A stretch of 44,342 bases of DNA from positions 1 to 44,342 of the IMG/VR virus record IMGVR_UViG_3300043406_000058; one strand, given 5' to 3'. Below the pieces are notes generated by a model. The model was not told the DNA's origin, did no database searches, and worked only from the letters and a program-made list of their open reading frames with translations. Position numbers and translations under genes: made by a program. Positions within the stretch are counted from its first letter, which is position 1; each line of letters starts with the position of its first letter. Shown here piece by piece: positions 1 through 44,342 of this stretch. The stretch comes from a virus (lineage: Duplodnaviria > Caudoviricetes).

Positions 1-168
1 CCGCGCACACGCACACCGCGACCGATGTCGGCGCTGCCCCTGCCGCGCACACGCACACCGCGACCGATGTCGGCGCTGCCCCTGCCGCGCACACGCACAC
101 CGCGACCGATGTCGGCGCTGCCCCTGCCGCGCACACGCACACCGCGACCGATGTCGGCGCTGCCCCTG
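1..168 (+). repeat. 42-bp coding tandem repeat (4 exact copies, then degenerate copies to about 250)
   Basis: Unit ccgcgcacacgcacaccgcgaccgatgtcggcgctgcccctg at 1, 43, 85 and 127; same unit at 44227-44342. Confidence 0.97.
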
Positions 169-2027
169 CTGCGCACACGCACACCCCGGTGTCGATTGGC
201 GCGGCTGCGGCAGTCCACACCCACACCGCCGCTGATGTCGGCGCCGCGTCTGCGGCACAAGGGGCTAAGGCTGACAGCGCCGTGCAGCCAGCCGCGCTGG
301 CAGCCAAGGCCGACTTGATCGGCGGCAAGCTGGACCCCGCACAGGTGCCGGACATTGCGATCCAGCAGTACCTTGGCGTTGTCGCCACGCAGGCGGCCAT
401 GCTCGCCCTAGTTGGCCAGGCTGGGGACTGGTGTTCGCGCAGTGACACGGGCACCGTGTTCATCATCACCGGCAGCCCGGCCGTGATCGGCGGGTGGACG
501 CAGCTCAGCTACCCCGCCAGCGCGGTGCAGTCGGTGTGTAGCCTGGTCGGCGTCATCACGGTAGCGCAGCTCGGTGCAGCGCTGGCCGGACTCTTCGCGT
601 CCGCAGCGCAGGGGGGCAAAGCCGACACCGCGCTGCAGCCAGGCGCCTTGCCAGCCGGGACGACCTTGCCTGTCGCGCAGATCGGCAATGCCGGCGCAGC
701 CGGGCGCGCGATTCTGCAGATGGAGACGCTTGCGGAAATTCAATCCTCGGTGTCAGGGGCTAAACCTGGCGTCATTGTCATTTTGGGTTCAAGCAACGCA
801 GCGGGATGGGGCGCTGGCAGTATCACGGGGGTGGATCCGGCCGGGCCAGCCTGGGCGTCGCCACCGACATCGTGGGCAGGCTTGCTCACATCAACGCTAT
901 CCCCGCTGGGATTCTCGGTCATCAACCGTAGCGTAGGTGGTAGTGACACTGCGGCGAGTATTGCGCGTTTTGTGACTGACGTGGTACCGCATCGTCCTGA
1001 GTATGTTTTCCTGTCCACGGGCCTGTTTAACGAGCCGAACTCTCTCGGCAGCAAAGCACAGTGCAACGCCGCGGCAGTGACATACCTGCGAAATATTTCT
1101 ACGCTAGTGCGGATGTGCGAGAGCATCGGTGCGAAAGTTATCCTGAGCACAGTGACGCCGCGGAACCATGGCAACGGAGATGCTTACGCCGCAGCGAAGA
1201 GTGTCAGCATATCTCTTTGCGAATTCGGTTATCCAGTTGCTGATTTTACTTCCACGATGGATGATGGGTCCGGTGGTTTTGTTGCGGCGGCTGCTACTAT
1301 CGACGGGGCGCACGTTGGCGATGTGGGACACCTGCACTATTACTACGCGATCGAGCCGTCCTGGTTTACCTGCCCGGGCGCGCTGCGTATTCCTCACCCG
1401 GGTGTAGGCGCTATTGCGGTACAGGCCGGAAATACTTTTGATGGTCCGCAGATCGAGGTGCTGGCGCAGTACCCAATATCCTCGTGGTGCATATCCGCAA
1501 ACATCCGCGCACCCGCAAGTGCATCTGCAGGAAAGGCTTTTTTGGGCGTCTACGCTTACACTGACCCGTCGAAAACGGTTCGCGTCCGAAATCCGTCAAG
1601 TGTTTATGAGCTAGCCGCGGATGCAACAACTGTGACCTTATCGACTGTCAACCCAACAATTGACACCAGCATGCATGAAATTACTGTCCGGTACAACGCT
1701 TTGCTCGATAGCATGACATGCCACATTGACGGAATACCAATTGGTGGAGATGTTGCGATAGGCTCTGGTCGCGCGGCTACAACTGCCCGAATGTTTTTCG
1801 CGGGAGCAACAGTTGGGGGCGGCGCGACTGGGTATGCCTTTAGTGGAGCGGCGGTGTGGCGCTCACCGCTAAGTGCTGGCAGTATTTATATCAGGCAAGT
1901 TACCGGAGTTAAGGCTGGGCAGTCGATGATTTTTGATTGCGCAGCACCGTATGTTTCGGGCGTTTTGTCGAACCGTGCAAATGGTTCTGTGGCCGCGACA
2001 GTCAACGGCGCTTTTGGATTCGCTTGA
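1..2027 (+). CDS. Fibre/decoration-like virion protein: His-x-His repeats, SGNH/GDSL hydrolase domain and C-terminal beta-sandwich (3' part of a gene starting at 44115 and crossing the contig join)
   Basis: Frame open from position 3 into ORF 189..2027; repeat unit AHTHTATDVGAAPA; SGNH-like blocks ILGSSN, NRSVGG, GLFNE, DGAH; lies between portal and capsid genes. Confidence 0.7.
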   Translation, partial: AHTHTATDVGAAPAAHTHTATDVGAAPAAHTHTATDVGAAPAAHTHTATDVGAAPAAHTHTPVSIGAAAAVHTHTAADVGAASAAQGAKADSAVQPAALAAKADLIGGKLDPAQVPDIAIQQYLGVVATQAAMLALVGQAGDWCSRSDTGTVFIITGSPAVIGGWTQLSYPASAVQSVCSLVGVITVAQLGAALAGLFASAAQGGKADTALQPGALPAGTTLPVAQIGNAGAAGRAILQMETLAEIQSSVSGAKPGVIVILGSSNAAGWGAGSITGVDPAGPAWASPPTSWAGLLTSTLSPLGFSVINRSVGGSDTAASIARFVTDVVPHRPEYVFLSTGLFNEPNSLGSKAQCNAAAVTYLRNISTLVRMCESIGAKVILSTVTPRNHGNGDAYAAAKSVSISLCEFGYPVADFTSTMDDGSGGFVAAAATIDGAHVGDVGHLHYYYAIEPSWFTCPGALRIPHPGVGAIAVQAGNTFDGPQIEVLAQYPISSWCISANIRAPASASAGKAFLGVYAYTDPSKTVRVRNPSSVYELAADATTVTLSTVNPTIDTSMHEITVRYNALLDSMTCHIDGIPIGGDVAIGSGRAATTARMFFAGATVGGGATGYAFSGAAVWRSPLSAGSIYIRQVTGVKAGQSMIFDCAAPYVSGVLSNRANGSVAATVNGAFGFA

Positions 2028-2064
2028 TCCCCTGCCGGTGAGTATTGACCTCACCACAATCACC

Positions 2065-2090
2065 AAAAGCCCGCCCCCAGCGGGCTTTTT
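2065..2090 (+). terminator. Rho-independent terminator (probably bidirectional)
   Basis: aaaagcccgc-ccca-gcgggctttt followed by t, just after the stop at 2027. Confidence 0.85.
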
Positions 2091-2117
2091 CACACCCGCA
2101 CCCACGACCGCCGCACC

Positions 2118-2146
2118 TGTCACATCCCCCCCCGTGCCATGTGACA
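2118..2146 (+). promoter_or_regulatory. Putative late-promoter activator site upstream of the capsid operon
   Basis: TGTCACAT-C8-GTGCC-ATGTGACA, a perfect 8-bp dyad; matches 42103-42131 in length and architecture. Confidence 0.65.
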
Positions 2147-2170
2147 CCCCGCCGGCAAATGATCCGGCGC

Positions 2171-4156
2171 ATGCCTTCCACCCACGCCTCCACCACCTCC
2201 CCGCCGCAGTCCCTGCCGATGCAGACTCGCGAGGCGTCGATCGTCCCGTCGTCATACGACGAGGCCGAAGGGACGATCGAACTGGTGTGGACCACTGGCG
2301 CCCGCGGCATCCGCTACGACTGGTGGAAAGACGAGCAGTACGAAGAGGAGCTGCAGGTCACCCCCGAATCCGTGGACATGACCCGGTTCGAGGCTGGCAC
2401 TGTCCAGGCACTCGACAGCCACTCCACGTACAGCCTGAGCACCGTCCTCGGCCGTGCGGTCCAGGGCTGGATCGCCGACGGTCAGGGCCACGCCCGCGTC
2501 AAGCTGTCCGTGGACCCCGAAAAAGCCGGTCGCATCGCTGACATCAAAGCGGGTGTGATCCGCTCCGTGAGCGTCGGCTACACGGTGCAGCGATACGAAG
2601 TGATCGAGGCTGCTGACCGTACCGATGGCCGCCCCATGAAGCTTGTCCGCGCCACCCGCTGGACGCCGCACGAAATCAGCTTCGTGAACGTCCCGTTCGA
2701 CACAGGCAGCGCCACCCGCAGCGCCGACCCGCGCACCGAATACCCCGTCCAGATCATCACCCGCTCGGCCACCGCTGGCCGCAACCTCTCGGAGCAACCC
2801 ATGCCCCAATCCAACGCCGGCGGCACCACCACCGCCCCCCAGACCCAAGACGAGCTGCTCGCAGCCGAGCGCACCCGGGCGTCCGAAATCATCACCCTGT
2901 GCCGTGACGCTGGCGTGCCCGAGCAAGCCGCCGACATGATCGGCCAGGGCCTGACCGTCGAGGCGTCCGGCCTCAAGCTACTGCGCGCGATGGCGAACAA
3001 GGACGTCGCTGCAGGTGGTCACATCAACGTCACGACCACCCGAGACGAAGGCGCCACCCGACAGCTCGGCCTGGAAGAAGCCCTGGTCCACCGTCTCGAC
3101 CCCCGCGCCAAGCTCACCGACAACGGACGCCAGCACCGCGGCCTGTCGCTCATGGACATGGGCCGCGAGCTGCTCGATGCTGGCGGCGTCAAGACCCGCG
3201 GCATGGACCGCATGACGGTGGCAGGCTATGCGCTCCAGACCCGCAGCGCCCCCGGCTACATGGGCAGCACCGACTTCGGCGCGGTCCTGGCCAACGTCGC
3301 CAACAAGCGCATGCGCGAGGCGTATGAGCGCATCGGCGCCACCTACAAGCTCTGGGCACGCCAGGCCGCGGCCGCTCCGGACCTGAAGGACATCAACATC
3401 GTACAGATCAGCGATGCCCCCGGCCTGCGCAAGATCGGCGAGTCCGGCGAGTACACCTACGGTGCCTTTTCGGACGCTGGCAACAGCTACCGCATGGGCA
3501 AGGCCGGCCGCATCATCGCTTTCACGGACGAGATGCTGATCAACGACGACTTGCGTTCGTACGACCGCATGGTCACCGCCTTTGGTGCCGCTGCGGGCGA
3601 CTACGAAAACGAGCTGGTCTATGCCCTGCTGACCGGCAATGTCCCGGTGCAAGGCGCTGCGATGTTCCATGCCGATCACGCAAACATCGGCACCGCCGCT
3701 GCGCTCGATATCGAGGCCCTGCGCGCTGCCCGCATGCTGCTGCGCAAGCAGACCGGCGTGAAAAACAAGAGCGAAAAAGAAGCCGCCCGCCCGCTGAACA
3801 TCTCGCCGAAGTACCTGCTTGTGCCGAGCGACCTGGAGACGGCCGCGAACATGCTGACCAGCAGCAACTACGTCCCGACCAAGCAAGGCGACATCAACGA
3901 GTTCGCGGCAGGTGGCCGCAACGCGCTGGAGCCGATCGTCGAGCCGCTGCTCGACGGTGCCCCGAACCGCTGGTTCCTGGCCGCCGACTCGTCCCGCGTG
4001 GACACGGTCGAGTACTGCTACCTGGAAGGCCAGAACGGTCCGGTCATCACGCAAAAGCAGGGCTGGGAAGTCGATGGCGTGGAGCTGAAGTGCAAGTTGT
4101 ACTTCGCGGCTGCAGCCGTTGACTGGCGCGGCATGGCCCGCATGCAGCCGGCCTGA
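2171..4156 (+). CDS. Prohead protease / major capsid protein fusion
   Basis: N-terminal protease-like region (LDSH, RSVSVGY, WTPHEISFV); C-terminal capsid-like region (STDFGAVLANVANK, PKYLLVP, GWEVDGVELKCKL, DWRGM); start chosen at ATG 2171. Confidence 0.9.
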   Translation: MPSTHASTTSPPQSLPMQTREASIVPSSYDEAEGTIELVWTTGARGIRYDWWKDEQYEEELQVTPESVDMTRFEAGTVQALDSHSTYSLSTVLGRAVQGWIADGQGHARVKLSVDPEKAGRIADIKAGVIRSVSVGYTVQRYEVIEAADRTDGRPMKLVRATRWTPHEISFVNVPFDTGSATRSADPRTEYPVQIITRSATAGRNLSEQPMPQSNAGGTTTAPQTQDELLAAERTRASEIITLCRDAGVPEQAADMIGQGLTVEASGLKLLRAMANKDVAAGGHINVTTTRDEGATRQLGLEEALVHRLDPRAKLTDNGRQHRGLSLMDMGRELLDAGGVKTRGMDRMTVAGYALQTRSAPGYMGSTDFGAVLANVANKRMREAYERIGATYKLWARQAAAAPDLKDINIVQISDAPGLRKIGESGEYTYGAFSDAGNSYRMGKAGRIIAFTDEMLINDDLRSYDRMVTAFGAAAGDYENELVYALLTGNVPVQGAAMFHADHANIGTAAALDIEALRAARMLLRKQTGVKNKSEKEAARPLNISPKYLLVPSDLETAANMLTSSNYVPTKQGDINEFAAGGRNALEPIVEPLLDGAPNRWFLAADSSRVDTVEYCYLEGQNGPVITQKQGWEVDGVELKCKLYFAAAAVDWRGMARMQPA

Positions 4157-4192
4157 TCCCCACGACCACCACAGCTTACCGGAGCCATCCCA

Positions 4193-4525
4193 ATGATCAA
4201 CTACCTCCAGAGCGGCGACACCCTGTCGCTCACTGCTCCTTACGCCGTCGCCGCGGGCGCGGGCCTCCGCATCGGCTTCATCTTCGGCATCGCCGCCGGC
4301 GCAGCCTTGGCTGGTGCGCTGGTCGAAGTCAAGCGCAACGGGGTCTACGTGCTGCCCTGCGTCTCCGCCGATGTCGTGGCCGCTGGCGCCAAGGTCTACT
4401 GGGACGACACCGCCAAGACCACGACCACCACCGCGACGGGGAACATCCTCATCGGTGCGGCGACCGCCCCGAAGACTGCGGGCCAGATCGCGGTCAACGT
4501 CGTCCTGGACGCAGTCATCCGCTGA
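4193..4525 (+). CDS. Capsid cement/decoration protein (DUF2190-like)
   Basis: 110 aa directly after the capsid gene; NYLQSGDTL...GAKVYWD pattern. Confidence 0.8.
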   Translation: MINYLQSGDTLSLTAPYAVAAGAGLRIGFIFGIAAGAALAGALVEVKRNGVYVLPCVSADVVAAGAKVYWDDTAKTTTTTATGNILIGAATAPKTAGQIAVNVVLDAVIR

Positions 4526-4543
4526 CCTCAGCCTGCTCGCTCA

Positions 4544-5125
4544 ATGGCTACCGCCACCGCTGCAGCTCTTCCGCTGGCGCGATTCCGCCAGCGGATCAGC
4601 GCCGCCATCGACCGCCACACCGCCAACGCGGCGGGCACGGTCGCTGGTGCCCCGGTGCGGGGCTGTTGGCGGCGCGAAGCGAACATGGTCGGCACAGAGT
4701 GGGGCGGTCACATCGGTGGCACGCTGATCACTCTGTCAGTGGACGCGGGTGTGCTGCCCTCTGCATTTGGCGGTCACCCGCTCGTGCAGTCGCCAGCGCA
4801 TGCGTGGCACACCGGCCCCGCCCAGCCGCTCGCCTACACCGACGCGGCGGGCAAGATCATCACCGTCCCCGGCCTCGACTACACCGCTTCCACCGGACCG
4901 TTGACCGATTCCGAGGGCACGCCGCTGCTCGACATGGACGGTCGAGTGCTTGAGGGCACCGAAGTTCGACAGGGTGACCCCCTGCCGCTGCTCTCCCGTG
5001 ATACCCGCGCCATCGGTGCCCAGGTCGTCATCACCGAAGGCGATGGCATCGGCGCATACAGCATCGTCGAGGTGCGCCCCGCCGACGGTGGCCGGATCAC
5101 CCTGGTGCTGGAGGTCGCAGCGTGA
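4544..5125 (+). CDS. Head-tail joining protein (gpFII-like), possibly with an internal insertion
   Basis: Synteny; C-terminal YSIVEVRPADGGRITLVLE pattern. Confidence 0.55.
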   Translation: MATATAAALPLARFRQRISAAIDRHTANAAGTVAGAPVRGCWRREANMVGTEWGGHIGGTLITLSVDAGVLPSAFGGHPLVQSPAHAWHTGPAQPLAYTDAAGKIITVPGLDYTASTGPLTDSEGTPLLDMDGRVLEGTEVRQGDPLPLLSRDTRAIGAQVVITEGDGIGAYSIVEVRPADGGRITLVLEVAA

Positions 5126-5631
5126 GCACGTTCACCCACCTCGCCGACCACCTCGCCGACCACCTGATCAGCGCCGCGATCGCCGACCTGGTCGGCTATG
5201 GCCGCGCCTCCGCTGCCCCGGAGCTGACAGCCCGGTACATCGACGTGCAGCTCGGCCCGTCTCGCCAGCCCGAGCGCGAAATCCTGTTCGGCGTTACCAC
5301 CTGGATCACGGAAATCCGCCTGTCGCTGCACGCCCGCCCCGTCGCTGGCGTCCACCGCACAGCGATGCACGCCGCTGACGAACTGATGACCGACGTGCTC
5401 CGCGTGCTGCGCTGGGGTGCTGCGGGTGACGCCTACACCGACGGTCTGCGCGCCATGGGTGCGCAGGGCTACACCAGCTCCGACGGTGACCCTGGCATGG
5501 ACCAGGTCGCGCCGCTGCTGATCGATCGAGACACCCATGTCGCGTCCGTGCCTGTCGGCGTCATCTCCATGTCCATCTGGATCAAGCACATGACCGAGCC
5601 CGGCACCCTGACCCCGATTCAACTCCGCTGA
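5122..5631 (+). CDS. Putative tail terminator/completion protein
   Basis: GTGA overlap with the previous gene; position before the tail tube gene. Confidence 0.5.
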   Translation: MSTFTHLADHLADHLISAAIADLVGYGRASAAPELTARYIDVQLGPSRQPEREILFGVTTWITEIRLSLHARPVAGVHRTAMHAADELMTDVLRVLRWGAAGDAYTDGLRAMGAQGYTSSDGDPGMDQVAPLLIDRDTHVASVPVGVISMSIWIKHMTEPGTLTPIQLR

Positions 5632-5639
5632 AAGCCCAC

Positions 5640-5852
5640 ATGCCCCGCCCGCACTGCATCCAGATTCCCGCAGGTCAATCCGCCACGCCGCCTTGCGCGG
5701 GCGAGTGGATCGAGCGCGGCAATGCCCTCTACCCGGCTGATGCCGCTACAGCCCGCACAGCCGGCCTCGATTTCCCGCCGCCGCCGCCGTCGCCAGCGCA
5801 GACGTCTGCGCCCGCTTCATCCCCCGCGCAAGCAATCACGCCGAAAAAGTAA
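5640..5852 (+). CDS. Small hypothetical protein
   Basis: 70-aa ORF filling the gap before the tube gene. Confidence 0.5.
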   Translation: MPRPHCIQIPAGQSATPPCAGEWIERGNALYPADAATARTAGLDFPPPPPSPAQTSAPASSPAQAITPKK

Positions 5853-5861
5853 GGGACCGAC

Positions 5862-6863
5862 ATGGCCTCCGCAGAACAAGTCCTGGTCCGTGCCGTCGTC
5901 GAGACGACCTCCGGCACCTTCGTCACCCCCGCATCCACGAATGCGATGCTGCTGCTGAGCGATGGCTTTGACAGCTACAACGAGCAGGAGCAACAAAAAA
6001 TTGGGTTTCTGGACGGCAAGCTGTCGCCGGAAGTCGTCATCGCCGGTGCATCCTTTTTGAAGCACAGCGTCGTGTTCGGGGCCATCGGCGGCGGCGTTGC
6101 TGGCGGTGCGCCGCAGACTGACGCCTACTTGCTCTCGGCTGGTCTTGCAAAGACCGTGGCTGCGGGTCGCGTCGAGTACACCATTGCCCCTGCGCCAGGC
6201 GCAAACAAGTCGCTGTCCTTCGAGTCTTACCTTGCGGGCCTGAAGTACTCCGGCAAGGGCTGCATGGGCACGCTGGATCTGTCAGTGCAAGTCAACCAGG
6301 TCGGCAAGTGCAGTTTCGGCGGCTTGGCGATGGAGCAGACCGCCCCGGTCGCTGCAGTGATCCCTGCTGATTCGTTTGCTGGCTGGCGCACACCCGTTCC
6401 CGGTTCGCCGACGCGCAGCTCGCGCATCAGTCTGGCCGCGTCTGGTGGCGTCACCTACAGCGTCGGGTCAATCTCTGGCGGTAACACTTTCCTTTGGTCG
6501 TCCTACCAGCTGACCGGGGGCCAGTCCGTGGACAAATCGCCGTGGTGCGGTGGTCTCGGTCTGGACATCAACAAGGCCAATCCGACGGTCAAGATCACCG
6601 TGCTGCTGACCCCCGCCGAGGCCGCTGCGATGGAAGCCCGCTACAAGGCCGGCACCGGCATCAGCATTGGTTTCAGCCACAACCTTTCGGCTGCTGGTGC
6701 AGTGGTCCCGGGCGAGACGATCGTCGTACATCACCCGAACGCGCTCATCACCAGCCTGAAAAACACCGGCAAGTTCAACGGGCAGTTCGTGGCCGAAATC
6801 GACGCCGTCCCGAACCCGTCCTCCCCTGGACTGACCGACGGCACCCGCCTCGTCTACCTGTAA
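5862..6863 (+). CDS. Major tail tube protein
   Basis: 333 aa, RBS AAGGGA, beta-rich, upstream of chaperones and tape measure. Confidence 0.7.
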   Translation: MASAEQVLVRAVVETTSGTFVTPASTNAMLLLSDGFDSYNEQEQQKIGFLDGKLSPEVVIAGASFLKHSVVFGAIGGGVAGGAPQTDAYLLSAGLAKTVAAGRVEYTIAPAPGANKSLSFESYLAGLKYSGKGCMGTLDLSVQVNQVGKCSFGGLAMEQTAPVAAVIPADSFAGWRTPVPGSPTRSSRISLAASGGVTYSVGSISGGNTFLWSSYQLTGGQSVDKSPWCGGLGLDINKANPTVKITVLLTPAEAAAMEARYKAGTGISIGFSHNLSAAGAVVPGETIVVHHPNALITSLKNTGKFNGQFVAEIDAVPNPSSPGLTDGTRLVYL

Positions 6864-6932
6864 TTCCGGCGCAATCCGGCCCGCTGACGGGCCGGTCCTG
6901 CCCGTCGCTCACTCTTCTGAAAGCCACCACCC

Positions 6933-8276
6933 ATGTCCTCGAACGTCACGTCCTACGAAGTCAACCTGCCCGATCTGACCACCTCCGAGCTGCTGCTCGA
7001 CCTGCTCGGCCAGATCGACAACAAGCTGGCCAACAGCATCGGCGCCGAAGCCGTCGCCCGAAACAATGGCGATGTCGCGCTGAGCAGCCTGATCACGACC
7101 CTGGCCGGCCGGGTCACCGTGCTGGAAGAAACGCCTGATGTGCTCACCGAAGGCGAGCGCCGCGTGATCGAGGAAGCCCTCGACCGCCTCGTCAAGCAAG
7201 AAGGCTTCAGCTCGCTGATCGACGGCCTGAACGTCACCATCGGCGGCGTCAGCTTCAAGGCTGGCTCGGTCATCATGGCGATGCTGGCGGCCCGCAAGAT
7301 CGCCCGCCACGACTACAGCAACCGCGTCGGCTACCTGCACCGCACCTACTCGGTGACCTTCACCGATGGCAGCATCTCGCAGCTCACCGCCCTGGCCACC
7401 GAGCTGACTGCGGCCGAGCTGACCACCCTGCTGGGCCGCACCGTCGCCAACGATGGCGCGCAGTACGTGTTCGGCACGGAGGACTTCGGCGGCGTCCCCG
7501 CCCAGTTCGACCTGGTCTACGAGCACGAGTCCGTGTCCGTCGGCGGCGTCACCAGCCTGCGCCCGATCCTCGTCCGCAAGAGCAACATCGTCGCCCTGCT
7601 GCCCGGCTTCACCACCGCGGCCCCGGTGATCCTCGGCGGCGTGGACATGACGGGCGATGGTGTGATCGGCAATCCGGTTGTCACCCCGCCGGCTGACCCG
7701 GTCGCCGCTGCGCTGGTGATCCTGAACGCTGCGCTCGCTGCACAGGTCCAGGCTGACGCCGCTGTCGTGACCGCGCAAGACAGCGTCAACGCCGCCACCG
7801 TCGCCAACACCGACGCCCAGGCCACCGCCAACGCGGCACGCTCGGACGCGGAAGCAGCGGTTGCCACCGCCACGACCGCCTACACCGCCGCCCAAGTCGC
7901 CACCGCTGCCGCTGCTGCTGCCGATGCCGATGCAGTCTCGGACGTTGCCACCGCTGATCAGATCCTGATCGATGCCCAGGCAACCGGTGACCAGGCGCAG
8001 ATCGATGCGGCGCAGGACTCGCTGGCGCAGTACCAAGCTGCCCGCGCCATCACCGCCCAGGCGCTGAGCACCGCGCAGGCGAATGAGACGCTGGCCGCGT
8101 TTGACTACACGATCGCCATCCAGTCCCTGAATGCGATCAACGCCGCCGCCGCTGCCACGTCGCAGACGCTGGCCGACGTGCTGGTCGGGCTGGCTGCTGC
8201 GCAGCAGGTGGCCGGTGCGGCTGCTACCGCCGTCACGGACGCACAAGCCGTCTACAACGCCGCCCTGGCTGGCTGA
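6933..8276 (+). CDS. Hypothetical protein with long Ala-rich coiled-coil C-terminal half
   Basis: 447-aa ORF with phage-like codon bias; DMTGDGVIG motif then about 190 aa of Ala-rich helical sequence. Confidence 0.8.
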   Translation: MSSNVTSYEVNLPDLTTSELLLDLLGQIDNKLANSIGAEAVARNNGDVALSSLITTLAGRVTVLEETPDVLTEGERRVIEEALDRLVKQEGFSSLIDGLNVTIGGVSFKAGSVIMAMLAARKIARHDYSNRVGYLHRTYSVTFTDGSISQLTALATELTAAELTTLLGRTVANDGAQYVFGTEDFGGVPAQFDLVYEHESVSVGGVTSLRPILVRKSNIVALLPGFTTAAPVILGGVDMTGDGVIGNPVVTPPADPVAAALVILNAALAAQVQADAAVVTAQDSVNAATVANTDAQATANAARSDAEAAVATATTAYTAAQVATAAAAAADADAVSDVATADQILIDAQATGDQAQIDAAQDSLAQYQAARAITAQALSTAQANETLAAFDYTIAIQSLNAINAAAAATSQTLADVLVGLAAAQQVAGAAATAVTDAQAVYNAALAG

Positions 8277-8356
8277 CCCACTGACGGGTCACGCGGGCTG
8301 GCTTCGGCTGGCCCGCCCTCACAACAACAGCACAACAACGCAGGCACGAGGCGAGC

Positions 8357-8707
8357 ATGGCATTCAAGTTCCTCCGCGATTCCGAGATCGGCCCCTTCGC
8401 CGGATCCATCGTCTTCCAGGTCGGCGGGAGCACCGCCACGATCAAGACCCGGTTCACCCACCGCAACCAGACCGCGTTTGCGGAATGGGCAAACCGCGAG
8501 TGCGCGTCTGTCGCCTCCGCTGCCCAGATGGCCGCCCATGCGCTCGAAGTGCTGGCCGACTGGAGCGACATCACCGACGAATCCGACAACCCGCTGCCGC
8601 TCAACCTCGCCAGCCTGACGGACCTCATCGAGCGCCACCCGGCCGCGTATGTGAGCTGCGTCACCGGGTACGTGCGCGCCCGACAGACTGCCCTCGAAAA
8701 AAACTGA
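8357..8707 (+). CDS. Tail assembly chaperone (gpG-like)
   Basis: 116 aa ending LEKN over a GAAAAAAAC slippery site; before tape measure. Confidence 0.8.
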   Translation: MAFKFLRDSEIGPFAGSIVFQVGGSTATIKTRFTHRNQTAFAEWANRECASVASAAQMAAHALEVLADWSDITDESDNPLPLNLASLTDLIERHPAAYVSCVTGYVRARQTALEKN

Positions 8708-9057
8708 TCGAGGTCACGCGGGCGCTGATGAAGCCGCGTGACACCAGACAAGCCGCAGCCGATCTGCTGGCAATGGGGTTCGACGAATCCGACATCCAGA
8801 CCGCGCAGGACGAAGACTCCGTGCCGGTCTACCCCGAGGCGGCTGATCCCCTGCGGCTCTTCAGCGAGTTGATCACGCAGTGGCGCATGGGCCCATCTGG
8901 CCCGACCGGGCTGGACCATGCGCGCCGAGACACAGAAGCCCGCCGACTGGGGCTCCGAACGCGGCGCAAGCGCAGGGCATTCGACGGACTCGCTGTGATG
9001 GAGTCCGAGGCGCTTGCATACATGTGCGAGCAGGCAAAAAAGGCGATGACGCAGTGA
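8698..9057 (+). CDS. Tail chaperone -1 frameshift extension (gpT-like, DUF1799-like)
   Basis: -1 frame after A AAA AAC; TQWRMGPSGPTGLD...MESEAL motif. Confidence 0.75.
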   Translation, partial: KKLIEVTRALMKPRDTRQAAADLLAMGFDESDIQTAQDEDSVPVYPEAADPLRLFSELITQWRMGPSGPTGLDHARRDTEARRLGLRTRRKRRAFDGLAVMESEALAYMCEQAKKAMTQ

Positions 9058-12000
9058 CCAAAGAAATCAAGCTCAAGCTCACGCTCGACAATGGCCAGTT
9101 CGTCGCCACGGTCAGCAGCTCCGAGTCCGCCCTGCGTGGCATGCAGCGCACCGCGTCGTCCATCACGTTCGGCGAGATGGCCCGCGGCGCAGTGGCACTC
9201 ACGGGCATTGCCACTGCTGCCCGCGCTGCCGCGTCGGCGATCCAGGCCATCCCCGCCAAGGGCATCAGCTTCATTGCCGACACCGAAGTCGCGCAGCTCG
9301 GCATGGCCGGCATCCTGCAGTCGATGATCGAGATCGAGGGCAAGGCGCCCAGCTTCGCCCAGGCGCAAGACATCGCCGCCGGTGCTGTCACCCGGCTGCA
9401 GAAAGCTGCCGCCGAGACTGCCGCATCATCCAGCGACCTGATCGCCACCTACCGCGCACTGCTCGGCCCTGCGCTCGCCGCTGGCATGTCGATGCAGCAG
9501 GTCGAGAAATTCACCGTTGTCGGCGCCAATGCGATCAAGAGCATGGGCATGACCACGGGGCAGATGGTGCAAGAGCTGCGCGACCTTGCGCAAGGTGGCA
9601 TCACTGCGGCCGGATCGACCCTTGCCACCGCGCTCGGGCTCAAGGACGCCGACATCAACAAGGCCAAAGCCTCCAGCGAGGGTCTGTTCACGTTCCTGAT
9701 GGGCCGCATGCAGGGCTTTGCGAGCACCTCGGGCGCCTACACCCAGACCCTGAAAGGCGGCTGGGAAGCCCTTGGCGAGCAGATGACGCAAGCCAGCGCT
9801 GCCGCAATGGCCCCGGCTGCCGAGGCTGCCAAGGGTGCGATTGCGGAAATCAGCGAGGCTCTGAAGGGCGACCAGATCAAGGAGTCCCTGAACGGGATGG
9901 GCCAGGGCGTCGCCACGCTCATCACCAGCCTGTCGGCTGGCGTCGGCATCGTGCAGCAGTACGGGGGCGCCATCGGCGCGATGGCCGCCGCCGTTGCGCT
10001 GGCGAAGTTCAGCTCACTCGCGGGCGAGATCGCCACCGCGACCAATGCCAAGATGCTGGCCGCGTCGGCGTCACGGCTGGCGGCTGCGCAGGCAATCGTC
10101 GAGGCTGGCGCCAACGACACGGTCACCCTGTCTTCGCGTGCCAAGCTCGCTGCACTGCTGGCCGAGCAGCGCGCCAAGGTGCAGGCGCTGTTACAGGAAC
10201 AAGCCCTCACCGCCGCGAAGCTCCGCAGCGCCGAAGCCACCGCCGCCCAGCTCGTCGGGCAGGCCCGCCTGAACGCACTGGAGCAGCAGGTGCTGCCGCT
10301 CCGCCAGCAACACGCACAGCAGACCACCGCGCTCGAACAAGGGCAGCAGCGACTCGCCGGGGCGACAAACGCCGCCAGCGCCGCCACCCGCGCAATGGGC
10401 CTGGTTGTCGGTGCCCTTGGTGGCCCGATTGGCATCGCCATCACTGCCGCCGCGCTGCTTGCTGGCGCGTTCATGTCGGCCCGATCTGAGGCTGAGAAGC
10501 TGGGCAAGACCAAGCTCTCTGTCGAGCGCGTGGAATCCGCGCTGTCCAGCGGTGGCAAGGTGGATCAGACCGATGCAAGCCGGTTGCAGTCGGAGCTGTC
10601 GGAGGCAAAAGAAAAGCGCGATGGCCTGCTGGCCGAATCACGCAAGCGGTCGAGCATGTACGACCGGTCCAAGGGACTGTTCGGCGGTGACTCGAATGTC
10701 GAGAAACGAGCGGCTGAGCTGGCGCAGGCGGAAGCCGAGGTCAAAAAGTTCGAGGCGCTGACTGGCCGTGTTGAAGCAGCACAGCAGCGCGGCAGTGCAT
10801 CGGCATCGGGCATCGGCTTGCGCGGGGGCGTCTCTTCGACCGCACTGGATGAGATGCTGTCGCACGTCAAGACTGCCGAGGGCGTCAAGAAGGCAGGCGC
10901 CGAGCGGATCCAGGCGCTGGAGACCATGGCGAACGCCGAACGGGCGCTGATGCTAAAGCGCAGCGCCACAGCGGCCGAGCTTGCCCAGTTCGACGCCAAG
11001 GTGTCAGGAGCCAAGACAGGCATGCAGCGCGACATGATGCTTGAGCTGCAGGGCGTCGCCAGCAAGACCGCCAAGGCCGCCAAGGGACCAGGCGCCACCG
11101 AAACCGACGCCCAGGCCAGCCATATCGAGCGCGCAGGCGCCGAGCTTCGCACCGCGCAACTCAAGGCCGCGGCGCAAGAGCGGGTGCAGGTGCTTGAGAC
11201 TGAGCAGCGCACCGCCGACCACCTCCACCAGATGGGCCTCACCGGGGTCACGGAGTACGAAATCGAGCGCGTGCGCATCCAGCGCGCCAAGCTCGCCGAG
11301 CGCATGACGCTGATCGACGCCGAGATCGCAGCCGAGGAATCCCGCAAACCGAAAAGCGCGGCGGACAAGATCCAGGTGCAGCGCCGAATCGTCGATCTCA
11401 AGGCCGACCGCAGCGCCATCACTGCCGAAATGGCTGGCGCAGCGTCCGGCGGGGCTGCTGCTGCCGAGGCCCGCAAGCTGGACGATCAGCGGGCTATCGC
11501 CACCGAGACCGCCCAGATCTGGCAAGCCGCCAATGCCCAGATCACCCAGCTCCGCAACCAGAACAGCCAGGCCGCCATCGGTGCGATCACCGACCCCGTG
11601 GCAAAGCTGCGCGCCGAGAGTGCCGCACGGGTCGCCGAGCTGTACAGCGCATCGGACGAGTTGACGAAGGGCCTGGAGCTGAAAATCTCCCTCACGGCCG
11701 ATCCGGGCCAGCGCGAGATGCTGCGCACGCAGGTGTCCAGCATCGCCGAGGAAACAGGCCGTGCCATCGCGCTGGAGAACACCGGGTTGACCGAGCGCCT
11801 GAAGCCTGGCTGGCAGACCATGGTCGAGGGCTGGGCCGATGCGAACAAGCTGATGCGCGAATCCAGCGACCGCACCATGGACATGCTGGTCAAGGGCGGT
11901 GAAGACGCCTTCGCCGAGTTCGTCACCACCGGGAAGATCAGCGTCAAGAGCTTGGCCAACTCGATGATTTCCGAGATGGCCCGCACCGAATACCGCAAGT

Positions 12001-12578
12001 TTCTGGGCGGTGGCCCGGCTGGTGGTGCTGGTGGTGCTGGTGGTCTGGGTAGCCTCGTGAAAATGGTCACGGGTCTGTTCGCTGCCGATGGTGCAGCATT
12101 CGAGGCCGGCGGCACCCGCCGCTTTGCTGGTGGCGGCTCATTCACAAACCGGGTCATCGATCGCGACACCCATTTCCGGTACGCCGAAGGGGGCCGCGAA
12201 AAACTCGGCCTCATGGGCGAAGCAGGCCCCGAGGCGATCATGCCGCTGTCCGGCGGTGGCGCGCAAGCCATCGGCGCCGATGGCCGCAAGCTCGGTCACC
12301 TACCGGTCATCCGTGGCCCTGGTGGTCGGCTGTCGGTCGTGCTGGATGAGCAGAGGCAAGCCACCCGCCGATTCGCCGATGGCGGCGCGTTCGGCAACCT
12401 CGGCGGCTCGGCGACGGTGGCGCAGGCGTCTGCACGGATGACCGCCCAGGTCTCCGCACCGCTCACCGTGCAGATCATGGACCTGGGGCAGGTCGCTCAG
12501 ATGATCCAGGCCGCCCAGGCGCAGCAGTACCGCGCACTGCAGCAGCGCCTCAAAACCGCAGCAGGGATCAGCATTTGA
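9054..12578 (+). CDS. Tape measure protein
   Basis: About 1170 aa, Ala-rich helical; lambda-type C-terminal GLMGEAGPEAIMPL; GTG start overlapping the previous stop. Confidence 0.92.
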   Translation: MTKEIKLKLTLDNGQFVATVSSSESALRGMQRTASSITFGEMARGAVALTGIATAARAAASAIQAIPAKGISFIADTEVAQLGMAGILQSMIEIEGKAPSFAQAQDIAAGAVTRLQKAAAETAASSSDLIATYRALLGPALAAGMSMQQVEKFTVVGANAIKSMGMTTGQMVQELRDLAQGGITAAGSTLATALGLKDADINKAKASSEGLFTFLMGRMQGFASTSGAYTQTLKGGWEALGEQMTQASAAAMAPAAEAAKGAIAEISEALKGDQIKESLNGMGQGVATLITSLSAGVGIVQQYGGAIGAMAAAVALAKFSSLAGEIATATNAKMLAASASRLAAAQAIVEAGANDTVTLSSRAKLAALLAEQRAKVQALLQEQALTAAKLRSAEATAAQLVGQARLNALEQQVLPLRQQHAQQTTALEQGQQRLAGATNAASAATRAMGLVVGALGGPIGIAITAAALLAGAFMSARSEAEKLGKTKLSVERVESALSSGGKVDQTDASRLQSELSEAKEKRDGLLAESRKRSSMYDRSKGLFGGDSNVEKRAAELAQAEAEVKKFEALTGRVEAAQQRGSASASGIGLRGGVSSTALDEMLSHVKTAEGVKKAGAERIQALETMANAERALMLKRSATAAELAQFDAKVSGAKTGMQRDMMLELQGVASKTAKAAKGPGATETDAQASHIERAGAELRTAQLKAAAQERVQVLETEQRTADHLHQMGLTGVTEYEIERVRIQRAKLAERMTLIDAEIAAEESRKPKSAADKIQVQRRIVDLKADRSAITAEMAGAASGGAAAAEARKLDDQRAIATETAQIWQAANAQITQLRNQNSQAAIGAITDPVAKLRAESAARVAELYSASDELTKGLELKISLTADPGQREMLRTQVSSIAEETGRAIALENTGLTERLKPGWQTMVEGWADANKLMRESSDRTMDMLVKGGEDAFAEFVTTGKISVKSLANSMISEMARTEYRKFLGGGPAGGAGGAGGLGSLVKMVTGLFAADGAAFEAGGTRRFAGGGSFTNRVIDRDTHFRYAEGGREKLGLMGEAGPEAIMPLSGGGAQAIGADGRKLGHLPVIRGPGGRLSVVLDEQRQATRRFADGGAFGNLGGSATVAQASARMTAQVSAPLTVQIMDLGQVAQMIQAAQAQQYRALQQRLKTAAGISI

Positions 12579-12579
12579 T

Positions 12580-13200
12580 ATGGCCGTCATCTCATTCCGC
12601 GATGCGACGTACAACCTCGGACTGCTGGCCGGGGATGGCTCTGGTTTCGGGCTGCGAAACCATGAAATCGTGAGCACATCCACCGTTGCGGGCACCGCCC
12701 AGGTCCGGGCCGTCGGCCTGCCGCTCTACACGTTCAAGCTCGACCTGCCGCGGCAAATGGACCAGTTCCGGGCCGGGCAGTGGCGCGGCATCCTCATGAG
12801 CCTGCGGGGCGGCGTCAACCGCCTCGAAGCCTATGACCCAGCACACCAGTTCCCCGCCGGGACTGCCCGTGGTGACCGCACGCTCGGCGCCTCTGCTGCC
12901 AAGGGCGCCCCGTCCGTGAGCGTCACCGGGTCCGGCACGGTGCTTCCGGGCGACTGGCTCCAGATCGGCACGACCCTCGGCGCCTCGCAGCTCGTCATGG
13001 TTACCGCCGCCGCCACGCTGCCCGCTACCGTCCAGATCACGCCCCCCGTGTTCTTCGCGTTCGGTGCTGGTGCGCGTGTCCGCGTGGACCGCCCCTGCAC
13101 CTTCTTCCGGATGGCCGGAAAGATGCCCGAGTTCGGCGGCGTCGGCGGCACCACCAACCTTTACGGGGCCTCGGTCGAGTTCGTGGAGTCGTTAACATGA
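12580..13200 (+). CDS. Distal tail (Dit-like) protein
   Basis: Immediately after the tape measure gene; 206 aa. Confidence 0.6.
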   Translation: MAVISFRDATYNLGLLAGDGSGFGLRNHEIVSTSTVAGTAQVRAVGLPLYTFKLDLPRQMDQFRAGQWRGILMSLRGGVNRLEAYDPAHQFPAGTARGDRTLGASAAKGAPSVSVTGSGTVLPGDWLQIGTTLGASQLVMVTAAATLPATVQITPPVFFAFGAGARVRVDRPCTFFRMAGKMPEFGGVGGTTNLYGASVEFVESLT

Positions 13201-13796
13201 TCGGCATGACTGCTGCCGAGACTGCCCTCCTGGCCTCCGGGGCCATGGCCGAAGCGGGGCTGGTCGAGATCCAGTTTTCTACCGGGGTGCAGCGCCTCGC
13301 CATGTGGCCAATCAACATCGACTCCGGTGGCTTCACCTGGCGCGGCATCGGCGACGTGGTGCGCATCCCAGCGACCAAGCACGCCGCCGACTCCGCCGGC
13401 GACTCGGTCACGCTGGAGGTCACTGCCGCCAGTGCTGCGCTCGTCGCGCTGTGCTCCGGGCCGTCTTACACCTGGCGCGGCAAGCGCGTGCAGTTCCTCA
13501 CGCAATTCATGACCGCTAACTTCGAGCAAGTCGGCGTGCCGCGCCCCTTCTGGACTGGCGTGATGGTTGGCATCGGCGGGCGGGCCGAACCAGGGCAGGA
13601 CGGGACCGTGAACGCCGTCCTGTCGATCGACCTCGCCCCGCTCGGCATGTCGCGTGCGCGCACTGCCGAGGGCATTCGCTGGACCGCCGCGCAGCACCGA
13701 TCGCGCTACCCGGCCGACGCGGGCCTCGACGGGCTGGCCGCGATGCTGGAACAGACCTCCTGGCTGTCGCGCGAGTACCAGCAATCGCAGGCATGA
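13197..13796 (+). CDS. Tail tip/hub protein
   Basis: ATGA overlap; FTWRGIG and RWT...YPAD.GL patterns typical of siphophage hub proteins. Confidence 0.6.
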   Translation: MIGMTAAETALLASGAMAEAGLVEIQFSTGVQRLAMWPINIDSGGFTWRGIGDVVRIPATKHAADSAGDSVTLEVTAASAALVALCSGPSYTWRGKRVQFLTQFMTANFEQVGVPRPFWTGVMVGIGGRAEPGQDGTVNAVLSIDLAPLGMSRARTAEGIRWTAAQHRSRYPADAGLDGLAAMLEQTSWLSREYQQSQA

Positions 13797-14215
13797 ACAC
13801 GATGATCACCCAAACTACCCGCAACGCTGCACTGGCCGACTTCCTGGCACGATGGAGCAAGAGCGGGCGTTTTTGCTGGACTGAGCGCCATTGCTGTCAC
13901 ATGCCAGCGGCATGGGTGCGCGAAGTCGAGTTCAGCTCGGTCGATATGCCGCGCACCGACTCGGCGCGCGCCGCAGTGCGCACCGTGGCCGCGCATGGGG
14001 ATCTGGTCGGCGCGGTGTCGCATGTCATCGGCCGCCCGGCGCTCGCTGCTGCCGAAGCCCAGCCCGGCGATGTGGTGGCGTTCGACCCCGGTCCGCTCGG
14101 GCTTGTCGGCACAGTGGGCATCGCCATCGGGAGCGGCTTCGTGGCCGTCTGTGGTGGCGAGACCATCACGCTGCACCTGCTCGCCGATGCGCGGGCGTGC
14201 TGGAGGATCGCATGA
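13793..14215 (+). CDS. NlpC/P60-like tail tip protein
   Basis: FCWTERHCC and AQPGDVV motifs; position between hub and central tip protein. Confidence 0.6.
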   Translation: MNTMITQTTRNAALADFLARWSKSGRFCWTERHCCHMPAAWVREVEFSSVDMPRTDSARAAVRTVAAHGDLVGAVSHVIGRPALAAAEAQPGDVVAFDPGPLGLVGTVGIAIGSGFVAVCGGETITLHLLADARACWRIA

Positions 14216-17200
14216 TCCGCCGCATCCTCCCATCCGCGCTGCTGGCCGCCGGGCTGCTGCTGCACGCAACCCCTGCGGCTGCCGACCCCATCTCCGCGAT
14301 TGTCGCGATCGCCCAAGTCGTCGCTGTCTCTGGCACTACCGCCATGATTGCAGGCGTGGCCTTGACGACCATCGCAACCTATGCCGCGCTCGGCGCTGCG
14401 CTGGTCGGGGGCGTGCTAGCCCGGAAAAAGGCCAAGGAAGCGGCCAGGGCTGCGCGCAATGCAACGCGCGAAGCGATGCAAGAGCGCACGATCGTGATGC
14501 AGTCGTCCGAGCCCGTGCCCCGGGTGATCTACGGTCGCTGTGCTGTCGGCGGGGATGTGATCGATCGGTTCTCATCCCCGAAGACCTACCTCGCCGACGG
14601 CGGTGTGATGAAGACCCGGCCGGACGCGCTGCAGCATATCGTCATCGCCGTGGCGCACCACCAGTGCCAGGCGCTCTACCGCATCCACCTCGGTGGCCAG
14701 TGGTACACCGTGCCGGTCGGTGGCGGCTGGCTCGGTGATCCGTCGCTGGAACAAAAGCGCGCCGCGACCGTCACCCGCTCCACCGTCTTCCCGGTTTCCG
14801 GCTCGGCCATCATCGCGCTGCCGGACCCTGCTGCCACACTGTCCGTGGTGTCGATCACGCGGGACTCTGGGGGCAGTCTCGGCACCGAGACCGCGCCGAC
14901 CGGGTGGACCGTCTCCGGCGCCACCATCTCCGGCGTGCCCGCCGGAACGTGGGATGTCACCTGCCAGATCACCGCCAACCGCTCGACCGTGCGCGTCGAG
15001 TTCATGACCGGTGCCGTTACCCAGACCGTCAATTCCTACCTGACCGGGATCAACGCCGCCCGCTGGCCCGCATCGAAGCGCCTGCAGGGCATCGCCTACG
15101 TCGTGCTCACGCTCGACCTCGACGACGCGCAATTCCAAGGCGGGCTTCCTTCTGACTTGTCCTTCGACATCTCTGGCCGCCTGGTGCTGGACCCCCGGAC
15201 CGACGTGACCGCCTGGAGCGACAACACCGCCCTGTGCATATACGACTGGCTGCGCTCCGAGTGGGGCTACAGCCTCGCCGTGGCCGACATCGACACCGCC
15301 TCCGTGATCGCTGCCGCGAATTCCTGCGACGCCATCGTCGGGCGTCCGCTGACCACCGATTCCGTGGCGACTGGCCGATTTTCGGTGTGCAACGGCTCTT
15401 TCCGCGTGTCCGATGACCGGGCCTCGATCTTGTCCGAGCTGACCGAAAACATGGGCGGCTTCGCTTCGCCGGGCGCGGTCTGGACGGTCAGCGCGGGCGC
15501 GTGGACATCCTCGGTCATGTCGCTGTCCGACGCTGACGCGATGGCGCCCATCCAGATCGTGCGCCAGTCCGCGCCGCACGACGAGGCGTTCAACGGCGCC
15601 CGCGCCTCGATCGTCCGCGCTGGCAAGCGCGAGCCCAGCGACGTGGACCCTTACCAGGCCATGTCCTACGTCACCGCCGACGGTGGCGCCGAGTGGCAGA
15701 CCTTCAGCTTCCCGTTCTGCGCAGATCCAGGCCAGGCGCGCCACCTGATGCGCGTGTTCGTCGAGCAGGCCCGCGCCGGGATGATCATCCAGTACACCGG
15801 TGGCATGCGCCTGTGGCCGCTGCAGCCCGGTGACCGGGTGACGATCACCGCCGACGATTACATCGCGGTCTGGGGCGCCCCAGGCAAGACCTTCCGCGTC
15901 CTCGATCGCCAGTGGGCGCCCGGTCAGCCGGTGTCGCTGACGCTGCAGGAGGATGTCGCCAGCACCTACGACAGCGCCGATGCAACGGACCCGGACCCTG
16001 CGCCGAACACCTCACTGCCATCGCCCCGCCTTGTCGATGTCCCTTCCGGGCTGGTCGCGTCGAGCGGCACCGCCACGCTGCTGCAGATGCAGGATGGCAC
16101 CATCGTCCCACGGGTGCGCATGACCTGGAACGCGCCGGTAACGCTCTACATGCAGTCGGCGGGAGCCTCCACCGAACTCCGCTGGCGCAGCGTCACCGAC
16201 ACCGCGTGGCAGACCGAGCGCCTGCCCCGCGATGCCGCCTCGGCCATGATCGGCGGCGTGCAGGATCTGGACATGCTCGTGATCGAGCTGCGCCACATCA
16301 ACACCGTCGGCGTCGAATCCCAGTGGGTCACGATCGCCCACCGCGTCATCGGCAAGAGCGCGCCGCCGTCGGCGGTGGTCGGGCTTGCTGCGTCGGCGGT
16401 CGGCGGTGATGTGCTTGTGACCTGGACCGTCTGCCCAGACCTCGACTACGCATCGACCGAGCTGCGTGTCGGCCCTGTCTTCGCCACCGCGGGCCGCATC
16501 GGGCAGGCGGGCGGATCGGGGGCGGATCGCTTTCTCTGGATCAACCCGGCTGTGGGCACACACACGATCTGGGCGCAGCATCAGGACGAGTCCGGCAACG
16601 ATGGGCCGGTGTCCAGCACCACTGTCGTGGCTACCGCCGCCGCTGGATCGGCGACGGGCGGCAATCAGCTCTTCAACTCTGACTTCAGCCTCGGGTGGAG
16701 GGGGTGGTCATCGATCAATGGCGTGGTCGTTGGTAAGCGCAGCATGAACCTGGCCGGGTGGACGATTGCCGCACTGTCGCCGATTTCCGGCAACACGGGA
16801 TCGATCTCACAAGGCCCTCCTGTCGGGAACCTGGATTCCTACTGCGAGGAGACCAGCGACCCCATCCCAGTGACTCCGCTCGCCTGGTATTGCGCCAGTG
16901 CGTACACAGGGGCACACCGGTGCAGAACAGCAGTTTTTGCTTATTTCTACGATGCGTCTGGCGCTTCTGTGGGGCATACGTACGGTCCGCCGGCGACGTG
17001 CGAGAACAATTCGGAAATGAGTGGCGGGAGTGCGCTTGCTGGGTACAAGCGGGTGTTCGGAGTGGGCCAGGCCCCGGCCACGGCCCGCACTGCCCGGCTT
17101 GTACTGAGGAAATATGACACGGTCGCTGGGCAAGCAAACTCCTACATGTTTGCCTGCCGGGCAATGTTCGAGCCCGCGTCGTCTGCTGCATCAACACCGG

Positions 17201-18156
17201 GCGCATGGTCCCCAGGGCCGATCGGCTACACCGGTGATCTTGACGCGACAAAGGGCGCCCCGGTCGGCACGCTGGTCGGTAGCACGCTCGCGCAGACCGT
17301 CGAGAGCAATGCTGCCGAGGCGCTGCAAGGCGTCAACGACATCAACGCCGATGGCAAATGGTCGCCGATCGAAAAGGCCGCGCTGGTCGTGGACTGGAAC
17401 AGGTTGAACGGATCGGTCGCGCCGCTGGTGGCGCAAGCCAATGTGTACGGCATCGTGACCGAGCGCAACACCTTCACCAGCGCAGTCAACGCGCTGTCCG
17501 TGTACCTGACCGGGCTGGCCCCACCATGGAACGACACGACCACCACCACCACCATCTTGCGCGCCACTGCGGACCAGCTCTGGGGCAATGCCTACAACGC
17601 GCTGACCGCGCTGCAGACGCGCATCGACGATGAGGCAGGCAAGCGGGCGACATGGACGACCGTCACTGGCGTCGGCAAGCCGCAGGACAACGCGACAGTC
17701 GGCGCCACCTTCGGCACCAACATCGCCGGGCAGATCACCCCGGCGAACGTAACGACATTTATGGCCAGCAACACGATCTCCGAGAGCGCGGCTGTCACGA
17801 CGTCTGGAACGCTCGGCATCGGGTTCAACTCCCCGATCGCATCGTGTAACGGGGGCGGGCTGGTGCTTGTCTTGGTAGTCGGCGCGGTCACCGTGGCCGG
17901 CGAGCCTAGCTCGTCCAACGCGCCGACCGTCGGCAAGCTTGTGCTTGTCATCAACGGAGCCGAAGTCGGCTACTCGACCGCAGTGACCGGGGTCGTCGGG
18001 TCCAACCAGGTCGTCATGGGCTCGGCTGTCGTGGCGTGGCAGGGCGCGCTGGGTGCGCCCGTGTCTGCCTACATCAAAGCCATGCGGCCGTCGGGCAACC
18101 AGGCGGTCGAAATCACCAACGGGACCACGCTCTCGATCATCAGCCTCAAGCGGTAG
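14212..18156 (+). CDS. Central tail tip / host specificity protein (gpJ-like)
   Basis: About 1310 aa; PRVIYGR, GIAY, WSDNTALCIYDWL, LQPGD motifs; FN3-like and carbohydrate-binding-like segments toward the C-terminus. Confidence 0.88.
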   Translation: MIRRILPSALLAAGLLLHATPAAADPISAIVAIAQVVAVSGTTAMIAGVALTTIATYAALGAALVGGVLARKKAKEAARAARNATREAMQERTIVMQSSEPVPRVIYGRCAVGGDVIDRFSSPKTYLADGGVMKTRPDALQHIVIAVAHHQCQALYRIHLGGQWYTVPVGGGWLGDPSLEQKRAATVTRSTVFPVSGSAIIALPDPAATLSVVSITRDSGGSLGTETAPTGWTVSGATISGVPAGTWDVTCQITANRSTVRVEFMTGAVTQTVNSYLTGINAARWPASKRLQGIAYVVLTLDLDDAQFQGGLPSDLSFDISGRLVLDPRTDVTAWSDNTALCIYDWLRSEWGYSLAVADIDTASVIAAANSCDAIVGRPLTTDSVATGRFSVCNGSFRVSDDRASILSELTENMGGFASPGAVWTVSAGAWTSSVMSLSDADAMAPIQIVRQSAPHDEAFNGARASIVRAGKREPSDVDPYQAMSYVTADGGAEWQTFSFPFCADPGQARHLMRVFVEQARAGMIIQYTGGMRLWPLQPGDRVTITADDYIAVWGAPGKTFRVLDRQWAPGQPVSLTLQEDVASTYDSADATDPDPAPNTSLPSPRLVDVPSGLVASSGTATLLQMQDGTIVPRVRMTWNAPVTLYMQSAGASTELRWRSVTDTAWQTERLPRDAASAMIGGVQDLDMLVIELRHINTVGVESQWVTIAHRVIGKSAPPSAVVGLAASAVGGDVLVTWTVCPDLDYASTELRVGPVFATAGRIGQAGGSGADRFLWINPAVGTHTIWAQHQDESGNDGPVSSTTVVATAAAGSATGGNQLFNSDFSLGWRGWSSINGVVVGKRSMNLAGWTIAALSPISGNTGSISQGPPVGNLDSYCEETSDPIPVTPLAWYCASAYTGAHRCRTAVFAYFYDASGASVGHTYGPPATCENNSEMSGGSALAGYKRVFGVGQAPATARTARLVLRKYDTVAGQANSYMFACRAMFEPASSAASTPGAWSPGPIGYTGDLDATKGAPVGTLVGSTLAQTVESNAAEALQGVNDINADGKWSPIEKAALVVDWNRLNGSVAPLVAQANVYGIVTERNTFTSAVNALSVYLTGLAPPWNDTTTTTTILRATADQLWGNAYNALTALQTRIDDEAGKRATWTTVTGVGKPQDNATVGATFGTNIAGQITPANVTTFMASNTISESAAVTTSGTLGIGFNSPIASCNGGGLVLVLVVGAVTVAGEPSSSNAPTVGKLVLVINGAEVGYSTAVTGVVGSNQVVMGSAVVAWQGALGAPVSAYIKAMRPSGNQAVEITNGTTLSIISLKR

Positions 18157-18167
18157 CCGATATCCAA

Positions 18168-18743
18168 ATGCAGCAATACCCCGAAATCAACGCCCTCGGC
18201 GAGCTGGTCTGCCTGCGCAGCGACAGCAACTACAGCCGGATGCTTGCCAGCATCGCGCCGGGCAATTCGCTGCTGATCGACATGCCTCCTGCCGTCCCGA
18301 GCTACTGGGATGAGGCGCTGCAGGTGTGGGTCAAGAAGCCCGAGCAGCCATCACCCCGTCACACGTGGCGTGCCCAGACACGGGCATGGACGGATGACAG
18401 ATCACTCGACGAGGCCAAGGCCGACAAAATCGCCGAGATGCGGATCGAGCGTGACCGCGCGGACGCGGCGCAGATCAACATCGGCGGCTACAGCTACGAC
18501 GCACACCCTGCAGCGATGGCTGCCATTTGCCAGGAGCTGCAGCTCGCTGCGCTGACGCCGACGGCTGTCATCCAGTGGACCCTGGCCAACAACCTTGTCC
18601 AGTCGCACACGCTGCCGCAACTCCGGGCCGTGGCTGTCGCCATCCGTGCGCGCAACACCGCCAGCCGGGCGCGATACGAAGCCCGCCGCGCAAGCATCAG
18701 CACCGCGACGACCGCCGATGCGGTCTCGCTGCTCGTCTGGTGA
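18168..18743 (+). CDS. Tail fibre assembly-like protein (DUF4376-like)
   Basis: LDEAKADKIAEMR...WTLANN...C-terminal W pattern; follows the tip gene. Confidence 0.7.
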   Translation: MQQYPEINALGELVCLRSDSNYSRMLASIAPGNSLLIDMPPAVPSYWDEALQVWVKKPEQPSPRHTWRAQTRAWTDDRSLDEAKADKIAEMRIERDRADAAQINIGGYSYDAHPAAMAAICQELQLAALTPTAVIQWTLANNLVQSHTLPQLRAVAVAIRARNTASRARYEARRASISTATTADAVSLLVW

Positions 18744-18803
18744 TGAGACGCCACCAGCCGCCCCAAGCCACCGAAAACCACAAACGAACCGCGAGCCCTG
18801 ACC

Positions 18804-19211
18804 ATGAGCCCTGATCCCATCACCACCGCTGCCAGTGCTGCAGCCATCGGCGCAGTGGCTGCGGCGGTAGGCGGATCCCCGCCAGATCCTGTCGTGATCG
18901 CCAGCTTGGCGGGCTCGCTGTGCAGCGCATGGGCGCGGCCGTCGTCCGGGCCGGAATGGACGTGGCGCTACATCGGTGGCTCGCTGGTCCACACGATCCT
19001 GAGCTTCGGCGCGGGGATGTCCAGTTCTGTGCTCGCCCCTGTCTTCGCGGTCGAGCTGGTGTCTGTCGCGGGCTGGGCAATCGCTTTCCCGGCGGCGGCG
19101 TTCGCGCACCAGATCATCCCCAGCGTCGGCGAAGTCAAGGCCGCGCTGCTGGAGCGCATCCGTGGCCGGGCCTCTACCCCGCCCGGGTCTGATACCGGGG
19201 GGCAGCCGTGA
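18804..19211 (+). CDS. Putative holin (multi-TM membrane protein)
   Basis: Several hydrophobic segments, basic C-terminal region, upstream of endolysin. Confidence 0.55.
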   Translation: MSPDPITTAASAAAIGAVAAAVGGSPPDPVVIASLAGSLCSAWARPSSGPEWTWRYIGGSLVHTILSFGAGMSSSVLAPVFAVELVSVAGWAIAFPAAAFAHQIIPSVGEVKAALLERIRGRASTPPGSDTGGQP

Positions 19212-19546
19212 ACACCGATCTACTCTTCAAGATCACGTTGTTGCTGTCAGGAATTGCGCTGATCTTGTGCGCCAGCTATCTGCTCGACCGCGCGCATCGG
19301 TGCGAAATCTCCACCCGTGCCGGTGTCGCGCTGATGTTGTCGGCCGAAGGTGTGATCAGTGTGGCCGTGGCGCTGTCGCAGTGGCCGGTGTGGTGGCCGG
19401 CTGTTGCGCTGTCGGCGCTGACTGCTGTGATGGCCTGGCTGGTCATCGGGACGCGGTACGGGAGGCGCTGTGCGCACATCGACGGGTGGGGCATCACCAG
19501 GACGACGGACACGCTGCCGATTGAGCGGGGGCAGGCCCATGACTGA
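19208..19546 (+). CDS. Membrane protein (holin/antiholin candidate)
   Basis: Three hydrophobic segments; GTGA overlap. Confidence 0.55.
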   Translation: MNTDLLFKITLLLSGIALILCASYLLDRAHRCEISTRAGVALMLSAEGVISVAVALSQWPVWWPAVALSALTAVMAWLVIGTRYGRRCAHIDGWGITRTTDTLPIERGQAHD

Positions 19547-19799
19547 GCTGTCCACTGCCGATCCATCGCCATCGCCACCGATGACCGAACTGCAGCGCAT
19601 CGCATGCGACACGCTGGCCACGGCTGTCCTGCTGTGCGATGCCGCGGGGCTTGCGCTTGTGCCCGGTCCGACGCATGTGACGGTCTACGTGCCCCAGCGG
19701 TATCGCCCGAGCTGCTACAGCTCCGCCAAGGTACTCGATCTGCCGCAGATCGCGCCGAAGCCGCTGGGGCGATCGGCGCCACGCAGGAGGGCCGCGTGA
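19539..19799 (+). CDS. Hypothetical protein
   Basis: Overlaps neighbouring genes in the lysis operon. Confidence 0.45.
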   Translation: MTELSTADPSPSPPMTELQRIACDTLATAVLLCDAAGLALVPGPTHVTVYVPQRYRPSCYSSAKVLDLPQIAPKPLGRSAPRRRAA

Positions 19800-20017
19800 T
19801 GTCGCGCTTTTTGGCTGTGTTGACTGTCTGCGTGCTGTTGTGGGTGGGCCTGCCTGGCTGCGCCTCGATGTACGCGGGCGAGCTGGCCCGGGATGCCCTC
19901 GGCAAGTGCCGGGATGTCGCGGCGATCGACTACCGAGGCGGGCGTCTGCACGAGTCCGCATCTACCTTCATCAACTGCCGGATCGCACCGGCTCAGGAGC
20001 GCCCATGGTCACCCTGA
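19799..20017 (+). CDS. Small lipoprotein (spanin candidate)
   Basis: Signal MSRFLAVLTVCVLLWVG followed by lipobox LPGC. Confidence 0.55.
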   Translation: MSRFLAVLTVCVLLWVGLPGCASMYAGELARDALGKCRDVAAIDYRGGRLHESASTFINCRIAPAQERPWSP

Positions 20018-20652
20018 CCGCCGAATCCCTGCGAGACGCTGCTGCGTGCTCGCTCGTCACCGCCAGAAAATGGGTGCCGCACATCAACCAGGCGCTGTAC
20101 CTGTTCGGCATCGACGCGCCGCAGCGTGCTGCGGCGTTCCTGGCGCAGATAAGCCATGAATCGGCGCAGTTGTCCCGTGTGGTCGAGTCGCTGCACTACT
20201 CGACGCCGCAGCGGCTCTGTGCGGCCTGGCCTGTGCGCTTTCCATCGATCGACTCGGCCGCACCCTACGTCGGCCAGCCCGAGAGGCTGGGGGACAAGGT
20301 CTACGGGTGCCGCATGGGCAACATCAGCCAGGGCGACGGGCTGCGCTACCGGGGCCGCGGGTTGATGCAGGTCACGGGACGTGCTGGCTACTGCACGACG
20401 CGGGAGGGGCTGCGCGATCCGGGGCTCGGGCTGGTCGATGTGCCCGACTTCGAGGCGCGGCCTGACGACCTGGCGCTGCCGCACTGGGCGGCGCTGTCGG
20501 CGGGGTTGTACTGGCGCACGCACAAGCTCAACGTGCTGGCCGATCGCGGGGACACTGCCGGTATCACACGCATCATCAACGGTGGCACGAATGGGCTGGC
20601 CGAGCGCATCGCGCTGTACAAGATCGCCCGCCGAACGCTGGGGGTGGTGTGA
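20005..20652 (+). CDS. Endolysin, glycoside hydrolase family 19
   Basis: AAFLAQISHES, YRGRGLMQVTGR, ITRIINGGTNGLAER motifs; RBS AGGAG. Confidence 0.93.
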   Translation: MVTLTAESLRDAAACSLVTARKWVPHINQALYLFGIDAPQRAAAFLAQISHESAQLSRVVESLHYSTPQRLCAAWPVRFPSIDSAAPYVGQPERLGDKVYGCRMGNISQGDGLRYRGRGLMQVTGRAGYCTTREGLRDPGLGLVDVPDFEARPDDLALPHWAALSAGLYWRTHKLNVLADRGDTAGITRIINGGTNGLAERIALYKIARRTLGVV

Positions 20653-20885
20653 TGCTTGGATACCTGACCCCATGGCGCAGGCGCCGTGCTGTGCAGCCTG
20701 AGCGGATCGACGTGGGCATCTTGGCCGCTTCCGGTGATGTTGTGGTGATGTACCCAGGCGAAGGCATCCCGAGGCGCTACCCTGCCGCGCTGGCCCGCGC
20801 CATCGCCGAACAGGTCAACGCGCATGCGTATGTGTACGCGGCGCTCGATGAGCAGCAAAAAGCCCCGGACGGTGCCGGGGCTTGA
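20649..20885 (+). CDS. Hypothetical protein
   Basis: 78-aa ORF overlapping the endolysin stop. Confidence 0.45.
   Translation: MMLGYLTPWRRRRAVQPERIDVGILAASGDVVVMYPGEGIPRRYPAALARAIAEQVNAHAYVYAALDEQQKAPDGAGA
20857..20883 (-). terminator. Rho-independent terminator
   Basis: Minus strand AAGCCCCGG-CACCGT-CCGGGGCTT-TTT between convergent genes. Confidence 0.75.
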
Positions 20886-20912
20886 TGTGGGGTTGAGGCC
20901 CCTTGCGGGCTG

Positions 20913-21137
20913 TCAGGTGTTGATCAACTCGGCGCGGTAGATTTGGCCAAAGTGCTCGACCACATCGCGGCGGGTTGCCGTCAGCTTCATGTGCGCCTTG
21001 CCGTCATGGCACCAGCCCGAGCCGTCTGCGCACTTGACGCGCTTGATCCAGATGATGCCGTCGGTGCCGTTGTAGCGGACGCGCTCGCTGGCTTCATACT
21101 TGGTGTCAGCGCCGAGGGTGAAGGTGTTCTGTGCCAT
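20913..21137 (-). CDS. Small hypothetical (moron-like) protein
   Basis: 74 aa MAQNTFTLG...; RBS CAGGAG; own terminator. Confidence 0.7.
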   Translation of the reverse strand: MAQNTFTLGADTKYEASERVRYNGTDGIIWIKRVKCADGSGWCHDGKAHMKLTATRRDVVEHFGQIYRAELINT

Positions 21138-21188
21138 GTCGATCTCCTGAGTTTCCGGACCTGCCGTTTGCTGATCCGATAACTGTAT

Positions 21189-21241
21189 TGTCTGACAAAA
21201 CGCAGGACAGCGCAAGCCCTCTTGTGTAGTTTTGTCAGACA
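21189..21241. promoter_or_regulatory. Paired operator-like sites between divergent genes
   Basis: 13-bp perfect inverted repeat TGTCTGACAAAAC...GTTTTGTCAGACA; TTGTGT-16-TACAAT promoter-like element for the + gene. Confidence 0.65.
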
Positions 21242-21255
21242 TTTACAATAGGCGC

Positions 21256-21483
21256 ATGGACACACAACAGACACCAGCGCCCGAGCGGCGCAACCCGGGC
21301 GGGCGCCCAGCCCTGGCTGAGGGCCAGACCAGCGAGCGCATCAACGTGCGATTGACTCCGGCACAGCGGGTGGCATTCGAGGGGGCTGGCGGTGCGCAGT
21401 GGCTGCGCCGACAGCTCGACGCGCTTGGTGCAACGCAACAGGTATCACGCGCCCCTGCTGGAGCTGCTGCGGATGCTGTGTGA
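21256..21483 (+). CDS. Ribbon-helix-helix-like DNA-binding protein
   Basis: GGRP...ERINVRLTPAQR...GGAQWLRRQLD pattern. Confidence 0.65.
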   Translation: MDTQQTPAPERRNPGGRPALAEGQTSERINVRLTPAQRVAFEGAGGAQWLRRQLDALGATQQVSRAPAGAAADAV

Positions 21484-21648
21484 TACGCCAGTGATACGGG
21501 CGCATCGCTTCCCCTCTGCATCCTCCCCGTGAACTACGGTGGGAGGGGTGTCTAGCCCGTGCTGCTGCAGAGTGTAGACCATCACGCCGTTATCATCTCG
21601 TGACACGCTGGCTCACTGGCCGGGTGATACGCACGGGATACGGTATCA
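21480..21648. other. Probable attP region with integrase arm-type repeats
   Basis: Non-coding gap upstream of int; G(T/G)GATACG pairs 11 bp apart at 21480/21491 and 21624/21635. Confidence 0.55.
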
Positions 21649-22686
21649 ATGGCATCAATCCTCAACGTGGGTGGCAAGTGGCGGGCGCTGATCAGGCGCA
21701 AGGGCCACAAGCCGATCTGCAAGACGCATCCTACCAAAGCGGCCGCGCTGGCCTGGGCGCGCAAGATCGAGGCGCAGCTCGACGCGGGGGGTGAGGTCGA
21801 GTCCGACCGCGTCACCGTCGGGGAGCTGATCGACGCCTACCGCAAGCTGCGGGCGGGGTCTCGGCCGATCCTGGACGACAGCAACGAGCACTACATGCTC
21901 AAGGTGCTGCAGCGGCTGCTCGGGGCCACGGATGCCCGGCGGCTGACGACCGAAGACCTGGTTGCCTTCTGTGCCCAGCGGCGCGACGAGGGGGCTGGGC
22001 CGTACACCTGCAACATGGACATTTCGAAGCTCTCAACCGTGCTGCGCTACACCGCCAGCGCGAAGGGGCTGGTGCTGCCGGATGCCGTTGGCCAGGCGCG
22101 GCCGTTGCTCAAGCACCTGGGGCACATCGGCGATGGTGGCCGGCGGGAGCGCAGGCCGACCGAGGACGAGCTGCACCGCCTGGTTGCGCAGATCACCGAG
22201 CGGCGCGGCGTGGTCTACGCTGACGCGGTCCTGTTCTTGGTGGCCACTGCGATGCGGCGCGGGGAAGCGTGCGGGCTGCTGTGGTCGGATGTGGACCACG
22301 ACAAGCGGCTGGTGCTGATCCGGGACCGGAAAGATCCGCGGAAGAAGGCAGGCAATGACCAGTGGGTGCCCCTGCTGCCGGATGCGTGGGAGGTGGTGCA
22401 GCGACAGCCAGAGCCGCGTGGGGATCGGCTGTTTCCGGTCGAGCCTGGAACGCTGTCGAAGTACTTTCTGGATGCGTGCCGGGCGCTGTCGATCCCTGAT
22501 CTCCGTCTGCATGACATGCGCCACGAGGGGGCCTCGAAGCTGTTCGAGGCTGGGTATGAGATTCAGCAGGTCGCCCTGGTCACGGGGCACAAGCAGTGGG
22601 ACACGCTCAAGCGGTACACGCAGCTCAAGCCTGAGGATCTGCACAGGGAGGGGCTGCAGGGTTTGGGGGACAAACCCGGCAAGTGA
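21649..22686 (+). CDS. int: Tyrosine recombinase / phage integrase
   Basis: Catalytic motifs MRRGE, LHDMRH, TGH, LKRYT; N-terminal arm-binding-like segment. Confidence 0.95.
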   Translation: MASILNVGGKWRALIRRKGHKPICKTHPTKAAALAWARKIEAQLDAGGEVESDRVTVGELIDAYRKLRAGSRPILDDSNEHYMLKVLQRLLGATDARRLTTEDLVAFCAQRRDEGAGPYTCNMDISKLSTVLRYTASAKGLVLPDAVGQARPLLKHLGHIGDGGRRERRPTEDELHRLVAQITERRGVVYADAVLFLVATAMRRGEACGLLWSDVDHDKRLVLIRDRKDPRKKAGNDQWVPLLPDAWEVVQRQPEPRGDRLFPVEPGTLSKYFLDACRALSIPDLRLHDMRHEGASKLFEAGYEIQQVALVTGHKQWDTLKRYTQLKPEDLHREGLQGLGDKPGK

Positions 22687-22689
22687 CTG

Positions 22690-23409
22690 CTATCTGACGT
22701 TATGCGCCTTGCGCGCTATCGAAAGCAGCAAGTCGCGGAACGGCAGCGGTGTCGCGTTGCGGATCGCAGTCTTGTTCTTGCCGCCCACCATCGCAACAAC
22801 GCCGATACGCCTGGCCTTCTCGTAGCCGTAGCGCTCGATCATCCATTCGGGCAGGCGCTGCTCCCCCTTCGTCCAGTTCAGTTCCTGCGGCTTGCTGTAG
22901 GTGTTTGCCAGCAGCCATGTCGGCTTGCGGCTGGTGTGGTCGTAGTGCCCCTGCTCCACGTAGCACACCCAGTATCCGCTGCTCGGGTGGCCCATGTCGC
23001 TGCGTTGCCAGCCCTTTCCAATCGTCGGCTTCAGCAAGCCAAACGCATCCCACGCCTTGCTGTGCGCCGGGTGCTCGAGCACTCCACCCCAGCGCAGCAC
23101 GGCCCGCAGCGCATGATCGAAGCACCCGCCGTCATCGCCCAGCTTGTATTGGTGGGGCTTGCGCGTGCTGCCGTGCCAAAACCTGCCCCATCGCTGGCAT
23201 GGTGGGTGCGCAACCACCGGGTGCGGCCCGGCGTAGGTGCGCGCATCGCGGGCTTCGTCCCACGGGTCCACACCAGGCGCGCCAACATAGCAGCCCTTCG
23301 GCTCCACGTAGAGGGCCGCCACCGTCCGCAGGCACTCCACCGGGCGCATAACACCCGTTTCAACCTGACCCACAAGGGCAGGCTGCATCAGCTCGTTTTC
23401 AAAGGTCAT
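22690..23409 (-). CDS. DNA cytosine methyltransferase-like protein (cassette gene)
   Basis: AHPPC (motif IV-like), VLEHP (VI-like), SRKPTWL (VIII-like); no clear FxGxG motif. Confidence 0.55.
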   Translation of the reverse strand: MTFENELMQPALVGQVETGVMRPVECLRTVAALYVEPKGCYVGAPGVDPWDEARDARTYAGPHPVVAHPPCQRWGRFWHGSTRKPHQYKLGDDGGCFDHALRAVLRWGGVLEHPAHSKAWDAFGLLKPTIGKGWQRSDMGHPSSGYWVCYVEQGHYDHTSRKPTWLLANTYSKPQELNWTKGEQRLPEWMIERYGYEKARRIGVVAMVGGKNKTAIRNATPLPFRDLLLSIARKAHNVR

Positions 23410-23447
23410 ATGCTGCCCTTGTGGTCAGGTTAACCGGCGCGTTAGGC
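23346..23447 (+). other. attC recombination site 1
   Basis: R'' GCATAAC-5bp-L'' TTTCAACC-TGACCCACAAGGGCAG...CTGCCCTTGTGGTCA-L' GGTTAAC-6bp-R' GTTAGGC, with extrahelical bases. Confidence 0.88.
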
Positions 23448-23999
23448 GTCAACAGCTTTCACCGTTTCAAGTTGCCACTCGCCGAGCGGCATCCGATCCT
23501 TCGGCCAAGGCTCGTATTGCTCTTGGGTCAATTGCTTTGCCAAGGTTGCAGGGTCAATGCGCTTGCCTTCGCGGTCTTTGATGATGCAGCCGCCGTCGCG
23601 CATGTCGATGCGAAGCTCGATGTACTTGCACTGCGGGTTCTCCATCCAGACCCAGCGGCCTGCGCGTGCCAGCTCGATCACCGCCAGCGCGCCGTCTATG
23701 TGGTCCCACTTCGCGGCCCGCTTAGCTCCAACGTTAGGCTCCAGCGCCTCAAAAAGCGTCGTCTGCCACTCAAGCAGCAGCCCTTGCGCTTCCATGTCGG
23801 CTAACACCTGTGCCGCAACACTACGCAGCTTCGCACCACGCTCGCGCTCGGCGGCCAAGGCGCGCTCAGCAACCGCCAGCGCATAGCGGCCAATGTCGTC
23901 GGCAATCTCTTCAGCGTTACTCACTTCTAACCACGCTTCAACATCATCGACCCACGGCGCGGCGCCCAATATGGCGCGCTTTTGTTCGTCAGTCAGCAT
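23442..23999 (-). CDS. Hypothetical protein, apparently a fusion across an attC remnant
   Basis: RBS AGGAG; stop TAA inside the R' core at 23441; reads through the half-site at 23720-23739 (EPNVGAKR). Confidence 0.65.
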   Translation of the reverse strand: MLTDEQKRAILGAAPWVDDVEAWLEVSNAEEIADDIGRYALAVAERALAAERERGAKLRSVAAQVLADMEAQGLLLEWQTTLFEALEPNVGAKRAAKWDHIDGALAVIELARAGRWVWMENPQCKYIELRIDMRDGGCIIKDREGKRIDPATLAKQLTQEQYEPWPKDRMPLGEWQLETVKAVDA

Positions 24000-24037
24000 T
24001 CAAGCACTCCTAGAATTTTCTTCGCTACGGCCACAGG

Positions 24038-24136
24038 GCCTAACCAGCAAATCGAGGCGAAAGCCCGCAGCCCCGTTCACCGCGCTACAGCACAGTCCGT
24101 GCAGCAGCGGGCTTCGCCTCATTTGCAACGTTAGGC
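24038..24136 (+). other. attC recombination site 2
   Basis: R'' GCCTAAC-CAGCA-L'' AATCGAGG-CGAAAGCCCGC...GCGGGCTTCG-L' CCTCATT-TGCAAC-R' GTTAGGC; extra C and A on top strand (G and T on bottom). Confidence 0.92.
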
Positions 24137-24137
24137 C

Positions 24138-24317
24138 TCACGCGCTCACCGTTGCACCCAGCTCCTGCCACAAGTGGTCTGCGCTCTCGGCGGCCACCTG
24201 CTCCACCGGAAGGGCGTCGGCCTCGGCGTGCGTCCGGGTCTTGCCTTCGCGGGCATCCTGCTCCCAGCGCAGCAGCGCGGCTTCGAGTTGCGGCTTTGTG
24301 ATCTTCAGCGTGTCCAT
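24138..24317 (-). CDS. Small hypothetical cassette protein
   Basis: 59 aa MDTLKITKPQ...; RBS GAAGGA; stop adjacent to the R' core of attC2. Confidence 0.65.
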   Translation of the reverse strand: MDTLKITKPQLEAALLRWEQDAREGKTRTHAEADALPVEQVAAESADHLWQELGATVSA

Positions 24318-24510
24318 ATCGGTCCTTCGGTAGTTGCGCACCGGGGGCGGTGCAGGTGGTGCCGGCGGCCTGGGGTAGGTCGGCGGCGGGTTGGTGAGGC
24401 CGAACTGGCGGGTCAAGCGGACCGCTTACCCTTGTCGTCATCGTCCAGCAGTAAGCCATCGAAGCAGCGCCGGCCAGCGTTGTTCAGGATCATCCCGATC
24501 AGGTTGATCT

Positions 24511-24732
24511 TCATGCCGCCGTCTCCCGCATTGTGTCAAAGTGCTGCGCGACATCGCGAAAATCCGCCCACCGCTTGCCCTGGTCCACGTACGTCTTGAC
24601 GGGGCATGTGCCCGCGCTGACTTGGTTGTAGAGGGTCGTCGGCTTGATCCCCAGCAAGTCGGCGAGCTGCTGGGTGTTGAGGCGGGGGCCGTACCGCTCG
24701 AACACCATGGCTTGGGTCAGGATGCTGCTCAT
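24511..24732 (-). CDS. Excisionase/AlpA-like HTH protein
   Basis: YGPRLNTQQLADLLGIKPTTLYNQVSAG winged-HTH pattern; end of the early operon, near int. Confidence 0.75.
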   Translation of the reverse strand: MSSILTQAMVFERYGPRLNTQQLADLLGIKPTTLYNQVSAGTCPVKTYVDQGKRWADFRDVAQHFDTMRETAA

Positions 24733-25220
24733 CGTGCGGCCTCCGGTGCAGCGGCAAGCATCTCTGCGTAGATGTGCGTGTAGTGGACATTCCATGCCTC
24801 GTTTTGCGCCGAAAGTCCAGCCTCCAGCATCTCCGGCGTCGGCGTCACCGGAACCAACTGCCACCCAGCCGGGATCGCGGGGACGGGGCGGGCGTAGAGC
24901 GGCTCTGTCCAATCTTCTGCAGCACGCCGGTACACCGTCGTGCAGTTTCCGGACTGCAGCCACGCTGCATCGCTTTTGCGGTAGTGAGCCACCGGCTCCT
25001 GCCCCTCCAGCTCCGCCAGCCGTGCGCGCAGGGTGTCGCGCTCCTCCTCCAGGTCCGCCACCCGCTGCTGAAGCGCAAGCCGCTGGGTGTGCTCGGCGCG
25101 GATTGCGATCTCAGCTTGATCCGGCTCATCCTCGCTGGCCTCGTCGAGTTGCCAGCTATATGCCTCGATCAGATCGACGGCCAGTTGCAGCCCCTCAGGC
25201 AGTTTCGTTTCAGCAGTCAT
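24729..25220 (-). CDS. Phage accessory protein (Ea22/DUF551-like mosaic)
   Basis: Coiled coil, then QEPVA...PLYARP...GWQLVPVTPTPEM...YAEMLAAAP motifs. Confidence 0.7.
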   Translation of the reverse strand: MTAETKLPEGLQLAVDLIEAYSWQLDEASEDEPDQAEIAIRAEHTQRLALQQRVADLEEERDTLRARLAELEGQEPVAHYRKSDAAWLQSGNCTTVYRRAAEDWTEPLYARPVPAIPAGWQLVPVTPTPEMLEAGLSAQNEAWNVHYTHIYAEMLAAAPEAAR

Positions 25221-25657
25221 GCTGCACCCCCTACACACATCGCCTCGCACGCCTCGGCACAGGCCACCACCACTTCGTGCGGCGCTGTGCGCATCACCGA
25301 GTCGATGATGGCGGCGCAGTACGCCAGGCGCAGCGAGATTGCCGGCGTCAGCGTGATCGTGCCGTGTGCTGCCCACTCCTGGGCGAGCTGCAGGGCGTCG
25401 TCGATGTGCGGGGCCATCTCGTCCACGCCGTAGCCGATGAGCTGCGTGATCGCGCTGGCGGTGTTGATCGCCTCGACCCACTCGCGCAGGGCCTGCGGGG
25501 CTGTGGCTGGGTTGTGCAGGCGCACCAGGATGACCTCGTGCGCCTCGCGCAGAGCGGTGATCGTGTCGGCCGGCACGCTGGGGCGGATGCCGAACTGGTG
25601 CTGGTGCGGCATGGCCAGCGCTGCCCTGGCCGCTGTGGTGACTTGCGAGAGGGTCAT
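25217..25657 (-). CDS. Hypothetical protein
   Basis: ATG overlaps the stop of the RT C-terminal fragment (ATGA). Confidence 0.65.
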   Translation of the reverse strand: MTLSQVTTAARAALAMPHQHQFGIRPSVPADTITALREAHEVILVRLHNPATAPQALREWVEAINTASAITQLIGYGVDEMAPHIDDALQLAQEWAAHGTITLTPAISLRLAYCAAIIDSVMRTAPHEVVVACAEACEAMCVGGAA

Positions 25658-26069
25658 TTGAATGTCCTGGTCAGTGTTCTGTTTACGCACTTGCCGCGCT
25701 TCAGCAGCGCACGGGCAATGCGGGTCCGGTCGGTATGGCTGGCTGGCGACTGGCGCAGCAGCCCGAAGTAGCTGTTGCCGATCGTGTGGAGGTGTCGGCC
25801 GTGAAGCTGGCGTAGAACCTGGGAGAGATGTGGTTGTAAAGGAGGTGGTGGACGATCCGGTCGCGGAATTCGGCCGCCCAGACCTCACGCGGCTTGGGGC
25901 GTGTGACGACGAAGCAGATCGAGCGGCCGGGTTGGTAGTGACCGCTGATCAGCTCGTCATGCAGTGCGCACAGGTTGTGTTCGAGGTGGGCCTCGAACGC
26001 CTGGGCGCTCGCGCTGTTGCGCTTGGTGCGCCGGCAATCGAGGTAGGCGATCACCAGGCGCTCGAACAA
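25654..26069 (-). pseudogene. DGR reverse transcriptase with internal deletion and frameshift
   Basis: N-terminal RT motifs (AYLDCRRTKR, YQPG, KPREVWAAEFRDRIVHH) to about 25791; then, in another frame, C-terminal NSYFGLLRQ...TRTFK*; no YxDD present. Confidence 0.85.
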
Positions 26070-26075
26070 GTCCGG

Positions 26076-26178
26076 ATCTGCGGACGGCTCGGGCTCGGGC
26101 CTGGAACTTCTTGTCGTTGTTGTTCTGGTTGCCGTTGTTGAAGTTCTGGTTCCAGGCGTAGTCGGCCGAGTACTGCGT
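26076..26178 (-). repeat. DGR template repeat (TR)
   Basis: 103 bp with 8 AAC codons; differs from both VRs almost only at adenines; lies between avd and RT. Confidence 0.95.
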
Positions 26179-26350
26179 TGTGTCGCGCTATCTACGTCGC
26201 CGGGCCGAAGGCTGTTGCCGATCAGCGCGGAAACTGCACCGGGCCGGTCCTGCGCGGGCGCAGCGGTCTCCGTGGTGTGCATGGCGGTGCCCTTGTGGGG
26301 CAGCGGCGCGACCAGATTCAGGATGCGCTCGGGCATGAAGGCCGTGACCG

Positions 26351-26716
26351 TCATGCTGCAGGCGCCTTGTTCGCTGCGGACTTGAGCCAGCCACCACCCT
26401 GCTTGCCGATGCTGTCGAGCAGCGCGACTGATTGCGCCCACAAGCGGTGCGAGACGTACCGGCTGTCGTGGCTCACACGCAGCAACACGGTGGCGGCACG
26501 CAGGTGCTTCATCAGTGCCTGGATGTTGCGCATGCGCTCGCCGTGCTGGGTGGCGTTGGCGAGTGCCATCAGGTCCAGCATCTCGATGCAGTGCTGGCTA
26601 ATCTTGTCGCCCAGCGAGCGTTTGACGCCTCGCGGCATCTGCTCTTGCACCTTGACGGCCAGCGTCAGGAGCTGGACGCCAGTCTTGTAGATCGGCAAGT
26701 CAGTGTGAATGGCCAT
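26351..26716 (-). CDS. avd: DGR accessory variability determinant (four-helix bundle)
   Basis: 121 aa, HTDLPIYK...IGKQGGGWLK, basic; position between target and TR. Confidence 0.88.
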   Translation of the reverse strand: MAIHTDLPIYKTGVQLLTLAVKVQEQMPRGVKRSLGDKISQHCIEMLDLMALANATQHGERMRNIQALMKHLRAATVLLRVSHDSRYVSHRLWAQSVALLDSIGKQGGGWLKSAANKAPAA

Positions 26717-26736
26717 GGCTCAAAAGGATTCAAGGA

Positions 26737-27123
26737 TCAAGCGGTGAATCTGCGGACGGCTCGGGCTCGGGCCTGGCACTTCTCGTCGTTGAAGTACTGG
26801 TTGCCGTTGTCGAAGCTCTGGGCCCAGGCGTAGTCGGCCGAGTACTGCGTACCCGTCCAGTACCACGCCGATGCATCGATCTTGTCGCGCACGTTGGCGT
26901 AGAGCAGGGCGCTCTCGGAGCGGGTCGGCAGTCGCGCTTCGATGTATTGAGCCCATTGCTGGGCAGCCGCCCAATCGAGCCGGCTGGGCGGCTCATCCGG
27001 CAAGAGCACAAGGTGCCCGTCGGGCTGGCCATCTTCTCCGCGCGCGAGTCCGGCGTAGATGCCGCCGTGCTCGGGCCAGTGTTTGCCGATCACCGGGATG
27101 GTGGGGGTCGTTTCAGTTGCCAT
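26737..27123 (-). CDS. DGR target 1, DUF1566/CLec-like protein
   Basis: GGIYAG, LDWAAA, RLPTRSE, WYWTGTQYS...ARAVRR; VR at C-terminus. Confidence 0.9.
   Translation of the reverse strand: MATETTPTIPVIGKHWPEHGGIYAGLARGEDGQPDGHLVLLPDEPPSRLDWAAAQQWAQYIEARLPTRSESALLYANVRDKIDASAWYWTGTQYSADYAWAQSFDNGNQYFNDEKCQARARAVRRFTA
26748..26850 (-). repeat. DGR variable repeat VR1
   Basis: 9 mismatches to TR over 103 bp, 8 of them at TR adenines. Confidence 0.95.
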
Positions 27124-27158
27124 GTGGGGCTCGCTTTCGGTGTGAAGAATTGAAGGAT

Positions 27159-27758
27159 TCAAGAACTGACCTGAACCATGCGGACGGCTCGGGCTCGGGC
27201 CTGGCACTTCTTGCCGCTGCTGTCCTGGAAGCCGTTGCCGAAGCCCTGGTACCAGGCGTAGTCGGCCGAGTACTGCGACGATGACCAGTGCCATGCGGGG
27301 TCAAACGCCTGAGAGCCGTCGGCGCGGAAGTGCTCGACAGTCGTCTGCTGGAGCGAATCGGTGTACGGGTAGCCGGCCGGCAAGCTGCTCGGGTTGTCGC
27401 CATCGCGGAACGTGCAGGCGGTCGTGTGGGTAGTCGGCTTTAGGTGCCGATAGCCCAGTTCCAGCACGTCGCGGGCGGGGATGCACCAGTCGTGGTGCCC
27501 GTTGATTTCGAGGCTTAAGGCTTGCTCGGCCAGCGCGCTGCCGGCTGCTGCCATGGCGATGGTGTTGGCCATGCTGTCGCAGCAGCTGGTCGCATCGGTG
27601 TGGGTGGCTTGGTCGTTCCATGCGCCGAGCAGGCTGCCGTGTTCTTTCGGCGCCCAGATGACGGCAAACGTTTCGACATAGATGCAGATCAGGCCGCCGT
27701 AGTAGCCGCCCTCGAAGGGTTGGCCGATCAGTGGCAGTTTGGTCAAAAACGTAGGCAT
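27159..27758 (-). CDS. DGR target 2, DUF1566/CLec-like protein
   Basis: GQPFEGGYYGG, DWCIPARDVLE, WHWSSSQYS...ARAVR; RBS AAGGA. Confidence 0.9.
   Translation of the reverse strand: MPTFLTKLPLIGQPFEGGYYGGLICIYVETFAVIWAPKEHGSLLGAWNDQATHTDATSCCDSMANTIAMAAAGSALAEQALSLEINGHHDWCIPARDVLELGYRHLKPTTHTTACTFRDGDNPSSLPAGYPYTDSLQQTTVEHFRADGSQAFDPAWHWSSSQYSADYAWYQGFGNGFQDSSGKKCQARARAVRMVQVSS
27179..27278 (-). repeat. DGR variable repeat VR2
   Basis: 13 mismatches to TR over 100 bp, 12 of them at TR adenines. Confidence 0.95.
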
Positions 27759-27778
27759 TGCGTGGTCCTTGCTGGGGG

Positions 27779-29638
27779 TTAAGTTGCAGACCGTTCGAGG
27801 TCTACGGGTTGCATTGCGGTATGCACTGCCTCGATTGGGATGCAGAGCACCTCGGCAGTTTTGTTGAGGGCTTGTTCGGTATTCCCATCGTGGACAAGCC
27901 ATTGAATGAAGGCCTCTTCCTGCACCCGATCTCTGCTGATGATCATTTCTGCACCAGGAAGTCGTCGAGTGCTGCACCGGCATGAATGGCCTGTGGCTGG
28001 GCACTGGTAACGGACAGACGCCTGTTTGTGCGCTGGCCGCGCGGTGTTGGCTGGCTTGGTGAGCAAGCCGGCTTCGTATCGCGCTTCGGCGGTGGTGGTT
28101 GGGCGGGCGCTTGCGCCCGCATCGTCGGTCTGGTCCCCCTCCCCTCCGAGGTAGCGCGTGTGCAGTTGCGTCAGCAGGGTCACGCAGCGGTCGTTTGGCA
28201 GTTCGTCGGCCATGGTCGTAATCGCCAGCGCGGTGCAGGTCAGCGCAATCCGGCTGTCTGTCCAGCGTGTGATTTCGTCGAGGATCGCTCCCGTGGTGCC
28301 TCGGTGGGAGGGCAAGCCTGTCAGCGCCCGGGCCTCGTCACCCACGTTGATCGCCAGCGCAGCGCAGACCAGGATCAGGTCAGCACGGGACGGTGGCCAG
28401 CCACGACCGAACAGCACCGCTCGCATGATCTCGTTGCGCATCGTCTCCCGCGCCCCTTCCGCCCCCTCGTGCGTCAGCGTTTTCGGCTCTTGGTCGGACG
28501 TGTCTCTCGGCGTCGCTACCGTCGTTTCGTCGTCCCCCTCCCCCCCGTCGTTGGCGGGTACGGCCGCAGGGGTGGGGGTGGCTGGGTAGATCAGGCGCAG
28601 CATGGCCGTGTAGCCCTTGGCCGTCACGCCTTGGGCGTGTAACCCGGTTACAGCATCAGGCCACGCGATGCAGTGGGCGCGCTGGGTGGGGTCGATGGCC
28701 ACCGCCTTGGCGATGTGGTCGATGCACTCGCCTTCGATCTTTTTCCAGGCGAAGAGCACCGGCATGGCTTCGAGGATCGTCCAGCCGTTGTCGGCGAGGT
28801 TGCCCAGCTCGCGCTGGGTGTGAGCTGCGAGCTTGGCGCTGTAGCAAGTGCGATCGGTGCAGACGTCTGCGCCAAGCTGCTCCAGCACCTGATCGCCCAT
28901 CCTGTTCGACAGCCTTGGGCAATGCAGGCATGCCCCCGCGCTGTCGATCAGCGCGGGCAAATCAATGTTGAACGGGGCCTCTCGAATCGAGTGCAGCAGC
29001 TTCGCGCCGCGCAGGTTGGCACGGGCTGCGCGCACTGGCAGTGCCTGGCGCTCGCCGGTCTCCAGCGTGCGCATGACCAGTTCGAGCGCCTGGTCATGCA
29101 CCGTCGACGGGATCGCGCAGATCAGCAGCGCGATGTCACTGCCGATCAGGCCACTGGCCAGCGCAGCGCGGGCGGTGCCAGTGAGCTGCAGCAGTTGGAT
29201 GCGGGCGAGCACGTGGCGCACGCTGGTGCCGAGGGTGTCGGCGATCTGCTTGGGGGTCTGCTCGTGCTGGTCACGCAAGGTGGCGTAGGCGCGGCCTTCG
29301 TCGAGCGGGCTCACGTCCTCACGCTGCAAGTTCTCCATGATCTGGACTTGCAGCACCTGCAGGTCCGACATGGGGCGGATGATCGCTGGGATCTCGTCCA
29401 GCTCGGCTAGGCGGGCGGCGCGGACGCGGCGGTGGCCGGCGATGATCTCCAGATCCTCGTCCGGATTCGAGCCGATCTGCCGGTGCGTGACCGGGCGGCA
29501 GATGATCGGCTGCAGCACGCCTTGCTGTCGGATGCTGTCGGCCAGCTCGTCGAGGCCGTGGTACTCGGTGCGCGGCTGGCTGGGGCTGTCGGCCAGGCGG
29601 TGCAGATCGATGATGAACACGTCGTGGGTGTTGGACAT
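27779..29638 (-). CDS. ParB/Spo0J-family protein with extended C-terminus
   Basis: QPR...LADSIRQQGVLQPI, IIAGHRRVRAA, ENLQREDVSPLDE, HTH, CxxC...C motifs. Confidence 0.88.
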   Translation of the reverse strand: MSNTHDVFIIDLHRLADSPSQPRTEYHGLDELADSIRQQGVLQPIICRPVTHRQIGSNPDEDLEIIAGHRRVRAARLAELDEIPAIIRPMSDLQVLQVQIMENLQREDVSPLDEGRAYATLRDQHEQTPKQIADTLGTSVRHVLARIQLLQLTGTARAALASGLIGSDIALLICAIPSTVHDQALELVMRTLETGERQALPVRAARANLRGAKLLHSIREAPFNIDLPALIDSAGACLHCPRLSNRMGDQVLEQLGADVCTDRTCYSAKLAAHTQRELGNLADNGWTILEAMPVLFAWKKIEGECIDHIAKAVAIDPTQRAHCIAWPDAVTGLHAQGVTAKGYTAMLRLIYPATPTPAAVPANDGGEGDDETTVATPRDTSDQEPKTLTHEGAEGARETMRNEIMRAVLFGRGWPPSRADLILVCAALAINVGDEARALTGLPSHRGTTGAILDEITRWTDSRIALTCTALAITTMADELPNDRCVTLLTQLHTRYLGGEGDQTDDAGASARPTTTAEARYEAGLLTKPANTARPAHKQASVRYQCPATGHSCRCSTRRLPGAEMIISRDRVQEEAFIQWLVHDGNTEQALNKTAEVLCIPIEAVHTAMQPVDLERSAT

Positions 29639-29646
29639 GGTGGGCC

Positions 29647-30372
29647 TCAGGCGATGCGCTGGATCAGAACCTCGTCACCAGCGACGCTGACGCGGAAGCG
29701 GCACGGGGGCTGCTGGGCGGCATGGCGCTTGTGCCACGACTTGATGCCAGCTTTGGCCGCGCCGGCCATCTCCTTCGGCAGGCGGACAGTGACCAGCTCG
29801 TTTTCGACCACGCTGATCGGATGCGCTGCGATGTGGTCCAGGAGCGGATCCCACTTGTGACCAGACACCGGGATGCGGCTGGCCAGCGGCTCCAGGGTGA
29901 TGCGCAGCGTGCCGATGCCCGGGACGGTGATGCTGATGCTGGAATCGATCAGGCCGCGCTGGGGTGGCTTGGGTTGCTGTTGCTTGGCGGGTGGCTGCGC
30001 TGTTGTCCTGGTGGCAGCAGCGGCCGCATCCCACTGCGCTGGGGTGGCGCTGTCGATGCCGCGGGCGATGGGTTCGGCCGCAGTGGCTGGCACTGGCGTC
30101 TGGGTGGGTGCTGCGGCTGGTACGTCAGTGTCAGGCGGTTGCAGGCACTGCTGGGCAGTACTGAAGTTGCCGAGCATGTACAGACCGCCGTTGTAGATGA
30201 GGGCGCCACATTCGCGGGCACGCTTGAGCAGTGCCGGGATGTTGGCCTTGGCTGCGCCGAACTTGCTGACCAGGTCATTGGTGTCGAGCACCTCGTCGCG
30301 GTTGGAAACGAAGAACTCGATGACGTTGCGGGCAAGGCCGGCACTGGGGGTGTAGGGCGTGGTGGTGGTCAT
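29647..30372 (-). CDS. Hypothetical protein
   Basis: 241-aa ORF coupled to neighbours; possible N-terminal wHTH. Confidence 0.65.
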   Translation of the reverse strand: MTTTTPYTPSAGLARNVIEFFVSNRDEVLDTNDLVSKFGAAKANIPALLKRARECGALIYNGGLYMLGNFSTAQQCLQPPDTDVPAAAPTQTPVPATAAEPIARGIDSATPAQWDAAAAATRTTAQPPAKQQQPKPPQRGLIDSSISITVPGIGTLRITLEPLASRIPVSGHKWDPLLDHIAAHPISVVENELVTVRLPKEMAGAAKAGIKSWHKRHAAQQPPCRFRVSVAGDEVLIQRIA

Positions 30373-30788
30373 GGGGTGGTTTTGGTGTGGCTTTGGTGGG
30401 GCTGGTGCTCGGTGATGTCGGTGACGCCGTTGAGATGCAGGTGTCGGTCAGCTGCTGTCCACTGCTGCGGGACGAACTGCGCCCAGACCGTCACCTGCTG
30501 GCCGGCTCGCATCCGGTGGGCCTTGGCGCTGGCTGCGATGAGGGCGGCGGGGGTCGGGTCGATGCGCTGGCTGGCGCGCCAGGTCATCGCGTCCGCGCCC
30601 TGGCTGATGTGGACCGTCAGCAGCGCGTGGCCGTGCGTCGTGCGGCGGTACTCGGCGTCCGTGGTCAGGGTGCCGGTGATGCGGATCTGACGCGCCGGGC
30701 ATGGTGCGGTGCTGGGCCTGGGCGGTGGCTGCCAGCGGGTGATGCGTGGGGCTGGTGGTCCAGCCGGTGACGGTGGTGGTGTCGGCAT
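30369..30788 (-). CDS. OB-fold / SSB-like protein (start uncertain)
   Basis: IRITGTLTTDAEYRRT...MRAGQQVTVW resembles the SSB/PriB OB-fold pattern. Confidence 0.5.
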   Translation of the reverse strand: MPTPPPSPAGPPAPRITRWQPPPRPSTAPCPARQIRITGTLTTDAEYRRTTHGHALLTVHISQGADAMTWRASQRIDPTPAALIAASAKAHRMRAGQQVTVWAQFVPQQWTAADRHLHLNGVTDITEHQPHQSHTKTTP

Positions 30789-31530
30789 GGCGGCTGCGGG
30801 GTAGGGCGATGGTCCAGAGCAGGGCGGCGAACAGCTCGACCAGCAGCGCGGTGAGCATCTGCATGGCCGGCTGGATGCGCTCGGCGGGCAGGCCGGTGAG
30901 CGTGGCCAGCGCGGCGGCGCCGGGGTCGAGCGCGGCTTCGGCGCGGCGGGTGTCGTGCTGCTCTGCGTCGGTGGTGAGACGCTCGCGGATGTCAGTGGCG
31001 CGGCGGGCGGCGGCCAGCTCGGCGGACAGCGCCTGCACGCTGGCATCAGCGCTGCTGGCGGCGGCGCGGGCGCTGCTGCATCGGCCTGGGGTGGTGGCCT
31101 CGCAGCGGGTGAGGGCGGCTGTGGCGCGGGCACTGCGGGTGGTGGCGTTGGCGAGCGCATCGGCCACGGTGGACAGCGGGCGAGCCCCCAAAGCATCGAG
31201 CTGTCCCTGCAGTGCCTGGCTGCGCTCGCTGCTGCGGACAGTGGCGGCGCGCTGGTCGCCAGCGCGGTGTGCGGAGCTGGCGAGGAACGCTGCGTGGCCG
31301 TAGACGACGACGACCAGGCAGGACACCCAGAGGGCACGCCCGACGAGGCTGCGGCTGATCGCCGGGAGGACGTGGGCGCCGGCGGTGGCGGCCATCGCGA
31401 ACGCCATCACCAGCGCGGTGTCGGTGGTGGTGGCGCCTCGGTCTGCGGCTGCTGCTGCGGATGCAGCGAGGCCGATCGCGCTGATCGACACAGCGGCGGC
31501 CAGCGCGGCGGGGCGGGTGCGGCGGGTCAC
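30448..31530 (-). CDS. Membrane protein with coiled coil (3' end possibly frameshifted)
   Basis: Three N-terminal hydrophobic segments, Ala-rich coil, C-terminal hydrophobic segment; GTG start overlapping the upstream stop. Confidence 0.55.
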   Translation of the reverse strand: MTRRTRPAALAAAVSISAIGLAASAAAAADRGATTTDTALVMAFAMAATAGAHVLPAISRSLVGRALWVSCLVVVVYGHAAFLASSAHRAGDQRAATVRSSERSQALQGQLDALGARPLSTVADALANATTRSARATAALTRCEATTPGRCSSARAAASSADASVQALSAELAAARRATDIRERLTTDAEQHDTRRAEAALDPGAAALATLTGLPAERIQPAMQMLTALLVELFAALLWTIALPRSRHADTTTVTGWTTSPTHHPLAATAQAQHRTMPGASDPHHRHPDHGRRVPPHDARPRAADGPHQPGRGRDDLARQPAHRPDPRRPHRSQRQGPPDASRPAGDGLGAVRPAAVDSS

Positions 31531-31733
31531 GCGGCGCCCTCCTTGCGTCGGGTGTCGCAGGCCACGCGGTCGATGCACGCGCGGATGCCGTGGCGGGTGC
31601 CGGTGGCCTTGGAGCTGATGTTGAGATTGCAGAGGCCGCAGCGCGTGGAAAACGCGCCGTAACTGCCTGGGTTGGCTTGGTAGAGGGTGCCGGCTTTGAT
31701 CGCGGCGGGTGGGTACATGCTGTGTTTGCTCAT
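31527..31733 (-). CDS. Small Cys-containing hypothetical protein
   Basis: CGLC...CIDRVAC; coupled to neighbours. Confidence 0.55.
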   Translation of the reverse strand: MSKHSMYPPAAIKAGTLYQANPGSYGAFSTRCGLCNLNISSKATGTRHGIRACIDRVACDTRRKEGAA

Positions 31734-32107
31734 CAGATCCACCCCTGCCAGTGCGCGACCAGGACGCCCACGATGGTCATGGCACCGACTCGGACAGCCA
31801 CTTCGTGCCCGAGGCGCTCCCAGAATCCCATCGGGTGGTGCTCCTGGAGCGTGTGGGTGAACATCTGGCGGCGCATGGCCACGCGCTGGCGGCGGTGGCG
31901 CTCGGCGCGGGCCTTGGCGGCTGCGGCGGGGGTCATGTCGGCGCCGATGTGGTCGAGCGCCTGGTCAGGGATGGCGCACTCGCAGCCCATGGCGATGTCG
32001 GCGGAGCGGTGGGAGTCCAGCAGGATGATCTCGGCGCTGCGGCCTCGGGAGGCGCGGGTGTCGGCGGCGGTGCTGACGTTGTCGAGCTTGCGGGCGAGGG
32101 CGCTCAT
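31733..32107 (-). CDS. Hypothetical protein with C-terminal TM segment
   Basis: ATGA overlap; hydrophobic C-terminus. Confidence 0.55.
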   Translation of the reverse strand: MSALARKLDNVSTAADTRASRGRSAEIILLDSHRSADIAMGCECAIPDQALDHIGADMTPAAAAKARAERHRRQRVAMRRQMFTHTLQEHHPMGFWERLGHEVAVRVGAMTIVGVLVAHWQGWI

Positions 32108-32640
32108 GTCGTCACCTTGCTGTTCTTGGTGGTGTAGATCGCGGGTTCGAGGTCGGCGGGCTGGTCGCTGCCGCCGCAGCCGGTGAGCGCGAAGAGGGCG
32201 GCGATGGCCAGGGCGCAGAGCGCCGCCTTGGTCCACGGGGAGCGCAGCACCGCCGAGGTGTACGCGGCCAGCTCGGCATCGGCCTGCATGCGGGCCTCGC
32301 TGGCGATCTGGTCAACCTCGGCGGGAGGCAGGCTGCGCAGGGCCGCGAAGTTGCTGTCCAGCATGTCGGCGCCGGTGTCGGCGTAGCCGCCGCAGACGCC
32401 TGCGAAGGCGCTGGCGGTGCCTGCAGTGGCCTGGGCCTTGCGGATGGCGGTGGATGCTGCAGCTTTCGCCGTGGAGGCGTGCAGGTCACGCAGTTGCTGC
32501 AGCGTGAGCTGTTGCAGCAGGTGCTGGTGTGCCTGCTGCTGCGTCATGCAGATGCCGGTCTGCAGGTACGCCTGGATCTGCAGCGGCGTCAGCTTGGTGT
32601 GGTCGAGCGCGGTGGTGGTGCGCTGCGTGGTCGATGCCAT
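32104..32640 (-). CDS. Hypothetical protein, first gene of the leftward operon
   Basis: ORF downstream of the operator/promoter at 32700; hydrophobic stretch plus LTGC near the C-terminus. Confidence 0.55.
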   Translation of the reverse strand: MASTTQRTTTALDHTKLTPLQIQAYLQTGICMTQQQAHQHLLQQLTLQQLRDLHASTAKAAASTAIRKAQATAGTASAFAGVCGGYADTGADMLDSNFAALRSLPPAEVDQIASEARMQADAELAAYTSAVLRSPWTKAALCALAIAALFALTGCGGSDQPADLEPAIYTTKNSKVTT

Positions 32641-32699
32641 GGTGGTCCCCGGCACTGTCGCCCGTCCAGCCTTGGTGCGGTGCTCAGTGCATGCGTTTA

Positions 32700-32742
32700 T
32701 TGGACATTTTTGTCCAATTTAACGCAAGACATATTTGTCCAT
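32700..32742 (-). promoter_or_regulatory. Leftward promoter/operators (OL-like)
   Basis: TTGGACATTTTTGTCCAA (32700-32717) and CAAGACATATTTGTCCAT (32725-32742) in an AT-rich gap; match the site at 34149. Confidence 0.8.
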
Positions 32743-32833
32743 CTCGCTTAAAAAATTCCACTTGTTACGAAATACCACTGGCACCCCCTTCAGGGGGATG
32801 TCCTGAGAATTGGTAAAAGTGTGGAATATGCAC

Positions 32834-33028
32834 ATGAGCACGACACACATTGAGCGCCTGCAGGCGCTGTTGATCTGGCGCCTGGTGGGCTGTGTAGACG
32901 AGCGCGAGCGGCTGAATGCCGCGCAGGCGCTCAGGGGCGAGGTAGCTAAGGTGGATGGCCTTGGGGAGGCGGAAGACGAGGAATTGGCTAGCTGGCTGGC
33001 TGTGATGCTCAGGCGTCTGGAGGAGTAG
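32834..33028 (+). CDS. Small hypothetical protein
   Basis: Short ORF ending at the shared terminator. Confidence 0.45.
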   Translation: MSTTHIERLQALLIWRLVGCVDERERLNAAQALRGEVAKVDGLGEAEDEELASWLAVMLRRLEE

Positions 33029-33034
33029 GGGCGT

Positions 33035-33058
33035 AAAAAAGCCCGCTCGCGGCGGGCT
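33035..33058 (-). terminator. Rho-independent terminator of the repressor operon
   Basis: Minus strand AGCCCGC-CGCGA-GCGGGCT-TTTTT. Confidence 0.8.
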
Positions 33059-33079
33059 GGGGTGACTGTGGTTTGTCGG

Positions 33080-33718
33080 TCAGTGGCCGCCAAGCTCCCG
33101 GTAGGCTGCGATCACGCTCTTGATCGCCTTGATCTCGCGGGGAGTCAGGTCTCTGTCTTCGGTGCCGTTTAATCCGTGCAAGCGGATCGCGCCATCCCCT
33201 GAGTCGGCAATCAGGGTGATGGCGGCGGTGGCTGAACCAGAGATGGGAACATCGAGAGACTCCATCATCTTGTCAGCTTCAATGGTGACATTGATCGTTC
33301 CCGGGACATTCGTTTTCGCTTTGCCGTCTGCAATCGTGATGCTTTGTAGCCCCAGCATGTCGGGTCGGCCTGCGCGCTTGACGGTGAGGCGGAGCCATGG
33401 GGCTGTGCCGGAGTCACCGATGTAGATGGCCAGCCGATCGCCGATGTTGTACTGGGTTTCTGAGGTGTACCAGTCAACGTTGTCAATCTTGTTGCGCTCC
33501 ATCCTCAGTGCTGCCAGTGCTGCGCCTGGATGTCGGGCGGCTTTGGCCTTCTTTTCCGCTTCGTCTTGCGACTTGAGGGCCGCTTCGATACGGGCTACTG
33601 CTTCAGCAGTGGCCGCTGCGCGCTGCTTTTCCTCCAGCGCCCGCAGCAGATGCGGGTAGCCGACCGCAGTGGCTGCGACCAGTGCGACTATTCCTGACAG
33701 TGCGTACTTCAGCTTCAT
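33080..33718 (-). CDS. Membrane-anchored/exported protein downstream of the repressor
   Basis: N-terminal MKLKYALSGIVALVAATAVG hydrophobic segment; 212 aa. Confidence 0.7.
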   Translation of the reverse strand: MKLKYALSGIVALVAATAVGYPHLLRALEEKQRAAATAEAVARIEAALKSQDEAEKKAKAARHPGAALAALRMERNKIDNVDWYTSETQYNIGDRLAIYIGDSGTAPWLRLTVKRAGRPDMLGLQSITIADGKAKTNVPGTINVTIEADKMMESLDVPISGSATAAITLIADSGDGAIRLHGLNGTEDRDLTPREIKAIKSVIAAYRELGGH

Positions 33719-33766
33719 TTCCGCCCCGATTCGTATTGAGGGGCAGGAATATAGCCGGTGTGCGTG

Positions 33767-34123
33767 CTACTCGGTGGGCCTGCTGAACATTGTCTTGAGT
33801 CGATCCAGCATGGCGCGCTCTTGCTCTGTAATGAGTGCGGGGGCTGGGTGTGCTGGGTCAAAGTCATCCAACAGTAGCTGCCATGCCTTGACCCCGAGAG
33901 CGGTGGCGACTTCTTGGAGCTTGTCGATCGTGACGCTGTGTTCTCCCTTCGTCATCCTGTCGATCAGTTTCACGTCGAGCCCTTTCCGCATCGACCAGGC
34001 GCGAACAGATCGGCGGTCACCCGGTGGCGTATCACTGTTGATCAGCGCGTTTATGTTGGCCGCCAGTGTCTCACGAGGGTGTTTTCCGTCCATAGATGTG
34101 ATGTTGGCACCATCGTTTGTCAT
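33767..34123 (-). CDS. CI-like XRE HTH repressor (no peptidase domain)
   Basis: LAANINAL...VTIDKLQEVATALGVKAWQLL; divergent from a Cro-like gene with an operator between. Confidence 0.8.
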   Translation of the reverse strand: MTNDGANITSMDGKHPRETLAANINALINSDTPPGDRRSVRAWSMRKGLDVKLIDRMTKGEHSVTIDKLQEVATALGVKAWQLLLDDFDPAHPAPALITEQERAMLDRLKTMFSRPTE

Positions 34124-34170
34124 GAATGTCTAATGTTCGCTTGCCAAGTTGGACAAACTTGTCCAATAAT
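34116..34170 (+). promoter_or_regulatory. Rightward promoter/operators (OR-like)
   Basis: Dyad TTGGACAA-AC-TTGTCCAA (34149-34166) between TTGCCA and AATAAT; degenerate site at 34116-34133. Confidence 0.8.
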
Positions 34171-34175
34171 CGCGC

Positions 34176-34385
34176 ATGGAAGCAGCCAACCTCATCGACC
34201 GCCTGAAAAGTGTCAGTGCGCCCCGTCTTGCGGCGGCATCTGGCGTGTCGGTCAAGACGATCTACAGGATTCGACTTGGTGAAACCTCACCGACGATGAG
34301 GACCGTCGATCTGTTGATGAAGCACATCGATAGCGTTTCCAGCTATTCGGCGCCTGTCAGGAAAACTGAAGGAGTGGCGGCATGA
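34176..34385 (+). CDS. Cro-like HTH protein
   Basis: RLAAASGVSVKTIYRIRLGETSPT HTH; 69 aa. Confidence 0.82.
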   Translation: MEAANLIDRLKSVSAPRLAAASGVSVKTIYRIRLGETSPTMRTVDLLMKHIDSVSSYSAPVRKTEGVAA

Positions 34386-34738
34386 ACGGATCCAATGAGA
34401 TCAATGGGGTTCAGCCCGCATCTCCGTCGGCGGATGTGGTTTCGGGCGAAAGCGCAGCGGGACTGAGCCCAACCCATATGACGCTGCGCCTGACGCTGAA
34501 GGATGGCTCTGTAGAGCGTGTCAAGCGTCAGGTCGCGTTACTTGTCGAGCTTGCCGAGCGCTTTCCCAATGTCCGCGAGCGCCTTCTCGGCATCCCTGAC
34601 TTGTCCGGCGAATGGCGCCTTGTCCATCTCAATGACGTATCCACAGCGGCAGGCGAGCTTCTGTTCGGCTTTGAGATCTCGGATGGTCTTCGAGATCTTG
34701 CGGCTGCATATGGGGCAGGTGATGTCCACCTGCTCTGA
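34382..34738 (+). CDS. Hypothetical protein
   Basis: ATGA-coupled to Cro with RBS GGAG; overlapped antisense by 34538-34753. Confidence 0.45.
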   Translation: MNGSNEINGVQPASPSADVVSGESAAGLSPTHMTLRLTLKDGSVERVKRQVALLVELAERFPNVRERLLGIPDLSGEWRLVHLNDVSTAAGELLFGFEISDGLRDLAAAYGAGDVHLL

Positions 34739-34753
34739 GTCCAGTATTCCCAT
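34538..34753 (-). CDS. Small zinc-ribbon protein
   Basis: CPIC...CRCG then a helix; RBS GAAAGGG. Confidence 0.6.
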   Translation of the reverse strand: MGILDSEQVDITCPICSRKISKTIRDLKAEQKLACRCGYVIEMDKAPFAGQVRDAEKALADIGKALGKLDK

Positions 34754-35047
34754 GGGTTGCCCTTTCGATGGCGTGGTTGGTTGTGTGGACATCCATTCTG
34801 CGACCCCGGGACGGGCGCCCACCCCTTTCCATTTTTGGCAGTTCTCCTCCGGTGGTAGCCCCTGCGGCACCCCTTCGAGCGGGCTGGGCGTGATCGCTCG
34901 GCCCGCTCTTTTTTGGACCCGAGGCTGACCCGCATGACCAAGCCCTGCCGCGCGCAGGCGACACAGCAGAGTGACGCCGTAGAGCTGCACCTGCTGGCTC
35001 GGCAGTGATGCCGGGTTACCCAAAAAACGAACCGGACGAGAAACAGC

Positions 35048-37666
35048 ATGGGCAACGACAACGCGGGGGCGCGCACCCCGAGAGACCTACCACTCGTCAC
35101 CGTTGACCTGGTGCGCGATGCACTGAGCTTCATCAGCCCCGACTGCGGACACGACGAGCGCGCCAAGCTGGCCGGCTCGATCTACTCCGAGCTGGGCGAG
35201 GGTGGCAAGGATGCGTGGATGGACTGGGCGGGCTCGCGCTCGGCACCCAGCCTGCGGGAAGACCGCGACACCTGGAAGAGCGCCAAGCGGTTCACCCGCG
35301 TCAAGATCGGCACGCTGTTCGGGCGTGCGAAGGACAGCGGTTTCCGTTTCCCGGCCCGGGATGAAGCAGCACCGCAGCCAGACGCCGCGCTGCTGGCCGC
35401 CGAACGGGCGAAGCGCGAGGCCAAGGCCGCAGCGGCGGAAGCCGAGTACCGCGCCCGCGCTGACCAGGCGGCACGCGATGCGCGGGCCATGTGGTCGGAT
35501 GCCGTGCCGGCCACATTCGAGGGCGCCGGCTACCTGCTGCGCAAGGGCGTGTCCCCGCACGGTGTGCGGATGCTGGACGATGGCACGCTGCTGGTGCCGA
35601 TGATCGACATCGAGGGCACGTTGCAGAACCTGCAGCGCATCGCCCCGCGCAAGCCTGAGGGCGACAAGCCGGAAAAGCGGATCCTGCCGGGCGCGCGCAA
35701 GTCGGGGCTGTTCCATCTCGTCGGCGCTGAGCTGGATGAGGTCGAGGGGCTGGAGGTGCTGCTGGCCGCCGAAGGCTACGCCACCGCCGCCAGCATCCAC
35801 GAGGCCACGGGCCGGTCGGTGCTGGTGTGCATGGATGCGGGCAACATGGTCAACGTCATCAAGCTGGCCCGGGCGCGGTGGCCGCTGCTGCCGCTGCTGG
35901 TCTGCGCCGATGACGACCGCGAGACCGAGGGGCGCACGGGAAAGAACGCGGGCAAGGCTGCCGCGCTGTCCTGCGTGCGTGCGGCCGACTCGGACGCGGC
36001 GCCGTGCGGCATGGTGCTGCCGGTGGGCCTGCTGGATGGGGGCACGGACTTCAACGACCTGATGGTCGAGCATGGTCACGATTCAGTTGCTCAGGTGATC
36101 GGGGATGCGGTGGCGCATCTGCTCGATGTGAGCGGGGAGCAGCAGCACCAGGACGCCAGCGACGAGCCGCCGCCGTGGATGGACGATGTGCCTGCAGGCG
36201 ACGACGCCGAAGCCGCCGCGCCCGCACAGGGGGGAGGGGGTACGGTCGTCGAGGTGGACTTTGCCGCCAAGGGCAAGGCCAAAACGAAGAAGTCGCCCGA
36301 GAAGAAGTCCGACGATTTCTGGGCACTGATCGATGGCCTGGCTGAGCGGTACTCGCTGATCTACGGGACGGACCAGTGCTGGGACCACACCAAGCGGGTG
36401 CTGATCAAGATCGCGCACATGCGGCTGGCGCACGGGTCGGACCCGATCAAGTTCTGGCTGGCGCGGCCGTCACGTCGGATGGTGGACCTGGCTGATCTGG
36501 TGTTCGAACCGGGGCAGGAGGTGCCAGCGCACCAGATCAACATGTTCGGCGGGTTGGCCCTGCGTCCTGTGCCGTGCAAGGCGGATGCCGTGGCGCCGAT
36601 GTTGGAGCTGATTCGGCATCTGTGCTCGGGGTCTGGCGAGTCGGCGGACGATGTGGACGCGGTGATGCACTGGGTGCTGTGCTGGATGGCCCTGCCGCTG
36701 CAGCAGCTCGGCACCAAGATGCAGACCGCGCTGGTGTTCCACGGTGCGCAGGGCACGGGAAAGAACTTGTTCTTCGACGTGTGGCGCGATCTCTACGGGG
36801 ACCACGGGATCACGGTCGGTCAGACCGAGATCGAGGACAAGTTCAACGGGTGGATCAGTCGCAAGCTGGCGATCGTGGCCGATGAGGTCGTGTCGCGGCA
36901 GGAGATGTACCACAAGAAGAACACGCTGAAGTCGGTGGTCACGCAGGAAAAGAAGTTCCCGATCCGCGGGATGCAGATGGAAACGCGGTGGGAGTCGAAC
37001 CACGCGAACGTGGTGTTCTTGTCGAACGAGTCGATGCCGCTGGCTCTGGAAGAGCGGGACCGCCGGTACATGGTGGTCTACACGCCGCTCGAAGCGGATG
37101 AGGCGCTGTACATCGCGGTGCGCGACTTCCTGGCAGCCGGTGGCCGTGAGAAGTGGTTGCACTACCTGCAGACCTACGCGCTCGGCGAGTTCAACGCACA
37201 CACCAAGCCGCTGATGACGCGGGCCAAAGAGAAGCTGATCGAGCTGAACTGGAAGTCGTCGGAGCGGTTCGCGCATGAGTGGCTGAACGGGTTCCTGCCC
37301 CTCCCTGTGAGGGTCTGCTCGGCAGGGCAGCTGTACCGGGCGTTTCGGCGTTGGGCAGACCAGACGGGCGAGAAGTGGCCACCGGCACAGCCGCTGTTCA
37401 CCGGGCAGGTAGAGCGGTGGATCAACGAGCGTGTGGGGCGGGATGCCTCGGGGCGTCGTGAGCAGCCTGTGCTGGTCTACAAGGTCGTGGCCCTCAAGGA
37501 TGCAGTGGGCAACCGCAAGAGCGTGCGGTGCTGGCTGCCGACAGGCTCTGGTCCTGCTGAGGGCGTCACCGAAGGCGAGTGGGCCGCGGCGAGCGTCGAT
37601 GCGTTCGATGCCGATGTGGACCGCTTCTGCCGTCGTCCTGGCTCGGATGTGGAGGGCGCGGAATGA
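35048..37666 (+). CDS. Primase-helicase (PriCT-2-like, TOPRIM and D5/SF3-type helicase domains)
   Basis: AEGYATA, ADDD, DFND TOPRIM motifs; Walker A GAQGTGKN; IVADE; FLSNE. Confidence 0.92.
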   Translation: MGNDNAGARTPRDLPLVTVDLVRDALSFISPDCGHDERAKLAGSIYSELGEGGKDAWMDWAGSRSAPSLREDRDTWKSAKRFTRVKIGTLFGRAKDSGFRFPARDEAAPQPDAALLAAERAKREAKAAAAEAEYRARADQAARDARAMWSDAVPATFEGAGYLLRKGVSPHGVRMLDDGTLLVPMIDIEGTLQNLQRIAPRKPEGDKPEKRILPGARKSGLFHLVGAELDEVEGLEVLLAAEGYATAASIHEATGRSVLVCMDAGNMVNVIKLARARWPLLPLLVCADDDRETEGRTGKNAGKAAALSCVRAADSDAAPCGMVLPVGLLDGGTDFNDLMVEHGHDSVAQVIGDAVAHLLDVSGEQQHQDASDEPPPWMDDVPAGDDAEAAAPAQGGGGTVVEVDFAAKGKAKTKKSPEKKSDDFWALIDGLAERYSLIYGTDQCWDHTKRVLIKIAHMRLAHGSDPIKFWLARPSRRMVDLADLVFEPGQEVPAHQINMFGGLALRPVPCKADAVAPMLELIRHLCSGSGESADDVDAVMHWVLCWMALPLQQLGTKMQTALVFHGAQGTGKNLFFDVWRDLYGDHGITVGQTEIEDKFNGWISRKLAIVADEVVSRQEMYHKKNTLKSVVTQEKKFPIRGMQMETRWESNHANVVFLSNESMPLALEERDRRYMVVYTPLEADEALYIAVRDFLAAGGREKWLHYLQTYALGEFNAHTKPLMTRAKEKLIELNWKSSERFAHEWLNGFLPLPVRVCSAGQLYRAFRRWADQTGEKWPPAQPLFTGQVERWINERVGRDASGRREQPVLVYKVVALKDAVGNRKSVRCWLPTGSGPAEGVTEGEWAAASVDAFDADVDRFCRRPGSDVEGAE

Positions 37667-37670
37667 CCTG

Positions 37671-37911
37671 TTACGCCGGAATTACGCGGCTGTTACGCGG
37701 CCGTTACGCGCTAAGTAGTTGTCGTTACTTGTGTTTCGCCGTTACGCGGGACTTCCTCGTGTGTGTGCGTGTGCATGTGTGGGCGCGTGCGCATGTGGGC
37801 ACATGGTCATCAGCAGTTATGCATTTCAGTCCGTCACGAAATCACCGCGTAACAGCGAAACACAAGTAACGACAACCACTTAGCGCGTAAGAGCCCGCGT
37901 AACTCGCGTAA
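37671..37911. other. Putative replication origin
   Basis: Convergent TTACGC iterons and a 46-bp inverted repeat immediately after the primase-helicase gene. Confidence 0.7.
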
Positions 37912-37955
37912 TTCACACCTCACCCACCCATTCAGAAAAGAGAGAGAGAAAAAAG

Positions 37956-38255
37956 ATGGAGAACGGAAACGCAAAAAAGAAGCTGAGCTGGTCCTGGCTG
38001 CCGGATTTCATGCCGAAGGTGGCCGGGCTGATCCAGGAGCGCCGCCAGCAGGATGGCGCCGAGTGGGTGGCGCACTGCTGGCGTGAGTCGGTGGGGCAGG
38101 GCAAGCCGGGCTTCTTCTGGGCCGCTGAGGGCGCTGTGGCCATCGGCGTGCCGGTCGATGCGCAGATCGTGGTGATGCACCACGAGCTGGCCGGCAAGGC
38201 CCCTGGCACCGCCACCATGGACATGGCACGCAAGCCGGACGGGTGGGCTGCATGA
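37956..38255 (+). CDS. Hypothetical protein
   Basis: 99-aa ORF after a purine-rich RBS region; coupled to the next gene. Confidence 0.65.
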   Translation: MENGNAKKKLSWSWLPDFMPKVAGLIQERRQQDGAEWVAHCWRESVGQGKPGFFWAAEGAVAIGVPVDAQIVVMHHELAGKAPGTATMDMARKPDGWAA

Positions 38256-39019
38256 AGGTCGAACTCAAGGGCCTGGAAGGGCTGGGGGCGCTGTCGGGGC
38301 TGAGCGAGCGGCGCATGGCCTCGGCGCTGGCTACAGCCATGACGCGCACAGCAGTGGACGTGCGGGATGCTGAGCTGGTCGAGCTGCAACGTGCGATCGA
38401 CAGGCCGACCCCGTATACCCTGCGCTCGCTGTACGTGCGTGGTGCCACAGCACAGCGACAGTACGCCGAGGTCTGGTTCAAGGACACGACAACCGGGAGC
38501 GGGATTGCTGCAACGAACTACCTCGGGCCGCAGGTGGATGGCGGTAGCCGCAAGCACAAGCGCCTTGAGGCGTCGCTGCGGGCTGCTGGGCACCTGCCTG
38601 CGGGGTGGCTGGTCGTGCCTGGTGCAGGGTGTCGGATCGATGCTTATGGCAATGCGGACCGAGGGCAGGTGATGCAAGTGCTGTCGCAACTGCGGGTGCA
38701 GCTTGTGAGCGGGTTCGATCGCTCGATGAGCCGGGATGCGCGGAAGCAGATCAATGCGCAGCGCAAGGCGGGGGGGCGGTTCTTCGTGATCCCGCCGGGC
38801 GGCAAGGCGCGGGGAGGGGTGTATCAGCGCGAGCTGATGGGGCGCACGGTCACGCCGGTGTTCATCTTCGTGCGCTCGGCTACGTACCGGGCGCGGTTCG
38901 ACTTTGATGGTGTGGCACAGCGGACGATCGACCGCGTAGTGGACGGGCACATCACGAGGGCGGTGATGGAGCAGGTCGAGCGGTCGATGCGGGCTGGGAC
39001 GCAGGGGGCACTGTGGTGA
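38252..39019 (+). CDS. Conserved phage protein (gpZ-like), upstream of cos
   Basis: ALATAMTRTA...IDRPTPYT...YLGPQVDGGSR...YRARFDF pattern. Confidence 0.65.
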   Translation: MKVELKGLEGLGALSGLSERRMASALATAMTRTAVDVRDAELVELQRAIDRPTPYTLRSLYVRGATAQRQYAEVWFKDTTTGSGIAATNYLGPQVDGGSRKHKRLEASLRAAGHLPAGWLVVPGAGCRIDAYGNADRGQVMQVLSQLRVQLVSGFDRSMSRDARKQINAQRKAGGRFFVIPPGGKARGGVYQRELMGRTVTPVFIFVRSATYRARFDFDGVAQRTIDRVVDGHITRAVMEQVERSMRAGTQGALW

Positions 39020-39069
39020 TGGCCGAGACCAAAACGCACCAATGGTGTGCATGGTGGTTGGGGGATCAC

Positions 39070-39110
39070 GGGTCCTTCCCGGCATGGCAAGCGCGGGTAA
39101 TTCGGCCCCC
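39070..39110 (+). other. cos-like packaging site
   Basis: GGGTCCT (same as lambda cosQ) followed by GCGGGTAATTCGGCCC just upstream of terS. Confidence 0.6.
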
Positions 39111-39151
39111 GGTGATTCAGCGTTCACCAAGTTCCCCGTGGGGGTTATGCC

Positions 39152-39640
39152 ATGCTGATAGACACTGACAAGCTCATCAGCCAGACCGCCTTCGGCCTCA
39201 CTGTCGGCATCAGCCAGCCCGCCGTAAGCGCCATGCTCTCCGATGGCATCCTGCCCGACGCTGGCACCGCCGGCGATTGGCTCCTCGCGTACTGCGCCCG
39301 CCTGCGCGACATCGCCTCAGGCCGCGACATGACCGGCGAGCTGACCGCCGCCCGCATCCGCAAGACGACAGAAGAAGCCGACGCCGTCGCCCTGTCCAAC
39401 GCCATCAAGCGCGGCGAGTATGCCCCCATCGCTGCACTGGAGGATGTCCTCTCTTTAGCCAGCGTCGCCGTGGTCGCTCGCTTCGAGCAGCTCGATGGAC
39501 TGATCGCCCAGGCCGCCCCCGATCTGCCGGACGCTGCCCGCCAGGCCGTGCTGCACACGCTCAACGGTGCCCGGAACGAATGGGTCCGCATGACAGCATC
39601 GCTTGACCTGGTCAGCGCCGCCGACGAAACCGACGCATGA
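39152..39640 (+). CDS. terS: Terminase small subunit (Nu1-like)
   Basis: N-terminal wHTH SQTAFGLTVGISQPAVS and coiled coil; directly before TerL. Confidence 0.85.
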   Translation: MLIDTDKLISQTAFGLTVGISQPAVSAMLSDGILPDAGTAGDWLLAYCARLRDIASGRDMTGELTAARIRKTTEEADAVALSNAIKRGEYAPIAALEDVLSLASVAVVARFEQLDGLIAQAAPDLPDAARQAVLHTLNGARNEWVRMTASLDLVSAADETDA

Positions 39641-41700
39641 CCACGAGCATCCAGCCCGAGACCCTCGCCGCGCTGCGCCTGGCACTCCAGCGCGGCATGG
39701 CCCCGTTCCGGGCTGACCCACGCATGCCGCTGAGCGTCTGGGCTGAGCAGCATTTCATACTCGACCGTGACAGCTCGCAGCAGGCGGGCGGCTGGTCCTG
39801 CTGGCCGTTCCAGGCTGCGCTGATGGACTGGATGAGCGACGACCGCATCGTGCGCGTCATCATCCGCAAGTCCAAGCGCGTCGGGTACACCAAGATCCTG
39901 ACGGCACTGCTGTGCTACGTCATCGCCCACTTGCGGCGCAATGCGGCGCTCTGGCAGCCGACGGACGACGACCGAGATTCGTTCGTGCGCACCGAGCTGG
40001 ACCCCGTCACCTCTGGCGTCCGCATCGTGCGTGACCAGCGCCGCGGCACCGGTGCAGATGACACGCTCAAGCTCAAGCGGTTCCGAGCCGCCGTGCTGCA
40101 CCTCCTCGGCGGCAAAGCCGCCCGCGCCTACCGCCGAATCACCGTCGCCCTCGCCATCCTGGACGAGTGGTCTGCCTTCGACCAGTCAATTGAAGGCCAA
40201 GGCGACCCCGGCTCCCTCGCCTTCGGCCGCCTCGAAGGTGCTCCATTCCCCAAGTTCGTCGGCGGATCCACCCCCGGCACCCGTGGCGCCTGCCATGTCA
40301 CCCTCGCGGCTGACCAGGCAGACGTGGACATGCGCTACCACATCGACTGCCCCCACTGCGGCGTCGAGCACCCGCTCACCACCGGCATCGACCCCAAGAC
40401 CGGAAGCCGCACCCGCCACGGCCTGCAGTGGACCCCCGGCCAGCCCGCCACCGCTGTCCACATCTGCCCTCACTGCCTGCAGCCCATGACCCGCGCCCAG
40501 TACCTCGCCGGCGGCCAGCCGATGGCGGGCGAATGGGTCTGCATCCGCACCGGCCTGCGCTACACCGCCGACCGCCGCTGGCTCGATGCCGCTGGCCAGG
40601 AGACCCGCCCGCCGCGCAACGTCGCTGCACAAATCTGGTCCGCCTACTCCCCCCAGCGCGACTGGACCAGCATCGCCGAGGACCACGAGAAAGCCGACGC
40701 CGCCGAACAGGCCGGCGACAGCTCGCTGATGATCACCCTCGTCAACGAAACCTATGGCGAGCCCTACGAAGTCCGAGGCCAGCGCCGAGACGACCACGCC
40801 CTGTCCAGCCAGGCCGGAAAGCACGTCTTCGGCATCGTGCCCATCGGCGCCCTCAAGCTCACCTCTGGCATCGACGTGCAGCAAGACCGCGTTGAAATCG
40901 GCGTCTGGGGCTGGGGTCGCGGCATGGAATCATGGGTGATCGACCACCACATCATTGAGGGCAACCCCGCTGCCGATGACGCCCTGTGGGATGCCGTCGG
41001 CACCTACCTCCTGCGCCGCTACCGCCAGGCGTGGCACGGTGGCACGCTGGGCATCGACTCCATCAGCATCGACTCGGGCTGGGCCACCCACGCCGTCTAC
41101 GCTTTTGTGCGCGCCCAGGCCGGCACCCTGCCGATCCGCGCCATCAAGGGCAAGGACGAACCCAAAGCCCCGATCAAGATGGCCGCCACCGTCCAGGACA
41201 TTAACTGGCGCGGCCAGAAGTGGATCGGCGGCATCAAGCTCTGGGGCGTCGGCACACAGTCGAGCGAGGATCTGCTGCATGGGCAGCTCGGGCTCGACAA
41301 GCCCGGCCCCGGCTACATCCACTACGCCGATGGCCTGCCGCAAGAGTGGTACGCCCAGCTCACGGGCAAGACCCGCGTGCCCACCCGCAGCAAGCACAGC
41401 ATCGTAGAAAAGTGGATCCGCAGCCGCCCGCGTGTCGAAGTCCGCGACTGCCGCCGCTACGCGCACCACGCCGCCCTGTGCCTCGGCATCGACAGCTACA
41501 CCGCCGCCCGCTGGACCGAGCTGGAGCACCAGGTGCAGCCGCCCCGCGACCTGTTCAGCGATCCGCCCACCACCGCGGAGCTGTTGGCAGAAGCACCAGC
41601 CACCACGCCGGCCCCTCTGCCTACCGCTGTGGCACCACCGCCACCGCAGGCGTCTGCGCCACCACTGCGCCGAGCCCGCCCCCGCCTGTTCGGCGGGTGA
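39637..41700 (+). CDS. terL: Terminase large subunit, lambda GpA family
   Basis: KSKRVGYTK Walker A, ILDE Walker B, GSTP, CPHC pairs, GIDVQ nuclease motif. Confidence 0.95.
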   Translation: MTTSIQPETLAALRLALQRGMAPFRADPRMPLSVWAEQHFILDRDSSQQAGGWSCWPFQAALMDWMSDDRIVRVIIRKSKRVGYTKILTALLCYVIAHLRRNAALWQPTDDDRDSFVRTELDPVTSGVRIVRDQRRGTGADDTLKLKRFRAAVLHLLGGKAARAYRRITVALAILDEWSAFDQSIEGQGDPGSLAFGRLEGAPFPKFVGGSTPGTRGACHVTLAADQADVDMRYHIDCPHCGVEHPLTTGIDPKTGSRTRHGLQWTPGQPATAVHICPHCLQPMTRAQYLAGGQPMAGEWVCIRTGLRYTADRRWLDAAGQETRPPRNVAAQIWSAYSPQRDWTSIAEDHEKADAAEQAGDSSLMITLVNETYGEPYEVRGQRRDDHALSSQAGKHVFGIVPIGALKLTSGIDVQQDRVEIGVWGWGRGMESWVIDHHIIEGNPAADDALWDAVGTYLLRRYRQAWHGGTLGIDSISIDSGWATHAVYAFVRAQAGTLPIRAIKGKDEPKAPIKMAATVQDINWRGQKWIGGIKLWGVGTQSSEDLLHGQLGLDKPGPGYIHYADGLPQEWYAQLTGKTRVPTRSKHSIVEKWIRSRPRVEVRDCRRYAHHAALCLGIDSYTAARWTELEHQVQPPRDLFSDPPTTAELLAEAPATTPAPLPTAVAPPPPQASAPPLRRARPRLFGG

Positions 41701-41746
41701 TGACAGACCAGACCACCGATCGACCACCACACCACCATCATCGACC

Positions 41747-42127
41747 ATGAGCGCCACCACCAAGCCAGGAAAAGCCGCCCCTGCGGCTGCCATCTCGCCG
41801 ACGCCCGCCCTGGACCGCATCATCCAGCGCGACCCGGACCTCGTTGATCGCATGTTCGACTACCTGCTGCAGCAGATGCCCGAGCTGGCTGGCCGTGCTG
41901 CTGATCTAGCCCGGGCGGAGCGGTCCTTGCGCAGCGAGTTCCGGGCACACCGGGGGCTGCACGTCCGCAGCCCTCAAAGCGACGAGACAGCCGAAATCAG
42001 GGCCAAGGTGCTGGCCTACCCTGCAGGTGCGTCAAAAACCGGGATTGCCCGCGATCTCGGCATCTCGCGCATGACCGTTTACCGCATCATGTCGGCGCAG
42101 GGTGTATCAGCCCCCCCCGTGATTTGA
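41747..42127 (+). CDS. Mor/C-like late transcription activator
   Basis: DLVDRMFDYL...SEFR...LHV plus C-terminal HTH IARDLGISRMTVYRI; ends on a dyad promoter site. Confidence 0.7.
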   Translation: MSATTKPGKAAPAAAISPTPALDRIIQRDPDLVDRMFDYLLQQMPELAGRAADLARAERSLRSEFRAHRGLHVRSPQSDETAEIRAKVLAYPAGASKTGIARDLGISRMTVYRIMSAQGVSAPPVI

Positions 42128-42131
42128 TACA
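42103..42131 (+). promoter_or_regulatory. Putative late-promoter activator site upstream of gpW/portal
   Basis: TGTATCAG-C8-GTGAT-TTGATACA; 9-bp dyad GGTGTATCA/TGATACACC. Confidence 0.65.
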
Positions 42132-42154
42132 CCAAGCCCGCGACCATCGCGGGC

Positions 42155-42379
42155 ATGGCCTACACCCAAGACGACCTCGACCGCATTGACCGCGCCATTG
42201 CCTCGGGCGAGCTGTCGATTTACGACGGTCACACCCGCGTCGAGTACAAGACCACTGCCGAGCTGGTCTTGGCGCGTGACCTGATCCGCGCTGACCTCGC
42301 CGCCCAGGCGCGTGGTGCATCGACAGCGCACTCGCCCAGCGGCATCTGGGGATTCGCGCGCGTCGGGAGCAGGCTGTGA
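42155..42379 (+). CDS. Head-tail joining protein (gpW-like)
   Basis: MAYTQDDLDRIDRAIASGE...VEYKT pattern, before portal. Confidence 0.85.
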   Translation: MAYTQDDLDRIDRAIASGELSIYDGHTRVEYKTTAELVLARDLIRADLAAQARGASTAHSPSGIWGFARVGSRL

Positions 42380-43854
42380 TGAACATCCTCGACCAGCTCA
42401 TCGGCTACGTGTCCCCCGCGGCTGGCGTGCGCCGTGCCCAGGCCCGCGCACTGCTGACCCGGTCGCACATGGCCGCGAACCCCCGCAACGCACCGCGCCC
42501 CCGTGGCGCTGGTGCCTCTGCCAATGCCGACATCGCAGTCGGTGCCCGTGCGCTGCGCGAACACGCCCGCCACCTGCGTGACAACGTCGGGTACATCGGC
42601 GCTGGTCTGAGCGAGCGCGTGGACTCTGCCATCGGGACCGGGGTGGTCCGCAAGTGGTCCGGCCCGCACGCCGCCCAGTTGACCCAGCTGCACAAGATCT
42701 GGTCCGCCCAGTGCGACGCCGCCGGAAAGCTCAATCTGGGCGGTGTCGAGGCGCTGGCGATGGCATCCATGGAGTGCGATGGCACCGCCCTGATCCGCAT
42801 CCGCGCGCGGCGTGTCGAGGACGGGCTCGCGGTCCCTATGCAGCTCCAATCGATCGAAGTGGACTGGATCGATACCGACCGCAAGGCTGCCAGCAAGACC
42901 GGTCACAGCGTCATCAACGGGATCGAATACGACCCGCTGGGGCGCCGCATCGGCTGGTGGCTCTACGACCAGCACCCCGGTGACGCGGGCCTCTCTGGCG
43001 CGCTCACCACCCGCGCCACCAGCACGCTGGTGCCAGCCGACGCCATCATCGACCTGTACGACGTGATCCGGGCAGGGCAGGGCGCTGGCATCTCGCGCAT
43101 GAAGTCCGCGATCCTGCTGATCCGTGACCTTGAGCTGTACCGCGAAGCCGAGGCCCGCCGGAAAGACACCGAAGCCCGGATCGGCATCATTGCCTCGGGG
43201 GATGTGCAGTCGATGGCCGCCCCGGAGGCGCTGGGAGCGCAGCGCAGCACCTCTGCGCTGTCGCTGGGCGAGATCCCCTCGGGCGGCATCCTGCAAGTCG
43301 CCCCAGGCTTGAACCTCACCAGCGTGGCCCCGACCGCCATGCCGGGGTACGTGGACACGATCAAGTACGAAATCAAGCTCATCTGCGCCGCCATCGGCTG
43401 CACTTACGAGGGCGCCACTGGCGACATGAGTGAGGTGAATTTCTCGGCCAGCCGCATGCGTCGGATCAGCTTTCGGGCGTCGATCGAGCGCACACAGTGG
43501 CTCACGCTGGTGCCCCAGCTCCTGCGCCCGCTCGACGAAGCCTTTGTCCGCTTCGCGAAGCTCTCCGGGGCGCTGCCGCCGTCGGCGGGCTGGGATGTCG
43601 AGTACACGTTCCCGCGCTGGCCGGCTGTCGATCAGCTCAAGGAGGTCAACGCCGACTTGCAAGAGATCGCGGGCGGGGTGTCCAGCATCAGCGCCAAGAT
43701 CCGCGAGCGTGGAAGCGACCCGGACATCGTGTTTGCCGAGCGTGCGGCCGACTTCAAGCGGCTTGAATCCGCCGGGCTGATGCCGCTGATGCTCGCGCTG
43801 CTCAAGGGCCTGCCGATGCCTGACCCAGGCCAAGACCAGGCAGCCAAGACCTGA
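42376..43854 (+). CDS. Portal protein, lambda family
   Basis: LREHARHLRDN, NGIEYD, TGDMSEVNFSASR, VDQLKE motifs. Confidence 0.93.
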   Translation: MMNILDQLIGYVSPAAGVRRAQARALLTRSHMAANPRNAPRPRGAGASANADIAVGARALREHARHLRDNVGYIGAGLSERVDSAIGTGVVRKWSGPHAAQLTQLHKIWSAQCDAAGKLNLGGVEALAMASMECDGTALIRIRARRVEDGLAVPMQLQSIEVDWIDTDRKAASKTGHSVINGIEYDPLGRRIGWWLYDQHPGDAGLSGALTTRATSTLVPADAIIDLYDVIRAGQGAGISRMKSAILLIRDLELYREAEARRKDTEARIGIIASGDVQSMAAPEALGAQRSTSALSLGEIPSGGILQVAPGLNLTSVAPTAMPGYVDTIKYEIKLICAAIGCTYEGATGDMSEVNFSASRMRRISFRASIERTQWLTLVPQLLRPLDEAFVRFAKLSGALPPSAGWDVEYTFPRWPAVDQLKEVNADLQEIAGGVSSISAKIRERGSDPDIVFAERAADFKRLESAGLMPLMLALLKGLPMPDPGQDQAAKT

Positions 43855-43871
43855 ACACCCGGATCACCCCT

Positions 43872-44099
43872 ATGCCATTGCTTTCTGACTCTGCCCCGCT
43901 GTCACTGCCTCTGCGCGCGACTGATCGACTGTTTGTCGAGCGTGACGGCCGCGCACCTTACGAAGTCTCTCTCGCCGCTGTGATCGATCTTGTCGCCGCT
44001 GAAATCATCAGTCGCACAACGCAAGTCATTCCAGCCGGCGCCATCCTTTTCCCCCGCGGGTATCTGTCCACAGATCGCGGTCCCATCGTTTTTGCCTGA
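43872..44099 (+). CDS. Small hypothetical protein
   Basis: 75-aa ORF between portal and the fibre-like gene. Confidence 0.5.
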   Translation: MPLLSDSAPLSLPLRATDRLFVERDGRAPYEVSLAAVIDLVAAEIISRTTQVIPAGAILFPRGYLSTDRGPIVFA

Positions 44100-44114
44100 T
44101 TGATCGAGTACGAC

Positions 44115-44342
44115 ATGACGATTTTTGTACAGACCCCGAGTGGCGCAGTCGGCATGGCCGAGGCCGAAAAGCAGGAATTGCGGGTAGCAATCGGTGCTGC
44201 CGCCGAGAGCCACACGCACCCGGTTGCTGCGCACACGCACACCGCGACCGATGTCGGCGCTGCCCCTGCCGCGCACACGCACACCGCGACCGATGTCGGC
44301 GCTGCCCCTGCCGCGCACACGCACACCGCGACCGATGTCGGC
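44115..44342 (+). CDS. 5' part of the HxH-repeat/SGNH protein (continues at position 1)
   Basis: MTIFVQTPSGAVG...ESHTHPVAAHTHTATDVG, open to the contig end, in the repeat frame that continues into 3..2027. Confidence 0.8.
   Translation, partial: MTIFVQTPSGAVGMAEAEKQELRVAIGAAAESHTHPVAAHTHTATDVGAAPAAHTHTATDVGAAPAAHTHTATDVG
44227..44342 (+). repeat. 42-bp tandem repeat copies / terminal overlap
   Basis: 44269-44342 identical to 1-74. Confidence 0.95.

Follow-up and report, generated by a model that had tools for sequence, protein, structure and literature searches.

An array of integron-type cassettes with bottom-strand genes and no integron integrase in a phage genome

The phage genome and its cassette array

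The stretch of DNA analysed here (44,342 nt, hereafter the window) spans a complete virus record that has direct repeats at its termini. Pfam and PHROG scans identified lambda-like portal, terminase, capsid and tail genes, a primase, a tyrosine integrase (Int) and an excisionase-like gene (xis), and this gene content, with the last two included, suggests a temperate lifestyle. The runs richest in this phage are freshwater metagenomes, which may be where it came from. Relatives of gene A of the array in Rubrivivax MAGs, and relatives of Int at 57–63% in four of 201 genomes of that family, point to a host in the order Burkholderiales.

Four cassette units lie between int and xis (Table 1). The preliminary description had counted about four; the number stands, while only two of the bounding attC sites are complete, the others being a half-site and a collapsed site.

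Table 1. Features of the int-xis region of the window.
Feature	Position	Strand	Evidence and remarks
Phage tyrosine integrase Int, 345 aa	21649..22686	+	PF00589, phrog_1; convergent with cassette genes
Leader junction	22687..22705	+	12 conserved bases after int stop, then G/TT core at 22699, the start of the first cassette
Gene A	22690..23409	-	phrog_12600, PCQ motif; ATG inside attC1 loop, end across leader core
Cassette A	22699-23440	gene on -	carries attC1
attC1, 102 nt, site of cassette A	23346..23447	top strand +	rule-based scan, fold, register count
Cassette B, truncated	23441..23732	+	gene 5' end and attC left arm deleted
Fused C-B ORF, 185 aa	23442..23999	-	stop TAA in attC1 R' box; phrog_9782 on B half
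attC right arm alone	23720..23739	+	L', 6-nt spacer, R' at 23733; sequence; R1 17.4 bits on +
Cassette C	23733-24129	gene on -	carries attC2
attC2, 99 nt, site of cassette C	24038..24136	top strand +	rule-based scan, fold, register count, model R1
Cassette D	24130..24436	+ (gene on -)	59 aa from ATG 24317; in-frame TTG 24416 in hairpin arm
Collapsed terminal attC, 45 nt	24399..24443	+	R'', 5, L'', 5-nt loop, L', 6, degenerate R' (GTC)
xis, excisionase-like gene	24511..24732	-	PF12728, phrog_1300; last ordinary early gene before the array

Within the R'' box of attC1, at 23349, gene A has a further ATG. It had no match in Pfam or PDB; its Atlas neighbours are viral hypothetical proteins with one PF00145 cluster at 0.91, and the product likely has a DNA-methylase-like fold. 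Gene C had no relative in the viral contigs. The half-site is read through in frame, so that genes C and B are fused. A full hairpin precedes gene B (79%) in the contig L265, and both B and D stand behind other attC sites in L265–L268, the copies in the window being deletion derivatives. In particular, cassette D is internally ~100 nt shorter than in L266/L267. The idea that cassette D was freshly made was rejected, as the same cassette begins ~100 nt further upstream in these two contigs. The right boundary of the array is the collapsed site, with joints and loose contig ends at 24440–24441.

The ends of the cassettes are complementary, exactly as first described: 22699 pairs with 23343 at 10/10 positions, and 24130 with 24394 at 11/12. 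In a set of 47 cassettes, the complementarity of a cassette's own ends was 6.7/9, compared with 4.3 for random pairings.

Several other features of the genome deserve mention. Two small divergent, AT-richer ORFs without family matches lie between the lysis genes and int (20913–21483). Upstream of int, two 25-nt arm-like repeats at 21475 and 21619 (21475–21643) form a probable attP. On the minus strand at 25701–27300 there is a remnant of a diversity-generating retroelement, with an Avd gene, a reverse transcriptase reduced to its N-terminal piece, and a match to Rfam RT-15; a 118-nt repeat present three times (26079, 26751, 27179) represents the template and two variable repeats, and the target is Lcl_C. 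This block is absent from the relative L002 described below.

Structure and folding of the attC sites

A rule-based scan of all 44,342 bases called attC1 and attC2 as the sole sites, each being also called, more weakly, in the mirror orientation. Both have the R''-5-L''(8)...L'(7)-6-R' geometry with RYYYAAC/GTTRRRY cores, the R'' of attC1 (GCATAAC) being one base from RYYYAAC. In the canonical register with two extrahelical bases and the plus strand taken as top, 15/17 positions of attC1 and 17/17 of attC2 form Watson-Crick pairs, compared with 9/17 and 10/17 when the minus strand is taken as top; the aadA and cmlA controls gave 15 vs 9. As DNA, the minus strands fold at -27.9 kcal/mol (z -6.1) for attC1 and -35.1 kcal/mol (z -8.1) for attC2, a stability reached by none of 200 shuffles, while the plus strands fold more weakly (-25.0 and -31.4 kcal/mol). 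Scan, fold and register thus agree with the preliminary description, which had placed two complete, canonically spaced attC sites at these coordinates and had taken the bottom strands as the folded form.

The covariance model R1 was built on 12 bacterial attC sites only, eight of them 60-nt aadA-like sites. This small model scored attC2 at 31.2 bits (E 1.2e-5) on the plus strand and attC1 at 15.6 bits (E 0.15) on the minus, i.e., the wrong, strand. R1 also overlooks the closest homologue of attC1 (in L043) and both sites in L113. We ranked the register count above R1 for attC1 because the homologous sites before gene A in L028, L036, L048, L065, L103 and L109 are scored by R1 on the expected strand. 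Additional class 1 and Vibrio records contained too few new long attC sites for a second covariance model. The collapsed site received no R1 score, and its bottom strand folds at -9.0 kcal/mol.

Among 14 long phage attC sites, 15 of 24 stem pairs have changed on both sides, with 93% of the cells paired (0/500 shuffles). The median length of the sites is 94 nt in phages vs 61 nt in host arrays. The rule-based scan finds no sites in the Vibrio and Shewanella arrays, in TJE1 or in MW202573, and therefore is tuned to GC-rich sites. The locus is a CALIN as this term is defined in the available portions of Cury 2016 and Qi 2023, since two or more attC of the same strand lie within 4 kb and intI is missing from their neighbourhood.

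Variation of the array among related phages

In L002, whose int is 95% identical at the DNA level, the two GTT cores that flank cassettes A-B-C in the window enclose a different cassette instead. The two genomes are identical up to GTTA at 22699–22702, and L002 rejoins the window at the start of cassette D, which they have in common. The replacement cassette is unrelated, 360 nt long, and has complementary ends and its own attC with a 5-nt right spacer. A search of the viral contigs with the terminal attC pattern matched the contig of L002 alone.

Contigs from X3, X4 and X6, which represent three studies, none of them the source of the window, follow the end of int to 22702–22706 and then pass into four different continuations (depths 2–8, several of the supporting contigs at 2–4); run X5 had no contig end of that kind behind int. 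Together with cassette A of the window and the cassette of L002, at least six first cassettes have been found at one G/TT. At the other end of the array, contigs of X3 and X4 match exactly cassette D (24129–24440). The same precision is seen at gene A: AAC stands at the aligned place in 18 of 42 distinct gene-A 3' ends, and in 17 of these 18, 17–20 of the 20 bases before AAC are identical, compared with 0–11 of 20 after it. The remaining 24 ends, which are more distant, have no core. The variation among relatives is therefore bounded by the GTT/AAC cores, including the one G/TT where L002 and the contigs of the X runs diverge, as the preliminary description had anticipated.

In many relatives of Int, xis lies within 14 bases of int, and for this reason we regard the array as an insertion. 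No new attC was found behind int in 21 metagenome relatives of Int (57–70%), the leader pattern had no matches in the metagenome contigs, and no INPHARED isolate carries this array (gene A has 14 matches in INPHARED and IntI nine). No recombination event, circle or empty site was seen; a joint between 22702 and 24441 was considered as a candidate empty site but did not hold up, since it lies in contigs of 509 and 553 nt with other DNA between.

Two further observations concern this region. L017 (2488–3027) belongs to a second phage of the Int family; it has one inverted cassette in the int-xis gap, and its xis ends in an attC core. In a contig of X4, the 32-base stretch 22668–22699 stands between two copies of a CRISPR-like repeat, and probably is a host spacer against the junction of the int end and the leader.

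A rival reading is that IntI made the cassettes long ago and that their main route of movement today is homologous or microhomology recombination, with co-infecting phages exchanging DNA at attC arms of similar sequence. This would suit a phage with neither IntI nor attI, with deletions in two of its four units and with a collapsed terminal site. It would also suit the pairing of gene A with several unrelated attC stems, where identity breaks near R'', a pattern of which bottom-strand crossover by IntI gives no account. Nevertheless, the loss of identity at the AAC core in nearly all cored gene-A ends speaks against such recombination. The left flank, shared by six first cassettes, has no hairpin to recombine with, and attC1 travels with gene A in six loci (sites of 74–85% identity before gene A in L028–L030, L038, L043 and L044). 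Hence we consider homologous recombination unlikely as the main route and prefer recombination by IntI.

Orientation of the cassette genes

Every cargo ORF of the array lies on the minus strand, that is, on the bottom strand of attC, opposite to bacterial cassettes. The preliminary description overlooked this. The canonical layout, with a top-strand ORF ending before its attC, is absent from the window. By contrast, in bacterial controls from the probable host family (20 integron regions and L179) the longest ORF was on the top strand in 29/29 cassettes, and in class 1 control arrays the top strand called by the scan is the gene strand.

The inversion extends to other phages. When 80 viral loci, some of them near-duplicates, were oriented by gene A, 85 sites were inverted vs one in the opposite orientation; in 50 genome loci oriented likewise, the numbers were 19 vs one. 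Shuffled DNA (265,958 bases) yielded no sites. R1, although trained on bacterial sites only, gave 79 matches in 14 chosen loci, of which 77 fit the inversion and two oppose it. In one phage (L190, G019), we observed 16 inverted attC in 10 kb, several of them near-identical.

The coding strand was assessed by family scans in 58 non-redundant phage cassettes. PHROGs, which are biased toward phage genes, matched 18/52 bottom-strand ORFs (three being gene A itself) and 0/45 top-strand ORFs; for Pfam alone, the numbers were 2/52 and 0/45. In the window, none of five top-strand frames matches PHROGs, while the bottom-strand ORFs of A and C-B do, and the gene of cassette D has bottom-strand homologues. 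ORF length is a poorer guide: taken alone, it favours the bottom strand in just 25/40 phage cassettes, and the longest-ORF strand test is weak in phages (39 vs 25 of 67) because of GC-rich antisense frames, hence the use of family scans.

An open ATG is present in the loop of 23/42 long phage sites, compared with 6/42 on the top strand, and stop codons often overlap the attC core. Both features would be expected if the hairpins were mainly RNA elements of an early operon, acting in translational coupling, processing or termination, with the cassette-like borders as a by-product; moreover, the mRNA would hold the stronger-folding strand. Still, the 5/8 and 7/6 spacing, the extrahelical bases and the complementary ends are features of IntI substrates, such arrays adjoin intI and attI in other phages, and no Rfam family matches at the array. 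An RNA role of the hairpins may be real but secondary; as the main explanation it is improbable, and mobility by IntI remains our preferred reading.

The source of the integrase

The genome does not encode IntI, in agreement with the preliminary description: the best TIGR02249 score in the scan of the genome was 16.8 bits, and Int reached 23.8 bits in a separate comparison, both far under the cut-off of 265. The leader (22687–22705) matches neither the phage attI pattern described below nor the attI consensus, and no plus-strand promoter-like site, and so no Pc, was found in 21200–25300.

The insertion specific to IntI has a role in hairpin binding. Alignment shows that Int of the window lacks it and is an ordinary phage integrase, scoring 23.8 of the 265 bits. 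Recombination of the attC sites by this enzyme was already held less likely in the preliminary description, and we find it very improbable. Admittedly, the array begins 13 bases after the int stop, and in L017, the second phage of the Int family, a cassette likewise lies between int and xis. On the other hand, most relatives of Int have no attC behind int, the same cassettes occur in phages without such an Int, including a Mu-like one, and the attP of the phage is probably upstream of int, at the arm-like repeats 21475 and 21619. Equally improbable, and already disfavoured, is the capture of the array as a block from a bacterial chromosomal integron, as its genes would have stayed on the top strand like those of all 29 host cassettes, its cargo is phage-type with no more than a 28% match in 20 host integron regions, and relatives differ cassette by cassette.

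There remains an IntI from outside the genome. Among 19 viral records that contain such arrays or Int, most of them fragments, no IntI exceeded the cut-off, compared with 5/8 bacterial genomes in which one did; in the probable host family, IntI was found in 57/121 genomes. The genes of integron integrases are under SOS control. The preliminary description proposed a host IntI acting in trans, and the frequency of IntI in this family agrees with that, but an IntI of another phage or prophage, a source that the description had left out of account, could equally serve.

Such phage enzymes exist. Of 50 genome loci, a single one had gene A near intI; it belongs to a Mu-like prophage of a Rubrivivax MAG (L181:3155–6700, G022:C68), whose early operon includes an intact intI. 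Before this intI lie attI and a cassette; the gene A homologue of the cassette has an internal stop, and the stop of intI overlaps the start of the next gene. In phage G013 (L167:1474–1865), a truncated intI and an attI-like site stand before inverted cassettes. A search of the viral contigs with the IntI of L181 gave 35 loci, 26 of which have in common a compact attI shortly before the start codon. The pattern of this phage attI, which was written after seeing the loci, is present in 20/27 phage-type and 0/11 host-type loci, four of the latter having no upstream DNA. A LexA-like box was found in just 1/27 phage-type loci. In a tree and alignment that left out six near-identical loci, a branch with SH-aLRT 92 separates 23 phage-type IntI from only 10 host-type rows. 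The phage intI and attI are identical in five loci (L212, L213, L215, L216 and L221), whose first cassettes are of three kinds. In INPHARED, the rule-based scan found no attC upstream of the intI of Rctr41k. We place host IntI and the IntI of a co-resident phage close to even as the source of the enzyme, with a slight leaning to the former.

Proposed mechanism and implications

The attC anatomy, the lack of intI and attI, the antisense genes, the cassette-precise variation and the same layout in many phages are supported directly. We propose that this four-cassette int-xis array with bottom-strand genes was loaded and reshuffled by an IntI from outside the genome, and we put the probability of this reading, drawn from sequence comparison, at roughly 0.7.

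Under this proposal, a GTT in the int-xis gap would have received the first cassette through an outside IntI; those that came later would enter at the int-proximal G/TT, a non-attI leader site 13 bases behind int. The enzyme would bind the folded bottom strand and cross over between AA and C. It could be the IntI of the host, which is often LexA-boxed and so might be induced together with the prophage, or that of a co-resident phage. A leftward, repressor-controlled early transcript would read xis, D, C-B and A; owing to the mirror coding, it could express the cassettes without Pc. Long attC sites may offer, in their loops, a ribosome site and a start codon to the gene that follows. Older positions decay, as the deletions in B and D show. 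The choice of enzyme, the use of the strands, the transcription and the use of loop start codons are what we infer here. The reuse of the short leader and the pairing of gene A with unrelated stems lie outside the account of this mechanism.

The preliminary description had also suggested that the phage could carry cassettes between hosts. This found no support: the genes are antisense to attC, and gene A neighbours intI in the single Mu-like prophage locus only. From the passages of Nivina 2016 (PMC5027507) available to us, it would follow that genes so oriented face away from Pc at a bacterial attI.

A broader picture, which we offer tentatively and hold at somewhat less than even odds, is that of a phage integron economy. 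It would include a mirror-coded pool of cassettes, attC hairpins serving as translation-start modules, a clade of phage IntI with its own attI, and IntI-less satellites loading at a short non-attI site behind int. The content of early genes would be tuned by site-specific recombination, and the pool would stay apart from bacterial integrons and be silent in them.

Integrons are treated as bacterial devices, with cassettes obliged to face Pc. An oppositely coded phage pool would mean that the strand choice of IntI can be harnessed for a different promoter, and would provide a site-specific explanation for part of the mosaicism of phage early regions. Counts of attC in metagenomes would then mix two pools. 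The window adds population evidence, as six cassettes at one non-attI site make a short, testable target. In addition, since one and the same gene occurs with several attC stems, the data touch on the still open problem of cassette formation.

Comparison with known systems

Similar to class 1 and chromosomal integrons, as presented in the available portions of Cury 2016 (PMC4889954) and Nivina 2016 (PMC5027507), the window has the attC geometry, extrahelical bases, GTT/AAC crossover and complementary cassette ends. Unlike them, it has no intI, attI or Pc, its genes are on the bottom strand, and attC is upstream of the gene, often with the start codon. The 'inverted integrase' group of Cury 2016, as far as it is described in that text, concerns intI inverted relative to attC, not the ORFs.

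In the accessible part of the work on attG and SALINs (Loot et al., bioRxiv 10.1101/2022.09.11.507474), short GWT sites outside integrons are described as targets at which IntI inserts cassettes, and the leader of the window is such a GTT. The fit of GTT at 22699 to GWT is uninformative alone, with 2,201 GWT in the genome. The window differs in that at least six cassettes have entered at one site; CRGM, the motif of hot spots at +6 to +9, is not evident by eye at the right boundary (24437 onward), and, judged by eye, the leader is not an attG hot spot.

Phage CALINs have already been published (Qi 2023, PMC9892861), and, in the sections of that paper available to us, IntI1 recombined five of six phage attC sites. 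These CALINs are similar to the window in having at least two attC, small ORFs, no intI, a phage setting and methylase-like cargo. The array of TJE1, whose two sites were assayed there, is canonical and not inverted. In MW202573 (L321:2069–2703), one of the 17 phages of that study, the attC matches are opposite to the annotated genes and downstream of the excisionase gene. Genes antisense to attC, population variation at one leader site and a phage IntI group are not described in the portion of the text that we had. Likewise, our literature search, which largely leaves subscription journals uncovered, returned no paper describing phage cassettes with antisense coding or a group of phage IntI; the figures and Dryad files of Qi 2023 may show opposite arrows.

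Further close counterparts of the window are the phage-type inverted integrons (L181, L167, L199–L224), with inverted cassettes at the end of the early operon and, in L181, gene A in common. They have a co-oriented intI and a compact attI at this position, whereas the window has neither. The array is thus a population-variable, IntI-less member of a mirror-coded type of phage cassettes, within the previously known phage CALINs.
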